A stretch of 64,000 bases of DNA from an uncultured bacterium (lineage in GTDB: Bacteria > Babelota > Babeliae > Babelales > Vermiphilaceae): NCBI GenBank assembly GCA_963702025.1, contig OY969699.1, positions 1,248,001 through 1,312,000 of the forward strand, given 5' to 3'. Below the pieces are notes generated by a model. The model saw only the letters and a program-made list of their open reading frames with translations. It ran no database searches and was not told the DNA's origin. Both the position numbers and the translations under genes were made by a program. Below are positions 1 to 64,000 of this stretch, piece after piece (within the stretch, counting starts at the first letter, position 1; each line of letters begins with the position of its first letter).

Positions 1-582
1 AAGGGTACGAGTTGGGGCTTGGTTGGCGCCAGCGTTACCAAGAATGGTATTATCGGGAACTTAGAGCGGCTTTTCAAGTCCGCAAAAGCGAAAGACTACC
101 AGGTGCTCATCTCACCCCATTATTTCTATCCCACCGATGGCGACTGGAAGATCAATGGCCCGCTGGAAGCGGTAGAGTTGAAAACACATACCTTCGCGCG
201 GACCGGACCACTCGATTTAACCGGATTTACAAATTCAGGCGCAGACTGGCTAGACCGTTTTAAGCCATACATCAACGATGGCAAGACAATTGTTGTTAGC
301 CCACACAAGGTGTTTGGCCCGCAGACCAATGACCTCGTTTTACAGCTACGCAAGAGAGGAATCGGCAAGATCATTCTGGGCGGAATGTTGGCGAACATGT
401 GCGTTGAATCCCATTTGCGCGAGTTCCTTGAGCAAGGGTTCGAAGTTGCCGTTGTAAAAGATGCAATCGCTGGGCCCATTCATCCGGAATGGGGCAATGG
501 CTATGAGGCGGCGCTGATCAACTACCACTTTCTGGCGCATGCGGTGCTATCGACTGAAGAAGCAGTTGCACGCATGGCATAA
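1..582 (+). CDS. Isochorismatase/cysteine hydrolase family protein, 5'-partial
   Basis: Frame is open from base 1 (KGTSWGLVGASV...). Motifs SPHK, GMLANMCVESHLRE and GFEVAVVKDA. Visibly more GC-rich than its neighbours. Confidence 0.85.
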   Translation, partial: KGTSWGLVGASVTKNGIIGNLERLFKSAKAKDYQVLISPHYFYPTDGDWKINGPLEAVELKTHTFARTGPLDLTGFTNSGADWLDRFKPYINDGKTIVVSPHKVFGPQTNDLVLQLRKRGIGKIILGGMLANMCVESHLREFLEQGFEVAVVKDAIAGPIHPEWGNGYEAALINYHFLAHAVLSTEEAVARMA

Positions 583-606
583 TCTCCCTCTACACTCAAG
601 TGCGTA

Positions 607-1602
607 TCATACTTTTTGCTTTTTTTTAGATGGTTCTAGATCTTGTGCTCTACCAGCTATGTGATGAATAATTTTGAAAATAAGCAATTTTGCATTATCT
701 GAGAGGTTAAACTGATCGGGGCTATTTTCTGTCCATGAACTCTTGGGAAAATGCTGAACAAGTCTATCATTAAAGAGAATATTCATTTGTTCGCGTGCAA
801 GATTAAATATTAATTTTTTTTCAATTGCGTGAACATTGTTGTTACTCAAATCACATACATAGGAATACCTGGCATCTTTTATATGTATTGATTTAGAAGT
901 AAGCGCCTGCTCCTTCATATGAAATACATGATACCCTACGCTATTTTGTAAACTTTTTTCTTCAACCCCTTCTTTGCGCGCGATAGCATTGAGAATATAA
1001 ACAAATGAGGCAAACCCCCGTGCAGAACTAATAAAATCAGCAAAAATAGTTTTTTGTGATTTTATACTATGGCGTTCTATAATCGTTTTTGGGTCCAGTT
1101 GTAACGATTTTAGATACTCTGTATATGATGCGATCTCCTTTTCTGTAGGAATATTCTTGGTAGATGCTACAAATTCCTTTCTTTGATCATGTATACCAAC
1201 CTCATCCAGAAATTTGCCGGAGAATGCAAGATACCGATACTCAGTTTTACTATTTTTCGTTAATTCATTGAGAAGCTGGGCAGCTTTAATTATGTATGCC
1301 GGAGATTGCCCCACTGAAACAATAACATTTCCCGTATAACGGTGATTTATTTCTTCAGAAACAGCAATAAGTGTATCTCTATTTTTTGTATCACTTAAAG
1401 CATGATTCTCGCCATCCATCGGTTTATTAAGTGCAACATTAAACCGATCATTAAAATGTGCAATGGTCTTTTCAGGACATGCACCATATTCTTGTATTGA
1501 AAGAGGCGGTTGGGAGGCTATCAAAGTGTTACTAATAAAAAAAAGTATGAAGAAAAAGCTCTCAACTTTTTGTAAATTCATGACGGAAATAATTTCTTTC
1601 AT
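607..1602 (-). CDS. Secreted hypothetical protein with C-terminal NLS-like PSKKKQKV
   Basis: 331-aa ORF with a hydrophobic N-terminal segment (FFFILFFISNTLIA) and a basic C-terminal tail. Confidence 0.75.
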   Translation of the reverse strand: MKEIISVMNLQKVESFFFILFFISNTLIASQPPLSIQEYGACPEKTIAHFNDRFNVALNKPMDGENHALSDTKNRDTLIAVSEEINHRYTGNVIVSVGQSPAYIIKAAQLLNELTKNSKTEYRYLAFSGKFLDEVGIHDQRKEFVASTKNIPTEKEIASYTEYLKSLQLDPKTIIERHSIKSQKTIFADFISSARGFASFVYILNAIARKEGVEEKSLQNSVGYHVFHMKEQALTSKSIHIKDARYSYVCDLSNNNVHAIEKKLIFNLAREQMNILFNDRLVQHFPKSSWTENSPDQFNLSDNAKLLIFKIIHHIAGRAQDLEPSKKKQKV

Positions 1603-1805
1603 AAGATTGTCCCTATAGATGAATAATTAAAAGTGAATTTGCAATTCATTTAACTATAAGTTTAATTGTTTTCAAATCAATATCTATGAAGAACATTCAA
1701 AAAACATTTTTATGTTTATCTAGATTTGCTTAGATTTTGATTGCTTCCCCCAATCCGCATTACGTATGCTTTTTACATCTACTACAAAAATATATTAGGG
1801 GAACT

Positions 1806-3161
1806 ATGAAAATAACTTTTTTGGGTGCTACGCAAGAAGTCACCGGATCAAAATACCTTGTCGAACAAGACACTACAAAACTATTAGTTGATTGCGGGTT
1901 GTTTCAAGGGAGCTATAAAACCACTCAGCGTAATTGGCATGAATTTCTGGTAAATCCTGCAAGTATTAATGCGGTCGTTTTAACTCATGCGCACATTGAT
2001 CATACCGGTTATATCCCCTTATTAGTAAAAAATGGTTTTAAAGGTCCTATTTATTGTTCTCAAGCAACGTTTGAGTTGTGCCAAATCTTATTAATCGATA
2101 ATGGCAATTTACAAGAAGAAGCAACAAAGCGATATAATGAGCGCAAAGATGTTAACAATCCGGTAGAGCAACCGCTTTATACGAGTGCCGATGCACAGTA
2201 TTCATTACGTTTTTTTCACGTTATTGATTATGAAAAGCCCTTAAGTATCGGCACACTTACTATCTCCTTAATTCGTTGTAGCCACATCCTGGGTTCAGCA
2301 TTTGTTGTGGTATCAGATGGAAAAAAAACGCTCAGCTTTTCAGGGGATCTTGGCAGTCCTAAGCAGTTGATAATGAAATCTCCCGATTATCTCGAGAAGA
2401 CCGATTATTTAGTTCTTGAATCAACGTATGGCGATAGGCTGCATGCAGAGGGTGATCCAATTGCTATGCTGGGACAACTGATAAATAAAACTGTTGAACG
2501 TGGCGGCGTAATTTTAATACCGGCCTTTGCGGTGGGCAGAACGCAAACAGTTTTGTATTGCTTGTATCAGCTAAAACAAAAAAAGAGTATTCCTGATATT
2601 CCCATTTTTTTAGATAGCCCGATGGCCATTAGTGTTACGCAACTTTTTTGCAAATTTAAAGAGGATTACACCCTGCCTGTTTCTTTATGTAAAGAGATAT
2701 TAGGTATTGCTACCTCAACACCCACGGTAGAAGATTCAAAACGTTTGGATAAGCTTACCGGTCCTGCAATCATTGTTGCCGGAAGTGGCATGGTGGATGG
2801 CGGCCGCATGATGCATCACATACCAACGTATATTTCCGATCCTAAAAACACGGTCATACTTGTCGGTTATCAGGGCGAGGGAACCACCGGACGTGATTTA
2901 GTTAATGGCACTAAGGAACTGCATCTATTTGGCCAAAACTATGAAGTTCATGCAAAAATAAAAATGATAGATCTTTTTTCAGCGCATGCTGATTACAACG
3001 AAATTTTAGAATGGCTCTCTCATCTTGAGCAGGCTCCTAAAAAAATATTTCTCACGCATGGAGAACTTGCAGCAGCACAATCGTTAAAAAAGAAAATAGA
3101 GGATCGCTTTGGCTGGTCGGTAGTTATTCCAAAGTATCAAGAATCTTTTGATTTGAATTGA
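1806..3161 (+). CDS. Metallo-beta-lactamase beta-CASP RNase family protein
   Basis: MKITFLGA...VTGS, DCGLFQG, THAHIDH, HILGS, SGDLG, ESTYG, FSAHAD and THGE motifs. Start moved to the ATG at 1806 after AGGGGA. Confidence 0.93.
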   Translation: MKITFLGATQEVTGSKYLVEQDTTKLLVDCGLFQGSYKTTQRNWHEFLVNPASINAVVLTHAHIDHTGYIPLLVKNGFKGPIYCSQATFELCQILLIDNGNLQEEATKRYNERKDVNNPVEQPLYTSADAQYSLRFFHVIDYEKPLSIGTLTISLIRCSHILGSAFVVVSDGKKTLSFSGDLGSPKQLIMKSPDYLEKTDYLVLESTYGDRLHAEGDPIAMLGQLINKTVERGGVILIPAFAVGRTQTVLYCLYQLKQKKSIPDIPIFLDSPMAISVTQLFCKFKEDYTLPVSLCKEILGIATSTPTVEDSKRLDKLTGPAIIVAGSGMVDGGRMMHHIPTYISDPKNTVILVGYQGEGTTGRDLVNGTKELHLFGQNYEVHAKIKMIDLFSAHADYNEILEWLSHLEQAPKKIFLTHGELAAAQSLKKKIEDRFGWSVVIPKYQESFDLN

Positions 3162-3229
3162 TTAAGCAACGCTCTAAAACCCAGTTTTTTGAGTCAAAAA
3201 AACATATTGAAGTATCGGCCTAGTTCTCA

Positions 3230-4363
3230 TTACCATTGTTTTTCATCTTTTTTAGATTCTGCTTGTTCTAAGTCAAGAATTTTTTTCTTAAGTTTTTCAG
3301 CTATGTCAAGGGTATCCATACCAGATTTTTTTTGATCAGCATTTTTGAAAAAAGGAATTGCTTGCTGGAAGTATGCCAAAGCCTTGTTTTTGTCTTGTGA
3401 AACGCCATGGCCAAATTCGTATAATTGGCCGAGTATATATTGTGCATAAGCTTTATAAACTGCTTCTTCTTTTGAATGAGTAACAAGTTCAAAATAATAT
3501 TTTCCTCTCTCAAAATCTTTATTTCTCAAAAACCACAAGCCTATATGAGTTCTCGATTGAGCTAGAAAATCATCCCTTGTATCGCTGGGGGAGATGCCAC
3601 GCTCTTTCATTGAGGCTATGGCCTCAGGCGATGGCTTTTCTAAATAATTAGTGGTAAAGAAGGATACCAATTCAATGGGGGATATTTCTTTATTGGGCAC
3701 AATGACACTAAAATTTTTTTCGCCTGGATGCAAATAATAATAGAATAAGCTTTTTATTTCCTGGCGATTCAGTGGATTTTCAAGTTTTTTTATGAGCGGA
3801 GCTTGAGCTGCTTCAAGAGCCATTAAAAGATCCTGATTAAGTGGCAATGTCTCTTGTATCTCAGCCTCATCAAGGCCAATATCTTGTAGCATTGCAATTA
3901 ATTGCTGTCGTGCTTGGTTCACGGGTTGGCCAACTGCTTGAGCTGCTGGAACCGGTTGATTTACATGAGATATGGGTAGAGCGTTATAATCTTTTTTAAT
4001 AATTCGAGTTGCAATTTCTAAATCGGGAATTGCGGTGCCAAAAAGAAATTTGTTTAATGGTTTTGCATGAACATAATGCCTTACAGTTTTGCCATTTACC
4101 TCAGTCTCCATCCCACCTAATATATAGCCTGCGTTGTTCTCTTTTTGTTCTTCAATTAATTCAGTAAATGATGCATGATCGATAGGATCTTCACTATCTA
4201 AGTCAAATTCTTCTAGATTTTCATTTATTGGTATATATGCAATATTTTTTTTCTTCAAAGCATTGTGCTCTTGTGGATTTAGGCTTTCCATTGCTGTGAC
4301 GATTTTTACAGTAGGCAAGACTGATAATAATAATAAGAAAAGACAAAATCGTGATCGTTGCAT
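3230..4363 (-). CDS. Secreted Sel1-repeat protein, possible degenerate U-box-like N-terminal domain
   Basis: Signal peptide MQRSRFCLFLLLLSVL. Sel1 repeat AQYILGQLYEFGHGVSQDKNKALAYFQQA. Confidence 0.75.
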   Translation of the reverse strand: MQRSRFCLFLLLLSVLPTVKIVTAMESLNPQEHNALKKKNIAYIPINENLEEFDLDSEDPIDHASFTELIEEQKENNAGYILGGMETEVNGKTVRHYVHAKPLNKFLFGTAIPDLEIATRIIKKDYNALPISHVNQPVPAAQAVGQPVNQARQQLIAMLQDIGLDEAEIQETLPLNQDLLMALEAAQAPLIKKLENPLNRQEIKSLFYYYLHPGEKNFSVIVPNKEISPIELVSFFTTNYLEKPSPEAIASMKERGISPSDTRDDFLAQSRTHIGLWFLRNKDFERGKYYFELVTHSKEEAVYKAYAQYILGQLYEFGHGVSQDKNKALAYFQQAIPFFKNADQKKSGMDTLDIAEKLKKKILDLEQAESKKDEKQW

Positions 4364-4507
4364 AGTTGCAATCCTTTCAATTAAAACTAAAGATAATAAC
4401 CGTTTGATATACAGGACTATTTTCTCATAAGACAAAAAACATAATTTAGAAAGATATTATATATAAGACAAGGTTAAATAACAATATAAGCCAGCATTTG
4501 AATCAGA

Positions 4508-5293
4508 CTAGTCTTGAAATAAATGATGCAAATACCGCTCGGGATTATCCAAGAAACGTTTGGTGATTTGATAGTGATCGGTATCGGTGTACGCGTTTCT
4601 TTGGATCGCATCACCGTCGCATGAATAGATTGTCGCCTCGGGATATGCTAACAATATTGGCGAATGCGTGGCGATAATAAATTGCGCATCAGGATTCTTG
4701 CATATTTCATGAATAATAACCAGTAATGAGAGCTGCCGTTGTGGCGAAAGCGCCGCTTCCGGTTCGTCGAATATAAAGAAACCGCCATACCCTAAACGGG
4801 TTTTAAAGAATGATAAAAAGCTTTCCCCATGAGATTGTTCATGCAGTGATTTGCCGCCGTATGAATCGTAAATAGCTGCGTCAAATTGCGCAATAGAATC
4901 AATATAATTAGCAACATTATAAAAACTTTCTGCTCTAAAAAAATAGCCGTTGCGTGGTTTCATTCGCCAAGAAAGCGTTAATTGATCGGCAAACTGCTGC
5001 GTGCCAGTATAATGCTCTTCTTGTGATGTCTTAAAATTAATGTTTTTGCTGCCGCCTTCGGCGCCAAATCCTGCTTTATTGGCAATAGCCTCTAAAAGTG
5101 TCGATTTTCCCGAACCATTTTCACCAATAAAAAAAGTAACTTGCGTAGGAAATTCAACCTCTTTTAAATTCTGAATGATCGGTAAAGAAAATGGATATTG
5201 AGTAAAATCAATTGCATCCGCAAAACTGATTTTAACTTTGTCTAAGAGTGGGCCGTCGAGAGTGGGAGTTGATTTTTTTGCTCTATTCTTCAT
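4508..5293 (-). CDS. Stand-alone ABC-type ATPase (COG3910-like)
   Basis: Walker A GENGSGKST, then SLHEQSHGESF, FDEPEAALSPQRQ and IATHSPILL. Start moved to MKNRAKK. Confidence 0.9.
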   Translation of the reverse strand: MKNRAKKSTPTLDGPLLDKVKISFADAIDFTQYPFSLPIIQNLKEVEFPTQVTFFIGENGSGKSTLLEAIANKAGFGAEGGSKNINFKTSQEEHYTGTQQFADQLTLSWRMKPRNGYFFRAESFYNVANYIDSIAQFDAAIYDSYGGKSLHEQSHGESFLSFFKTRLGYGGFFIFDEPEAALSPQRQLSLLVIIHEICKNPDAQFIIATHSPILLAYPEATIYSCDGDAIQRNAYTDTDHYQITKRFLDNPERYLHHLFQD

Positions 5294-5450
5294 AGAAAAA
5301 GTATAACAAGAATTCTTCTTTGGATACAGTGAGTCTTCTTTGATGCTATTAATGGCACCTTTGTATGGCTCCCCCCCTTTACTTTTCTCTTTATTCCCTG
5401 TATTCTCAATAATATTACAAATAGAGTTAAATAATATAGGAGATACTCTC

Positions 5451-6155
5451 ATGAAAAAGATCATATTGGCAATTGCCTTACTTCCCTTTTACCCGGCCCA
5501 TCTTCAAGGATGCCAGCCCCCTGCTGACGCCCTTGTTAGCCTGGGAAGGGACTGTCAGATTGCCTATCAGATGAAAATTAATGGATTTCGTAAAGAAGCC
5601 CTACCCTTTGATCAACTTTTAACCTCCTGCGATTCCCTTTCGAATATGCTTTCAGAACGCCTTGAAGGATTCCTGGAACCATCAAATTTCGCACTCATCA
5701 CTAAGGGGAACCCGGCTGTTAATGGAGGAAATTATGTTCTTGATGAAAAATATAAGAGCTATCTTATTCATGATTTTAAACTCAATAAAGAATACATGGA
5801 TGATTTTAACCGCATTAAAGAGGCCTATCAGCGTCGCATCAAACGATTATTGGAAATAATCGATAAAAGTGCTCATCCTCTTTTTATTAGAAAAGAAGCA
5901 TCCAAAGAACAAGCATTAGCAATCCATAAGATATTGACTACGTTGCGAAATAATAAGCCTTTTACGCTCGCGGTTTTAGACACTACGCCGGAAATAAAAG
6001 AAGATTGGAACTTAAAAGAACACGGTATTCGTAACTTCTATTTGCGCCAACCTGAACCCTATGAATGGACCGGGGACAACAATGCATGGAAAGAAATATT
6101 TACTTCATTAGGATTGTCTTTACCGTCGAAAGAAAACAGTACCACTGAAAAATAA
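5451..6155 (+). CDS. DUF1796-like putative papain-like cysteine peptidase, exported
   Basis: VSLGRDC, LPFD, IHDF and Y.RRI.R motifs. Signal peptide. AGGAG RBS before the ATG at 5451. Confidence 0.7.
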   Translation: MKKIILAIALLPFYPAHLQGCQPPADALVSLGRDCQIAYQMKINGFRKEALPFDQLLTSCDSLSNMLSERLEGFLEPSNFALITKGNPAVNGGNYVLDEKYKSYLIHDFKLNKEYMDDFNRIKEAYQRRIKRLLEIIDKSAHPLFIRKEASKEQALAIHKILTTLRNNKPFTLAVLDTTPEIKEDWNLKEHGIRNFYLRQPEPYEWTGDNNAWKEIFTSLGLSLPSKENSTTEK

Positions 6156-6265
6156 TTAATTTAAAAACATTCGTCACATATCTTCATTGACAGCAACTAT
6201 CTTTCGTGTAGTCTTTTCCAAAACTAAATTACACAAACGTCGCTCAAAGCCATTAGGGGACATTC

Positions 6266-8107
6266 ATGAAAGTTGTTCGATTCATTGCAGTCATTATAGC
6301 ATGCTTTTTTTGCCTGCCGGTTATGGGCATGGCAAGAGAATTGACCAGAGGCGATGCTTTAAACACTGCAATACATATAATGGCCCTGCAAAAAATTCAC
6401 CAAGAAGGTTTGGTTGCCGGCACACCGGTAAAAACGGCAACTGGGCACAAACCAATCGAACTAATCAAGCTGCATGACCTAATCATCGGCACCGACCTTA
6501 ACGGGAAAAATTATGAACGAACCGTTCGGGCCGTTGAAAAAAGGCAGGTGTGCGAATATGTCAAAATTTCCATAGGTGACCAACTTATTTGCGTTGCGCC
6601 CGATCAAAAATTTTATTGTCCGCAAGAAAAAGCATGGATCGCGGCAAAAGATCTCACCACTTCGCATGTCTTGCTTACCGGAGATCCGGCACATTCTCGC
6701 CTTAAATCTATTGAAAAGGTAAGGGAATCGGCAGAAGTATACACTCTCACGGTTGATGGACACAATCTTTATATAACACCTTATAATGTTTTGGTGCATA
6801 ATGCGTGCCTCGCGCTGCCGGCACTAGCCCAGATAACATTGGCAAGAATTATTCTTTTTCATCCCATAACGGCAACGATTGGCGAGAGAATTCCTTTAAA
6901 TATTTTTAACGCAAAAGTTTATAACGTATTACCAAACGTCATGAGTCCTGATGCGTTAAAACCGTTTGCCTCACTAACTCAGCAAGAAATAGATAATAAC
7001 TTATTGCAAGAAAGAACTTACTACCAAAACCGCAAATTTGAGCTCGCCCAACTCAAAGAGCAATTTATAAGAGTAAAAACTGACATTGAAGTAATTTCCC
7101 GGCAATTCCATCCATTGGGAAAAGCATTAACAGCTGGTCTTTTAAATCAAGTTATTACTGAAGCTCCTCTTTTGCCGCAACCTACCGCCCAGCAGGAATT
7201 ACAATTAAATGATACTCAAAAAAATGAACTCACCCAGTTGCGTGAGAAGGATCTAGAAATTCACGAAAAGCAGATTGAAGATCTTCAAATTGCCATTGGT
7301 GTTCATATCGATGAATTGGTGAGGCAATATAATGAAACAAATAAATATCTTGATGAAATTATTCCTCAATTCAATATGGTTAGTAGATCCTGGAACTACT
7401 CCCGAGACTTTTCACTCCAAACAGTTATAAACCACTATGAGATTGTATTAAATGCTGAACAGATCTATACCACTCTCCGTGAACAAATCAGCGAATTGAA
7501 ACTTATTATCCACCATTATAAAAATTCACCCAAAGCCCAAGTATTGAAAAACACCTCCAACATCAATGAACTTTTCTCGCTCGAGCAAACATTGACTGAT
7601 CAAGACAATAGCTATAAATACAACAAAGATGTTGTGATACCGGAAGTCCGATGCGTTTTAGAACAAAGTCTGTGCAATTATGGTGTTCACGTTACCCGCG
7701 CTAAAGAAAACATAATCGCAAATCTTAAAAACAAAAAAAATAATCGGCAAGCACAAGCGGTACGAGAGGCCCAAAATAAAAAAAGCACACAGCAATTTCC
7801 TAAGCAACCAAAAAAAGATGATAAAGAAGATGAGAAAAAGAAACATCCTAATGGCAAATATGATGGCGCAGAGTATCATCACCCAAATAGCAGAGGCAGA
7901 AAGAGTCCCGGGCCCAAGGATGGACAAAAAGCTTTGGATAATTCGGTAGAGATAACAAATTCATCATTTAGACGTATTGGCACCAGCGAAGGGGAAATAG
8001 TATTACTCCATAGGACAGCAGAAGGCATATATCATGGCTATGTAAGAAATTTAGCTGACCTTTCAGATCAAATGATACGCGCATTAAAAAATGCTAATTT
8101 AATATAA
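6266..8107 (+). CDS. Polymorphic-toxin-like protein: signal peptide, Hint domain, helical region, CdiA/Rhs-CT-like toxin tip
   Basis: Hint domain runs from GLVAGTPV to VYTLTVDG-HNLY...VLVHN (about 6407-6802). C-terminal YHH...PKDGQKALDNSV...RRIG...YHGYVR resembles CdiA/Rhs C-terminal toxin domains. Confidence 0.8.
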   Translation: MKVVRFIAVIIACFFCLPVMGMARELTRGDALNTAIHIMALQKIHQEGLVAGTPVKTATGHKPIELIKLHDLIIGTDLNGKNYERTVRAVEKRQVCEYVKISIGDQLICVAPDQKFYCPQEKAWIAAKDLTTSHVLLTGDPAHSRLKSIEKVRESAEVYTLTVDGHNLYITPYNVLVHNACLALPALAQITLARIILFHPITATIGERIPLNIFNAKVYNVLPNVMSPDALKPFASLTQQEIDNNLLQERTYYQNRKFELAQLKEQFIRVKTDIEVISRQFHPLGKALTAGLLNQVITEAPLLPQPTAQQELQLNDTQKNELTQLREKDLEIHEKQIEDLQIAIGVHIDELVRQYNETNKYLDEIIPQFNMVSRSWNYSRDFSLQTVINHYEIVLNAEQIYTTLREQISELKLIIHHYKNSPKAQVLKNTSNINELFSLEQTLTDQDNSYKYNKDVVIPEVRCVLEQSLCNYGVHVTRAKENIIANLKNKKNNRQAQAVREAQNKKSTQQFPKQPKKDDKEDEKKKHPNGKYDGAEYHHPNSRGRKSPGPKDGQKALDNSVEITNSSFRRIGTSEGEIVLLHRTAEGIYHGYVRNLADLSDQMIRALKNANLI

Positions 8108-8134
8108 ACTATTTCGATTTAGGATAAGATTTTC

Positions 8135-8704
8135 GTGAACAGTACTGACTTTGAATTCATTATTGATACAAAAAGTAGAATTACTATTTCTATACCGGAT
8201 GTACCGTTAAAAAATAATTATTACTATAAACCTATCAAAAAGCTTAATAAATTCGATGAAGCAACGGTCCAGCTAATAACCCTAAAAGAAAAATTAATTC
8301 TTCAAAAGGATATTCTTGATGATATTATTTTAGATTTAAGGGGATCCTTAAAAAAAGCACTATCAAATGAATTATTCTTACCCAATACTATTCAGCAATC
8401 GAATTGGGGCCTTGAGTTCAATCGATTACTTTATTATGACAATGAAATTAATTTGTCATATTTCTGGGTATGGTCATACACAAATAATATTCAAACTTTG
8501 CTTTATAATAGTCATAACAAAATATACCTTGAAATTGTTCCTACATGCCCAAATCTCGTGACTAACAAATCAAAACACACTGTTGATAAATTATTTAGAA
8601 GATTTATGAAAACCTATAAACCATATTTTGTTACTACTATTTCTCACGAAACAGCACAAAAATGGCTTGCACAATGTGAAGAAATAGTTAAAATTATTAC
8701 TTAA
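8135..8704 (+). CDS. Putative cognate immunity protein
   Basis: Starts 27 bp after the toxin gene. AT-rich. Shares motifs with the gene at 10289-11068. Confidence 0.6.
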   Translation: MNSTDFEFIIDTKSRITISIPDVPLKNNYYYKPIKKLNKFDEATVQLITLKEKLILQKDILDDIILDLRGSLKKALSNELFLPNTIQQSNWGLEFNRLLYYDNEINLSYFWVWSYTNNIQTLLYNSHNKIYLEIVPTCPNLVTNKSKHTVDKLFRRFMKTYKPYFVTTISHETAQKWLAQCEEIVKIIT

Positions 8705-8782
8705 ATTTAAAGTAAAAATTTAGTAAACTTTTTACAAATCACCATACTAGCATATTAACACTATTACAAAAGCGAGTGCATC

Positions 8783-9853
8783 ATGTACAAAAAATCCTTT
8801 TTTCTTTTATCAACAACAGCTGCATTGTTCGCTGAACAACAAGCCCCGCATCAGTTACCACAATTACCAATGTTGCAGCAGCTTGCATCACGAGCGGTAC
8901 ACCAATCAGCCGTTGCAACACAGGGTAATCAATTTCCCGAGGATATGCGTAAAGTTGTTCTTGAGGCCGCGCCATCCGAAATTAAAAAGCTCCTTAACGT
9001 AGTAAAAAATCGAGAATTCCCCGAACATCTCAAGCCGCGCAGAATTCTCTTGCATGGCCCTGCCGGTTGCGGCAAAACAACCTTGGCGCAAGTATTTGCG
9101 CAAGAAGCAGACATGCCATGCATATTTGTCCATTCGGCCTTACTGGGTAATGAATATCAAAACTCGGTTGCTTCAAATCTCCTGCGCCTACTTGAACCGC
9201 ACCTGAATGGGCCATGCGTAATCGTATTCGATGAGATAGAGATTCTTTTAAAAAAATCAAAAGACAATAAAGAAGATACCTCAATACAAATGATAAACAT
9301 ATTGGACCTGCTCGGCAGACGCCCCAACGTTCTTGTAATCGGTACCACCAATAATTTACAAGACATTGAAAAACCACTACAATCCCGCTTTGCAGCTGAC
9401 GCTATTGGCATGAAACTCGATCATTCTTTTGAACTGCGAAAAAAAATATTTCTAGCCCATGTTAAAAATGTACAATACAGTATTCCCGATACGTATTTCA
9501 ACAGCTTATTAAACTCAACCAAACATTTCTCCATCCGTGACATAGAAAGCTTAATCCGCTGGGCCTCAATGATTGCCTTTAATCGAAACTCAAAAATAGT
9601 CTCCCCCGAAGATTTTCAAGAGGCAATTAAACGTGTTGAAGAAGGTAGGAAAGCGTTCAGTAATGAAAGGGGCTGGAAAGACGCCGGTATTGATGTCGCT
9701 AAATGGACGGGAAAAGAAATAGCTGGCACAGTCGTTGGTGGATTAGCCACCACTGCACTTTACAAAATAATTCCTCAAAAACTACGTGAAAAAATTTCTT
9801 CCGTAACCGTTAATGTTGTAGTTACTGCTGCAAAGAAATCTCTTGGAAAATAA
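8783..9853 (+). CDS. Exported classical AAA ATPase with N-terminal BC-box-like motif
   Basis: Walker A GPAGCGKT, Walker B VIVFDE, VIGTTN, arginine finger LQSRF and lid EDFQEAI. Signal peptide. Confidence 0.88.
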   Translation: MYKKSFFLLSTTAALFAEQQAPHQLPQLPMLQQLASRAVHQSAVATQGNQFPEDMRKVVLEAAPSEIKKLLNVVKNREFPEHLKPRRILLHGPAGCGKTTLAQVFAQEADMPCIFVHSALLGNEYQNSVASNLLRLLEPHLNGPCVIVFDEIEILLKKSKDNKEDTSIQMINILDLLGRRPNVLVIGTTNNLQDIEKPLQSRFAADAIGMKLDHSFELRKKIFLAHVKNVQYSIPDTYFNSLLNSTKHFSIRDIESLIRWASMIAFNRNSKIVSPEDFQEAIKRVEEGRKAFSNERGWKDAGIDVAKWTGKEIAGTVVGGLATTALYKIIPQKLREKISSVTVNVVVTAAKKSLGK

Positions 9854-9878
9854 CAATAACTAAGCCGAAAGAAAGAAC

Positions 9879-10259
9879 ATGAATAATATAAAAAAAGCAA
9901 TGCTTCTTGCCACCCTGTGTTTGTTTGGAAAAAACTATTCTGCAGAATCTGTCCCTGAACGGAAAGCAATAAAAGTTGCAATGAAAATTACAAAAATACA
10001 ACAAAAAATATCAAGAAATGAGCTTATCAGAAAATTTATATTGGGAGGCTGGGGCTTCTGGGGATTACAATTTATTAAAGCCGGAATATACCGAAATGAT
10101 CCTTCAAATTTTTTAGGTGAATTTGCAGGGGCTTATGCAGTATTTACCTATCTTGTAATAAAATATCTTTCAGAAGAAGACGCATTCCTTAATGAAAAAT
10201 GCAAAGTTCTTTTGAAAGACATTCCGGCAGAAATGCTTATTGATAATACCGTTGCATAA
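9879..10259 (+). CDS. Small exported/membrane hypothetical protein
   Basis: 126 aa with a signal-like N-terminus and two hydrophobic segments; co-oriented with neighbours. Confidence 0.6.
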   Translation: MNNIKKAMLLATLCLFGKNYSAESVPERKAIKVAMKITKIQQKISRNELIRKFILGGWGFWGLQFIKAGIYRNDPSNFLGEFAGAYAVFTYLVIKYLSEEDAFLNEKCKVLLKDIPAEMLIDNTVA

Positions 10260-10288
10260 TGAAACGAAAACACTATCAGGAAACAAAC

Positions 10289-11068
10289 ATGAAAATTATT
10301 CGATTCAATATACTATTATTCTTGCAGGTATTATTTATACAAACAATCTGCTTCTCTCAAGAAGAATCAATGATAAAACAGCCAAGAAAACCTTTTAAAA
10401 AACTTAAAGAACTAATGCCTACGGGCAGTTCGCCTGATTTTTCCCAAAAAAATAATGTGGTACTCGATTTCGAAAAGAATGTTCTTGTTTTGCCTATTTA
10501 TGATGAAGAAAAATTAGTAATTGAATCACCGGAAATTTTTAATAATACTCTCTGCTGCATGGAAGGGTCAATTAAGTTCATCGTAAAGAACCAAGAATTG
10601 TTACTAAGTAAAGATGCTATTTATCATGACAATGAAAGATTTCGCGTCGCACTCTCGCGAGCCCTTTATCAAAATTATCAATTACACGCATCAATTAATG
10701 AAGATATTGGCTTTTTGTATAATGAACAACTGCAAAACAGACCTGGTCTTGCGTATGAAAAAGATAAGGATGGCAATCATTGGGTAGGATATAATAACCT
10801 CCTATGGGCTAATGATTCAGCAGCTTGGCTCTATACTGACAAAGATGGTTCTATTATTTTAGAAATTACCCCTGTTTACCCGGGCAGATATGATGATATT
10901 CTTGTTGATAACAATAAGTCTATTCCCTACGACGCTTGGATACAAACGTATAAGCCGTATTGTATTATAAAATTACCAAGAGAAATTGCCAGAAAATGGC
11001 TCTGGGCAACAGACACTCTTCATAGAAAAATCGAAGAAAATATAAAAAAATTTACCGGCAGAAAATAA
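10289..11068 (+). CDS. Exported paralog of the putative immunity protein
   Basis: WLY...IILEITPVYP...TYKPY...REIARKWL matches 8135-8704. Start at MKIIRF after AGGA. Confidence 0.65.
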   Translation: MKIIRFNILLFLQVLFIQTICFSQEESMIKQPRKPFKKLKELMPTGSSPDFSQKNNVVLDFEKNVLVLPIYDEEKLVIESPEIFNNTLCCMEGSIKFIVKNQELLLSKDAIYHDNERFRVALSRALYQNYQLHASINEDIGFLYNEQLQNRPGLAYEKDKDGNHWVGYNNLLWANDSAAWLYTDKDGSIILEITPVYPGRYDDILVDNNKSIPYDAWIQTYKPYCIIKLPREIARKWLWATDTLHRKIEENIKKFTGRK

Positions 11069-11133
11069 GCACTTTTTCAACAGATTGAAATGATTTACGC
11101 TGGATAAAAAAAGTATTCTCTTGAGGGACACTC

Positions 11134-12051
11134 ATGACACTAATCGGCACACTTAAAAATATTGGCTACATAGCACTTTTTATAGTGCTACTACCATTGA
11201 TTCCGTTATTTATAAATTCAGTACAGAAACTCTATAACAGGTATCTTGATCCGCGTGCGCACGTGGCCGTGTTACCCATTAATGGTGTTTTGTATGATTC
11301 AGGCTATTACATAAAAAATCTCCACCATTTTTTTAAGGATCCCGGCATCAAAGCTATCTTATTAAAAATGGAATGCAATGGCAGCGCTTCGGGAACCGGT
11401 CAGGCGATTTTTAATGAAATCATGACACTCAAAAAAATCTACCCAAAACCGGTGGTTGCGTTGATAGAAAATTGCTGCGCGTCAGGCGGCTATTATATTG
11501 CCAGCGGTGCCGATTATATTATCGCTTCACCCATGGCATTGGTTGGCAGCATCGGCGTCACCTTTTCACCATTCTTTCAACTGCGGTTCAAAGAGTTTGT
11601 GGAACAGTATAAAATTAAAACGGTGCCCATGGCGGCCGGTGATTATAAAAATACCACTAATCCCTTGGTAGATATGACCCCGGAGCAAAAACAGATGTTG
11701 CAAGATGCCCTTGATGATGATTATGTGCAATTTACCACCGATGTTGCCGCAGCACGAAATCTAGATATAGCCAAATCTCCCGAGTGGGCAAATGGCAAAA
11801 TATTTAGCGGTGTCCGCGCGCATAAACTTGGCTTGGTGGATCAACTGGGTTCCAGTTCACAGGCACTCGCATTTATTAAGGAAAAAATAGGCACCTCAGA
11901 CATCAAATGGGTTCATGCACCGTCAAAATTCAACATCTGGAACATCTTAAATGGTGGATCGGATGAGACAGAAGAGTCGCTTTTTTCTTCTTGTATTAAC
12001 CAAATTTGCACAACGGTGGAAAATAGATATAGTAAGTGCGTTGTACAGTAA
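11134..12051 (+). CDS. sppA: Signal peptide peptidase SppA (S49, short form)
   Basis: KPVVA, CASGGYYIAS, VGSIGV, GDYK and GLVDQLG motifs. N-terminal TM. Confidence 0.9.
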   Translation: MTLIGTLKNIGYIALFIVLLPLIPLFINSVQKLYNRYLDPRAHVAVLPINGVLYDSGYYIKNLHHFFKDPGIKAILLKMECNGSASGTGQAIFNEIMTLKKIYPKPVVALIENCCASGGYYIASGADYIIASPMALVGSIGVTFSPFFQLRFKEFVEQYKIKTVPMAAGDYKNTTNPLVDMTPEQKQMLQDALDDDYVQFTTDVAAARNLDIAKSPEWANGKIFSGVRAHKLGLVDQLGSSSQALAFIKEKIGTSDIKWVHAPSKFNIWNILNGGSDETEESLFSSCINQICTTVENRYSKCVVQ

Positions 12052-12072
12052 TACTAAGAATAGGGAAAATGA

Positions 12073-12786
12073 ATGCAATACAAAAAAATATATTCACTCA
12101 TACTGAGTCTTGTAACAGTTAGTGCCACGCCTTCATTTGCCGGCGTGGTGGTTCTTGCTGAAGTGCCGGAAGCCACCAAGCAATTACTCGCTAAAGCTCA
12201 AGCACTAGTGCAGGAGCATCTTAAAGCAATAAACAACCAAGCAAAAGAAGAATATCTTTTTGAGCAAGGGAGCTACTCTCCCCACATGACGCTTGCCTAT
12301 GTTTCTGATAAAGAACTTACTATGTTGCAATTAGAAGAGGCTGAACCCAAACTCGGTGAACATTTAGCAGAGCTTGCTCGTGCTACCGATCTCATTAATA
12401 TGGCCGAGGGCATTAAAGAATCCCATCTAGTTGTGTGGCCTGGCAAGAATGAAAGTACTTATGAAGGAAATAAATACAAAAATTATGCAATTCTTGTTAT
12501 CAAAATGAAGCCTTCAGCGCAACTACTCCAGTTAGTAGAAAATATTGATATAACATTAGAAAAACATCCTACTGCTCTAAAACGTGAGTTTCCTTTTAGC
12601 CCGCATGTTACGGTAGGCTGGCTCTATGATAAGAAAGATATTACGCCAACGCCATTCGTTGAAACGGTTAAGCCAGCATTAGAAAAATTGATTGCTGAGT
12701 TTAAATCTGAACAACCATTCACCATTGACTCATTTAAGCTTTCAACGCATGATAAAAAGCAGGTGCTTTATTCATTAAAAAAATGA
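12073..12786 (+). CDS. Exported 2H phosphoesterase (LigT/2'-5' RNA ligase superfamily)
   Basis: Two HxT motifs (PHMTL and PHVTV). Signal peptide ending in PSFA. Confidence 0.8.
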   Translation: MQYKKIYSLILSLVTVSATPSFAGVVVLAEVPEATKQLLAKAQALVQEHLKAINNQAKEEYLFEQGSYSPHMTLAYVSDKELTMLQLEEAEPKLGEHLAELARATDLINMAEGIKESHLVVWPGKNESTYEGNKYKNYAILVIKMKPSAQLLQLVENIDITLEKHPTALKREFPFSPHVTVGWLYDKKDITPTPFVETVKPALEKLIAEFKSEQPFTIDSFKLSTHDKKQVLYSLKK

Positions 12787-12812
12787 ACAATCAGATGGCA
12801 CAGTAATTACGA

Positions 12813-13613
12813 TCACGTTTTTTGTACCACATAGCAATATGAGAGAGCCCTTAAATCAACCAAGGGCTCTATTTCTATTTCATGAAAAAGATCTTTGGTA
12901 GTAAATGATTTAATTTTACCAAGCCCAAAACCACGGGGAAAAATTAAGCCATCGCCACTGGAGATTACCATTTCTCCCACTTCCGGCTGGCTCAAATGGC
13001 TCACATGCAAAAGTTGCGCCATCCATTCTTGATTGGTGCCATTGTAAATCCCGCTTGCTTTGCTGCGCGTGCAATAAGCGGCAACTTTGCATGATTGATC
13101 GCTGACCAAAATCACTTTGCTATAATAGGGATATACTTCGGCTACTCTGCCAATTAAGCAATCTTTTACAATCACCACCATATCTTTTTCTATGCCCGCT
13201 TTGGCGCCACGATCAATCAAGAAAAAATGTGATTGCTCTGAAAAATTTTTTACCAAAATTTGTGCGAGCGTTGACTGAGAAAAATCATACCGTTTTTTAT
13301 ACTCCACGATTTCTTGCACGTCTTGCTCAAAATTAATGAGGCTTGATAATTCAATAGTTTGGGCAAGTGCCGCATCCCGCTCTTCTTGCAAGGCGGCAAT
13401 TTTTTGTTCCAGTTCGCTCATGCTTCTTCGTGTTGCCGCAAAATTTTTAATCGGTGTGGCAACATAGTGCTGCGCCAAGAGCGCCGGATAGGCAAGATAA
13501 GAAAAATAATAATTACAATAGTTGTTCGAAGAGACAAAAAACCAATAAGAAAATACTATTACCAGTCCACTGGCAACGCCCGTTACTAACCTTTTTTTCT
13601 GCTTTTTATTCAC
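12813..13613 (-). CDS. mreC: Rod shape-determining protein MreC
   Basis: N-terminal TM, coiled coil, IDRG..AGIEKDM.V, LIGRV and SSG.GLIFPRG. Confidence 0.88.
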   Translation of the reverse strand: MNKKQKKRLVTGVASGLVIVFSYWFFVSSNNYCNYYFSYLAYPALLAQHYVATPIKNFAATRRSMSELEQKIAALQEERDAALAQTIELSSLINFEQDVQEIVEYKKRYDFSQSTLAQILVKNFSEQSHFFLIDRGAKAGIEKDMVVIVKDCLIGRVAEVYPYYSKVILVSDQSCKVAAYCTRSKASGIYNGTNQEWMAQLLHVSHLSQPEVGEMVISSGDGLIFPRGFGLGKIKSFTTKDLFHEIEIEPLVDLRALSYCYVVQKT

Positions 13614-14577
13614 CTGAATTTCCTATCATTGCGGCAAATGTTTCTTTAACCTGATCAATCGAAGTCGAGGTTACCAATTTTTGGCGCAAAACAGAAGCAT
13701 CGGGCAAACCACGGATATAAAATGGTATGTGCTTGCGAAAAACAAACAATCCATGGGGGCCATAATAGGCTAAAAGATTTTCTAAATGTTTGATCGCATA
13801 CTGCATAATCTGCACCATGCTCACTTGGTAGGCTACTCCTTGTGAATGGGCGCGCAACTCGTGCAATTTCCAGGGCTTGCCCCAAATACCGCGGCCAATT
13901 AAAAACCCGTCAACGCCCGTTTGTTCATAGACCATCTTGGCAGTAGCCCAGTTTACCACCCCGCCCGATACAATCACCGGAATCGAGACCACTTTTTTAA
14001 CCTCGCCAACCAAGGCATAATCGGGCCGTCCTTCAAATTTTTGCGATTGCAAGCGAGGATGAATCGCCAATGCATCAGCGCCGCAATCCTGAATCAATTG
14101 AGCAACTTCCAGCGCATTCTGGCACTTGAATCCTGCCCTAATTTTAACGGTAAAAGGAATGGGCACCTGCTTGCGAAATTCTTTGAGGATAAGAGTTAAT
14201 CGCGGAAGATCCGCCATGAGGGCCGAGCCTGACCCGGAACCAATAACGTTGCTTGCCGGGCAGCCAACATTGAGATCGATCATATCAACCCCGCGCGCGA
14301 GTACCTTGGCAACAGCAGGCTCAATAAAATCTATTTTGTTGGCAGCAAATTGAAAATTGAGCGGCCGCTCCAATTGCGCAAATTCCAGCGCTTTGATGCC
14401 CCCTTTTTCATTTGCTACGCAGCCAGTATGGCGCATCTCTGAATAGAGCAACTCATCCGTGGAAAAATCCCTGACCAGTTTACGAAAAGGAGAATCAGTG
14501 ATCCCATCAAGTGGACCACCAATAAAACGGGGAAAGGCAAGATTGCCTATTTTTATTTTTTCATGCCAATAATTCAT
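13606..14577 (-). CDS. dusB: tRNA-dihydrouridine synthase (DusB-like)
   Basis: PLDGITDSPFR, IDLNVGCP, GSGSALM, TVKIRAG, IHPR and IGRG motifs. Confidence 0.88.
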   Translation of the reverse strand: MNYWHEKIKIGNLAFPRFIGGPLDGITDSPFRKLVRDFSTDELLYSEMRHTGCVANEKGGIKALEFAQLERPLNFQFAANKIDFIEPAVAKVLARGVDMIDLNVGCPASNVIGSGSGSALMADLPRLTLILKEFRKQVPIPFTVKIRAGFKCQNALEVAQLIQDCGADALAIHPRLQSQKFEGRPDYALVGEVKKVVSIPVIVSGGVVNWATAKMVYEQTGVDGFLIGRGIWGKPWKLHELRAHSQGVAYQVSMVQIMQYAIKHLENLLAYYGPHGLFVFRKHIPFYIRGLPDASVLRQKLVTSTSIDQVKETFAAMIGNSGE

Positions 14578-14745
14578 ATAGTTTTGATAGAAAAAGGGTA
14601 AAAAGAGTACTATTATGCAGTATAACAAGAAAAATCAGAATCGCTAGATTTTGAGGCGTTTGACAAACAAATCCACTCTAGTACCATGAAAATACACATA
14701 ATTATTTACGGTAACATGTTTAATTCTTACAATCTGGAGGCTCTT

Positions 14746-15195
14746 ATGAACCGTTTTTTATATACTCCTGTTCTTTCACTTATTTTACTGTTTGCAACAA
14801 TTGGCGCAAAACCAAGCGATAGCAAAGATTGGTTTTCTTATGCTGAAACCGATTTAAAAGCCGCAGCAATGTTAGCTGATGCGCACATAATCGGTTATGC
14901 ACTGTATCATATTGAGCAAGCAACTGAAAAAGCCTTAAAGGCGTATTTGGTAGCAACGAACACTACGTTTGCGCTCACCCATGATCTTGTTCCGCTCCTA
15001 TCAAGTTGCGCAAGAAATGATGCTGATTTTGGCCAATTTAGTACCGATATCCGGGAAATTAATCCCTATTCAACCAAAAGCAGATATCCCAATAAATCCT
15101 ATGTAGAACCGAGCATCAGCCAAGTGAAGGAACTCATTGCGCGAGCTGCAAGCTTACTGCGTTGCATCGCGGAAAAAATTGGGTCAGTAAATTAA
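14746..15195 (+). CDS. HEPN-domain protein with signal peptide
   Basis: W..AE.DL..A, QATEKALKAYL, THDL and SRYP motifs. GGAGG RBS before MNRFLYTPVLSLILLFATIGA. Confidence 0.8.
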   Translation: MNRFLYTPVLSLILLFATIGAKPSDSKDWFSYAETDLKAAAMLADAHIIGYALYHIEQATEKALKAYLVATNTTFALTHDLVPLLSSCARNDADFGQFSTDIREINPYSTKSRYPNKSYVEPSISQVKELIARAASLLRCIAEKIGSVN

Positions 15196-16094
15196 AACCG
15201 ATAACATGCTTTTAATGTCGGGCCATTGCGATCAAAGCCGAGCCCGATATTCACCTCTTCGGCCAAATTTGCATCGATCACTTTATTGGCAGCAATACCA
15301 TAAAGCGCACCAAGGCCGGCACCGGCAATCAATTGTGAAAAATAGTGCCGATTACAATTAAGAAATATAATGCCAACCGATGCGGCAAAGAAGGTTAACG
15401 GAACGGCATATTTAGCGCCAAACCTCATGCCATACAACGTTGCAATGTAGGCGGCTTGCGCCATATGGCCTGAGGGGAAGCCACCCATTGATTGTTTATG
15501 CTCATGGCAAAAATCTTCATGCCAGGGGCGCCGACAAAAATCGGCATCAAATTTTTTTATAAGATCTTTGCCATAGACCACAAACGGAATGCCCAGGAGC
15601 AACATCCATGCCGCTTCTTGCCATTCCGGGTCACTGGAAAGAAAAAGTTGCGACCCAAATATCACAATGGGAGCTCCAACCGCAAATTGTGCCAGATCAT
15701 GGCACCATCTTGGCATTTGATTAATATTTTTATGGTTTCGGTGCGAAAAAAAATGGCATTGAAGAGGATCATCGGCAAGCCGGGCACACAAATAAACGGG
15801 CAAAGTGCTCGCAATCACAATAAAACTTTCGGTTGAAATTAGGTTGAGATTGAGCCGAATGGCATCTCTGAACGCATTGGCAACAATATTAAAACCACGA
15901 TGAAGCGTTGGGCACGGACTGCAAAAGATTCTTTTTGGTCGATCACAAGAATCACAAAACCGGTAGCCAAAATCCTTAAGACATTCAGTAGTCGGTGTAT
16001 CTGCGATCGCTTTTGTGACAATGGAAGGTGCAGCCTGAATAATAGCATTAGTGAAAAAGATCACACTCACCAGTAGAATACCATGAATACGCAT
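15192..16094 (-). CDS. PAP2-family phosphatase, exported
   Basis: K......RP, FPSGH and NRHYFSQL motifs. Start position uncertain. Confidence 0.8.
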   Translation of the reverse strand: MRIHGILLVSVIFFTNAIIQAAPSIVTKAIADTPTTECLKDFGYRFCDSCDRPKRIFCSPCPTLHRGFNIVANAFRDAIRLNLNLISTESFIVIASTLPVYLCARLADDPLQCHFFSHRNHKNINQMPRWCHDLAQFAVGAPIVIFGSQLFLSSDPEWQEAAWMLLLGIPFVVYGKDLIKKFDADFCRRPWHEDFCHEHKQSMGGFPSGHMAQAAYIATLYGMRFGAKYAVPLTFFAASVGIIFLNCNRHYFSQLIAGAGLGALYGIAANKVIDANLAEEVNIGLGFDRNGPTLKACYRF

Positions 16095-16236
16095 ACGGTG
16101 TATCCTTATAGCCACTCGCCCCCTTATTATCCTTCCCCCATTAGGGTACTTCATCATCGGCAGATAGCTCAACGATACTGAAATTTTTTATAAAAAAACA
16201 GTGGGGCCAGCGTGAATGGGGACATTCAATAACAAT

Positions 16237-16938
16237 CTACTGTTGCCAAAATAGTACCGTGCCATAAATATATTCATACTGCTGGGCAATAGTATAGTGC
16301 CAACCATCGGTAGCATTGCCATCACCATCAGCAATACGCGCACGCAAATAGTTAAGATAGTCTTTTATTATGTCAGTTTTTTTCGTCGAACATAATAAGC
16401 GAACAACTGCCAAATCAGCCTCTTTTTCTTGTTCTCTAATGTAGGGCTTTAGTGCATAAGTGAGCAATCCGTAAGAAAACAAAGAAGTAGCAGCAAGAGA
16501 GCCAATAGATGAATCAAGCACATTTTTGCTCAGATAATAGATTGTACAAACTGCCGGTATCAACGTGGCGCAAAGCCCAAGAGCTTTGGCATGATGATGA
16601 AGCGCAACGTGAGCCGCTTCGTGATACAAAAGCCAATAACGGATCGTTTCATTTTCTTGTTCGAGCAGTTCCTCATTCAACCAAATGCCAAACAGCGTAA
16701 AAGAATAGAGCTGCGCCCCAATAAGTTTTTGCGCCATCGAGTTCATCTTTTTTATAGAGACTTTTTCAAAATCCGTATAGCCAAATTCTTGCAATGCTTG
16801 TTGTATAATTTTTTGATACTGCTCGCGCGCATTTTGAGTACCAAATAGTGGCGCATAAATGGCAGATCCGGCATTAAGATTGAGGGCTAAACATGGTAAT
16901 GTCAAAAAAAAAGAAAGTGTGAACAAATGTACTTTCAT
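16237..16938 (-). CDS. M48-like Zn metallopeptidase, exported/membrane
   Basis: HEAAH followed by TMs and EKEADL. Signal peptide. Confidence 0.7.
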   Translation of the reverse strand: MKVHLFTLSFFLTLPCLALNLNAGSAIYAPLFGTQNAREQYQKIIQQALQEFGYTDFEKVSIKKMNSMAQKLIGAQLYSFTLFGIWLNEELLEQENETIRYWLLYHEAAHVALHHHAKALGLCATLIPAVCTIYYLSKNVLDSSIGSLAATSLFSYGLLTYALKPYIREQEKEADLAVVRLLCSTKKTDIIKDYLNYLRARIADGDGNATDGWHYTIAQQYEYIYGTVLFWQQ

Positions 16939-16960
16939 AAAAAAACCTTTATATACTGTT

Positions 16961-17713
16961 TTATATCTCATGTTCCTTACCAATGCAAAGCAAGATTTTC
17001 GCTCTCAGCTCTTCGGGTAAATTCTTCCATTCTTCTTTTTTTGTATGCTTGGCAACAACTTTTGATGCAAGATCAACTAAAGGCAGAGGAGGCTTAAACA
17101 ATTTTTTAAAATCTGATTCAATATCTTGGGGCAAAAGATACTCTTCATCAACGAGCCAATAACTTACCTGAGCATCCTGCATGTTGTGAATACAAGGACG
17201 AGATAAATCAAAAAGCATAGTTAATTCTTCTTTGTGTGTCCCATAAATATAGGTATTGGATGAAAAATGACGCACCGGCAAATGAGATAACATACGATGC
17301 AATAAATCTTTTTGGGTTATTTTTACCCTCTGATCGAGATCAATTTTTTTATTGAGAACCCGTTGCAACAATTCTTCTACCGCCTTACGAGCTTCCGGTG
17401 TTTTTCTTTGTGCAACCTCTAACACTAATCGCATAAAAAGTTTGGCAGTGCATGAAAAAAAAGAATATGAACTGTCATCGAGCGATTCTGTCTCATTAAA
17501 AGGGCAAAGCAATTTATACGTGTAACAAATTGGCTTCCCATTAGACTGAACAGCCACCCACTCAGGAACTATGCATGATGCTTCTAAATACCCAAATTTA
17601 TCGGGACAACATACATATTTTTTATACTCAAATTGTAGTGCATTTTTATAATTTTGGTCCATGCCAATAACGGAAGTGGTTGCCAAAAGAAAGAAGAAAT
17701 AGCTGATCTTCAT
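16961..17713 (-). CDS. Secreted paralog 3 with C-terminal SOCS/BC-box-like motif
   Basis: CCPDKFG, TQKDLLHR, PCIH and PLVDLASKVV...LPEEL. Confidence 0.75.
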   Translation of the reverse strand: MKISYFFFLLATTSVIGMDQNYKNALQFEYKKYVCCPDKFGYLEASCIVPEWVAVQSNGKPICYTYKLLCPFNETESLDDSSYSFFSCTAKLFMRLVLEVAQRKTPEARKAVEELLQRVLNKKIDLDQRVKITQKDLLHRMLSHLPVRHFSSNTYIYGTHKEELTMLFDLSRPCIHNMQDAQVSYWLVDEEYLLPQDIESDFKKLFKPPLPLVDLASKVVAKHTKKEEWKNLPEELRAKILLCIGKEHEI

Positions 17714-18456
17714 ATTTGTTTAGGCCCCTTCAGTTGTAAATTTTTTAATCGTTCTTTAAGTTCTTGCGGCAAAAATTCACATTCATCTTCAGTTTTGTGT
17801 GAGGCAACGCACTTCAAAGTTAAATCCACCAGCGAGGGAACTTGTTTAAAGAGTTTTTTATAATTAAGTTCAGTTTCTTCTTTAACAAAGCTTAATTTCT
17901 CCGCATAAGCAAGCAGATATTCGATTTTGAATTTTTTGATGGCATGAATACAAGGCTCCGCGCAAAAAAAACATATAAACCCGTGGCTAGAACAATAGGT
18001 AAACTTGCGACCGCTCTCAAATTCTTTACCGGAAATATTAAGATGCGAAATGAGCCGATAAACTAAATCTTTGTGCGTTATCCACGCTTCATCTTGGTCA
18101 AGAATAATTTTTTTAGCAGCAACTTTATCCATTATTTCTTTAAATGATTTGCCCGCTTGAGGGGTTTTTATACGAGCAACTTCAGAAACTAGAAGCTTAA
18201 TATCGGTAGATTTACATGAAACAGTATATGATTCGTCATTAAAATCAGCTGAGTCAAACCCGCACATATATGTCTTAATAGGCGGTTTATTGAGAAATAT
18301 AAAATCGTAATTCTGAACTTCTAAATAACCAAATTCATTAGGACAACAGGTGTATTTTCTGATTATTTGCAGCTCTAGCAATGATTGTTGCCTTTCCATA
18401 CCTGCAAGAAAAATGGGTAGAACAAGAGATACAATAATGCTGAATCTACCATACAT
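17710..18456 (-). CDS. Secreted paralog 2 with C-terminal SOCS/BC-box-like motif
   Basis: CCPNEFG, THKDLVYR, PCIH and PSLVDLTLKCV...LPQEL. Confidence 0.75.
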   Translation of the reverse strand: MYGRFSIIVSLVLPIFLAGMERQQSLLELQIIRKYTCCPNEFGYLEVQNYDFIFLNKPPIKTYMCGFDSADFNDESYTVSCKSTDIKLLVSEVARIKTPQAGKSFKEIMDKVAAKKIILDQDEAWITHKDLVYRLISHLNISGKEFESGRKFTYCSSHGFICFFCAEPCIHAIKKFKIEYLLAYAEKLSFVKEETELNYKKLFKQVPSLVDLTLKCVASHKTEDECEFLPQELKERLKNLQLKGPKQI

Positions 18457-18459
18457 ATA

Positions 18460-19161
18460 TTAATCCTGGTGCAAGAATTCTTTTAATCTCTCTGTAAGTT
18501 CTTCTGGCAAAATTTTCATTGCCGCCTCCTTTTTATGCTTTGCAACAACGGGTAATGCAAGATCAACTAGCGAAGGAATCTGACTATTGAGCAGCTTATT
18601 GAAACCTTTTGTAATATTCGAGGTATCCATAATGTTTTGTCTCCAGTAGTAGTCATAAAAACAATCAAATTCTACCGTTCTTGTTGCGTGGATACACGGC
18701 TTAAAACTTACCAATACTCTGTTTCCATTTATAGAAAGACAATAATAACCTCGATTCCCAAGATTTTGCCAATTCCATTCAATAGTAGGAAGAAGCCTAT
18801 GCACGAGATCCTTATGGGTGATTTTTGTATCCGGAAGAGTAAGATTAATCTTTTTTTGATGAATTTTACCGAGCACTTTTTGCACTCTTTCTTGGGTTGC
18901 TGTATCTGTTTCATGGGCATTATGCATAATCATGTGCATAAGTAGAGTTGGATCAACTGAGACACAATAGTTTATATCATCACAGTTTGTTGTTTCTGTG
19001 GCCGAACAAAGATATGAGGGCAAATAACTATATTCTGCTAATGGTATTAAGCTTCCAAATTTATCACCACAGCAAAGCCATTTTTTATGCTCGAATTTTG
19101 TTTCATCCATGCATGCAAGGGAAGCAAACACAAAAAGAAGTAAGCAGCTTCTCAAATACAT
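18460..19161 (-). CDS. Secreted paralog 1 with C-terminal SOCS/BC-box-like motif
   Basis: CCGDKFG, THKDLVHR, PCIH and PSLVDLALPVV...LPEEL. Start at MYLRSC, just after the gatA stop. Confidence 0.75.
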   Translation of the reverse strand: MYLRSCLLLFVFASLACMDETKFEHKKWLCCGDKFGSLIPLAEYSYLPSYLCSATETTNCDDINYCVSVDPTLLMHMIMHNAHETDTATQERVQKVLGKIHQKKINLTLPDTKITHKDLVHRLLPTIEWNWQNLGNRGYYCLSINGNRVLVSFKPCIHATRTVEFDCFYDYYWRQNIMDTSNITKGFNKLLNSQIPSLVDLALPVVAKHKKEAAMKILPEELTERLKEFLHQD

Positions 19162-19165
19162 GCCA

Positions 19166-20611
19166 CTAATACCCTTTTGGGTGCATTGTATGCCAAGAAT
19201 TTTGCTGTTCATACGCATACGCTATTTTAAACATTAGCTCTTCACCCAAATGCGGTGCGATAATTTGAAAACCGATCGGCAAGCCGGATTTAGAAAATCC
19301 ACCCGGAATAGATACTGCCGCATTGCCTGCTAAGTTTGCCGAGCAGGTAAAATAATCTTGCAGATCCATTTGCAATTTATCAACATCAAAAGCGCCAAAT
19401 TTAAAGGCCGGCGTTGGTGAGGTTGGCATCAAAAGCACCGTAACATCTTTAAAAGTATCCACAAATGCTTGGCGCATAACTGCTTGCACTTGCTTTGCCT
19501 TTTTATAATAGGCATCCGCATGGCCGGCAGAAAGCACATAGTTACCGATCATGATACGGCTTTTCACTTCAGCGCCAAAACCATCATGGCGCGTATTGGC
19601 ATACATTTTTTCAAGTGTTTTTGCGTCTTTGGCGCGCAAGCCATAGCGCACGCCATCGAAGCGGCCCAAATTTGATGCCGCTTCGGCACGGCTCACAATA
19701 AAATAAACAGCCGTGGCATAATCAAGCACCGGAATTTTTATTTTTTTAATCGTGGCGCCTAATTTTTCATAGACTTGTATTGCCTGCTCAATGGCCGCGA
19801 TTACTTCAGGATCCATGCCCTCAGCATACAATGCATTTTCAACGATACCGATGGTGCAATTTGGGGGGAGTTTACCATCCAATGTTTTGGTGTAATTTTT
19901 TTTCTCCACGGTCAAACTGGAAGAATCTTTAGGATCATGACCGGCGATAGCAGATAATACTAGCGCATTATCGTACACGGTTCGGGTACAAATACCAATT
20001 TGATCAAGTGAAGAACCATAGGCAACCAGCCCGTAACGGGATACCAGACCATAGGTTGGCTTGCTGCCAACAATATTGCAAAATGCAGCCGGCTGGCGCA
20101 CCGAACCACCCGTTTCTGAACCGAGCGCCCATGGTACCAAGCCCGCGGCAACCGCCGCAGCCGAACCACCACTCGAACCACCGGGTACGCGTGAGTGGTC
20201 CCATGGATTTTTTGTCTTTTGATATGCTGAAGTTTCAGTTGAACTTCCCATGGCAAATTCATCACAATTAGCGCGCCCGATCAACAGAGCGCCCTGCTCT
20301 TTGAGCCGCAGGGTGGCAGTGGCATCGAAGGTTGATTCAAAACCCTCTAAAATTTTAGAGGAACAAGAAACTTTGCGATCCTTTTGGCAAATATTATCTT
20401 TCAAAAGTCCGGGGATTCCTGCAAGCGCGCCATCGGTTTTGCTCACCGCAACTACCGAGTCTTTCTCAAAGATCTCAAGCGCCGAACCCAAATCGGGATC
20501 ATATTTTTTAAAACGTGCAACAGAATGCTCGAGCAGCTCTTGAGCGGTAATTTCATTAGTATCTAGTTTCGTGCGCAATTCTTTGATTGACGCAAAGGAT
20601 AAATTGTTCAT
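19166..20611 (-). CDS. gatA: Asp/Glu-tRNA amidotransferase subunit A
   Basis: DEFAMGSSTE, PGGSSGGSAAAV, GSETGGSVRQPA and RFDGVRYG. Confidence 0.97.
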   Translation of the reverse strand: MNNLSFASIKELRTKLDTNEITAQELLEHSVARFKKYDPDLGSALEIFEKDSVVAVSKTDGALAGIPGLLKDNICQKDRKVSCSSKILEGFESTFDATATLRLKEQGALLIGRANCDEFAMGSSTETSAYQKTKNPWDHSRVPGGSSGGSAAAVAAGLVPWALGSETGGSVRQPAAFCNIVGSKPTYGLVSRYGLVAYGSSLDQIGICTRTVYDNALVLSAIAGHDPKDSSSLTVEKKNYTKTLDGKLPPNCTIGIVENALYAEGMDPEVIAAIEQAIQVYEKLGATIKKIKIPVLDYATAVYFIVSRAEAASNLGRFDGVRYGLRAKDAKTLEKMYANTRHDGFGAEVKSRIMIGNYVLSAGHADAYYKKAKQVQAVMRQAFVDTFKDVTVLLMPTSPTPAFKFGAFDVDKLQMDLQDYFTCSANLAGNAAVSIPGGFSKSGLPIGFQIIAPHLGEELMFKIAYAYEQQNSWHTMHPKGY

Positions 20612-20636
20612 ATAAGCCTATAATAATTTCCAGTAT

Positions 20637-20720
20637 CGCGCTCGAATGGTTCGACAAGCTCACCACGAGCGGGTTACTTTTCTAGTCCGCTCATCCTGAG
20701 CTTGTCGAAGGAAATGAGCG
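20637..20720. repeat. Palindromic REP-like element in the gatC-gatA spacer
   Basis: Inverted arms TTCGACAAGCTCA/TGAGCTTGTCGAA and GAGCGG/CCGCTC. Related copies at about 35383 and 37257. Confidence 0.75.
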
Positions 20721-20741
20721 ATTTTACATTGCTTTAATATT

Positions 20742-21026
20742 CTATTCATGTTCCAAAATTGCCGGTACCACAAAATAATCTTCTTCAATATCGGGTGCTT
20801 CTTGTTTAATGCGGGCATCATCATAGGGAATCACCACATCTTCACGAAACACATTCACATTCTGGGGAAGCGGCGGTTGAGCGCCAGTAGCCACCTCATT
20901 AACCCGAGCAGCATAAGCGAGCACCGATTCTAAATGCTTCATGAGCGGTTCAATTTCATCCTCATGAATGGTTATGCGCGACATGTGCGCAATTTTGAGT
21001 ACTTCTTCTTTGGTAATAATAGCCAT
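20742..21026 (-). CDS. gatC: Asp/Glu-tRNA amidotransferase subunit C
   Basis: ITKEEVLKIAHMSRI...NVFRED...YFVVPAIL; lies upstream of gatA. Confidence 0.93.
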   Translation of the reverse strand: MAIITKEEVLKIAHMSRITIHEDEIEPLMKHLESVLAYAARVNEVATGAQPPLPQNVNVFREDVVIPYDDARIKQEAPDIEEDYFVVPAILEHE

Positions 21027-21036
21027 ATTTTTTCCC

Positions 21037-22437
21037 CTACAATTCTTGTTGTTGCCACTTTGATCCGCGCAACCGCCTGATATACACAATACTCATCAAT
21101 CCATTGCCTATATAAAACGAACCATAAATTAATAAAAATTTCAGTCCAAGATCACGCATCGGGAGCTCTGCTATAAAGAATGAAACCGGCACAAAATAGC
21201 CAATACACACTGCCAAACGGGTCCACATAACCACTTTAACATCGCCAACACCCCGAAGCGCGCCGGATAATATCAATTGTATCAGATCGAAGAAAACCAG
21301 TACACTCAAAATAGGAAAAATACGCGTAGTAAGATCGGTAAAATCCCCACTTTTATCAAAAATCCTCATGAGTGTTTGGGGATATAATGAAAAGAGCGCC
21401 AGGATGGAAAATACCATTATCGATGCCAAAAATACCACCTTTTTTATGTTACTTTTTATCCCTGCCCAATTATGAATACCATGATCATTACTCACCAAAA
21501 AGGTGATAATCTGGGCAAGCGCGATTGCGGGTAAAAAGGCAAACCGCTCTAAATCTTTGATAGCGCAAAAGCTGGCCGTGGAACAGGTGCCCATGGTATT
21601 TATCATTTTATTGAGCCAGATATAGGCAAATGCGAGCGTAGCTTTATCAATAGCAACCGGCCAAATTATAAAAAAAAGCTCTTTTACATACGAAAGTTTG
21701 GTAATGCCAGAAAAAAGGTCAATGCTAAAATGCCGGTATTCTTTATTACAGAGCACAAAACAGGCAGCGGCAATACTCATGCATATGCTTTGTATCACTG
21801 AGGCCCAGGCGGATCCATTAAAACCAATCTCGCCAAATCCAAAGTGGCCGAATAATAAACTATAGTCAAAAAAAACAAATACAAGCGCACCAATAAGAAA
21901 GACATACATGGGAATCCGCGTATTCTTAATAGCGCGTAAAAACCCGATAAATGCTAAATAAACAAAGGTAAAGAAAATACCGATCGCGCGCAATCGCCAA
22001 AAGGGTATGCCCAGCGCCACAATTTCCGGGCTCGCATTGAGCCACACCAATGTATTTTCTGCCCTAAAATATAATATCAAAGCAAAAATGAACCCAAAGA
22101 AAATGGTGATCCAAAACGTATCTTTAAATATCTTTCCCGCCTTTTTAAAGTCCTGCAAACCATTATAATTACCCACGAGAATCACTGCGCCAATAGAAAA
22201 TGCCTCAGCAATTTTAAACAGCATATGAAGCGTGTTATTAATAGTTCCCTGGGCCGCGTAGGCAGGAGTTGATTTTAAAAAACTAATAAAATAGGAATCG
22301 ATCCAAAATGGTAATGCAAAGATTACAAACGAAGTAATAAATTCCGGCAAAAAATAACGGATAATACGCCAGTAACTCACTCCATGATGCGTATCAACAA
22401 TACCGGCAAAATAACTTGCCAAGAGCCCTTGTTTCAT
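21037..22437 (-). CDS. MATE family efflux transporter
   Basis: About 12 TMs. GFLRAIKNTRIPM, GFNGSAWAS and GALRGVGD. Confidence 0.88.
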   Translation of the reverse strand: MKQGLLASYFAGIVDTHHGVSYWRIIRYFLPEFITSFVIFALPFWIDSYFISFLKSTPAYAAQGTINNTLHMLFKIAEAFSIGAVILVGNYNGLQDFKKAGKIFKDTFWITIFFGFIFALILYFRAENTLVWLNASPEIVALGIPFWRLRAIGIFFTFVYLAFIGFLRAIKNTRIPMYVFLIGALVFVFFDYSLLFGHFGFGEIGFNGSAWASVIQSICMSIAAACFVLCNKEYRHFSIDLFSGITKLSYVKELFFIIWPVAIDKATLAFAYIWLNKMINTMGTCSTASFCAIKDLERFAFLPAIALAQIITFLVSNDHGIHNWAGIKSNIKKVVFLASIMVFSILALFSLYPQTLMRIFDKSGDFTDLTTRIFPILSVLVFFDLIQLILSGALRGVGDVKVVMWTRLAVCIGYFVPVSFFIAELPMRDLGLKFLLIYGSFYIGNGLMSIVYIRRLRGSKWQQQEL

Positions 22438-22517
22438 AATATCCCTCTTTCTCTTTCAATGTTGAGACCTGCGATAAAAATCCCCATCTCTGTCGCCAGG
22501 TATAAACCAACAAATTT

Positions 22518-23159
22518 TTAATGTCGAGCAAAAAAAATTAATCTTCTTTTTTTGCTCTTAACCATATAGTCAACTTCGCGCTCAAAAAATGGCTCCTCCT
22601 GTTTGGTTATCTGCCATTCAGCCGAGGCCCAATAGACCAGTTGCCGATTATTATAGGGGCAACTTGGCTTAAACATGCGCATCAATTCATCAGTGTGCAA
22701 TGAGGCGCGGGAAACAAAAAGTTCAACCGGCTCATAAGTTTTGCGCAAAAAAGTTCGCCAATCCATATCCCACACTTGGCTATTTTCCAATTTAAGTTCC
22801 TCAAAGACCATGTTCAAAAATGCAATTTTTTTCTTGTTAACCTCAATAAGAATCAAGCTAAGATGCGGAAACAGAATTTTAAGCGGAATACCCGGAAAAC
22901 CTGCCCCGCTTCCCACATCGGCAATCAGAGAAAGTTTGTTAAAATCAATGAAATTACTTATCACCAATGAATCCTGAAAATGGTAGGCAATAATACCTGC
23001 CGGATCCTTGATGGCGGTTAAATTAAACAGTTCACTATGTTCTTGAACCAGGGCCAGATAGCGCGCAAATTGATCAATTTGCGTTGCATTAAGACTATAT
23101 TTTTTTACCAATTGATCCCAAACTGCCAGCTGCATAAACTCAAAAGGCATTGTATTCAC
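22518..23159 (-). CDS. rsmG: 16S rRNA m7G527 methyltransferase
   Basis: FNLTAI, HFQDSL, DVGSGAGFPGIPL, KKIAFL and SRA. Confidence 0.9.
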   Translation of the reverse strand: MNTMPFEFMQLAVWDQLVKKYSLNATQIDQFARYLALVQEHSELFNLTAIKDPAGIIAYHFQDSLVISNFIDFNKLSLIADVGSGAGFPGIPLKILFPHLSLILIEVNKKKIAFLNMVFEELKLENSQVWDMDWRTFLRKTYEPVELFVSRASLHTDELMRMFKPSCPYNNRQLVYWASAEWQITKQEEPFFEREVDYMVKSKKRRLIFFARH

Positions 23160-23238
23160 GGGAAAACTCCAAAACCATAGATTTTATTTTTTCATTTTTG
23201 TTAGGGTGTTAATGGTATCTAACTATTAAGAGAGAATT

Positions 23239-23946
23239 ATGAGAATATATAGTATCGCGTCATTTCTCCTTATTTTAGCACTTATTTTCAATAATCTCCA
23301 TGCGGATCAGCTCATAACGATCTACCTCAAACCATACCCCGTAGTTTCTCAAGCAGAAGCATCTAAAAAAATTGGCAACAAACTCCATCGCCCGGGTAAA
23401 ATAGCTTCAAACAGATCAAAACACAGCTTTCGGCCACCCGTATCTGGTATGTTTGCCACCTATGGCGGATTTTTAACCATATCAGATTTTGATGGAGAAA
23501 TAGCATTTCCGCGCAAAACAACACGCCCTTTTTTATATCTGATAATAACCGAACGCATGACCCCGATTGTAATGTCGGGCAATACATTGGCCTACTGGGA
23601 ACGTAATGAGGATGCGCCAGTTGCCTATTATGCAATGGAACAAAAATTTGATCCGGATTCAAGAGCCTTTTATTGGGATGTTACGCAAGAACCGATACCA
23701 GCCGATACAAAAATACCACTTGAATCCATGGTTATTTTTGCCGACCCAAAATATGTCTATGTACCCCTTGGCGTAAGCATTACAAGGCAAAGCCCACACT
23801 TATTGCTCCCGGATATTTATATTAAAAACGGCATCAATTTGACCGCAAATGCATTATATATAACAAACCTTGCCCATTATTTTGGTGGCATATTACCGCT
23901 CTTTAAAAAAGAAAAACTCGGCTTTCAAAGACATTTGACATATTAA
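23239..23946 (+). CDS. Exported hypothetical protein
   Basis: 235-aa ORF with a signal peptide ending in LHA. Confidence 0.7.
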   Translation: MRIYSIASFLLILALIFNNLHADQLITIYLKPYPVVSQAEASKKIGNKLHRPGKIASNRSKHSFRPPVSGMFATYGGFLTISDFDGEIAFPRKTTRPFLYLIITERMTPIVMSGNTLAYWERNEDAPVAYYAMEQKFDPDSRAFYWDVTQEPIPADTKIPLESMVIFADPKYVYVPLGVSITRQSPHLLLPDIYIKNGINLTANALYITNLAHYFGGILPLFKKEKLGFQRHLTY

Positions 23947-24055
23947 CAAAAGAAATTAAATATAATTAGTACACGCAAGCAAAACCATAGCAACGCTGTG
24001 CTAAAATTTCCAAATATCGGGACCTTGTTGTATATCGTAAAAGGAAAAAAAGAAG

Positions 24056-24679
24056 ATGAAACTTCAAATATCATTTGATGTCACTGATCTGGATAACGCT
24101 ATCGATCTTGCCAAACTAGTAGCAGATCACTGCGATATTCTGGAAATAGGCACACTTTTGATTTATAAAAATGGCGTTGCGGCTGTTGAGCGTTTTCGAG
24201 AAACATTTCCTAAAAAAACACTTCTTGCTGATACCAAAATTATTGACCGTGGCAAAGAAGCGGTAGCCACCATGGCGAGTGCCGGCGCAGACTGGATTAC
24301 CGTAATGGCAGGAACCGGCAAAGAAGTTATTCATTCGGCATCCACCATGGCCCACCAACGCAATGTAAAAGTAATGCTCGATTTGGTTGATTCGGGGTCA
24401 CCGGGCCAATCGGCTCTCGATGCTAAAAATTTGGGCGCTGATGCATTATTGTTTCATCAAGCATATGATGAAAAAGATGCGCTTATTTTGCTTGATAAAT
24501 GGGAAATGGTTCGCGGTAACACCCCGCTGCCTATTTTTGTTTCGGCAAAAATTACTCGAACCACTATTTTGAATATTCTCAATATCAAACCGGACGGCAT
24601 AGTGGTTGGCAAAAGCATCACCGATGCGGATGATCCGGCGCAAGAAGCTGCTTTCTATTATCAATTGAGTAATGAATAA
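24056..24679 (+). CDS. OMPDC/HUMPS family protein (3-hexulose-6-phosphate synthase-like)
   Basis: MKLQISFD, DILEIGT.LI, ADTKIID.G, AGADWITV and VVGKSIT.A.DP. Confidence 0.85.
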   Translation: MKLQISFDVTDLDNAIDLAKLVADHCDILEIGTLLIYKNGVAAVERFRETFPKKTLLADTKIIDRGKEAVATMASAGADWITVMAGTGKEVIHSASTMAHQRNVKVMLDLVDSGSPGQSALDAKNLGADALLFHQAYDEKDALILLDKWEMVRGNTPLPIFVSAKITRTTILNILNIKPDGIVVGKSITDADDPAQEAAFYYQLSNE

Positions 24680-24758
24680 AATATTTTTTTGACAATTGCT
24701 CTTTTTTAATACTAATATGTCAGCAGTTATCTATTATTCAATTCCAAAAAGGAGCTTT

Positions 24759-25358
24759 ATGAAATTACACGCAACATTTACCTTAGCACTCTTACTCTCA
24801 ATAGCACCTCAGTTTGGCTATGCGGTAAAAAGTGATCTTGACTACTGCCAGTCGGAAGAATATAGCTACCGGCTTTCGCTCGATGGTCTTAAATTAACCT
24901 CTGATGATAATCAAGCATTCGTGGTGTTACTCTCCAATAAAATTTTGATCCCCGATAACTGGAATGGTAAATTCGGACTAAAAGATCGCATTACCAAAGA
25001 GGTTATTAAAAATCGTTTTAATGCCCACGTTGCTCACGATTCACTCAACCTCGATGTAGAAGTTCCGGCAGGACAACTTTCCATCATTTCTAATGATGAA
25101 GCGCTTGAAGTTCTTTACTATGTGGCACAAGATTTGATCGAAAGAAAATCGGCCGGCGATGTTCTTAAAGATGCAGGCAAAGTATACGTCACCGAAAAAA
25201 TAGTTGCCGCTGCACTTTGGCTTCTTTCCAATAGCAATGTGGAAGCATTGTTACCGGATGCAATAACCAGAGATCGCGTGTATCAATTCTTACGCACTGA
25301 AATTGCACGATACGGCGCTGAAAATTTTATCGCGCGAATAAATAATAGCGTTAAGTAA
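24759..25358 (+). CDS. Exported hypothetical protein
   Basis: AAGGAG RBS before MKLHA. Signal peptide. Confidence 0.7.
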   Translation: MKLHATFTLALLLSIAPQFGYAVKSDLDYCQSEEYSYRLSLDGLKLTSDDNQAFVVLLSNKILIPDNWNGKFGLKDRITKEVIKNRFNAHVAHDSLNLDVEVPAGQLSIISNDEALEVLYYVAQDLIERKSAGDVLKDAGKVYVTEKIVAAALWLLSNSNVEALLPDAITRDRVYQFLRTEIARYGAENFIARINNSVK

Positions 25359-25375
25359 TCTACAGATTTTTTACC

Positions 25376-25410
25376 AGAGAGAGACAGTTTCATCTGTCTC
25401 TCTCTTTTTT
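25376..25410 (+). terminator. Rho-independent terminator
   Basis: Stem AGAGAGAGACAG/CTGTCTCTCTCT followed by a T-run, between convergent genes. Confidence 0.8.
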
Positions 25411-27001
25411 ATTGTGATTCATAAAAGAACAAAACCGGCGTTTGCTTGCGATCCGAGCCATATCCTTGTTGGGCTATTTTTGCCATTTCTTGTAAAGAAA
25501 CTGCACTAATAGCAGTATCATTACAAAAATACCAAGAATTCCCTACACGCACATATGAAGTATAATGGCCACCTTGCGGATCACCGGCATGGATAACCAC
25601 TCCCTTGAGCCGATATTTTGGTAATGATTTATCAGAAAATGGGTTTATGTTCATATTTTCTAGTTCAAATGAAATTGGTATTCCTTTTTTAATAAATATT
25701 TTATTTTCGGGATTATATATTTTGCGGCGTAAGCTAATAATAAAATATTTGCCCGTTCTTTCTAACTGGCTTAACTTTTTAATTGTTTGTATCCCAGACC
25801 CAATCGTTGTAGATTCAAAAAAACCTTCCATACAATTAATTAATGTTTTATCAGTTTCATCTATCGGCAAAGAAAGAATAGTTTCTTGCGTAATTTTTGG
25901 GCGACGATTAACAAATTGCAGTATGTCAGGATTTTGATTTGCAACATACACAAGACCGGGATATCTTTTCTCGAGCGCCGACAATGTTGGACACTCTTTG
26001 ATCAGTTGGCTAATCTTCAAAGAACCAAGCGCAGGATTATTTTGTAATACGTCATACAATTCGGGATAAAAATTCCCAATATCCCTTATCGTGGTGTTTT
26101 CTAACCCACGAATAACCGTCGATTTTACAGAAAAAGTAACAAGAGAAGCAATTGTATCAACATTCTTGATTGAAACAAAATCGGATTTAGCATCCGCTCC
26201 GATTAGACCGGTAAGAAGCAGCTGCACAAATTCCGCCGCATCTTGGGGTGTTCCTTGGCTTTCTCCCATCATTTTCCAGCCCTGAACACAAAATTCGAGC
26301 GGATTCACCTCCGCTTCTTGCGACGTCTTAAGTTTTTGTATAAGTTTTATATAGCTCTGCGCAATGGTATTTGGCCGATAGGATTCAGCATTTTGCACCA
26401 ACATATCCGTTAAACGATCCAGTCCAAACAAGCATTGAATGGCCGCGTTCATAAAACAACGATTGCCGGTTTTAGGATTTCGCTGCTCAAAATTAACCAA
26501 TCCGTGCGGCTCGCCCGGGATTGCTTTTGTAATGTTTGGAGTTTTTGGAATTGCCGGAAGTGGTCGAGCAAGAACTTTTGGCGCAACAGGGGTTACTGGT
26601 CGCGCTACCGGTTTTTGTATTGTAGCTTGAACTTTATCTATTAATTGTCCCAATACAATATTTGCAAACTGCTCTAAAGAGATAGTGCCATAGATCTTGC
26701 TGGTAATATTTTCTTTTTTATACTCAGGCTTTAATGCGAATTCTTTAATTGTTTGCAATTTTTCAAGAAGACCAGGCAAATTCCCCGAGGGCCTATTCAG
26801 CTCTTTTTGCGCCTCAACCAAAAAATCTTTTACTAACGTTATTCCGGGAGATCGCGCTGAAGATATATCTTCAATCACATTTTCCAAATGATCATTGATA
26901 CGACCGTATTCAGAAAGCACTTCCATTGAAACAACAGTCATCATCGATAAAACAAGTATCTGCACTATCACATGATTAATTTTTTTTGCATCACGTGTCA
27001 T
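25409..27001 (-). CDS. Eukaryote-like ubiquitin-specific protease (peptidase C19/USP), exported
   Basis: Cys box GLVN...GNRCFMNAAIQCL, QDAAEF, His box YRLKGVVIHAG...GGHYTSYVR...WYFCND, and PVLFFYE. AAGGAG RBS before the ATG at 27001. Confidence 0.9.
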   Translation of the reverse strand: MTRDAKKINHVIVQILVLSMMTVVSMEVLSEYGRINDHLENVIEDISSARSPGITLVKDFLVEAQKELNRPSGNLPGLLEKLQTIKEFALKPEYKKENITSKIYGTISLEQFANIVLGQLIDKVQATIQKPVARPVTPVAPKVLARPLPAIPKTPNITKAIPGEPHGLVNFEQRNPKTGNRCFMNAAIQCLFGLDRLTDMLVQNAESYRPNTIAQSYIKLIQKLKTSQEAEVNPLEFCVQGWKMMGESQGTPQDAAEFVQLLLTGLIGADAKSDFVSIKNVDTIASLVTFSVKSTVIRGLENTTIRDIGNFYPELYDVLQNNPALGSLKISQLIKECPTLSALEKRYPGLVYVANQNPDILQFVNRRPKITQETILSLPIDETDKTLINCMEGFFESTTIGSGIQTIKKLSQLERTGKYFIISLRRKIYNPENKIFIKKGIPISFELENMNINPFSDKSLPKYRLKGVVIHAGDPQGGHYTSYVRVGNSWYFCNDTAISAVSLQEMAKIAQQGYGSDRKQTPVLFFYESQ

Positions 27002-27075
27002 TATTTCTCCTTTCTTTACCCGCGCATAATAAAAAATATAGGTAATTGCGTGGCTCATTAACAAGAGAAATATTT

Positions 27076-27861
27076 TTAAAATGTAGAGTTAACGCGTTCA
27101 CGAAAGACGGTTAACAACGTGCCATGCCCATTCTCTGATGCCATTTGGATTGGTGTTACCCCAGCAAAATCTTCATCTTTCGGGCAAGCGCCCTGTTCCA
27201 CTAAGAACTGAGCAATTTCAGAATGGCCTTCTTCATAGATTTTTTTATCTTCAAAGGGCCAATAATAATCTTGAGCTGTGAGATAGTGCAAGGCGGTCCA
27301 ACCTTTAATAGTATCTTTAGCGCAAGGATCAACACCTTTTTCTAATAAAGTAAGAGCCACGCAAGGACACAAACGTCTAATGTTTGCCATGAGCATGGTC
27401 CTGCCACAAATGTCGTTGATCGCTGCCGACGCCCCGGCGGCCAATAACAGCATGGCCATTTGGTTATCCGGCTTTGAAAGAACTTTAAAGAGTAGATTGA
27501 CACCATTCCCGTCTGTCTGATCAAGCAAAATTGCTGCGCTGAGCGGATCTAATTCTTTAAGCATCTCTTTTGTCGCACGCACTTGTCCGGTACGAGCAAT
27601 CTGACAAAGATGAGCATGTGCATCTTTATACTGCATTTTTTTTATGCCATCCATTTTTGCCAAATGCGCTATCAACACAGCATGTTTAGATCTATCAGCA
27701 TTGAGTGTAAAAAAGCGAGCATCAATGTATTTGGTTGAAAAGGATCGGCCAACCGGTCCCTTTTTGAAGGATCCTGATGGAAACATTCTTTTAAGGCAAA
27801 ACATGCCATGGCTAGCATTTATTGAAAAAAATATGAAAAATATGGTTGCAAAAATCTTCAT
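27076..27861 (-). CDS. Exported ankyrin-repeat protein
   Basis: LLLAAGA...D..GRT, LLEKGVDP, GWTALHY, FLVEQGA and GVTPIQMA. Confidence 0.85.
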   Translation of the reverse strand: MKIFATIFFIFFSINASHGMFCLKRMFPSGSFKKGPVGRSFSTKYIDARFFTLNADRSKHAVLIAHLAKMDGIKKMQYKDAHAHLCQIARTGQVRATKEMLKELDPLSAAILLDQTDGNGVNLLFKVLSKPDNQMAMLLLAAGASAAINDICGRTMLMANIRRLCPCVALTLLEKGVDPCAKDTIKGWTALHYLTAQDYYWPFEDKKIYEEGHSEIAQFLVEQGACPKDEDFAGVTPIQMASENGHGTLLTVFRERVNSTF

Positions 27862-27926
27862 AAAAATATCCTCGAAAGTGTCATTAATATTTTATAAAGA
27901 TCTTCAAATTGTAGCGTACTGTCAAC

Positions 27927-30134
27927 CTATTTCTCTTTTTTAGATCTTTTGATTACCTCTTGTATTTCCTCTTGCTCAGTCGGCTGCATAATTTCTTCCT
28001 CCTCCGGTTCGGCAAGCGTTATTTCTTCCTCTTCTTCTTGTTTTTTCTTACGCTTTAACTGTGGCGCCGGTTTTGCTTCGGGTTTTATTGAAGCTGCAAC
28101 AGCCGGTTGTGGTGGCAGCACAATACCTGCATTTTTTTGAATCTCATCTAGAATTTCAGCAAGCGAAGATACTTGAGGAATAAAACAATTATATATCTCA
28201 CTTTGCTTCTCCGTCGCGGTGGGAATACTCAAAACAATATGATTGCTATCGAGTATTGCAAAATGTTTAACCAAAGTTGGTTGCCATTCTTTTACTTTTT
28301 TCATTAGCTTGATATTAACAAGTGCCAAAAACAGTTCCTGAGCATTTGAAGAATGTCTTATATAGTGATAATCTGCTATCAAAAAATCATGGGTTAATGG
28401 TTGCAATTTCGACCCGCTAAGAGTATATAGGTTCGGACCTCTTATATTAACAAAATCATGCAGTGTTGCATGAGCATAATCCAAAACATTCAGATCAAAA
28501 AACTGTATCCCATTATAAAAATGCCAATTGAAGCCGCCGGGAACTATAGCTGTTCTATATTCATATGCAAACATAAAGTGACTCGGATCAATTTTAGTGA
28601 TACGTAATTTTGAAAAGAGGAGTTCTTCTTTTGAATTAAAAGGTAATTTCCACGAATATAATTTCTTTCCTGCCACATCCCACAGCTCAAGCTCTCCGGG
28701 ATTAGTTTTGCGGCTGACGAGAATATGATTTTCATCCACCACACATTGCGCAAAAATTTTAGTAGGGTTTTTTAACCTTGTTATTTGTCCGGCTTTCGAT
28801 AAGTCCAAAATATCTATACTTTCACCGGCCCTTATTAAAAGCTGCGTTTCACTTAAAGCCTGAAGACCCTCAATGCTCGATAATTTTAAGACTTCATTGA
28901 ACACTATCTTTTTATCAAATAAATCCCAAATGATGAGTCTCTTTCCTGATCGCTTATGCAATACCGCATATCGTTTACCAAGGGGATCCAATTGCCATTC
29001 ACTACTATAATACCGGACACTTGGATCTTTATACGAACCAATTTTACTAACTCGCCCGGACATTCCATCAATAGTACTTATCTCTAACGACCCTCCGCCC
29101 AAGTGAACAATTAATCCAACCCGTCCATCTGTTAAAGAAAACAGGTCATGTTCTTGCGAAATGGTTGTTATTAACTTTTTGAATAAGGGAGATTCATCCA
29201 GTGCGTCAAAGCGCTCTTTGATTTTCTGGGCCACTGAAGATAATTCCGGAGATAACAGCAGGGTTCTAAAATTTGGTTGCTCACGCAGAATTTCGGCAAT
29301 GTTTGCAGTGATGAATTTGATGATTTTATCAGTAATACGCTCTAAATACATTTTATTGATTTCAAGAATCTTTGCCGCAGGATCATGCATTATTTGCACA
29401 AGCCATTCTAGGGCCTTTGCGCAATTTTTTGGCGTAAGATCAACATGCTGCAAATAAACGAGCTGTGACCGAATGGAAAGTCCGGCTTGCGTTAGATTTT
29501 TGAATATTTCCGGATCAGTGAAATCCAATTGCTCAGCCGCAATGCGCCCAAGCGGCTGTTCAAGGTAGAAAATGCCCCACAGCGATGCATGGTTAAATAA
29601 CGGTAATAGATAATCACCAATATTTGGCAACCCTTCGATAATTTTTTGCAAGGCCAGAATTTGCTGTCCTGCTTTTTTTCCCGCCCAATCCTTCACTTGC
29701 GCAACGATTTTTGCTTTTTCTTGCGCTTCAACCGCCTCCTGGCCCGCCGGCATTACAATGTTTGACCATTTCTCATGCATTGTTTTTTTATACTGCTTTT
29801 CTTCTTCATTCGCCAGTTCTTGCAATTTCACCATCTTTTCAAACATAGTTTTAAAATAAGCAAGCGCCTCACCATTCAGATCATCAATAACAATCGTGCC
29901 GGTGCGCCCTTCTTTAAATTGCGGATTAAATTTTTCGAACAATCCCGGCGCATATTTTTGAATGAGCGCTTTACTGATTTCAACCGATTTGCCATCAGTT
30001 CCCTCCAAAATAAAATTACCCTGCAATACCGGCACGGCAACAGGTTGGGCCAGCGGTGCGGGAATCGACGGCTGACTTGAATACAGAAAAGCAGATAACA
30101 AAATAAAAACAAAAAAAATCGATCTATTTTTCAT
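27927..30134 (-). CDS. Exported protein with BTB/POZ-like N-terminus, WD40-like beta-propeller and NLS/acidic tail
   Basis: FILEGTDGKSVEI...FKEGRTGTIVIDDLNGEAL resembles BTB. LIIWDL, IDILDL, LELWDV and IQFFDL look like blade ends. LKRKKK precedes an E-rich tail. Confidence 0.7.
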   Translation of the reverse strand: MKNRSIFFVFILLSAFLYSSQPSIPAPLAQPVAVPVLQGNFILEGTDGKSVEISKALIQKYAPGLFEKFNPQFKEGRTGTIVIDDLNGEALAYFKTMFEKMVKLQELANEEEKQYKKTMHEKWSNIVMPAGQEAVEAQEKAKIVAQVKDWAGKKAGQQILALQKIIEGLPNIGDYLLPLFNHASLWGIFYLEQPLGRIAAEQLDFTDPEIFKNLTQAGLSIRSQLVYLQHVDLTPKNCAKALEWLVQIMHDPAAKILEINKMYLERITDKIIKFITANIAEILREQPNFRTLLLSPELSSVAQKIKERFDALDESPLFKKLITTISQEHDLFSLTDGRVGLIVHLGGGSLEISTIDGMSGRVSKIGSYKDPSVRYYSSEWQLDPLGKRYAVLHKRSGKRLIIWDLFDKKIVFNEVLKLSSIEGLQALSETQLLIRAGESIDILDLSKAGQITRLKNPTKIFAQCVVDENHILVSRKTNPGELELWDVAGKKLYSWKLPFNSKEELLFSKLRITKIDPSHFMFAYEYRTAIVPGGFNWHFYNGIQFFDLNVLDYAHATLHDFVNIRGPNLYTLSGSKLQPLTHDFLIADYHYIRHSSNAQELFLALVNIKLMKKVKEWQPTLVKHFAILDSNHIVLSIPTATEKQSEIYNCFIPQVSSLAEILDEIQKNAGIVLPPQPAVAASIKPEAKPAPQLKRKKKQEEEEEITLAEPEEEEIMQPTEQEEIQEVIKRSKKEK

Positions 30135-30214
30135 GATAATCCCCTTTAAGAACTATCATTACTCTAATACACCGATTTTTTTAAAAGCAATAATCAATCT
30201 TTATTGCATATGCT

Positions 30215-30634
30215 TCATTTGTTCAATGCCTTGCTGGCATCGCTGGCAGCGCTATCTCTCACGGCATGTTTTGCATACAATTCCGCAGTTTTCTTATTTT
30301 CGTCACATCCGGCGTTACCAACTGCCTCCATTACATCTTCATATACTCTCCAAGATGGATAGCCTCTATCAAATCTTCTGTCAGCAAAATTAATATGCTT
30401 TATAGCATTTTCAATGTTGCCATGGCATTCTTTTCTATCTCTGCATTGATAAGGGCATTTTGTGTTGGGAAAACTGCTAGAACTTGCCGTAAACCGTTTA
30501 TGCAAGAGTATTGAGCTTAATTTCAATGACAAGTTAGGATATTTTTTTTGCAAAGTGTTCCACGGCGGTGCCAAATGTACCATCCCAAATGCTGATGAAC
30601 TAAAGAGAGCAAGATATAACAAAGAAACTTTCAT
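30215..30634 (-). CDS. Small exported hypothetical protein
   Basis: Signal peptide ending in SAFG, then Met; Cys cluster CPYQC...EC. Confidence 0.65.
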   Translation of the reverse strand: MKVSLLYLALFSSSAFGMVHLAPPWNTLQKKYPNLSLKLSSILLHKRFTASSSSFPNTKCPYQCRDRKECHGNIENAIKHINFADRRFDRGYPSWRVYEDVMEAVGNAGCDENKKTAELYAKHAVRDSAASDASKALNK

Positions 30635-30772
30635 GATTACTATTCCTTACTGTATGTTATAAAAATATTTCTTCAAAAAATGCTTTTCAAGATATTGTAA
30701 TAAACTTGATAGCAAGTTTAAAGAAAAATAATTTTATTAAAAGATAGTTTGAGCAACATTTTTCGATTCCTC

Positions 30773-32512
30773 TTACCGCTTAACAAACTGATCTTTATAC
30801 AGGTGCTCAATTTCTGAAATCGTAGTAGCCTCTGTGGCACTTTTATCAGTGCGATAGCCCATAAAGCGGGGGAACCGTAATGCAAATCCTTGCCTGCTTT
30901 CGGTGCGCGCGGCGCTGTGCAAAGGAGAAATAGTAATTTCATCTGCACGGATGCGGCAGACTATCTGCGGATCAACCCATACATCCGGATATAATTCCTT
31001 AACGCAGATTACATTTTTGGGCTGTTCTTTAACTTTTATCGCGTCGCATTTATACTTTAATTCTTTCCAGTCTTCGTCTTTTAATCCGGTGCCAATTTTT
31101 GCAATTGTTTCAAACCGATCCTCTTTTTTATGGTAAACTCCAACCAAAAATGCACCGACGCCAAAATGTACCCGTTTCCCTTCGCCTGCATAATAGCCAA
31201 GAATCACACAATCAATAGTATCTTCTAAATGCCCCTCTTCTTGGCGCTTTAATTTGATCCAATTAAAATTCCGTTTACCCGGCTGATAAACCGCATCGGT
31301 CCGTTTTACCACTAATCCTTCAAGCCCGGAAGCAATATTATCATTAAAATAATCTTCAAGCTCTTTGGCAGTATTCACTTTTTTTTCTTCAATGATACGA
31401 ATTAAAGGATTATTAAGATCAAATACCTGCCGCAATAGTTTGCGCCGTTCTTCATGCGTATTGGCCATAACCTCTTTGCCATTTAAATACATAATATCGA
31501 AAATAAATACTTGGAGGGGAAAATCCTTGATCGCTTCTTCAATGTCATGCTTACGTTTACGCTTGACCGTTTCTTGAAACTTAGAAAAACTACCGGTATT
31601 GGGATCATAGACTATCGCCTCCCCTTCGCAAATAATGCTTTTAACATCCAGTTTTTCAAACGCGGCTGTTAAATCGGGAAACATAGCAGACATATCCTGC
31701 AAATTACGAGAATAAAAATGGATCACCGGCTTTGGTTTTGTGTTATCAACGTGGATTTGTAAACGAAAGCCATCCAGCTTGGCCTGCGCTTGGCATGGGC
31801 CGATTTTTTCAATAATGGCAGCAGCAGTGGGCAACCGCTCTGCAGCCGCCGGCAAAATAGGAATGCCAACTTGCGCATGAACCTTTTCAATTTTTTGTAT
31901 GCCATGCTCTTTAAGATCTTGCGCGATTAAGCCAATATCGGCACATCTATTATACGCATCTTCAATTATACCACGCAGCGATTTATCACCCGCCTCCATC
32001 CATGAAAGCGCGTCAACTATTGTCATGTCAGAAAACCCAAGACGTAATTTGCCAATAATAATGCGCACAATATAACGCGCAGAAAGTGGATCAACCTGCT
32101 TGAGCAATGCCACGAGTGCATTATTCTTTTCTTCTTGTGATCCGGTACCGGAAATCTCCTCGATGGCGCAGAGTTTATTATACACTTCGAGAATCGTTAA
32201 TTCATCGTTGGCATGCCATGCATCCTGTTCGATTACTAGACCAAGGTCCCCGGCTTTTTTTGCCTGTTCATTAATGGTGCTATCCGCACGATCTAAAAGT
32301 ACCACCAATGCTTTGGCAACATTTTTTTCTGCTAAATTAAACTTGGTGCCAATATAGGGCGCATGCAATTGCCCTAGGGAAAGATTGCAGATAATATGTG
32401 CCTCATGCGGCGTTGATTTTTTGAGCAGGTTCGCAAGGAGGCGCGTCATTTCCAAGCGTCCGCTCACCTGCTCAATCTCAAAAAACGATTGGCTCACATC
32501 TTTAAATTTCAT
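30773..32512 (-). CDS. ATP-dependent DNA ligase (with DNA-binding domain, archaeal/LigB type)
   Basis: KLDGFR adenylation motif, EGE, FDIMYLNG, EGLVVK, WIKLK and ALRFPRF. Confidence 0.95.
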   Translation of the reverse strand: MKFKDVSQSFFEIEQVSGRLEMTRLLANLLKKSTPHEAHIICNLSLGQLHAPYIGTKFNLAEKNVAKALVVLLDRADSTINEQAKKAGDLGLVIEQDAWHANDELTILEVYNKLCAIEEISGTGSQEEKNNALVALLKQVDPLSARYIVRIIIGKLRLGFSDMTIVDALSWMEAGDKSLRGIIEDAYNRCADIGLIAQDLKEHGIQKIEKVHAQVGIPILPAAAERLPTAAAIIEKIGPCQAQAKLDGFRLQIHVDNTKPKPVIHFYSRNLQDMSAMFPDLTAAFEKLDVKSIICEGEAIVYDPNTGSFSKFQETVKRKRKHDIEEAIKDFPLQVFIFDIMYLNGKEVMANTHEERRKLLRQVFDLNNPLIRIIEEKKVNTAKELEDYFNDNIASGLEGLVVKRTDAVYQPGKRNFNWIKLKRQEEGHLEDTIDCVILGYYAGEGKRVHFGVGAFLVGVYHKKEDRFETIAKIGTGLKDEDWKELKYKCDAIKVKEQPKNVICVKELYPDVWVDPQIVCRIRADEITISPLHSAARTESRQGFALRFPRFMGYRTDKSATEATTISEIEHLYKDQFVKR

Positions 32513-32618
32513 TCTTTACCTTATGCTAATGTTTTTCTTCTCTATAAATATACAGTAATCTGTATGTAAAAATTTGTAAAAGATAGTACGCGCTTGGTAT
32601 TACACAAAGGGACATTAC

Positions 32619-33119
32619 ATGAATTCTCTTGAATTATTAAAGAAAAAGTTTGCTGATTTGGCTATTACCGTGAATTATTATGAGCATGCGCCAATATTTA
32701 CCGCTGAAGATGGCATTAAACACACTGCCACCATTCCGGGACTTGCTGCTAAAAACCTCTTTTTATGTGATAAAACCAACAAACTTTGGCTCGTTGTAAT
32801 GCCCTATTATCTCAAATTAAACGCACGAAAACTAGCCGCTCTTAGTGGAGCATCTGAATTGCAATTTGCCAAGCCAGAACAGCTGCAGCAATACTTGGGA
32901 ATCACACCGGGTTCTGTTACCCCTTTGGCTCTTATTAACGATCTTAAACATGAAGTTACCGTAATTTTAGATGAAACATTATTAGCAAAAGATCTGATTC
33001 AAATCCACCCTTTACGTAATGATATGAGCGTAACTATAAGGCCACAAGATCTTTTGAAATTTATCGAATCATGTGGCAACCACTTTAAAATAGTAAATCT
33101 CGAATCACTACAGAAATAA
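32619..33119 (+). CDS. YbaK/ProX aminoacyl-tRNA deacylase (ProXp-ala-like)
   Basis: KNLFL, LGITPGSVTPLALIND and HPLRND. Confidence 0.9.
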   Translation: MNSLELLKKKFADLAITVNYYEHAPIFTAEDGIKHTATIPGLAAKNLFLCDKTNKLWLVVMPYYLKLNARKLAALSGASELQFAKPEQLQQYLGITPGSVTPLALINDLKHEVTVILDETLLAKDLIQIHPLRNDMSVTIRPQDLLKFIESCGNHFKIVNLESLQK

Positions 33120-33196
33120 CGATTTCTATTTATTATTGAAAATAGTTTTTGTACTCCATTACTATAAGCTGTAATACCACAAAAGAGGAGAATGGT

Positions 33197-34099
33197 ATGA
33201 ACTTTATTTCTCGACGTTTCGTATTATTTATTTTACTTGCAACATGCTCAATAGCTCAGCAAACAGAGGGGTTTGGTGACGGATGTTGCGCAACCAGTTG
33301 CTATGAATGCTCATGCGAACCGCTTTATTGCGGTGCATTTGGGGTACTAATTCAGGGTGGTTTTCGACCAATTATTTGGAGAAATCGCGGCAACTTTTTT
33401 GGAGTAAATTGCGTAACAGCTGCAACTAATAGCCAAATAACGGTATTGGAAGAGATCCCAAAATTTAGACATTTTTATAAATACCCTTGGGAAGTTGGCG
33501 GTCAATTAAGCTATGCATTATCATGCAATACCAATGTATTTGTAGAAGTAAACTATGCGCAAGCACGAAATAAAAAAGAGTGTAATGTGTTCACCACTAC
33601 CGGATTTCAGTGCGCCAACCCAATTAATCCCGTAAGCGGTCTTGCAATCAATTTGAGCAAATATAAAATTATTGATGCGTATGTTGGGGCAAATTATTAT
33701 TTTAATCGCTGGTGCGATCGTGTTGCGTTTTTCTTTGGCGGCAAGGTAGGGTTGGTGCACCATAATAAAGTCCACTATAATTCGCTAACTGCGGGATTTA
33801 ATTGCAGCACGGGCGGATCAGTTATCTATTGTACCACCAATACAAATAAAGATTTTTTCTTATCCAATACAGTAGTAGCAGGTGGTGCACAAGCTGGATT
33901 TGATATTTGTTTTTGTGGCAACTGGTCACTCGTAGTAACAGGGAATGTTATCGCCAGTTGTGGTCCCAAAAGCATTGATTCGATTGCATTAAATACCACT
34001 GACATGCTGAATTTGAATGGTGTATCTACTTTGTTGATAGGGCATGTAGAAACTGAACTTGCATTCCCCATCTTGGTTGGCATTAAATATAACTTTTAA
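33197..34099 (+). CDS. Cys-rich exported protein, probable outer-membrane beta-barrel
   Basis: Signal peptide, alternating beta-strand pattern and C-terminal GIKYNF. GAGGAG RBS. Confidence 0.65.
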   Translation: MNFISRRFVLFILLATCSIAQQTEGFGDGCCATSCYECSCEPLYCGAFGVLIQGGFRPIIWRNRGNFFGVNCVTAATNSQITVLEEIPKFRHFYKYPWEVGGQLSYALSCNTNVFVEVNYAQARNKKECNVFTTTGFQCANPINPVSGLAINLSKYKIIDAYVGANYYFNRWCDRVAFFFGGKVGLVHHNKVHYNSLTAGFNCSTGGSVIYCTTNTNKDFFLSNTVVAGGAQAGFDICFCGNWSLVVTGNVIASCGPKSIDSIALNTTDMLNLNGVSTLLIGHVETELAFPILVGIKYNF

Positions 34100-34138
34100 T
34101 CGATAACAATCAAAATTGTGCCCATAAAGGAGTAAATA

Positions 34139-35251
34139 ATGAAAATAATAACATTTCTAATAACATTCTTGACCTCTCTATCTCTTTATACCGATATAAA
34201 AGCATCCTGTTGTGTAACTCCTGCTACTTGTACCACCATAGAACAATGCATAACGGTACCGGCGCGTATGATCGGCGATTTTCTCATTCCTGCCGCAAGT
34301 ATTTTCGTGCGCCAACAATATGTCAATCCCAATGCACCGGTGCTTTTATTCGTACATACGGCCGGCTGGGATGCTGACGAATGGCTCTGCCAGCAAGCAC
34401 AATTTTGCAGCTGTTTTAATACCATCGCTCTTGACTTACGAGGACATGGCAGATCAACCTTAACGCCGGCGCTTCCTGCTGCAGGCGGGATTAACTATAC
34501 ACTCGATATTTTTGTTGAAGATATTAATGTTGTTTTAACGACCCTCGGCGTAACAAGTCTTATTTGGGTGGGCAGTTCTATTGGTTCTAGAATAGCAGTC
34601 ACCTACAATGCTACTTTCCCTGGCATGATTACTAAAATGGTATTGAGCACCATGAATCCATTTGATTATAACACGGATCCGGCATGTTCAGTTGGCACTT
34701 TTCCCGATTGTTCAGTTGCACCGCCTCCATGCTATCAGTTTCCTGCAATAACTACCTGTTTTTACGATTTCCTTGCAACGCTCGTAACCGAGGTGCCATT
34801 CCCTGAGTTTGCTGCCATTCTTGCGACACAGATTTTCTTTACCGAGCCAAATTGTCTTGCACAATTACAAAACGCACAAAACTCATATATTGAGGCCCAA
34901 GTCCAACAGGGCCCAGATATTTTATTTAGTATTATTAATAATGCCTTAACTACTGATCAAAGACCATTACTTCCGGCAATCACTATCCCGGTACTTATTT
35001 GTCAAGGAACTGCCGATATGGGAAATCCGCCCGGCACTGGTGAGTATGTCCAAAGTCTAATTCCCAATTCTATTTTGGCTTTATTTGAAAATAAATGCCA
35101 TTTATTAGTAGCTACAGCCTTCTCGAGCTTTGATAGCCTCGTTGCAAAATTTATCAACGGCTGCCCATTGCCAACCACAATAACTATTCCCGATACCGGC
35201 TGCAATATTTGTCCACTCATTACACCAGTACCATTGGTTACCTGTACATAA
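34139..35251 (+). CDS. Cys-rich exported alpha/beta hydrolase
   Basis: LLFVH, DLRGHGRS, GSSIG nucleophile elbow, G..D acid and distal His. Confidence 0.85.
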   Translation: MKIITFLITFLTSLSLYTDIKASCCVTPATCTTIEQCITVPARMIGDFLIPAASIFVRQQYVNPNAPVLLFVHTAGWDADEWLCQQAQFCSCFNTIALDLRGHGRSTLTPALPAAGGINYTLDIFVEDINVVLTTLGVTSLIWVGSSIGSRIAVTYNATFPGMITKMVLSTMNPFDYNTDPACSVGTFPDCSVAPPPCYQFPAITTCFYDFLATLVTEVPFPEFAAILATQIFFTEPNCLAQLQNAQNSYIEAQVQQGPDILFSIINNALTTDQRPLLPAITIPVLICQGTADMGNPPGTGEYVQSLIPNSILALFENKCHLLVATAFSSFDSLVAKFINGCPLPTTITIPDTGCNICPLITPVPLVTCT

Positions 35252-35275
35252 TAGTTATCTGAAAAACTAAGACGT

Positions 35276-35309
35276 AAAAAGGGATTCGTTTTATCGAATC
35301 CCTTTTTTT
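35276..35309. terminator. Bidirectional rho-independent terminator
   Basis: AAAAAGGGATTCG-loop-CGAATCCCTTTTTTT. Confidence 0.85.
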
Positions 35310-35376
35310 AATTTCTTCTGGAGAATTGACTCTACTTCGCACCTACGGATCCCTCGACCCTGCTCGGGAGTAAACA

Positions 35377-35432
35377 GTCCTTCCGCTCATCCTGAGTAGA
35401 AAACGCAGTTTTCGTATCGAAGGACGAAGGAC
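35377..35432. repeat. REP-like element, same family as 20637-20720
   Basis: CCGCTCATCCTGAG...TCGAAGGA, with an inserted GAAAAC-GCA-GTTTTC hairpin. Confidence 0.65.
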
Positions 35433-35479
35433 AGCCGACGCATTTTGCTATCAAACTTTATGTTACTTCCTTAAGTATT

Positions 35480-35514
35480 GGCGAAGCCAGGCGTAGCCCC
35501 TTGTGGGCGAAGAC
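35480..35514 (-). repeat. tRNA 3'-trailer hairpin repeat (tRNA-Met)
   Basis: (CCA)GTCTTCGC...GCTACGCCTGG; equivalents follow the other two tRNAs. Confidence 0.7.
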
Positions 35515-35591
35515 TGGTGGCTACGCAGGGATTCGAACCCCGGACCTACGGATTATGATTCCGCCGCTCTAACCAACTGAGCTACGTAGCC
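35515..35591 (-). tRNA. tRNA-Met (CAT), elongator type
   Basis: Cloverleaf GGCTACGTAGCTCAGTTGG...TCATAA...GGTTCGAATCC...GTAGCCACCA with an elongator-Met acceptor stem. Confidence 0.93.
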
Positions 35592-35627
35592 TAAAAATGG
35601 AAATTTTTGATATACCTTAATTATACA

Positions 35628-37187
35628 TTAAATACGTAATTTTTGAATATTAAATGTATTTAAAATGAAGGTAAATGTTGATCTCAAGAAAAACAGACCG
35701 GTAATCAGTGTTGAAATGATACCAAGCATCATAGTTACTGCAAAACCTTTGATAGGACCAGTACCAAAATAAAATAATACTGCACCGACAATAAAGGTGG
35801 TAATATTTGCATCCAAAATAACCACCAATGCATCAGAAAAACCACTATCTACTGCTTTTCTAATAGTGGCCCCATGTGATAAGGCTTCTCTGATTTGTTC
35901 GTAAATCAAAATAGAAGCATCAATTGCCATACCAACCGTGAGCACCAATCCCGCAATTCCCGGCAATGTTAATGTAGCCCTTAAAAAAGACATTGCGACG
36001 AGGATTAACAGCAAGTTATATAACAAGGTAATAAATGCCAAAATCCCACATGCTTTATAAAATACAATGCTGAACACCAAGAGTAACGCTAAGCCAACTA
36101 AGCAAGAAATCAAACCTTGTCTAATCGATTCGGCACCCAGTGATGGGCCAATCTGGCGCTCTTCTTCGAAAGTCACCGGAGCAACAAAGGCACCGGAGTT
36201 GAGCAAGGTGGCCAATTGTTTTGCGGCATCAACGGTAAAACCGCCTTCGATCTTCCCACTATCACGAATTGCAACATTGATATTTGGCGCCATGACAACT
36301 TTACCATCAAGAACAACAGCCAAACGTTTGCCAACGTTTTTGCTCGTTAAATCATAGAATTTATTGCCACCCTCGCTGGTCAAATTAAAAATCACCACCG
36401 GCTCAGCACCCATTTTACTTTGATCAAGGGTTGCTTGCGCAGAACGTAAATCTTTACCGCTCACTTCGGCAAACTTAGAAACCAAATAATAAACTTCGGG
36501 TTTACCTTCAGCCTCTTGGCCGGGTAGAATTTCCATATCACCGGGTAAAATCCCATCAAGATCATACAAAATATCTTCGGGAGATCTGCCCACTTTTTCC
36601 ACAAGTTTAAACTCGAGAACTGCCGCTTTACCAATCATTTGCTTAGCTTGTTGTGGGTCAGATACATCGGGCAGTTCAACGATAATATTTTTTTCGCCCT
36701 GTGCAGCAATGGTAATTTCTTCCACACTTAATTTATTTAACCGGGTACGCAAAACTTCTACGTTACGCGCAACAGCATCTTCTTTTATTTTGTTCACAAT
36801 GCGTTCTGGCAATGTTAGGCGAATACTTTGATTATTGGTTACAATTTTTAGATCTTTTTCGTATGATTCAATAGCTGCCGCAGCTGCTTGCGTGGCAGCG
36901 GGAGAAGAAAAAGTTAAAACAATAGCATCTTTTTCTATATTTTTGGTTACCGGCTGTTCTTTGTTAGCATCTTTAAGTTTATTAGTTATGGCTTGCAACT
37001 TAGAAATGAGCTCAGTTTCTACCGCTTTATCTGTCTGTACTTCAAGAGTTATATAGGTTCCACCAACCAGATCTATGCCATAGCGAAGCGTTTTGCGTAA
37101 CGGCCATAACATATAGCAACATAATAAAGCTAATACTATCCAAAAAGAAAACCACGAGAATAATCCTCGTTGCGCAGTAACATTCAT
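35628..37187 (-). CDS. secD: Protein translocase subunit SecD
   Basis: GIDLVGG, IIVELP, IGPSLG, LTLPGIAG, GMAIDA, DANITT and GTGPIKGFA. Confidence 0.96.
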   Translation of the reverse strand: MNVTAQRGLFSWFSFWIVLALLCCYMLWPLRKTLRYGIDLVGGTYITLEVQTDKAVETELISKLQAITNKLKDANKEQPVTKNIEKDAIVLTFSSPAATQAAAAAIESYEKDLKIVTNNQSIRLTLPERIVNKIKEDAVARNVEVLRTRLNKLSVEEITIAAQGEKNIIVELPDVSDPQQAKQMIGKAAVLEFKLVEKVGRSPEDILYDLDGILPGDMEILPGQEAEGKPEVYYLVSKFAEVSGKDLRSAQATLDQSKMGAEPVVIFNLTSEGGNKFYDLTSKNVGKRLAVVLDGKVVMAPNINVAIRDSGKIEGGFTVDAAKQLATLLNSGAFVAPVTFEEERQIGPSLGAESIRQGLISCLVGLALLLVFSIVFYKACGILAFITLLYNLLLILVAMSFLRATLTLPGIAGLVLTVGMAIDASILIYEQIREALSHGATIRKAVDSGFSDALVVILDANITTFIVGAVLFYFGTGPIKGFAVTMMLGIISTLITGLFFLRSTFTFILNTFNIQKLRI

Positions 37188-37256
37188 TTGAGCTCCTCAC
37201 TACCGGCAGTAATATTAATCATATTTTTAACCATATTTTTTTAGTTTCATTAAAGA

Positions 37257-37283
37257 TGCTTCGACTCGCTCAGCACGAACGGA
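37257..37283. repeat. REP-like element, half copy of the 20637 family
   Basis: Reverse complement TCCGTTCGTGCTGAGCGAGTCGAAGCA resembles TCCGCTCATCCTGAGCTTGTCGAAGGA. Confidence 0.6.
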
Positions 37284-37340
37284 TTGAGGACAATCTTGTC
37301 TTTTTTCTACTAAACTTTATTTAAAATCAACCTTAAAAAT

Positions 37341-37394
37341 GCTGGCTGCGCCAGGCGTAGCTTGCCGAGCCGGAAGGCCCGGATAAGCGTAGAC
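37341..37394 (-). repeat. tRNA 3'-trailer hairpin repeat (tRNA-Leu)
   Basis: (CCA)GTCTACGCTTATCCGGGCCTTCCGGCTCGGCAAGCTACGCCTGG; a near copy lies at about 47624-47670 on the opposite strand. Confidence 0.7.
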
Positions 37395-37481
37395 TGGTGC
37401 CGAGGAGGGGACTCGAACCCCTACAGGATTTCTCCCGCAGCCACCTCAAGGCTGTGTGTATACCAGTTTCACCACCTCGGC
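37395..37481 (-). tRNA. tRNA-Leu (GAG)
   Basis: GCCGAGGTGGTGAAACTGG...CAGCC-TTGAGGT-GGCTG, long variable arm, GGTTCGAGTCC and CCA. Confidence 0.95.
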
Positions 37482-37544
37482 AATTTCAAAATAAGCACAA
37501 GAAACTGTATCACAAAAAAAGGCGGTAATCAAACGTTATTAACG

Positions 37545-38831
37545 TTATTCGATCTCTTGGTCGATGTCAGATTCATAATCAATATTTTCAGAAACCTCGT
37601 CAGAACGATCAGGAGCAGAATCTTCAACTTCTTGAGATCCGCCAAACCAACCCGAAAACAAGTTGAAAATACCTGCAACACCGTTACCTATGGCCCTTAC
37701 CGGGAATGTTACCCAATGCCACAATGTGCCCAAAATGCCACGTGGTTGTTCCTCCTCAGCTTCTTCCTCTTCGCTAGGAACCGCTTTGCACGGTTTTCGA
37801 AGTTTAAGCGCTTGCACTTGCAAATCAATACCCTTTTCCTTGAGGCCCTGCATAAGCTCTTTGCTGCGCTCCACCTCAGTTTGAGCCTTCGTGATTAATT
37901 GATCAAAATATTTGGTATAAGCATCAGCTAAATAGTTATTGATATTGTTAAGATTTTTCCAAAAGGTATCCATGGCGTAATAAAGCTCACGCGCACGTTT
38001 ATCACTCAATTCGCGATTGATCGCTTTAAAGTGATCCCACGATTGCTGCTCATAATGGCGCGCTTGATTTAACTGTTCCAAAAGTTTAATCAGTGCATCA
38101 TCAACTGCATGACTGACTTTCATAATATTTTGAGAAGAAAGTTGTAACTGCTCTAAATTCTTCTTTTCTTCAGCAAGCAATCTTTGTAAATTGCGCGATT
38201 GTTCATCTTGATCTTTTGTTTGCTCTTGGCCGATTTGAGCAGTTAATGTAGCAATAATTTCAGTAAGTTCCCCTTCCTCAAAACCATTTTTTAAATAAAA
38301 TGGATCCAGAATCATATGATCCAATTCATGCCGGCGCGCAAAAAAGCCCATGCGTAATTCAAAAATCTTATCAAAAAGCTGCCTGGTTTTTTCATAAAGC
38401 CGTTCCGCTTTTTCCCACCAGATTTTTTTATAGAGCCAATTTCCTTTTGGTTCAGCCATCTTTTCTGTATCGAGCGCTTTTATCTCAATTTCCTCTTCCG
38501 GCTGCTCAGGCGCTGTAACTGCGATCGGCTGTTCTTGCACAGGGGCAGGAACTGGCTTTTCCGGTTCAGCTTTGGCCTGCTCTTGTAGTTGAACGGCAGG
38601 CGCAACCTCTTGCTCTGGCGCTACCGCTTGTTCTTGGGGAGGTGTTTCTTGCGCAGGCATTTGTTCTGCCGGCGCTTGTTCTGCCGATTCTAGTACCTCT
38701 TGCTTTTGCTCTTGCTCAGCCGGCAGTGCCTCACTAACCGCTTGTGGTTGATTTTGTTCCTGACTTGTCTGTGCAGAAAGGAGCAAATTTATGCTCAGTG
38801 TTATGCATGCAAACATATGTTTTTTTTGCAT
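37545..38831 (-). CDS. Exported coiled-coil hypothetical protein with Q/E/P-rich linker
   Basis: 428 aa with a signal peptide, low-complexity N-terminus and helical core. Confidence 0.75.
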   Translation of the reverse strand: MQKKHMFACITLSINLLLSAQTSQEQNQPQAVSEALPAEQEQKQEVLESAEQAPAEQMPAQETPPQEQAVAPEQEVAPAVQLQEQAKAEPEKPVPAPVQEQPIAVTAPEQPEEEIEIKALDTEKMAEPKGNWLYKKIWWEKAERLYEKTRQLFDKIFELRMGFFARRHELDHMILDPFYLKNGFEEGELTEIIATLTAQIGQEQTKDQDEQSRNLQRLLAEEKKNLEQLQLSSQNIMKVSHAVDDALIKLLEQLNQARHYEQQSWDHFKAINRELSDKRARELYYAMDTFWKNLNNINNYLADAYTKYFDQLITKAQTEVERSKELMQGLKEKGIDLQVQALKLRKPCKAVPSEEEEAEEEQPRGILGTLWHWVTFPVRAIGNGVAGIFNLFSGWFGGSQEVEDSAPDRSDEVSENIDYESDIDQEIE

Positions 38832-38866
38832 ATCAGTTCCTTGATAACGAATTATTGAACGTTACA

Positions 38867-39328
38867 TCAAAGTGTCTGGGAAAGTTCTTTTAACTCGTTC
38901 ATCAGTGCCTTGGAAAGCTCCTCTGCTTCCCATGATGTATAGCTCCAACGTACGCCTGATTCAACTCGAGTTAATACTGACCTATCACTTTTGATATCGA
39001 TGATATCAATACGCACAACATTCATCAATGGATGAACCAATGATGGTGCGCGCACTACTCCTGCACGACCCAAAATGCTGTAAGCAACATTCTCTTCGTC
39101 CAAGAAACAAAGCATAACCTTTTTTTGCCAAACCATGTTATGGTAGCCGGTATGATCTTTATTAATCGTCATCAAGATACTTTCAAGCCCTTTGGGATAC
39201 ACACATTGAATCGGTGTTGTATGCGGAAGTCCCTTTTCGGAGAATGTTGCTAAAACTGCAACGGTTTGTCCACGTTTTAGAATTCTTATTAAATCATCAG
39301 GAAGTTTAATGCCGACATGCTTTGCCAT
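38867..39328 (-). CDS. Pyridoxamine 5'-phosphate oxidase-like (split barrel) protein
   Basis: AVLAT...G.PH, T..N.....V.L and GRA pattern. Confidence 0.65.
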   Translation of the reverse strand: MAKHVGIKLPDDLIRILKRGQTVAVLATFSEKGLPHTTPIQCVYPKGLESILMTINKDHTGYHNMVWQKKVMLCFLDEENVAYSILGRAGVVRAPSLVHPLMNVVRIDIIDIKSDRSVLTRVESGVRWSYTSWEAEELSKALMNELKELSQTL

Positions 39329-39370
39329 AGGTAATCCCACCCTTCGGTTTAGAAAACAATACAATAATTT

Positions 39371-40525
39371 TTAAATTGATAAACGAGCAGCTATATCATT
39401 TTGAACTGCCAAACCTGCCACTGTTAAAACCACTCTATCCTCTTTCACCTGCAAGAATTTATGCTCTTGCAAAAGCTGTAAAGAGTGCTCCATTATTTTT
39501 TTTTGCTCGAGAGGTAATCCCTCAAAAAGATCATGTAGTGATATTCCTTCTGCTCTGCGCAAACCGAGCATGGTACGCTCAAGCATAATTTGCTTATCGG
39601 TTAAGTCTTCACTAAATACGGTTATATCTTCTCCCGCTTCAATTGCTGTGATATATTTCATAAGATTTTTTTGATTGGTAAATCGTGAGCGACCATCAAA
39701 TGAGCATGCGCCAAGGCCCAATCCTTTGTATGGCTTTCGATCCCAATAGATCGAGTTATGCGCGGACCGAAATCCTTTTTTTGCAAAATTAGAAACTTCA
39801 TATTGCTCAATGCCATGTTCTTTTAAAAATTCGATTGTCCATTCATACAACTCAACCATAGCATCATCTTCCACCAGCTTTATCTCATTTCTTTTCACTC
39901 TGAAAAAAAGTGCTGTTTCTTCGTGCACTGTTAAAAAGTATATTGAAATATGTGTAATCGGCCATGCCACCACTATTGCAAGAAGTTCTTTCCATTCTTG
40001 CGCGCTTACGCCTGGCAACCCCAAAATAAGATCTATCGATATATTTTGAAAGTCTTTTGAGGCTCGCTGTACGAGCCATAAAACATCATCTTTTGTTTGT
40101 TTTCGATTTAAATTATTCAAAACTGAATCCTTCAGGCCCTGCACACCAACACTAAGCCTATTTATACCTGCCGCTTTCCAAGTCACCAAATGCGATTCAC
40201 GAACAGTTCCGGGATTAACTTCTATAGTAATCTCACAGTTGTCTTCTATATTGAACTTCTTTCTTAGTGTACCAAACGTGTCAAGTAGGAGACTTTCGGG
40301 CCAGGTACTCGGAGTTCCACCTCCCAGAAAAATGGTATCCAGCGCCAGTTTTGAAGAACCTGATTTGGCAAAGTTTTGAATCTCCTCCATCAAAGCCCTA
40401 TGATATTGCTCCATATAGTGATCTTGCCCTGCAATAGCCACAAAAGGACAAAAATGGCATTTATAAGGGCAAAATGGCCAATGAATATAAAGAGAACGTG
40501 TTGCCGGGAAAAAAGTTGAACTCAT
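39371..40525 (-). CDS. hemW: Radical SAM heme chaperone HemW (HemN-like)
   Basis: LYIHWPFCPYKCHFCPF, GGGTPS, NRLSVGVQ, YEVSNF, HNSIYW and GLGLGA. Confidence 0.9.
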   Translation of the reverse strand: MSSTFFPATRSLYIHWPFCPYKCHFCPFVAIAGQDHYMEQYHRALMEEIQNFAKSGSSKLALDTIFLGGGTPSTWPESLLLDTFGTLRKKFNIEDNCEITIEVNPGTVRESHLVTWKAAGINRLSVGVQGLKDSVLNNLNRKQTKDDVLWLVQRASKDFQNISIDLILGLPGVSAQEWKELLAIVVAWPITHISIYFLTVHEETALFFRVKRNEIKLVEDDAMVELYEWTIEFLKEHGIEQYEVSNFAKKGFRSAHNSIYWDRKPYKGLGLGACSFDGRSRFTNQKNLMKYITAIEAGEDITVFSEDLTDKQIMLERTMLGLRRAEGISLHDLFEGLPLEQKKIMEHSLQLLQEHKFLQVKEDRVVLTVAGLAVQNDIAARLSI

Positions 40526-40533
40526 AATTTTTG

Positions 40534-41052
40534 TTATTTCTGTTGCGCTGAATTGTTGAGAGATATCTGTTTAATGCTATCGCAACAAACATCAATATGG
40601 TGATTGAGCCGATTTTTGAGCGCCTCTTCTTGCGCATATTTCACGCCCGAACTTTCTTGCACCAATGTTGCAATACTCTCCTGAAATTGCGCGGGCAATG
40701 TCGTTTTTTGTAATGCCTGAACCATCTCTTGGTCAGTAAGCCCTTCAAATCTGGTATGAAAATGATGTTGAAAAAATTCTTTAAGGACAGCTGTTAGCGT
40801 AAAGTAGGCACGATGCGCATCTTCGCGCGATGCTATTTGGCCTGAGCGTAACTCGTGCAAAATGCGCAGCGCTTTTTGGGCAGGTGATTCGACTTTTTTT
40901 GCGATAAATCTTTTAATAAGAGGAATTACGAGCGCTATAAACACCGTGAGAGCACAGACTATTGCGCTTATCTTAAATAGAGTTGTCTGCCAAAAGGGCA
41001 CATGCAAATGCCCGTAAATATCTAATAAATCATTCTCTGATACTGGTTTCAT
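40534..41052 (-). CDS. Membrane protein of the DUF58/Bat cluster (DUF4381/BatD-like)
   Basis: L.DI motif, single TM, then ...GLTDQEM; lies downstream of DUF58. Confidence 0.55.
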   Translation of the reverse strand: MKPVSENDLLDIYGHLHVPFWQTTLFKISAIVCALTVFIALVIPLIKRFIAKKVESPAQKALRILHELRSGQIASREDAHRAYFTLTAVLKEFFQHHFHTRFEGLTDQEMVQALQKTTLPAQFQESIATLVQESSGVKYAQEEALKNRLNHHIDVCCDSIKQISLNNSAQQK

Positions 41053-41130
41053 GCAATTCCTTCAAAAAAAAATCGGATAATATTAGTATAGCAAGCATTA
41101 TAATTTATTATAGCCAAAGCATGCTGCTCA

Positions 41131-41997
41131 TCAAACCAAGCGAGCTTTGAAGAAATGAATAAGTTGATCGACAAGCTGATCATTGGTCGCTAAATTCAAG
41201 CAATCAATACGATTTTTTGCAAACAGCTTTTTTTGCTCATCCAAACGCTCATCTAAGGCAGCCTGCAACTTTTTTGCAGTTGATCTTCGCGCGTCAATAA
41301 TAGCCTCTTGCCCTGTCTCACTATCCCGAGCAGTAATTAGCCCTAGTGAAGGGAAATGCATTTCATAGGAATCGGTCACCCGAACCACAATGAGATCATA
41401 CATGCGAGCAACAACTGCAATGTTTTTTTCAAAAGAATGGTCATCAATAAAATCGGAAATCATAATCACCATTGCATTTTTTTTGCGCAATGCAGCAATA
41501 TACTCAAGAGCGCTATTAATATTGGTACCCGCGGAATTGGAGCACAGCGTGAATATTTTTTCAAGAATATTCTGAATGTGCGTTTTCCCTTTAGCCGGCG
41601 GGATATATAATTGTATTGAACTGGCAAAAAGAACTAGTCCCACCTCATCTTTACCCAAATATGCCGCATAGCCAATAAGTGCGGCAATCTGCGATTGAAT
41701 TTCCTGTTTTAATGCACTCCCCGAACCGTACCAACATGAACTTGAACAATCGATTGCCAGTATAACGGTCTTGTATCGCTCATCGGTAAACTCTTTAATA
41801 AGCAACTTATTCATGCGCGCAGAGCTGTTCCAATCTATCGATCTCACGTCATCGCCAATCTGATAATCACGCAGCTGATTAAATTCTAGCCCCGAACCCT
41901 TGGTTACCGAACGAGCATTGCCCAGCAAATTCACTTTCATCAATCGCTTGGTGGCAAGCTCAAGATTCTTTATATGCTGTGCAACGGATGGATTCAT
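41131..41997 (-). CDS. DUF58 (vWA-like, MoxR-associated) protein
   Basis: GSGLEF..LRDY..GDDVRSIDWN.SAR, DCSSS and ISDF. Confidence 0.92.
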   Translation of the reverse strand: MNPSVAQHIKNLELATKRLMKVNLLGNARSVTKGSGLEFNQLRDYQIGDDVRSIDWNSSARMNKLLIKEFTDERYKTVILAIDCSSSCWYGSGSALKQEIQSQIAALIGYAAYLGKDEVGLVLFASSIQLYIPPAKGKTHIQNILEKIFTLCSNSAGTNINSALEYIAALRKKNAMVIMISDFIDDHSFEKNIAVVARMYDLIVVRVTDSYEMHFPSLGLITARDSETGQEAIIDARRSTAKKLQAALDERLDEQKKLFAKNRIDCLNLATNDQLVDQLIHFFKARLV

Positions 41998-43232
41998 ACA
42001 AATAGTGCCTCTTTTTTTAATATATCAGGAATTGTCACCGAACCGTCAGGATTTTGATAGACCTCAAGCAAAGCGACTAATAAGCGTGAAAGAGCTAATG
42101 ATGAACCGTTAAGAGTGTAGACCAATTCGCTCTTGCTTTCGGGGGATCGTTTATAGCGTATCAAGCCTCGCCGTGCTTGGAAATCGGTACAATTACTGAT
42201 CGAAGAAACTTCATAGTATTGTTTTTGCCCCGGCAACCAGACTTCAATATCATATGTTTTTGATGACGCGAATGAGCAATCTTGCGCCGCAAGTAAACTG
42301 ATCCGATAATGCAATCCTAGTTGTCGCAAAATATCTTCCGCACAAGCAAGCATACGTTCTTGTTCTTGATTGGCATGCTCGGGTTCGCAGAGGGTAAATA
42401 GTTCAACTTTTTCAAATTGATGTATACGAATTAATCCGCGTTCATGCGCACCGTAACCACCCGCTTCGCGGCGAAAGCAACTGGTCCAGGCAGTCATGCG
42501 AATTGGCAATTCGGTAGCTGTTAGAATCTTATCGCGATATATATTGCAAAGATTCACTTCAGCAGTCGGAGTTAAGAATAACTTATCTTCAGGAACGGAA
42601 TAAATTTGGTCATGAAATCGAGGCAAATTACTTGAGACAATAAGCGATTGTTCATTAACCAAATACGGTGGCAGAATTGGATCATATCCATGCTTAATAT
42701 TATTTTTGAGCATAAACATACTCAATGCGTACATGATCCGAACGCCATCATTTTTATATAAAACAAAATTACTACCCGTCATGCGTATCGCTGCATCAAA
42801 ATCGATCCAGCCAAGCGCCGTGGCAAGTTCAACGTGATTTTTTACGGGAAAATTTTGCGTAACTTTTGCGCCAAAAGTTTTGATCACTTGATTTGCTTCT
42901 TTGCCGCCGACCGGGATCGATTCTTCGGGAATATTGGGACAACTTAAATACAAATTTCTAAAATTGAGCTCTAATGATTCCAGTTGGGTTTCTTTTATCT
43001 TGAGAATTTTGCCAACTTCTACCGATTGCGTCCGCAATTCTTCCGTTATGCCAGATTTACCCTGTTTGGCAAGCTCATTCTTTTTATGACGCAGCTCTTC
43101 TACTTCCAATCGCAACTTGCGAAGCTGAATGTCCCAATCATATAACTTTTGAGCATCAAAGGTCGGATCTTTTCTTTTCAAAAGTCCGATAATACGCTCA
43201 GGCTGTTCTCGTAAGAGATTTAAATCTATCAT
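41994..43232 (-). CDS. serS: Serine--tRNA ligase
   Basis: LTPTAEV, CFRREAG, GLIRIHQFEKVE, EVSSISNCTDFQARR and TLNGS. Confidence 0.97.
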   Translation of the reverse strand: MIDLNLLREQPERIIGLLKRKDPTFDAQKLYDWDIQLRKLRLEVEELRHKKNELAKQGKSGITEELRTQSVEVGKILKIKETQLESLELNFRNLYLSCPNIPEESIPVGGKEANQVIKTFGAKVTQNFPVKNHVELATALGWIDFDAAIRMTGSNFVLYKNDGVRIMYALSMFMLKNNIKHGYDPILPPYLVNEQSLIVSSNLPRFHDQIYSVPEDKLFLTPTAEVNLCNIYRDKILTATELPIRMTAWTSCFRREAGGYGAHERGLIRIHQFEKVELFTLCEPEHANQEQERMLACAEDILRQLGLHYRISLLAAQDCSFASSKTYDIEVWLPGQKQYYEVSSISNCTDFQARRGLIRYKRSPESKSELVYTLNGSSLALSRLLVALLEVYQNPDGSVTIPDILKKEALFV

Positions 43233-43309
43233 TATTTATCCGATGCATTAATAGCTAAAAGCCTACCAATACAGCAATGATACTGGAAATACCCCCTTTT
43301 GAAAAGGGC

Positions 43310-43339
43310 AAAAAATAAGGCCGCGGATGCGACCTTATT
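43310..43339 (-). terminator. Rho-independent terminator after HU
   Basis: Minus strand reads AATAAGGTCGC-ATCC-GCGGCCTTATTTTTT. Confidence 0.7.
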
Positions 43340-43366
43340 GAGTAAAAGCTTATTCTAAAACGTCAA

Positions 43367-43654
43367 CTAACCAAGCTTAATTGATCGTACAATTTCCCGT
43401 AAGTTTTTGCCCGCTTTAAAACGAGGAACATTAACTGCCGGCAAATCAATACGCTGTTTAGTTGCGGGATTGATTCCTTTACGAGCAGGACGGCGTGAAA
43501 GCCAGAAGCTGCCGAATCCGGTAATAGAAACTTTTTCTCCGCGTTTGAGCGTGCGCTCAATTATACGGGTGAAAGAATCTAAAACGCGTGAAACATCTTT
43601 TTTGCTAAAAGTTGTTTCCTCACTGAGTGAATTTATTAATTCACTTTTATTCAT
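43367..43654 (-). CDS. hup: HU family DNA-binding protein
   Basis: MNKSELI, GFGSF, ARKGINPAT and PRFKAGK. Confidence 0.95.
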   Translation of the reverse strand: MNKSELINSLSEETTFSKKDVSRVLDSFTRIIERTLKRGEKVSITGFGSFWLSRRPARKGINPATKQRIDLPAVNVPRFKAGKNLREIVRSIKLG

Positions 43655-43849
43655 AGTTACTCCTTAGAATGGTTAGATGTTAAAAGACTGCTACTTCATT
43701 AAAACTCTTATTTTTATTTTTACGCTAATGGTTGTAACATAGAGTAATTCTATTTACTAATTTGTCAAATAGAAGCAAAATTATTTACTGATTGCAGTAC
43801 TGTAAAAAATAAATATCGCAAATAAAGACAAAAAATATTTGAGGTTGCA

Positions 43850-44677
43850 ATGTTAATTGATACTCATTGCCATATAAATATGATGGTAAAAAAAGATTTT
43901 GATCGATTGTTGACCACCGATGAAATAAAAGCGGCGGGCGATATAGTCAAAGCCGCTCACGCCAACGGCGTCCATTTTATTGTCAACGTTGGCACTTCAC
44001 TGCCTGAAAGTAAAAATTGTGTCACCTTGGCCAAAGAATTAAAGCCGGTGATTGCCGCAATCGGTATCCATCCCAATGATTTAACCCCTTCATGGCGCAG
44101 TGATTTAAAAGAACTTGCATCATATCTAAAGAATAAGCAGGAAAACAAAGTTGTAGCTATCGGCGAATGCGGTATGGATTTTCATTACCCCGATTATAAC
44201 ATCCAACAACAAAAAGATGCATTTAAGGCGCAAATAGAACTTTCATTGGAACACTCAATTGCACTTATTGTACACACCCGCGATGCCCGCGATGAAACAT
44301 TAGGCGTTATTGAAGAATATATAGGGGATATTACTAAGGGCATAATTCATTGTTTTTCGGAAGATATGGATTTTGCCCGAACGGTAATCGATTGGGGATT
44401 TGCGATCGGCATCGGCGGCACAATAACCTATCCCAAAAATGAGTATCTGCGCACTATTGTTAAGACCGTAAAGCTGGAAAATATAGTATTAGAAACGGAC
44501 GCACCCTTTTTGCCTGTCCAAGAGATGCGCGGTAAACAAAACAGTCCCGCATATATAAAAAACATTGCAGAATATATTGCACAATTACGCAATGAGCCAT
44601 TTGAAAACGTTGCACAAAAAACAAGCGCGGCAGCACAAAAAATATTTGATATTGAAAATTTTAATTATATGTGGTGA
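43850..44677 (+). CDS. tatD: TatD family hydrolase
   Basis: DTHCH, GIHP, IGECGMD, HTRDA, HCFS and ETDAPFL. Confidence 0.95.
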   Translation: MLIDTHCHINMMVKKDFDRLLTTDEIKAAGDIVKAAHANGVHFIVNVGTSLPESKNCVTLAKELKPVIAAIGIHPNDLTPSWRSDLKELASYLKNKQENKVVAIGECGMDFHYPDYNIQQQKDAFKAQIELSLEHSIALIVHTRDARDETLGVIEEYIGDITKGIIHCFSEDMDFARTVIDWGFAIGIGGTITYPKNEYLRTIVKTVKLENIVLETDAPFLPVQEMRGKQNSPAYIKNIAEYIAQLRNEPFENVAQKTSAAAQKIFDIENFNYMW

Positions 44678-45139
44678 TTACCATCTCATCATGCGCCGCA
44701 ATCCAAGATCGAGCCACAAATGAGAAACGGCACCGATAATGAAAAAAAGCGTATCAAAAAAAATAATGCGATTGCAGTCTGGCGCATAGCTACATAAAAA
44801 GAGTGCCGCAACCAAAGGAATAATGATCACAAACCATAATCTATGAAATATTCCCCGATGATTCACGAGCACCGGAACTGCGCAGATAAACCCTAAAATA
44901 ATAAGAGCTTGAATGCGCTCTTTTACGAGCAAAACAACGGCAAGCAATAATGCTATCCAATAAAATAATTTCTGCCCTTTGCTTTTAACATCTACATCCG
45001 GAAATAATGCCCCGGCCAATGTGAATAAAAGCCATTCAATACCAGTTGCCAAGGAAATTACTTGCGTTGTCAGTACAAAATAAATTGCGACTAAGTAGAA
45101 AAAAACACCACCGGCAAGATGGCCCTTATAATTGGGCAT
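44678..45139 (-). CDS. Membrane metal-dependent hydrolase (YdjM-like)
   Basis: H...G, LFPDVD, HRGIFH and SHLWLD. Confidence 0.85.
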   Translation of the reverse strand: MPNYKGHLAGGVFFYLVAIYFVLTTQVISLATGIEWLLFTLAGALFPDVDVKSKGQKLFYWIALLLAVVLLVKERIQALIILGFICAVPVLVNHRGIFHRLWFVIIIPLVAALFLCSYAPDCNRIIFFDTLFFIIGAVSHLWLDLGLRRMMRW

Positions 45140-45154
45140 TACTAATTCCTTTTT

Positions 45155-46318
45155 TTACGTCAAACGCATAAAACTGGTATCGGGATAATAGAAATTTAAT
45201 ACCGATTTATACGAATATCCTTGGCGCACCATTTCCCGTGCTCCCCATTGGCAGAGCCCTAAATGGTGCCCAATCCCTCTGCCGCTAAAAATGACCTTAT
45301 CCGCGTTGACGCACACATCAAAACAGAAACTGCGTACCTTTGCAAGCATTGAATACACTTTTTTACCGGGCAGTGAAATAAGTTTGTGCTGACTCTTAAT
45401 GTGCACCTGTTGCACCAAGCCTGCCTTATCGGTTTTGGCGACCGAAACCTGCTTTATTTTCTTGAGATTTTTATATTCTTTTTTTACCATCTGCTCGAAT
45501 TGTTCCAATGGGTAAGAAGCGGACCAATTATACATTTTACAATCTTTACAAAAGGTACACGGCATTTTGCGAGCCAAATATGGCGCGTGTAAAAAATTTA
45601 CGCCATGAATATCAAACGGCGTAACTCCACCGCAACACGAATCAAACATCGCCACAATTGGCTTACCTTCGTGTGATAGGAATATGCCTCGGGTTTGCTC
45701 AACTGCTTCTTTGAGAACCGGATCGGTGTGCACACCCGAATAGGTCTGATGTTTATTGGTATTTTTTACATGATACGGCAATGTACTATTTTTATTATTA
45801 AGAACTACCCCAATAACATAGCTGCGCGAGGCAATTGCAAATGCTTTATTAACTTCTAATGGCCAACCCGGCCAACTTTCAGTGCGTAGAACTGAACATA
45901 CATACTCTTCCAAATCCAATGAATTAATAAGATAGAGAGTCTGTGCTTGTCTGGTTACCAGTAATGATCCGTGATATTCTTTACCGTCAAACTTTAGATT
46001 GCCCTGCACTGGCAATATATAGAGTGTTTGACTGTCAAATACAACACCATTTACTTCAAAAAACTTTTTTTTATAGGCCACATCTAGTTCGCGCCCTTCA
46101 ATTGCCATCTTTTTTTTTGAGGTTGGATTTACAACGGTAAACCCATATTCTGACCCAATCTGCCAATCAGTTTTTTCATGAATATTTTTTTCTTGTAAAA
46201 GAACCCGTACATGGTAAGTACGTTTTTTGACAGGCTGATTCTGAGGTGCTTCTTGACTGCATAGGGAGAAACTGTGAAAAATAAATAAAATAATAAATAA
46301 TTTACCAGGATATTTCAT
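45155..46318 (-). CDS. SpoIID/LytB domain protein
   Basis: LEEYV.SVL..E, KA.AIASRSY, Q.Y.G, G.GHHLGLCQWGA and FYYP. Confidence 0.92.
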   Translation of the reverse strand: MKYPGKLFIILFIFHSFSLCSQEAPQNQPVKKRTYHVRVLLQEKNIHEKTDWQIGSEYGFTVVNPTSKKKMAIEGRELDVAYKKKFFEVNGVVFDSQTLYILPVQGNLKFDGKEYHGSLLVTRQAQTLYLINSLDLEEYVCSVLRTESWPGWPLEVNKAFAIASRSYVIGVVLNNKNSTLPYHVKNTNKHQTYSGVHTDPVLKEAVEQTRGIFLSHEGKPIVAMFDSCCGGVTPFDIHGVNFLHAPYLARKMPCTFCKDCKMYNWSASYPLEQFEQMVKKEYKNLKKIKQVSVAKTDKAGLVQQVHIKSQHKLISLPGKKVYSMLAKVRSFCFDVCVNADKVIFSGRGIGHHLGLCQWGAREMVRQGYSYKSVLNFYYPDTSFMRLT

Positions 46319-46820
46319 GTTTCTCTAAAAGTGTAATGAACCCCGTTGGAAGTGAAACTTTCTTGTCGATTCCTACATTTGCCATTTCATCTGCTATCTC
46401 ATTCTTTTCGCGCAATACATGCGCAATAGAAAAATGAACACCATGCAACATTTTTTTTGCGAGCATATGCAAAGGAAGAAGCTCGGGATGTTTAACCCGA
46501 TACTCACCTTTAAACTGCTTTACCAAAAGTTCTGAATCAGAAAAAATATCCAAGTGATCGGCAACGCCATCATGTTCATGAAAAAAATAGAGACCAACCA
46601 ATAATGCCGCATATTCTGCTTGATTATTTGTTTTGCTACCCAGATAAAAGCCTTTTTTAACTATCGGTTTATCATTCTTGCACAGATAAATACCAGCACC
46701 TGCTGGCCCGGGATTCTTGCGCGCGGCACCATCAATAAAGAGCCGCCAATGATCGGGATGTTCTTTAGTATTCTTTTCATGCGCATCCGGCGCAAATATG
46801 GTAAGATTATTATGCTTCAT
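46302..46820 (-). CDS. rnhA: Ribonuclease HI (archaeal-like/short type)
   Basis: DGAARKNPGPAGAG, TNNQAEY, SDSELLVKQ and REKNEIAD. Confidence 0.92.
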   Translation of the reverse strand: MKHNNLTIFAPDAHEKNTKEHPDHWRLFIDGAARKNPGPAGAGIYLCKNDKPIVKKGFYLGSKTNNQAEYAALLVGLYFFHEHDGVADHLDIFSDSELLVKQFKGEYRVKHPELLPLHMLAKKMLHGVHFSIAHVLREKNEIADEMANVGIDKKVSLPTGFITLLEKHEISW

Positions 46821-47542
46821 GCTGCATCATTTTTTAATTGGGCTTCTGGCAAATAGAGTAAACGAAAACAATCTTTGCATTGCATAAGCTTTCTGTGTTT
46901 GAGTGCTTGCATATCCTGTGCCGAAACTTTATAAAAACAGGCACTACAACTACCATCAACGACTGGAACAACCGGATCGGTTACCCGTGAACGCATAACC
47001 GCATACTTTTGCAACCATTCTTCCGGAATGCCTTTTTCTTTCTGGACCCGGTCAGCCATTAGTGTGGCGATTTCACCATTAATTTGTTCAATATGTTGAT
47101 TATTTTTTTCTTTATTTTGGTTCGCGGTTTGTTCTTGCTGCTCATAATTCTTGACTGCTCCCTCAAGTTCTTTTTTAGCCAATTCAGCTTGATTCCATGC
47201 GTCAACAAGTACTTGTTCAAGATCATGTTGTGCTTTTTTTATTTTATCTATTTCAGATTTAATGGACTGGTATTCTTTATGATTTGCTACGTTCTCAAGC
47301 CGCTTTTTTTTGTCTGCCTCTTGCTGATCAAGAGTTTTCATTTCAAGTTCTTTAGCATCCACTTCTTTGCGAATATCATGAAACTTGTTTTTCATCACAT
47401 CGAGAGCCTGTTTATTGGCAGCGTCTTGCAGAACAATCTGAGCATTTTCTTTAGTAAGTGAAGCTATAGTGGCATTTAAACTATTGATTTTTTGATCAAC
47501 CTGGACAAGCATAATGAACTGTTCAAAAGGCGTTTGAGTCAT
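46817..47542 (-). CDS. Coiled-coil protein with C4 zinc ribbon (DUF164-like)
   Basis: Long coiled coil, then CSAC...CKDC.RLLY; typical neighbour of RNase H. Start at 47542 or 47554. Confidence 0.88.
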   Translation of the reverse strand: MTQTPFEQFIMLVQVDQKINSLNATIASLTKENAQIVLQDAANKQALDVMKNKFHDIRKEVDAKELEMKTLDQQEADKKKRLENVANHKEYQSIKSEIDKIKKAQHDLEQVLVDAWNQAELAKKELEGAVKNYEQQEQTANQNKEKNNQHIEQINGEIATLMADRVQKEKGIPEEWLQKYAVMRSRVTDPVVPVVDGSCSACFYKVSAQDMQALKHRKLMQCKDCFRLLYLPEAQLKNDAA

Positions 47543-47603
47543 GCGCTTCTCCAATAAGAATTGTTTTATTAATTATAGCTGAAAGCTAATTGTGCCTTCC
47601 TTT

Positions 47604-47760
47604 AAAGAACTGACCGTGCCAGTCCAGCCTTCGCTTATCCACGCCTTCCGGCTTGGCAAGCTACGGCGGACAGCCTACGCTTGGTGCTATAATGTCAACT
47701 TTTCGTCTCAAATCAATCCTTCAAAGAACTGGCCGTGCCAGCCGAAGCCTTGGCGTAGGC
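47604..47760. repeat. Composite hairpin/direct-repeat cluster downstream of tRNA-Ile2
   Basis: Direct repeat AAAGAACTG(A/G)CCGTGCCAG at 47604-47622 and 47723-47741, a trailer hairpin, and an inverted copy of the tRNA-Leu trailer. Confidence 0.7.
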
Positions 47761-47836
47761 TGGTGGGCCCACCAGGATTTGAACCTGGGACCTCTCGGTT
47801 ATGAGCCGATTGCTCTAACCGCTGAGCTATGGGCCC
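47761..47836 (-). tRNA. tRNA-Ile2 (CAT, lysidine-modified)
   Basis: GGGCCCATAGCTCAGCGG...CTCATAA...GGTTCAAATCC...GGGCCCACCA. The GGGCC acceptor stem is typical of Ile2 rather than Met. Confidence 0.88.
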
Positions 47837-47891
47837 GCTTAAAAAGCTACTCTAATGGTAAGCTAAAACAGGGTATTTGTGAAGCTTCTTT

Positions 47892-48899
47892 TTATGAAAC
47901 AAAAAGTAAAAAATCTTTCAGGCGTTCGCTATATCCCCATTCATTATCATACCAACCCATCACCTTGACCATGGAATCCTGAACATCGGTGGATAATCCA
48001 TCAATTATTACCGAATGTGGGTCACCCTTAAAATCACTTGAGACAAGCGGTTCATTGGTAAAACCAATAAGTGTGGATAGGTTCGTTTGTGAGGCCTTTA
48101 AAAACGCTGCATTAATGTCTTGTGTAGAGGTCTTCTTTTTAACATTTACGGTTAAATCTATCAATGAAACAATGCCCACCGGCACGCGTAGAGAACTTGC
48201 TGCAATGCACGATCCTAATTCCGGAAGAATCTTAGTAATCATTTTCGAGGCTCCGGTAGTAGTTGGTATAATATTCAAAGCCGCAGCACGTGAAAGGCGT
48301 AAGCTCTTTGCCTCAACATCAAGCAACACTTGTGAATTGGTATATGCATGTATTGTTGTCATAAAACCATTGAGTATGCCAAAATTGTCATTAATAACTT
48401 TGAGCATTGGTATAAAAGCATTTGTTGTGCAGCTTCCTAAGGAAACAATCTGATGTTTTTTGCTATCGAATAATTCCTGGTTGATACACGGAATAATACT
48501 GATATCTTCATCGGTTGCCGGCGCAGTTATCAAAACGTGTTGTGCGCCTGATTTTATGTGCCGTTCGGCATTTTCTCGTTTGGTAAAATGTCCGGAAGCA
48601 TCCACCACCCAGTCAACCTGATAGTTCTGCCAGCCAATATCCTCCGGATTACACTTGGCTACAACAGCAATGATCTTATCATCAATATGCAGTTTACCAC
48701 CATCCATGCGCACGTTGCCTGAATAGGTTCCCATAATGGTGTCATATTTAAACAGGTGGGCAATAACATCAATCTGCCCAGGACCAATATTAATTACGGC
48801 AACGTCAATTTTCTTATGCGTTGCTTTATCCGCTAAGAGTGTGCGTAAAAAAGCGCGACCGATTCTTCCAAAACCATTAATGGCAATACGCATAAGCAT
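47892..48899 (-). CDS. gap: Glyceraldehyde-3-phosphate dehydrogenase, type I
   Basis: INGFGRIGR, SCTTN, TTIHAYT, NIIPTTTGA and WYDNEWGY. Confidence 0.95.
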   Translation of the reverse strand: MLMRIAINGFGRIGRAFLRTLLADKATHKKIDVAVINIGPGQIDVIAHLFKYDTIMGTYSGNVRMDGGKLHIDDKIIAVVAKCNPEDIGWQNYQVDWVVDASGHFTKRENAERHIKSGAQHVLITAPATDEDISIIPCINQELFDSKKHQIVSLGSCTTNAFIPMLKVINDNFGILNGFMTTIHAYTNSQVLLDVEAKSLRLSRAAALNIIPTTTGASKMITKILPELGSCIAASSLRVPVGIVSLIDLTVNVKKKTSTQDINAAFLKASQTNLSTLIGFTNEPLVSSDFKGDPHSVIIDGLSTDVQDSMVKVMGWYDNEWGYSERLKDFLLFVS

Positions 48900-48936
48900 T
48901 ACTCCTTTTTTATGTATTTAAAACTCTTTTTTTGGT

Positions 48937-49752
48937 TTACCAATTACGTATTCGATCAAGCACAAGCAACTCTTCTTGTTCATCCATTATTGGCAATTCT
49001 AATATTATGGGCACATTGGCAAGATTCGGAATATGTATTATTTGCGGTAACGCGTCGGCAAGAAAGCCGGTTCCAGGATTTTCATGCCGATCAATAAGAG
49101 AGCCACATAGTTGCATAGTGTCATTAAGATGAATGAGGGCAATATTTGTAAACCCTACTGTTTGATCAACAAGTTGCAGGAAATCCTGACACTTTTGAGA
49201 ATCAGCTAGATCATAGCCATACGAGTATGCATGCGCAGTATCAAGACAAAATTGAACCTTTTCAGGGTGATCGAGCCGTTCTTTGATAAAAGAAAAATCA
49301 TGAAAATCACCACCAAGCGATCTGCCACCATGCGCAGAATTTTCAAGCACAATTACCAAATCATTTTCTGTTTTAGTAATTTTATTCAATTTTTTTGCAA
49401 TCAATCCTAATGCCGACGACTTATCCTTTACCCTTTTAGCGGCACCACAATGAAGCACAATATGGGTAAATGCTAATTTTTTTGCTAAGTCGATTTCCCG
49501 TAACAAAATTTTATTGCCCGAATATTCACTGGCAAGATTGATCCAATAAGAACCATGCAAATAGATGTTTTTAAATAAGGGGCGCCAGTCCTTTAAAAAA
49601 GTTGCAATTTCTGCATCAGTAAGCTGAATAAACGTATTGGTTTCTTGATGAATAAAGAAACATTGAAAAATTGGCATTTTGAAAGCATGAGCTTTTTGTG
49701 CCACATCAAAAATGGTTCCGGTAAGACGAATATGCAAGCCAAGCATTTTCAC
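48937..49752 (-). CDS. nfo: Endonuclease IV
   Basis: HGSY.INLAS, LENSA, CLDTAH, HLND, DRHE and ILE.P. Confidence 0.92.
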   Translation of the reverse strand: MKMLGLHIRLTGTIFDVAQKAHAFKMPIFQCFFIHQETNTFIQLTDAEIATFLKDWRPLFKNIYLHGSYWINLASEYSGNKILLREIDLAKKLAFTHIVLHCGAAKRVKDKSSALGLIAKKLNKITKTENDLVIVLENSAHGGRSLGGDFHDFSFIKERLDHPEKVQFCLDTAHAYSYGYDLADSQKCQDFLQLVDQTVGFTNIALIHLNDTMQLCGSLIDRHENPGTGFLADALPQIIHIPNLANVPIILELPIMDEQEELLVLDRIRNW

Positions 49753-49756
49753 TATA

Positions 49757-51166
49757 TTATCTTTGATTAAGAGCTTTTTCTAATACGTTTTTTGCAAAAT
49801 ATGGGGCCAATGCTTCAAAAATATCTTTTTTTATTTTTTCAAATCCTTGCAGCGAATCAGATTCGAATCGCACACTCAACACGGGTTGCGTATTAGACAC
49901 ACGAATACTGGTCCAGCCATAGGGAAAATGCGCCCGCACGCCATCAATGGTGATTAATTCGACATCTTTCCGTTTGCCAAATTCTTTTTTTAGATGCTCA
50001 ACAATTTTAAACTTTTCTTCATCGGTACTCGGAATTCGAATTTCGGGCGAACTAATTTTTTTGGGGAAAATACGTAACAATTCATCAAGAGGTTTTCCTG
50101 ATTTCACTATAATTTCCAACAAACGCATCATTGCATATATACCATCATCATAGCCAAAATAACGATCCTCAAAGAAAAAGTGGCAACTCAATTCACCGCC
50201 CAAAAGAGCAGTATGCTCATTCATTTTTTCTTTTATAATGGCATGGCCACAGGGAGAAATATAGGGTTTGGCATGCCACTGTTGTAAAAGTTCAACTAAT
50301 CCCTGAGAACATTTCACATCAAAGACTATGGCAGCATGGGGATTATCCTTTAAAAAATCCTGCGCGAAAAGAGCAAGTAATTGATCCCCGGGTACTAAAA
50401 AACCCTTTTTGGTCATTGCATCCATACGATCACAATCACCATCAAGGCCAATGCCAACTGCTGCGTCAGTTTTTTTTAATGCAGCTTTTACATCGACCAT
50501 ATTCTTTTGGATGGTCGGGTCAGCTTCATGATTAGGATAGGTGCCATCAACTTCCACACAAAGAAGTTGTACATTTTTCCACTGCATACGCTCAACAAGT
50601 TGCGGCAAAACACTGCCTCCTGCACCATTACCGCTATCGATAATAATAGGAAGTTTCATGCCAACTAATGATGGAAAATAATTATGCATCGCAGCAACAT
50701 ACTCATCAATTAAATTATGGCTTTTTATACTTCCCCTAACTTTAGCAATTGGAACAAGTTGCTCTTCTTTATAGAGATCATATATCTCTTTTATCTGAGA
50801 TCCCCAGATTGTTTTCGTGCCAAGTAATAATTTAATGCCATTATATTCTTTAGGATTATGAGATGCGGTAATCATAAGCCCTGCATCAACATTGAATGTA
50901 TATAGACCATAATAAAGAACCGGCGATGGGCATATACCTAGCACAATTACATCAAATCCGCAATCTTGCAGCGCACCGACCATGGCATCTTGAATTGCGG
51001 GAGAACTAACTCTTCCATCTCTGCCCACCAGAACAGTCTTGAGCCCGGGCTTTTGGCGAACAAAATACATCATAATCGCGCGAGTAAGATTATACACATC
51101 ATCAATGATTAACTCAGTGCCTACCTTACCCCGAATATCATATTCACGAAAAATAGAATGATGCAT
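49757..51166 (-). CDS. Phosphomannomutase/phosphoglucomutase
   Basis: IFREYDIRG, TASHNP, DGDCDR, GELSCH and SNTQP. Confidence 0.95.
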   Translation of the reverse strand: MHHSIFREYDIRGKVGTELIIDDVYNLTRAIMMYFVRQKPGLKTVLVGRDGRVSSPAIQDAMVGALQDCGFDVIVLGICPSPVLYYGLYTFNVDAGLMITASHNPKEYNGIKLLLGTKTIWGSQIKEIYDLYKEEQLVPIAKVRGSIKSHNLIDEYVAAMHNYFPSLVGMKLPIIIDSGNGAGGSVLPQLVERMQWKNVQLLCVEVDGTYPNHEADPTIQKNMVDVKAALKKTDAAVGIGLDGDCDRMDAMTKKGFLVPGDQLLALFAQDFLKDNPHAAIVFDVKCSQGLVELLQQWHAKPYISPCGHAIIKEKMNEHTALLGGELSCHFFFEDRYFGYDDGIYAMMRLLEIIVKSGKPLDELLRIFPKKISSPEIRIPSTDEEKFKIVEHLKKEFGKRKDVELITIDGVRAHFPYGWTSIRVSNTQPVLSVRFESDSLQGFEKIKKDIFEALAPYFAKNVLEKALNQR

Positions 51167-51184
51167 TTTGTTCGCCTTGTTATT

Positions 51185-51640
51185 TTATTTAATGCCGATA
51201 AGCTCAACATCAAAAATAAGTGTAGCATTGGCAGGAATTACTGCACCAACGGCTCTATTGCCATACGCTAATGAAGGTGGGATAATTAAGCGGCGTGTTT
51301 CACCAACTTTCATCTGCATCACCCCTTGATCCCATCCCAGAATTACTTGCCCACGACCAATGACAAATTGGAAAGGTGTACCGCGATCTTTACTGCTATC
51401 AAACTTTTTTCCTTGTACAGGATTGCCATTCTTATCCCGTTCTTCCAGCCAGCCGGTATAATGAACCGTTACCACATCGCCTATTTTTGGCGATTTTGCT
51501 TGGGCATCTTTAGTCGGGACCAGTATCTCAAAGCGCAACCCTTGGGTTGATTTAGTGGCACATGAATCAGATTTACACATTGTGGTTGCTCCTATGTTAA
51601 GGCTTAACAGCAGTGAAAGTGGCAATATCATTTTGTTCAT
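51185..51640 (-). CDS. Exported FKBP-type peptidyl-prolyl isomerase
   Basis: VHYTGWL, FDSS, VI.GWDQG, LAYG and IPANATLIFDVEL. Confidence 0.93.
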   Translation of the reverse strand: MNKMILPLSLLLSLNIGATTMCKSDSCATKSTQGLRFEILVPTKDAQAKSPKIGDVVTVHYTGWLEERDKNGNPVQGKKFDSSKDRGTPFQFVIGRGQVILGWDQGVMQMKVGETRRLIIPPSLAYGNRAVGAVIPANATLIFDVELIGIK

Positions 51641-51842
51641 ATATTCTCCTATAAAACTTATATTTGGGACGTTTAATCACTATACCATTTTTGCATATAA
51701 TGCTATTAATCTTAATAGCATCTTAAAAATCAAGCAAATACGGATTTTTCTGATTCTTCTGATTCAACAACAATCCTGACAAAAATATGAAATAACGGTA
51801 TACTGCACACAATAAAATTCTCTTTCATCTGTTGGGTAGGCA

Positions 51843-54551
51843 ATGATTCCGATAAAACTGCAAATTAAAAACTTTTTAAGCTACGGACCGGAAATACAAA
51901 CAATCGAGTTTGGCAACTATCCGCTCATTTGTCTTTCGGGTAAAAACGGCCATGGCAAGTCAGCACTTCTTGATGCGATTACCTGGGCACTCTGGGGAGA
52001 GGCGCGTAAATTGGGGGGCAATGCTAAAGCAGATCAGGGCCTCTTGCGTTTAGGCCAAACACAGATGATGATTTGCCTTGATTTTGAATGCGGTCAAAAT
52101 AGGTATCGCGTTCGGCGCGAATTCATGCAAACCTATGGCAAGCCTGTTTCCATACTTGAATTTGGCATGCTGCAAGATGCTGAGCATTTTATACCCCTTA
52201 CCGAAAAAACAATTCGGGATACCCAAGCCAAAATTGAGCAAACCTTGCACCTCTCATTCGATGCATTCATTAACTCGGCATTTCTCCGGCAAGGGCAGGC
52301 AAATGAATTTTCAAAAAAATCCCCCAAGGAACGTAAAGAAATTCTTGGCTCCATTCTCGGTCTTGATCAATATGAAACCATCAGAAAGCTTGCATCTGAA
52401 AAAATACGCCACACAAATACTTATAAAATTCACCTTTCAACGCTCACCACTAAACTTGAACAGGAATTGGCACAATCAACGCATATCGTTGAAAGATTAG
52501 CAGCTCTGGAACAAAAAAAACGGGAAATAAGCACTCAAGAAGAACAAAATGAACAAACAAAAAAAACTTTAGAACAAGATAGCCTCCAGTTACAATCAGC
52601 ACGGCAACACCATGCAATGCTCGAATATCAGCACCAACAATTGCTCAATGAACAAGATTCATTACGAACTAAATTAAAAAAAATAGTAGCCGTATGGCGC
52701 GCCATACATCAACAACAACTAGCAGGCGCCGATTATGCACTGTTTGAACAGCAAAAAAAACAGATAATCGAACAAATTAGTGGTCATCAAAAAAAATTGC
52801 AAGAACAACTCACGCTCAAACAAGAATTGTTGCTTTTGCAGGAACAAAAATCTCATTATGCGCAGGCTTTTCAAGAAAAAAAATCGCATGAACTTACTAA
52901 AAAGAAAATTGCTCTTGAACGTCTTTTTGCAGAAAAAAATCATCTGGATACAACGCTCAAAGATGCAGAAAATCTTTTGGCCCGTAAAGAGCGTGAGGTA
53001 AAAAATTATACCCATGAATTGCAGCTTTTAGAAAGACAACTAACCCATGATACTCAATCCCATAAAAATATAGAAAAGCAATTTGAAAAGCGCAAAGAGC
53101 ATTACCAGCAGTGGGTCGCCCAGGCAAATATGATCAGTAAAGAGTTGGGTATGATTGAGCAAAAAAATAGACTTGTTCATGATGAAGAATCACCCAGCTG
53201 CCCGCTTTGTGAACAGAACCTTTCAGCATCGCGAAAACGATTTTTGAAACAAAAGTTTGAGGATGAAAAAGATTTACTCAAACATCGATTCAACAAATTA
53301 AGTGTGGTTATAACAAAACTAAAAACCATTCTAGTGAATCAACATGAAGAGCTGACAGCAATCAAAAAAAAGGAACATGAATTTCAAAGTATCACCATAA
53401 AAAAAGATTCACTTTGCAAAACGCTGGATAAATATCAGCTCGAGAAAAATGAGATTCAAGCCACCCAAACAAAATACAAAGAACTTTTAGTCATTTTGCT
53501 TGAAACTATAAAAACAGAACAAAATGCCCTTGAACAACAGGTCATCGCAAGCAGGGTTGAACTTGAATCCGATGCTGATTACCTAAAAATAGTTGCAGCG
53601 ATCCAAAAAATCGAAAAAAATCTGTCGGGCAATGGGTATGAAAAAGCGAGTCATGAGCAAGCGCAAAAGGTTCTCACGGCATTAGAAAAAGAGCTTGCAC
53701 TGTATAAAGAATTACAAGAACAATCCCTCTTTCAACAGCAACGCATGCAAGAAGTTGCCGCACTCATCACCTCACTCAAAGCATTGCGCCAACAGTTGCA
53801 GCAAGTCATCGCTCAGTTACCCGATAGTAAAAAACTTAATGAACAAGAACATCTACTTAAGCAACGCAAACAAGAGCTTGCTACACTTGCCGCGCACATT
53901 ATGCGTGAAAAAGAACACCTTTTGCAAGAACAAGGGAGCCTGGAAAATCAACATAAAAAACTAGAACAAACAAAACAGGAGCATGCCGGCCTGCAAAAAG
54001 AATTAATAATCTGCAGCCAAACGATTGATGATTATCAAGCAATCGCCAACGCCACCGGCAAGGATGGCATACAAGCACTCCTCATCGAGGATGCGATTCC
54101 AGAAATCGAACAAGAAACTAATGATCTACTTTCTAAGCTTACCGATAACCAGACGCATCTTTTTATCGAATCATTGCGCGACTTAAAAAAAGGTGGCACC
54201 AAAGAAACGCTTGATATTAAAATCTCCGATTCTGCCGGCATCCGACCCTATGAATTATTTTCCGGCGGCGAAGCGTTTCGAATTGATTTTGCGTTACGCA
54301 TTGCGATTTCAAAATTGCTAGCGCGCCGTGCAGGCACCTCATTAAAAACATTAATAATCGATGAAGGTTTCGGGTCGCAAGATGAGGAAGGGCTTTCTCA
54401 TATTATGGATGCCCTCTATAAAATTCAGGATGATTTTACTAAAATTATTATTGTTTCACATTTAAGTAGCATGAAAAATCAATTTCCCGTACACTTTGTT
54501 ATCGAAAAAGGACCAAATGGCAGCATCATAGAAATAATCGAACAGGGATAA
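51843..54551 (+). CDS. sbcC: SbcC/Rad50-type SMC ATPase
   Basis: NFLSY, GKNGHGKS, QG Q-loop, zinc hook CPLC, FSGGE and DEGFGSQD. Confidence 0.9.
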   Translation: MIPIKLQIKNFLSYGPEIQTIEFGNYPLICLSGKNGHGKSALLDAITWALWGEARKLGGNAKADQGLLRLGQTQMMICLDFECGQNRYRVRREFMQTYGKPVSILEFGMLQDAEHFIPLTEKTIRDTQAKIEQTLHLSFDAFINSAFLRQGQANEFSKKSPKERKEILGSILGLDQYETIRKLASEKIRHTNTYKIHLSTLTTKLEQELAQSTHIVERLAALEQKKREISTQEEQNEQTKKTLEQDSLQLQSARQHHAMLEYQHQQLLNEQDSLRTKLKKIVAVWRAIHQQQLAGADYALFEQQKKQIIEQISGHQKKLQEQLTLKQELLLLQEQKSHYAQAFQEKKSHELTKKKIALERLFAEKNHLDTTLKDAENLLARKEREVKNYTHELQLLERQLTHDTQSHKNIEKQFEKRKEHYQQWVAQANMISKELGMIEQKNRLVHDEESPSCPLCEQNLSASRKRFLKQKFEDEKDLLKHRFNKLSVVITKLKTILVNQHEELTAIKKKEHEFQSITIKKDSLCKTLDKYQLEKNEIQATQTKYKELLVILLETIKTEQNALEQQVIASRVELESDADYLKIVAAIQKIEKNLSGNGYEKASHEQAQKVLTALEKELALYKELQEQSLFQQQRMQEVAALITSLKALRQQLQQVIAQLPDSKKLNEQEHLLKQRKQELATLAAHIMREKEHLLQEQGSLENQHKKLEQTKQEHAGLQKELIICSQTIDDYQAIANATGKDGIQALLIEDAIPEIEQETNDLLSKLTDNQTHLFIESLRDLKKGGTKETLDIKISDSAGIRPYELFSGGEAFRIDFALRIAISKLLARRAGTSLKTLIIDEGFGSQDEEGLSHIMDALYKIQDDFTKIIIVSHLSSMKNQFPVHFVIEKGPNGSIIEIIEQG

Positions 54552-54651
54552 TACAAAGGTGGTATTAAGATAAAATTACTCAAATATCAATTTCACGACT
54601 TTATTACCATTAAAGAAACTTAGTAATAGAAAATATGAAAGGAAAATTTTT

Positions 54652-55389
54652 ATGAAGATACTATTTATTATCAGCTTATTTGCATCAATTAGCTATACTG
54701 GAACGAGAACAATGACGCTTTCAGTTCCTTTTGATGGTAATTTACAAGAAGCAGAAAAGTATGTTCAATCAACGGAAAAGGTGGACCCTAATCTTATGAT
54801 TCAAACAATCTCTGCAGGAGCTTTTGATATAGCAAAACTATTACTTACCGGCAAAGATGATAATAAAAAATCTGCCGAAATTATACCAACACCAGCCGCA
54901 ATACAATTTAATGAAAAAATTAAAAACGGGACTATTATTTGGAAATATGAAACAAATCAATATGTTGTACCAACAGATGTTTTTCAAGATTTGCCTTTAA
55001 AAAATCCGCGTGTTGCACAAAAATACCTTGGCTCGCCTCTGTATCTACCCCTCCATGACGTAGCAGCAATGAATGAAAGTCAAGCAAAAAACGTCTCAAA
55101 ATTTATCAAATGGTTGGTGAGCCATGCAAACGTCAATCCGAATATTGTTGAGCCATACCGTAACAGAACCGCGTTGCACTGCGCATTGTTATCTGGATCA
55201 CCAACTATAATCGAAAGCCTTTTAGAATATAATTTGCTTCCCTCACTGAACATTGAAGACTGCGACGGCCAAACACCTTTAAAAATTGCACAAGAAAATA
55301 AAAGAATTGAAGAACTACTCAATCCTTATTTGGGAAAATATGGACTCTCTCTGGTGACACGCAAAAATTGCAAAAGGACAGAGCATTAA
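54652..55389 (+). CDS. Exported ankyrin-repeat protein
   Basis: PLHDVA, RTALHCA and DGQTPLKIA. Signal peptide. Confidence 0.8.
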   Translation: MKILFIISLFASISYTGTRTMTLSVPFDGNLQEAEKYVQSTEKVDPNLMIQTISAGAFDIAKLLLTGKDDNKKSAEIIPTPAAIQFNEKIKNGTIIWKYETNQYVVPTDVFQDLPLKNPRVAQKYLGSPLYLPLHDVAAMNESQAKNVSKFIKWLVSHANVNPNIVEPYRNRTALHCALLSGSPTIIESLLEYNLLPSLNIEDCDGQTPLKIAQENKRIEELLNPYLGKYGLSLVTRKNCKRTEH

Positions 55390-55438
55390 AAAGGTCCTAC
55401 TGACAGCATAGGTAGAAATCATCGAACATGGATATGCA

Positions 55439-55900
55439 ATGAAAAAACTAATTCTTATTACATGTACCTTCATTTACGCCATCCACGGGAATACACCGAA
55501 CATTCAAGAAAAAAAAGAATCAGTCTTTAAAAAATATTGCAAAAACACTGCAATTATTACCGGAACATATCTGATAACAAAATCTGTTGAGGAGCTATCC
55601 CATTACTTAGCAGCAAAAGCTATCGGGTCCAAAAAATCCACAGTTAAAATAAACTGTGAATTATCAACCATCATCAAGCAGGGTCCTTTTACTTATAGTG
55701 AGTTCCCTTTCCGCGCGCTCGTGTTTCAAGCGGCGGGACCTGTTACTGCCTATATTCTATTTAAAGCATCTGAAAAAATACCTAATTCGAATGAAAAAAA
55801 ATATATAATATTGGGTACATTTGCTAATTTATGCCATAGTGTTATTGGTGATGGATGGGCAATGATTCAAAATATAAAAGAAAATTGTATAAAAAAATAA
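55439..55900 (+). CDS. Peptidase M50-like membrane protein, degenerate (EELSH)
   Basis: EELSHYLAAK, AAGP and GDG; paralog of the interrupted gene downstream. Confidence 0.6.
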   Translation: MKKLILITCTFIYAIHGNTPNIQEKKESVFKKYCKNTAIITGTYLITKSVEELSHYLAAKAIGSKKSTVKINCELSTIIKQGPFTYSEFPFRALVFQAAGPVTAYILFKASEKIPNSNEKKYIILGTFANLCHSVIGDGWAMIQNIKENCIKK

Positions 55901-55942
55901 TATGAAATTATGAAAAAAATCATATCTATTTTATTTGTCTTA

Positions 55943-56899
55943 TAGCGAGCTTCACTAGGCCTCACACATTTCTCCCAATGTTTTGACTGCGGCCTCATAA
56001 AAATCTTTTATTCCCTCTGCGGCCTTTCGAATCGCATTTTTGACAGTAGCCCATCGATGTTCTATTGGGTTAAAATCTGGAGAATATGGTGGTAAAAAAA
56101 TGATTCTACAACCAACTGCTTCAATGAGTTCAACTACTTTTTTAGATTTGTGGAAGCTGGCATTATCGATTACAACAACCATTCCAGGCTTTAATGCAGG
56201 AGCTAAAACTTGTTCCACGTAAGTTTCATAAGTATCAGCAGTTGAATATCCTTCAAATAAAAATGGCGCAAATAATAAATTTAAATTCAGCGCAGCGGTG
56301 ATATTATAGCGCGTTATTCTCTCAGCTTTTTTTATTGCGTGGCATCGCTCGCCCTCTGGCGCCCAGCCAGCATTTGGCACTTCATTATCGTCGATTCCCG
56401 TTTCATCAGAATAGACAATGAGCGCAGGATCGATATTTTCTATTTCTTCTAAAAATTGTTTGCGTTTATCTGCATTCGCTTCGATGTAACCAAAAGTTTT
56501 TTTTTGATGTGTAACCAATTTTTTTAAGTGCTCGTTGTATCGTGATATCCGATATGCAAACATTTGTAATTTTTTCCCACTCAATCGCCATTTTTAATGA
56601 AGTAAAATGTTGGTTTTCTTTTGCAAATTCTTTAAATTTTTCCCAATCAGTAATTTTATGACTGTGTCCATTCTGATAGCCGGATTTTGGCGCAAGGCTA
56701 TTCACTTCTTGGCGCAACTTAAGCCAGTTATAAATTGCGTTTCGCCCAACTTTGAATAATTTAGCCACATCAGTTATACGCATTCCATCATCTACTGCAG
56801 CTATTACTCGTTTTCTTAAATCTATGCCAAGTGCCATACTTTCTCCTTAAGTTTGAAGAAATCTTAGCATATCTGTTTGTTATTTAAAGAAGTTTGCTA
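55943..56899 (-). mobile_element. IS630-family insertion sequence (about 957 bp)
   Basis: Imperfect terminal IRs TAGCGAGCTTC/TAGCAAACTTC, TA on both sides (55941-55942 and 56900-56901), split transposase. Confidence 0.92.
55955..56837 (-). CDS. IS630 transposase, frameshifted (HTH ORF 56466-56837 plus DDE ORF ending at 55955)
   Basis: DLRKRV HTH; DETG, DNASFH and LPPYSPDFNPIE. The frames switch at the A9 run at 56497-56505. Confidence 0.92.
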
Positions 56900-57444
56900 T
56901 ATTACTTAACTGCGGCACTACAAAACCCCAGGGTTTTACTACCAATGCTGGCCAAACCTATATCAATACTGCAACATTTCTTACCACACGCATTCTTGCG
57001 TGCTTAGCACACGAGGCTGCCCATTATGCCGCAGCAAAAGCACTAAATGCCAATAATGTAACTATACAATTACAACCATCTATTATTGGCTCAACCCGAT
57101 TCAAAATCGATGATGCAGCGGGTATCCGGATTGCATTAATTCATGCAGCCGGTCCGCTGGCAGAATTGCTTTTTAGCTATGGCATGTTAAAATTCGCCCA
57201 GAAATTACCTCAATCATTGAATGGGGTTTTAGGAATTAAATGGGGCGCAATAAGTGGCATTATCACAAGTATTGCCAACGTAATACCCTGTCGAATGAAA
57301 GGTTCTGAATGTGGGACTGATGGCTATGAGATCCAAGAAGCGTTACTGCATAAGACTGTTATTGCCCAACCTTTGTCTGAACAAGTTGACGTGAAATAAT
57401 CCATCATAAAAAAAGAGATATGCCAAAAACTGGCTTCAATTCAA

Positions 57445-57678
57445 TTATTCAATAGCGATAACTTCCTTAATTGTCGGAAGTTCAATCTGAAGTGCTTCTT
57501 CTATTCCCAATTTGAGTGTCATCGTAGAAATGGGGCATGATACACATGCCCCATGAAATTTAACGTAGACAATATCATCTTCATATTTAACAAATTCAAT
57601 ATCGCCACCGTGACCTTGAATCATCGGCCGAAGCTGGTCAAGTACCGCTTCGATCTGAGTACGAATGTCTAAAGTCAT
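57445..57678 (-). CDS. NifU-like C-terminal domain protein
   Basis: LRP....HGGDIE, GACVSCP.S..TLK.GIE. Start overlaps the rplQ stop (TAATG). Confidence 0.9.
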   Translation of the reverse strand: MTLDIRTQIEAVLDQLRPMIQGHGGDIEFVKYEDDIVYVKFHGACVSCPISTMTLKLGIEEALQIELPTIKEVIAIE

Positions 57679-58034
57679 TATACCCATTCAAGACGTGCGA
57701 TATCAGCAGTATCACTCGCGCGTTTTCCCATAGGAATAACACGGGTGTAGCCACCGGGACGAGACACATACTTTGGCGCAATTTCGGTAAACAATTTTAC
57801 CAATGCTTCATCTTTATACGGCAAAATCGCTTTTGCGCGGCGGCGTGCATTAAAGTTATTACCTTCACGCGCCAACGTTACCAGTTTTTCAGCAAATTTT
57901 TGCACTTCTTTAACCGTGGCCTTAGTTGAAGTCAGATGGCCATAGGTAATCAAATGAATCACTTGATTACGCATCAATGACTTTTTGTGTGCCGGCTTGA
58001 GGTTTAATTTTCTTTTTCCGTTTTGATGTCTCAT
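57678..58034 (-). CDS. rplQ: 50S ribosomal protein L17
   Basis: MRH...RKL and RPGGYTR; follows rpoA. Confidence 0.97.
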   Translation of the reverse strand: MRHQNGKRKLNLKPAHKKSLMRNQVIHLITYGHLTSTKATVKEVQKFAEKLVTLAREGNNFNARRRAKAILPYKDEALVKLFTEIAPKYVSRPGGYTRVIPMGKRASDTADIARLEWV

Positions 58035-58070
58035 GACTGCAAAACCTTCACAATAGTAAAAACTTTTAAG

Positions 58071-59126
58071 TTATTCTTCTGGCTGTTGTTCTTTAAGCGC
58101 TTTTTTAAGCTGGGATTCCTTAATATTCATCCCAAATGAAAGACCAAAGGCTTTCATGCTTTCCTTAACTTCACCCAATGATTTACGTCCAAAATTTTTA
58201 ATTTTAAGCGCTTCATCTTCATTCAGATTCACCAAATCAAGGATACGCTTAATTCCCGCATTTATCAGACAATTGTGTGCTCTTACCGAAAGTTCAAGCT
58301 CTTCAATCGGCTTTAATAAAAGATCGGGAGAAACTCCTTTAACACCACCTAGTTGATCTGATTCAACCGGTTCGCCCGCAACTTTTTCTTCAGGAGCTGA
58401 CGATATTTGGTTAAATGGAATTTCGGCACTTGCTAAGAAATGTTCTAATTGTGTTCTGAGTACCGATACTGAATAATGAAGCACATCGAGAGGATTTTCT
58501 GAACCATCCGTGTGAATACGCAAGGTTAGTTTATCAAAATCGATATCCTTACCAACACGTGTCTTTTCAACATCAAACATAACTTTGCGGATCGGAGAGA
58601 ACATAGCATCAATATAGATGCGACCGTCTTCTTGCAACGCTTTATCTACAGGCCATTGCGCCGGTTTATAGCCACGACCAGCTTCAACGAAGAATTGAAT
58701 ATCAAGTTCACCGTTCTCAGAAACATGAGCAAGTACATGATCTTTATTTATCAATTCCAAATGATCATCCGCTTCGATGTCAGCAACCGTAGCCACTGCT
58801 TGACCCTTCACATTCAAGCGCATCGTACCCGGCTTACCTTCTTTATTGCGTACAACAATTCCTTTAATATTAAGAATCAGTTGCATTGCATCTTCTTCAA
58901 CGCCGTTTAACGCAGAGAACTCATTATTTACTCCCTTGATAATCACCGCCGTTACGGCTGATCCTTCAACCCCTGCATATAGAATGCGGCGTATTGCATT
59001 ACCTAAGGTAATACCAAAACCAGGTTCCAATGGTTGGGCAATTAATTCTCCATAGGTTTGCGTTAATTCTTTTTTATTCCAATTTAACTTTGGAATAGTC
59101 AACGGTCTATATTCTTTTTTTTCCAT
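58071..59126 (-). CDS. rpoA: RNA polymerase subunit alpha
   Basis: PLEPGFGITLGNAIRR, LELSVRAHNCL and NFGRKSL. Confidence 0.98.
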   Translation of the reverse strand: MEKKEYRPLTIPKLNWNKKELTQTYGELIAQPLEPGFGITLGNAIRRILYAGVEGSAVTAVIIKGVNNEFSALNGVEEDAMQLILNIKGIVVRNKEGKPGTMRLNVKGQAVATVADIEADDHLELINKDHVLAHVSENGELDIQFFVEAGRGYKPAQWPVDKALQEDGRIYIDAMFSPIRKVMFDVEKTRVGKDIDFDKLTLRIHTDGSENPLDVLHYSVSVLRTQLEHFLASAEIPFNQISSAPEEKVAGEPVESDQLGGVKGVSPDLLLKPIEELELSVRAHNCLINAGIKRILDLVNLNEDEALKIKNFGRKSLGEVKESMKAFGLSFGMNIKESQLKKALKEQQPEE

Positions 59127-59178
59127 CTAACCTCCGCAGGTCCTGTATTGAGTCAATACCGTATCACACATAAACATA

Positions 59179-59748
59179 TTACTTAGAATATAATTCAACA
59201 ATTAAATGCTCTTCGATTGGCGCTTGTATATCAGATCGAACTGGGTTACGTAAAACTTTTCCCTTGCGATCTTTTTTATCTAATTCAAGCCACTCCGGCA
59301 CTTTAATACCAATATTAAGACGCTTATCAACTACTTGTTCCAGAAATACTGTTTTTTCAAGAACCTTTGGATCAAGTGAAACTTCATTATTCACGGCAAC
59401 CAAAAACGATGGTGAATAAACTTTCTTACCATTAACCATAACATGGCCGTGGGTAATCATTTGACGCGCTTGAGTACGAGTTGTTGCTAGCTTTAAGCGG
59501 TAAAGCGTATTATCAAGTCTGCGCTCCAGTAGACTGAGCAAATTTTCGCCCGGAACCCCTTCACGACTTTTGATTGCAATGCCAAAGAAACGTTTAAATT
59601 GTTTTTCACGCAATCCATACATTTCTTTTACTTTTTGCTTTTCACTTAATTGTTTACCATATTCGGATTGTTTACGCGCCGGACGTTTACTAGTTGTAGA
59701 ACCCGTTTCTCTTTGATCTGCAGACATTCTGCTTGATTTTCTTTCCAT
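59179..59748 (-). CDS. rpsD: 30S ribosomal protein S4
   Basis: [27 protein letters not shown] and LIVELYSK. Confidence 0.97.
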
Positions 59749-59772
59749 AATTACCTTAATGCAATAAAAGTT

Positions 59773-60156
59773 CTAAACACGACGTTTCTTTGGTGCACGA
59801 CAACCGTTGTGTGGCAATGGAGTAACATCACGCAATACGGAAATATTTAATCCGGAAGCTTGCAATGATCGGACCACCGAATCTCTACCGGAGCCTGGGC
59901 CTTGCATATTAACTTCTACATTGCGAATTCCCATAGCTGACATTTCTTTACCAAGAATAGTGCCAACTTGACCCGCAGCAAACGGAGTTCCCTTACGTGC
60001 CCCTTTGAATCCGAGTCTTCCGGAGCTATTTCTCAATAATACATCACCGTCGGTAGTAGTTATTGAAACCAAGGTGTTATTAAACGTCGATTTAATATGC
60101 GCAATGGCTGAATCAACGTGTCTTTTAGCTTTTTTTGTTTTCTTTTTGTATGCCAT
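59773..60156 (-). CDS. rpsK: 30S ribosomal protein S11
   Basis: STFNNT, KGTPFAA and DVTPLPHNGCR. Confidence 0.98.
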   Translation of the reverse strand: MAYKKKTKKAKRHVDSAIAHIKSTFNNTLVSITTTDGDVLLRNSSGRLGFKGARKGTPFAAGQVGTILGKEMSAMGIRNVEVNMQGPGSGRDSVVRSLQASGLNISVLRDVTPLPHNGCRAPKKRRV

Positions 60157-60184
60157 TCGAAAAAATACCTTCTTAAACCGTTAC

Positions 60185-60574
60185 TTATTTCTTAGTTACT
60201 TTTTTCTTCAACGCGATAGCTGATCCGGCCTTACGAGGTCCTTTTCTTGTTCGCGCATTGGTTTTGGTTCTTTGACCGCGCACTGGTAGACCTTTTTTAT
60301 GACGCAGACCTCTATAGCTGCCAATTTCTTGGAGACGCTTAATATTAAGCGTTATCTCTTTGCGAAGCTCACCTTCGGTGACATAATTACCAGAAACCTC
60401 TTTTGAAATTTGAGCAACTTCTGCGTCAGTAAGATCTTTTACACGTTTATTAAAGTCAATTTTTAGTTTATTGAGTATATCTTGCGAACTTTTTAACCCA
60501 ATCCCAAAAAGATAGGTTAATGCATACTCTATTCGTTTATTATTGGGTAAGTTAACACCTTCAATTCTTGCCAT
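60185..60574 (-). CDS. rpsM: 30S ribosomal protein S13
   Basis: [16 protein letters not shown] and [16 protein letters not shown]. Confidence 0.98.
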
Positions 60575-60595
60575 ATCTATCCTTAACTTTCAGAT

Positions 60596-60712
60596 CTAAC
60601 CTTGACGTTGTTTATGACGCGCATTACGCTTACAAATCACGCGCACAACGCCTTTGCGCTTGATAACACGACAGTTATTGCAAATCTTTTTTACGGAAGT
60701 TCTCACCTTCAT
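60596..60712 (-). CDS. rpmJ: 50S ribosomal protein L36 (absent from the ORF track)
   Basis: Manual translation gives [38 protein letters not shown]. Confidence 0.97.
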
Positions 60713-60739
60713 CCGAATTCCTTTAAGCTACCCGCTGTA

Positions 60740-60982
60740 TTAGTTTTTATATCGTAAAACAATTCTTCCCCGTTTTAAATCGTACGGCGAAAGCTCCAGC
60801 GCCACACGATCTCCCGGCAAAATTTTAATATAGTGCATGCGCATTTTACCTGAGACATGTCCCAACACCTCATGGCCGCCCTCTATTTCTACGCGGAACA
60901 TAGCATTAGGCAATGTTTCTTTCACAATGCCATCCACCTTTATTACTTCTTCTTTTTGTTTATGGTCACGTCTTTGTGTCAT
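60740..60982 (-). CDS. infA: Translation initiation factor IF-1
   Basis: [13 protein letters not shown] and SPYDL.RGRI. Confidence 0.98.
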
Positions 60983-60988
60983 AATTTT

Positions 60989-61750
60989 TTAACCTTTTCC
61001 ATTACTTCTCGTTAAAACTATTGGGTCCCCTTGCGTAATCGCTATGGTATCTTCAACATGTGCGGCTAAGCTCTTATCTTTTGTTTTTACCGTCCAGCCA
61101 TCATCAGCAACATACACGTCATATCCACCCTCAGTAATCATTGGCTCTATGGCAAATGTCATACCTGCTTGCAATAACGGGCCTTTTCCCGGTTGCCCAT
61201 AGTTAAGAATTTCCGGATCCTCATGCATGCGCTTGCCAATACCATGACCCGCAAAATCACGTACTACGCCAAATCCATGCTTTTCAACTTCTTCTTGAAT
61301 AGCAGCAGAAATATCCGTCAACCTATTTCCCGAACGCGCTTTTTCAATACCTTTTTGCAATGCACGCTGAGCTACTTCCACCAGTTTTTTTGCTTTCGCA
61401 GATGGATTACCGATAAAATAGACCCGTGCCATATCAGCACAATATCCTTCATGCGATGCACAGATGTCTACTTTTACCAAATCCCCATCCTTTACTATCT
61501 TAGTTGTGCTGGGAACACCATGAACCACTTCATCGTTAACTGAAACACAACAAACATGCTTATAGCCCCTATAGCCGAGTGTTTTAGATACCAGCTTTCT
61601 TTCTTTCAATAACTGCGCAATGCGATCATCGATCTCTTGCGTTGAAATACCAGCTTTAATAAAAGAAGCCAGTTTTTCAAATACTTCTTGCAATAAAAAA
61701 CCGGCTTTCTCCATCTTGGCTATGGAAGCTTTATTTTTGATTGTTATCAT
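60989..61750 (-). CDS. map: Methionine aminopeptidase type I
   Basis: SVNDEVVHGVP, GHGIG..MHEDP, AIEPM and AHVEDT. Confidence 0.97.
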   Translation of the reverse strand: MITIKNKASIAKMEKAGFLLQEVFEKLASFIKAGISTQEIDDRIAQLLKERKLVSKTLGYRGYKHVCCVSVNDEVVHGVPSTTKIVKDGDLVKVDICASHEGYCADMARVYFIGNPSAKAKKLVEVAQRALQKGIEKARSGNRLTDISAAIQEEVEKHGFGVVRDFAGHGIGKRMHEDPEILNYGQPGKGPLLQAGMTFAIEPMITEGGYDVYVADDGWTVKTKDKSLAAHVEDTIAITQGDPIVLTRSNGKG

Positions 61751-62445
61751 ACCAGTACCGTATGCGTTTCATTTAGCAGCTTTTTAAATTCATCAAAAAT
61801 TTCATCCAACTGCTTTTCAACCTCAAGTTCTTTAATGAAATAGTTGGTCGTCTTGTAAAAATTTAAAAGATCATTTTCATGCTTGTGATAGGTAGTCAAT
61901 CGCTCGCGTATTTGCGTTACCGCATCATCATTTCTTCTACCAAGCTCATTAAGGCATGTATCACATTTCATTTGCTGAGATGGATTTCGTGCCCCCGGAA
62001 GTAATGAATAAACTTCCTGACAATCTTTATTCTTACAAACAAGTCGTCCACAAATTCGGTTGACTACCGATTCATCAGAAATAAAAAAGCGTACGATTTT
62101 AACTGAAACATCTGGCAACTGATTTTGCAAAAAATTATGCAATTCTCTCGCCTGTCCTAAGGTTCGCGGATACCCATCTAAGATAATAGTGTCTACTGTC
62201 TTAATAGTTGCGCTAAACCACTCGTAAACTATCTGATTTATAAGCTCATCAGGAACAAGTTTACCAGATTTCAAAGCAAAATCTATCTGTTTCCCCAACT
62301 CTGTCTGCTCAGCTATGTGCTTACGACATAAATTGCCAGTTGACAATTGGACCCATCCCCAGTTTTTTACGCACATATAGGATAAAGTGCCCTTTCCAGA
62401 CCCTGGTGGCCCAACGAAAATATACACACTTTTTTGAGAGTTCAA
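61747..62445 (-). CDS. adk: Adenylate kinase
   Basis: GPPGSGKGT, G.LVPD, LDGYPRT and a Cys-containing LID. Confidence 0.95.
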   Translation of the reverse strand: MNSQKSVYIFVGPPGSGKGTLSYMCVKNWGWVQLSTGNLCRKHIAEQTELGKQIDFALKSGKLVPDELINQIVYEWFSATIKTVDTIILDGYPRTLGQARELHNFLQNQLPDVSVKIVRFFISDESVVNRICGRLVCKNKDCQEVYSLLPGARNPSQQMKCDTCLNELGRRNDDAVTQIRERLTTYHKHENDLLNFYKTTNYFIKELEVEKQLDEIFDEFKKLLNETHTVLV

Positions 62446-63755
62446 CGGGCCCCCCTCATCTTGATGCGGCCTCCTGTTAAGAACCCTTCATAACGGTGCT
62501 CAATCAGATAAGACTCAATTTGCGCAGCAGTATCAAGCGCAACACCTACTAAAATGAGCAGAGAGGTACCGCCCAGATTAAATGGCAAAGGTACAAACAT
62601 TCTTAATATATTTGGTAATAATGCCAAAATCGCCAAGTAGATTGCTCCAACAAGACCGATTCGGGTCAATATATAATTAAAGAATTCTGAAGTCTTTCTG
62701 CCCGGTCGAAACCCAGGAATAAATCCGCCACTTTTTTTCATATTGTCAGCAAGCTCATCAGGATTATAAATCAACGCAGTATAAAAGAATGAGAAGAATA
62801 TAATCAAAACAAACTCGATAATATTGTAGAGTATGCCGGTTGGAACCATGCTTTCAGAAATCCACTTAAACAAAGCAAATTTATCAGCGAGCATAGCTGC
62901 CAAAAACATCGGAATGTTCAACACAGCGCCGGCAAAAATTACTGGCATAACACCCGGAACGTTAATTTTAAAAGGAATATAGGTGCTTTGACCACCATAC
63001 ACACGTTGACCAACTACTCGCCGTGTATATTGTACCGGAATCTTGCGTTCGCCCTTCTCGAGAAAAACAATGCATGCAGCAATTGCAACAAAAAGGAGAA
63101 CAAGCAACGAGGTAATCCATCCATTGGTAAGACCTTGTTGTACTTGATAAATTGCCTTAAGCGCATCCTCGGGCAAGTGAGCAACGATACCAGCAAAGAT
63201 TATCATTGAGCTACCATTACCAAGCCCAAAGAGTGATATTTGTTCACCCAGCCACATTACAAACATAGAGCCAACAGTTAAAGAAACAATGAATAGGAAC
63301 CAGAAACCTAATCCTGGTTCAAGAACTAAGTTGTTTCTCTGTAGAAGAATGCCATAACCAATACTTTGTGCAATGCTGACCCCAAACGTTAGATAGCGGG
63401 TATATTGATTAATGATTTTTCTTCCGTATTCGCCTTCCTTTTGTAGTAATTCAAGAGAAGGCACCGTCATTGTTAACATTTGCATCATGATTGAGGAAGT
63501 AATGTAGGGGGTCATACCAAGTGCAAATAAAGTACAATTACGTAACATACCACCAGAAAAAAGGTCAATATAACTAAAAAGACCGCCTAACCCACTTGCT
63601 TGATCCATCATTGTTCGCAAGGCAGCAACGTCAATTCCTATTACCGGAATGTGTGCGCCAAGACGGTAAATAATGAGTATCCCTAGCGTAAATAGGACCT
63701 TCTTTCTCAATTCGGATATATAAAAAATATTAATAAAATTATTGAGCAAAACCAC
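62442..63755 (-). CDS. secY: Preprotein translocase subunit SecY
   Basis: LG..PYITSSI, GLGNGSS.IIF, IPG.RPG and GGTSLLI.VGV. Confidence 0.98.
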   Translation of the reverse strand: MVLLNNFINIFYISELRKKVLFTLGILIIYRLGAHIPVIGIDVAALRTMMDQASGLGGLFSYIDLFSGGMLRNCTLFALGMTPYITSSIMMQMLTMTVPSLELLQKEGEYGRKIINQYTRYLTFGVSIAQSIGYGILLQRNNLVLEPGLGFWFLFIVSLTVGSMFVMWLGEQISLFGLGNGSSMIIFAGIVAHLPEDALKAIYQVQQGLTNGWITSLLVLLFVAIAACIVFLEKGERKIPVQYTRRVVGQRVYGGQSTYIPFKINVPGVMPVIFAGAVLNIPMFLAAMLADKFALFKWISESMVPTGILYNIIEFVLIIFFSFFYTALIYNPDELADNMKKSGGFIPGFRPGRKTSEFFNYILTRIGLVGAIYLAILALLPNILRMFVPLPFNLGGTSLLILVGVALDTAAQIESYLIEHRYEGFLTGGRIKMRGAR

Positions 63756-63759
63756 GGCT

Positions 63760-64000
63760 TCAAATCTCCTTATTTACTCTCGCCTGCCCACCACATTGTT
63801 GGATAGCTTTTTCAGCCGATTCACTATACATGTCTGCAAGAACTTCTAATTTTTTCGTCAGTGTTCCATTGCCTAAGATTTTGAGAAGTACTTGTTCCTT
63901 GCTCTTAGTGCAGAATTTTACCAAGCCTTTTTCTTTTAAAGAGGCCAATGTTACTTGTGCGCCATTTTCAAATACTCTTTCAAGATCTTCCAAGTTAACT
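63760..64000 (-). CDS. rplO: 50S ribosomal protein L15, 5'-partial
   Basis: KILGNG.L.KKL...S..A..AI...GG; lies upstream of secY. Confidence 0.93.
   Translation of the reverse strand, partial: VNLEDLERVFENGAQVTLASLKEKGLVKFCTKSKEQVLLKILGNGTLTKKLEVLADMYSESAEKAIQQCGGQARVNKEI

Follow-up and report, generated by a model that had tools for sequence, protein, structure and literature searches.

Within the analysed window, i.e., the whole stretch of 64,000 nucleotides, three adjacent genes are packed on the minus strand behind what we take, from earlier labels and known signatures, to be gatC-gatA-like genes. The ORF at 19166-20611 is presumably gatA itself, judging from its earlier label and a visible amidase signature. 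The gaps from this ORF through the trio amount to 4, 3, and -4 bp, and the encoded proteins of 250, 248, and 233 aa confirm the preliminary description of three neighboring paralogues of ∼250 aa downstream of gatA. For P0002 an alternative upstream ATG at 19218 overlaps gatA, and the start at 19161 has been preferred. Scans of the locus for promoters and terminators have remained at chance level. The features are:

16961..17713, minus strand: paralogue 1, P0003, 250 aa (ORF, motif alignment, structure model)
16994..17020, minus strand: residues 232-240 of paralogue 1, a cullin-box-like segment in agreement with phi-P-x2-phi-x3-phi
17054..17083, minus strand: residues 211-220 of paralogue 1, a BC-box-like helix in agreement with [TSP]-L-x3-[CSA]-x3-phi (model helix 212-223)
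17710..18456, minus strand: paralogue 2, P0001, 248 aa, architecture as P0003, Thr at the Cys position of the BC box
17746..17772, minus strand: residues 229-237 of paralogue 2, a cullin-box-like segment
17806..17835, minus strand: residues 208-217 of paralogue 2, a BC-box-like segment with one mismatch (Thr) to the published pattern
18460..19161, minus strand: paralogue 3, P0002, 233 aa, architecture as P0003
18484..18510, minus strand: residues 218-226 of paralogue 3, a cullin-box-like segment
18544..18573, minus strand: residues 197-206 of paralogue 3, a BC-box-like segment in agreement with the published pattern
19166..20611, minus strand: gatA-like amidase gene, upstream context of the trio
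25409-27064: USP-type deubiquitinase gene (E 3e-31)

P0003 is composed of a signal-like N-terminus, a body of ∼190 aa carrying the motifs CC, TxKDxxHR, and CxH, and a C-terminal module resembling a BC box followed by a cullin box. The motifs originally noted as common to the trio (CCxxxFG, T(H/Q)KDLxxR, and PCIH) have all been found and aligned, as have the three C-terminal tails PLVDLASKVV..LPEEL, SLVDLTLKCV..LPQEL, and SLVDLALPVV..LPEEL. The proteins had also been called secreted: signal-like N-termini are present indeed, but the crude hydrophobicity rule behind this claim flags as many as 957 of the 1,701 ORFs of the source genome, which we assign to the Babeliales/Dependentiae and which has been searched as a single 1.6-Mb contig (G000). 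Since such leaders occur on more than half of the ORFs, they do not show delivery to a host; for Chromulinavorax, a share of 44% has been reported (PMC6561590).

The two-part tail and the domain that carries it

The published BC box reads [TSP]-L-x3-[CSA]-x3-phi (PMC6232478, PMC4878042, PMC6918085), while a Cul2 box follows phi-P-x2-phi-x3-phi and a Cul5 box requires LP-phi-P (PMC13061254, PMC6918085); a general model of the BC-Cul2 box is described as lacking from InterPro (PMC13061254). In the 17 complete tails of the protein family, the BC box's Leu and the cullin box's Pro are both invariant, so that the expected conservation of a BC-box plus cullin-box-like tail among homologues has been borne out. 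Position 10 of the BC box is always V, I, or L, a Leu or Ile follows the cullin-box Pro throughout (17/17), and position 6 is occupied by Ala (10 tails), Cys (6), or Thr (1). Fifteen of these tails, P0002 and P0003 included, fit the published BC box, the misfits being P0001 and P0024; the pattern assigned to all three tails of the trio hence holds for two of them, whereas P0001 misses the [CSA] position with its Thr. The canonical Cys had been noted to be replaced by A or T; of these, only Thr departs from the published consensus, which admits Ala at this position.

The BC pattern of ten residues is uninformative when taken alone, as it is common in the genome (521 of 1,701 ORFs, in 107 within the last 55 aa). 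The bipartite pattern of a BC box plus phi-P-x-[ED]-phi, devised post hoc, is found in 13 of the 1,701 ORFs, while 200 shuffles have given 0.45 ± 0.70 matches (never more than 3) and the reversed ORFs none. The Cul2 box is fitted by 17/17 complete tails at a distance of 8-15 residues downstream of the BC box, by a pattern that is loose and common to the poxviral F-box too, and the Cul5 form phi-x-x-L-P-phi-P by none of them (0/17). Judged by these consensus matches, the tail is therefore to be classed as a putative VHL-type rather than a SOCS box. The label SOCS used initially has thus to be given up, as Pfam SOCS_box (PF07525, cut-off 23.5 bits) yields no score for the three tails, LP-phi-P is absent from 17/17, and the consensus matched is that of VHL/Cul2. 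A SOCS_box score is likewise lacking in all 42 modules of the module alignment described below. The proposed comparison with a VHL-box HMM has turned out negative as well, since a genome search with VHL_C (PF17211) has given no match on the three genes, and a search with Elongin_A has produced none on their tails.

Regarding the family as a whole, the profile built from the three proteins has collected 59 representatives at 50% identity. The distribution by a family HMM, proposed as a check in the preliminary description, has been obtained: the family is narrow, with members in 7 of 201 phylum genomes, among them all 3 other genomes of the genus, and with 8 copies in the source genome. A further candidate holder (G183, profile E 8.5e-4) has been dismissed, as inspection revealed no family motif. 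Among the best 80 GatA relatives (46-81% identical), a family gene lies at the gatA locus in three; this locus holds one tail-less copy in G124, and one tail-less copy plus one copy with a masked end in G155.

The tail is present in 18 of 60 family proteins (one of them incomplete) and absent in 42, some of which may be fragments, and three tail-less paralogues in the source genome (1420831, 1422331, and 1428048) stop where the tail starts. The body is a separable domain, and the large share of tail-less members implies that it works without the tail. A tree of the bodies only requires 5 changes of the tail state, at least 3 counting starred branches, and a single change is found in 0 of 200 bootstrap trees. 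As P0002 does not group with P0001 and P0003 in this tree, the trio is either old or assembled from different branches. Within the trio, pairwise identity amounts to 22-34% for the bodies and 38-59% for the tails, and in 106 of 136 family pairs the tails show a higher identity than the bodies (36% vs 28%).

According to regular expressions, 25 of the 60 family proteins carry both the CC and the CxH motif, 28 neither, and 7 a single one, the CC expression having missed the CC of P0019; CxH is present in every tailed member. The co-occurrence of both motifs fits a putative shared metal site. The body alone has been modelled confidently as a compact alpha/beta domain (pLDDT 91.8, pTM 0.88). A fold search has returned a best VIA-align Z of 3.2, with Z>=5 in 0 of 48,161 chains, and Foldseek runs of body and whole protein against PDB and BFVD have given nothing at E<=0.001, which falls short of proving a new fold. 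The family profile has met two chance matches only among PDB sequences. CEP104 TOG, HepT, and TSTD2, considered as Pfam identities in a scan of 17 members, have been rejected as single or sub-threshold matches, with nothing over the cut-off. None of 7,855 candidates with lengths of 495-2,000 aa is a longer fused form of the family, which counts as weak evidence, and a search for RNA holders has listed none.

A mobile module and its resemblance to known boxes

The claim was at first confined to the three genes of the locus. They carry the tail, but the module occurs genome-wide, in some two dozen further proteins predicted to be exported. Iteration from the family tails has reached unrelated proteins, and not one decoy of reversed sequence has come in below E 0.05. 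The resulting profile of 42 sequences matches 29 of 1,701 ORFs at E<=0.05, most of them training sequences, and the best of the reversed decoys lies at E 1. In the 29 ORFs the module is situated N-terminally (12), C-terminally (12), or internally (5). At E<=0.01, a profile of 23 sequences has detected it in 21 of the 200 other genomes of the phylum, and 27 loci from those genomes, assigned by eye, mostly encode carriers with a hydrophobic leader and with the module directly behind this leader or at the end. Pfam domains on the 42 module carriers comprise ankyrin (10), WD40/propeller (8), and BclA_C (1), with no match on 23; ankyrin and WD40 are the domains customary in substrate receptors. Some copies (L009, L011, L012, and L013) keep the BC-like half only. 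A profile search of a protein database has yielded 15 proteins, with no eukaryotic name among them. The tail behaves as a genuine, separable, and mobile module of 35 residues that is joined to ankyrin, WD40, and uncharacterised domains.

One carrier, in which the module is combined with ankyrins (L018, G000 1364930), comes closest to a recognised family: its score against SOCS_box is 26.2 bits for the isolated module and 24.5 in the genome search, with a cut-off of 23.5, and 20.5 as a whole protein. A profile built without this sequence aligns with it at an hhalign probability of 57% (E 1e-4), and the profile excluding it has not recovered it at E<=0.05 among the 1,701 ORFs. Across the phylum, the SOCS_box profile has found 6 of 201 genomes, with only the source genome over the cut-off; 3 of the 5 others contain stops, so that these have been left out.

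The AlphaFold2 model of the P0003 tail comprises three helices (212-223, 226-231, and 234-249; pLDDT about 80-92) with the BC-like helix first, and the helical tail that had been anticipated is supported to the extent of this prediction. The modelled tail aligns with residues 72-112 of ZSWIM8 over 37 residues (Z 3.6, rmsd 1.9, 35% identity), the highest identity among the 50 matches listed, though below significance, and residues 71-111 of ZSWIM8 have been described as a BC-cullin box (PMC13083262). A second alignment concerns APPBP2 8-54 (Z 3.7, rmsd 2.8, 44 residues), and both are tied with unrelated helical matches. The module profiles have pointed to KLHDC3 337-365 (E 0.95) and, with L018 included in the profile, to ASB9 222-260 (E 0.6), neither of them significant; APPBP2 and KLHDC3 are counted among the VHL-box proteins (PMC4878042). 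They have also met 3goz, an LRR protein, at its end, equally without significance (E 0.6-1.4). All these structural and PDB links are sub-significant and stand among unrelated helical or LRR matches of equal rank. The links to the boxes of ZSWIM8, APPBP2, KLHDC3, and ASB9 are thus individually weak and point in the same direction. A single tail compared with the PDB has given no match, and the ESM Atlas has yielded no usable match to the tail.

The module profiles further match fragments of REV1 and polymerase iota, which we assume to be their UBMs, with the second half only and at E 0.4-0.6, and one module has a sub-threshold match to Pfam UBM (E 0.02). Such matches would suit a module that binds ubiquitin directly through a UBM-like helix-LP-helix half. 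They are not significant, and the invariant first helix, which in the family always precedes the LP half, would be left unexplained, so that we regard direct ubiquitin binding as highly improbable.

Proposed mimicry of Elongin C-cullin receptors and its alternatives

Taking the tail together with its genomic surroundings, we assign a probability of roughly 60% to the reading that the trio are secreted, imitate the substrate receptors of Elongin C-cullin ligases, and recognise targets by a domain so far uncharacterised; delivery to the host, the cullin engaged, and the binding of zinc are among the parts that we infer. The proteins would most likely leave the bacterium by Sec and may pass into the cytosol of a protist host either in vesicles or along a route that depends on secretins. 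The source genome encodes two secretins; in the phylum Dependentiae, whose members are described as parasitic on protists, both type II secretion and the use of vesicles have been reported (PMC6561590, PMC4776705). In the host, the first helix of the tail would bind Elongin C, while the LP-helix would contact a cullin, for which the consensus is of Cul2-type, but the host may use another one such as Cul3. The body would present a bound host target that is predicted to be ubiquitylated, and its CC...CxH residues would constitute a metal site. An action on host ubiquitin is supported by genes of USP-type, F-box-like, and Skp1/POZ-like proteins.

The F-box-like genes bear on a further interpretation, according to which the tail would be a PRANC-like F-box, C-terminal and truncated, with Skp1-Cul1 as its partner. 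Among the Pfam scores of the tails in the window, the best is indeed that of PRANC on P0003 (E 0.003-0.005), which at 18.5 bits remains below the cut-off of 25.8, and the second half of the tail fits the poxviral F-box consensus, which has been noted to equal that of the Cul2 box (PMC6232478). Matches to PRANC are limited to one of the 17 family members and one of the 42 modules, none over the cut-off, and the three tails end 16-20 residues from LP, with no F-box helices continuing. Six F-box-like proteins of the source genome possess the downstream F-box helix motif and are devoid of an upstream BC-like helix; the module matches behave in the opposite way, as the downstream motif is missing from 28 of 29 and the BC pattern is present in 23 of 29. 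The downstream motif has been written as a regular expression, and truncated viral F-boxes would escape this test. The sole overlap of the classes is an F-box-class protein that the module profile matches on its LP half. On these sequence patterns, the module class appears distinct from the F-box class, and since the two are distinct the reading as an F-box is lowered to a clearly improbable one.

A docking tag for the bacterium's own export or effector system would be another way to account for the module, its partner being a chaperone or the bacterium's own Skp1/POZ-like domains and the likeness to a BC box being convergent. Every carrier examined looks exported, Skp1_POZ-like domains are found in the source genome (4 matches) and in 33 of 201 phylum genomes, and the homology to eukaryotic boxes is statistically weak. 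Unlike most export signals, the module is free in its position (N-terminal, internal, or C-terminal), and it is absent from most signal-bearing ORFs. The Skp1-like domains of the source genome are far closer to Skp1 (E 5e-17) than to Elongin C (E 0.05), and the conserved positions are precisely those belonging to BC box and cullin box. Such a tag is accordingly considered unlikely.

With a probability only slightly higher, and still low, the module may bind host Elongin C and build no productive ligase, acting as a decoy, a stabiliser, or a localisation handle while the effector bodies act alone. This would agree with the numerous family members devoid of a tail and with the module copies reduced to the BC-like half. 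It would also agree with hosts that may be without Cul2 and Cul5, both of which have been argued to be animal-specific (PMC2785787). Against it stands the cullin-box half, which in the family is as conserved as the BC half, with Pro and the adjoining Leu/Ile in every complete tail. Elongin C is moreover able to pair with Cul3, as described for ZSWIM8 (PMC13083262) and reportedly in yeast (PMC2785787).

A wider version of the receptor reading sees in the Babeliales a shuffled library of 25-30 Elongin C-cullin receptors per genome, employed alongside F-box, Skp1-fusion, and deubiquitinase genes and including the trio with a new metal-binding target domain. We hold this version tentatively, with odds somewhat below even.

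Relation to known receptors and effectors

The receptors of CRL2 that carry a VHL box, i.e., a BC box plus a Cul2 box, include VHL, APPBP2, KLHDC3, PRAME, and FEM1 (PMC4878042, PMC13061254). As far as they have been described, the module shares with them the bipartite consensus with its order and spacing, the weak matches to APPBP2 and KLHDC3, and the location at either end of repeat proteins. In contrast to them, the trio is bacterial, has signal-like N-termini and an unrelated body, receives no Pfam VHL_C score, and may address a host without Cul2. The box of ZSWIM8, known from the Elongin BC-CUL3 complex (PDB 9rwz, PMC13083262), is the region over which the tail aligns (72-112), whereas the trio is devoid of a SWIM or dimerisation domain and the alignment reaches a Z of only 3.6. 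The SOCS-box proteins of the ASB, WSB, and SOCS types (PF07525) resemble the trio in the C-terminal position, the three helices (predicted for the trio), the pairing with ankyrin or WD40 elsewhere in the source genome, and the one module at the cut-off, and differ from it in LP-phi-P, which no family tail contains (0/17), and in the missing Pfam score of the trio.

Regarding pathogens, it is viruses for which the takeover of Elongin BC-cullin ligases has been established; the mimicry known from bacteria is mainly that of F-boxes. In the poxvirus ANK/BC proteins (PMC6232478) and MGF505/MGF360 of African swine fever virus (PMC13769053), a parasite has likewise expanded many proteins that share one Elongin-docking box beside divergent domains; as reported, those proteins are viral and proven experimentally, whereas the present ones are bacterial, swap the module among unrelated bodies, and are known from sequence and models. 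If the library exists, it would be the bacterial counterpart of these viral families, and dozens of BC-box adaptors in one genome would extend Elongin BC-cullin hijacking to bacteria. The F-box/PRANC effectors, such as Legionella AnkB and the Orientia Anks, are described as bacterial substrate receptors that borrow a host cullin ligase as well, yet they use Skp1-Cul1, while the module possesses a BC-like helix and is distinct from the F-box class of the source genome.

The literature search, with subscription papers outside its scope, has found among the matches listed no description of a bacterial BC-box adaptor library or of BC boxes in Dependentiae, no work joining Dependentiae with the SOCS box, and none on Legionella effectors with CUL2 and ELOC; the terms SOCS, Elongin, BC-box, Cul2, and Cul5 occur 0 times in PMC7830128. 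Bacterial SOCS or BC boxes have been mentioned before, in a domain annotation of Endozoicomonas (PMC9743535) and in a suggestion for Listeria InlC (PMC6918085). Both concern a BC/SOCS-like sequence in a host-associated bacterium, as here, and both are single annotations or speculation; what these sources describe includes neither a library nor Dependentiae nor a family of this kind. Since current Pfam models miss the module, similar boxes may go unnoticed in other intracellular bacteria.

If true, the proposed reading would provide many exported orphans of a parasitic and little understood phylum with a concrete, testable function and would offer a probe for the Elongin C-cullin ligases of protists. 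Since protist hosts may be without Cul2 and Cul5, such a library would also show the cullin partner of protist Elongin C. M. tuberculosis PE5, considered as a precedent, has been set aside, as it is reported to bind a CRL2 receptor through a degron and hence by a different mechanism (PMC12259106).

The gatA locus and a deubiquitinase gene

Downstream of the three paralogues behind the gatA-like gene, three neighbours are found in the window, all of which likewise lie near gatA in close relatives:

14686-15195 (+), HEPN-domain protein with a leader (hydrophobic, signal-like N-terminus)
15192-16172 (-), PAP2 protein
16237-16983 (-), M48-type metallopeptidase

At the equivalent site behind gatA, locus L048 of a relative encodes two unrelated proteins with a C-terminus of the module type, i.e., BC-box-like plus cullin-box-like segments (1796-2359 and 2583-3239); effector-like genes seem to have a hotspot at the gatA locus. 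Leader-bearing proteins with a RING-like Cys/His pattern, as judged by eye, have been observed in the relatives' syntenic locus (L028, 2089-3126; L050, 5673-6713). The window also harbors a USP-type deubiquitinase gene:

25409-27064 (-), Pfam UCH, E 2.8e-31

The residues of its Cys-box and His-box are recognisable, and the product starts with a hydrophobic leader. This deubiquitinase, predicted from the Pfam match, is likely a host-directed enzyme.

Adaptor-like domains in the genome

Further adaptor-like proteins have been located on the whole contig of the same genome (G000:C1):

115246, 509153, 902572, 904828, 906267 and 1360887, six leader-bearing F-box-like proteins, a distinct class
1447767, 401109, 400089 and 686958 (L127-L130), Skp1_POZ-like domains within long ORFs
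1449320-1450411 (L003), F-box-like start, ankyrins and C-terminal BC-like module
685413-688589 (L010), BC-like module, WD40, BTB and WD40

Two adaptor-like parts are combined in single proteins in L003 and L010. Skp1_POZ-like domains have been found in this genome as well as in 33 of the 201 phylum genomes; L131-L149 also carry them. The top-scoring domain is closest to Skp1 itself (E 5e-17), and the long ORFs with such domains are possibly fused adaptors that reach a cullin without host Skp1.

Possible occurrence of the module beyond the phylum, and tail-less family members

Both module halves weakly match (E 0.6-1.4) the end of a leucine-rich-repeat protein, PDB 3goz (chain A, 317-351), which we take to be Legionella LegL7; the module may be present in other intracellular bacteria too.

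Family members also occur without the module:

G000:C1 1420831-1430856 (L009), island of orphan genes with leaders, including five tail-less family members

A transposase-like ORF, assigned by eye, lies near this island (1414784).
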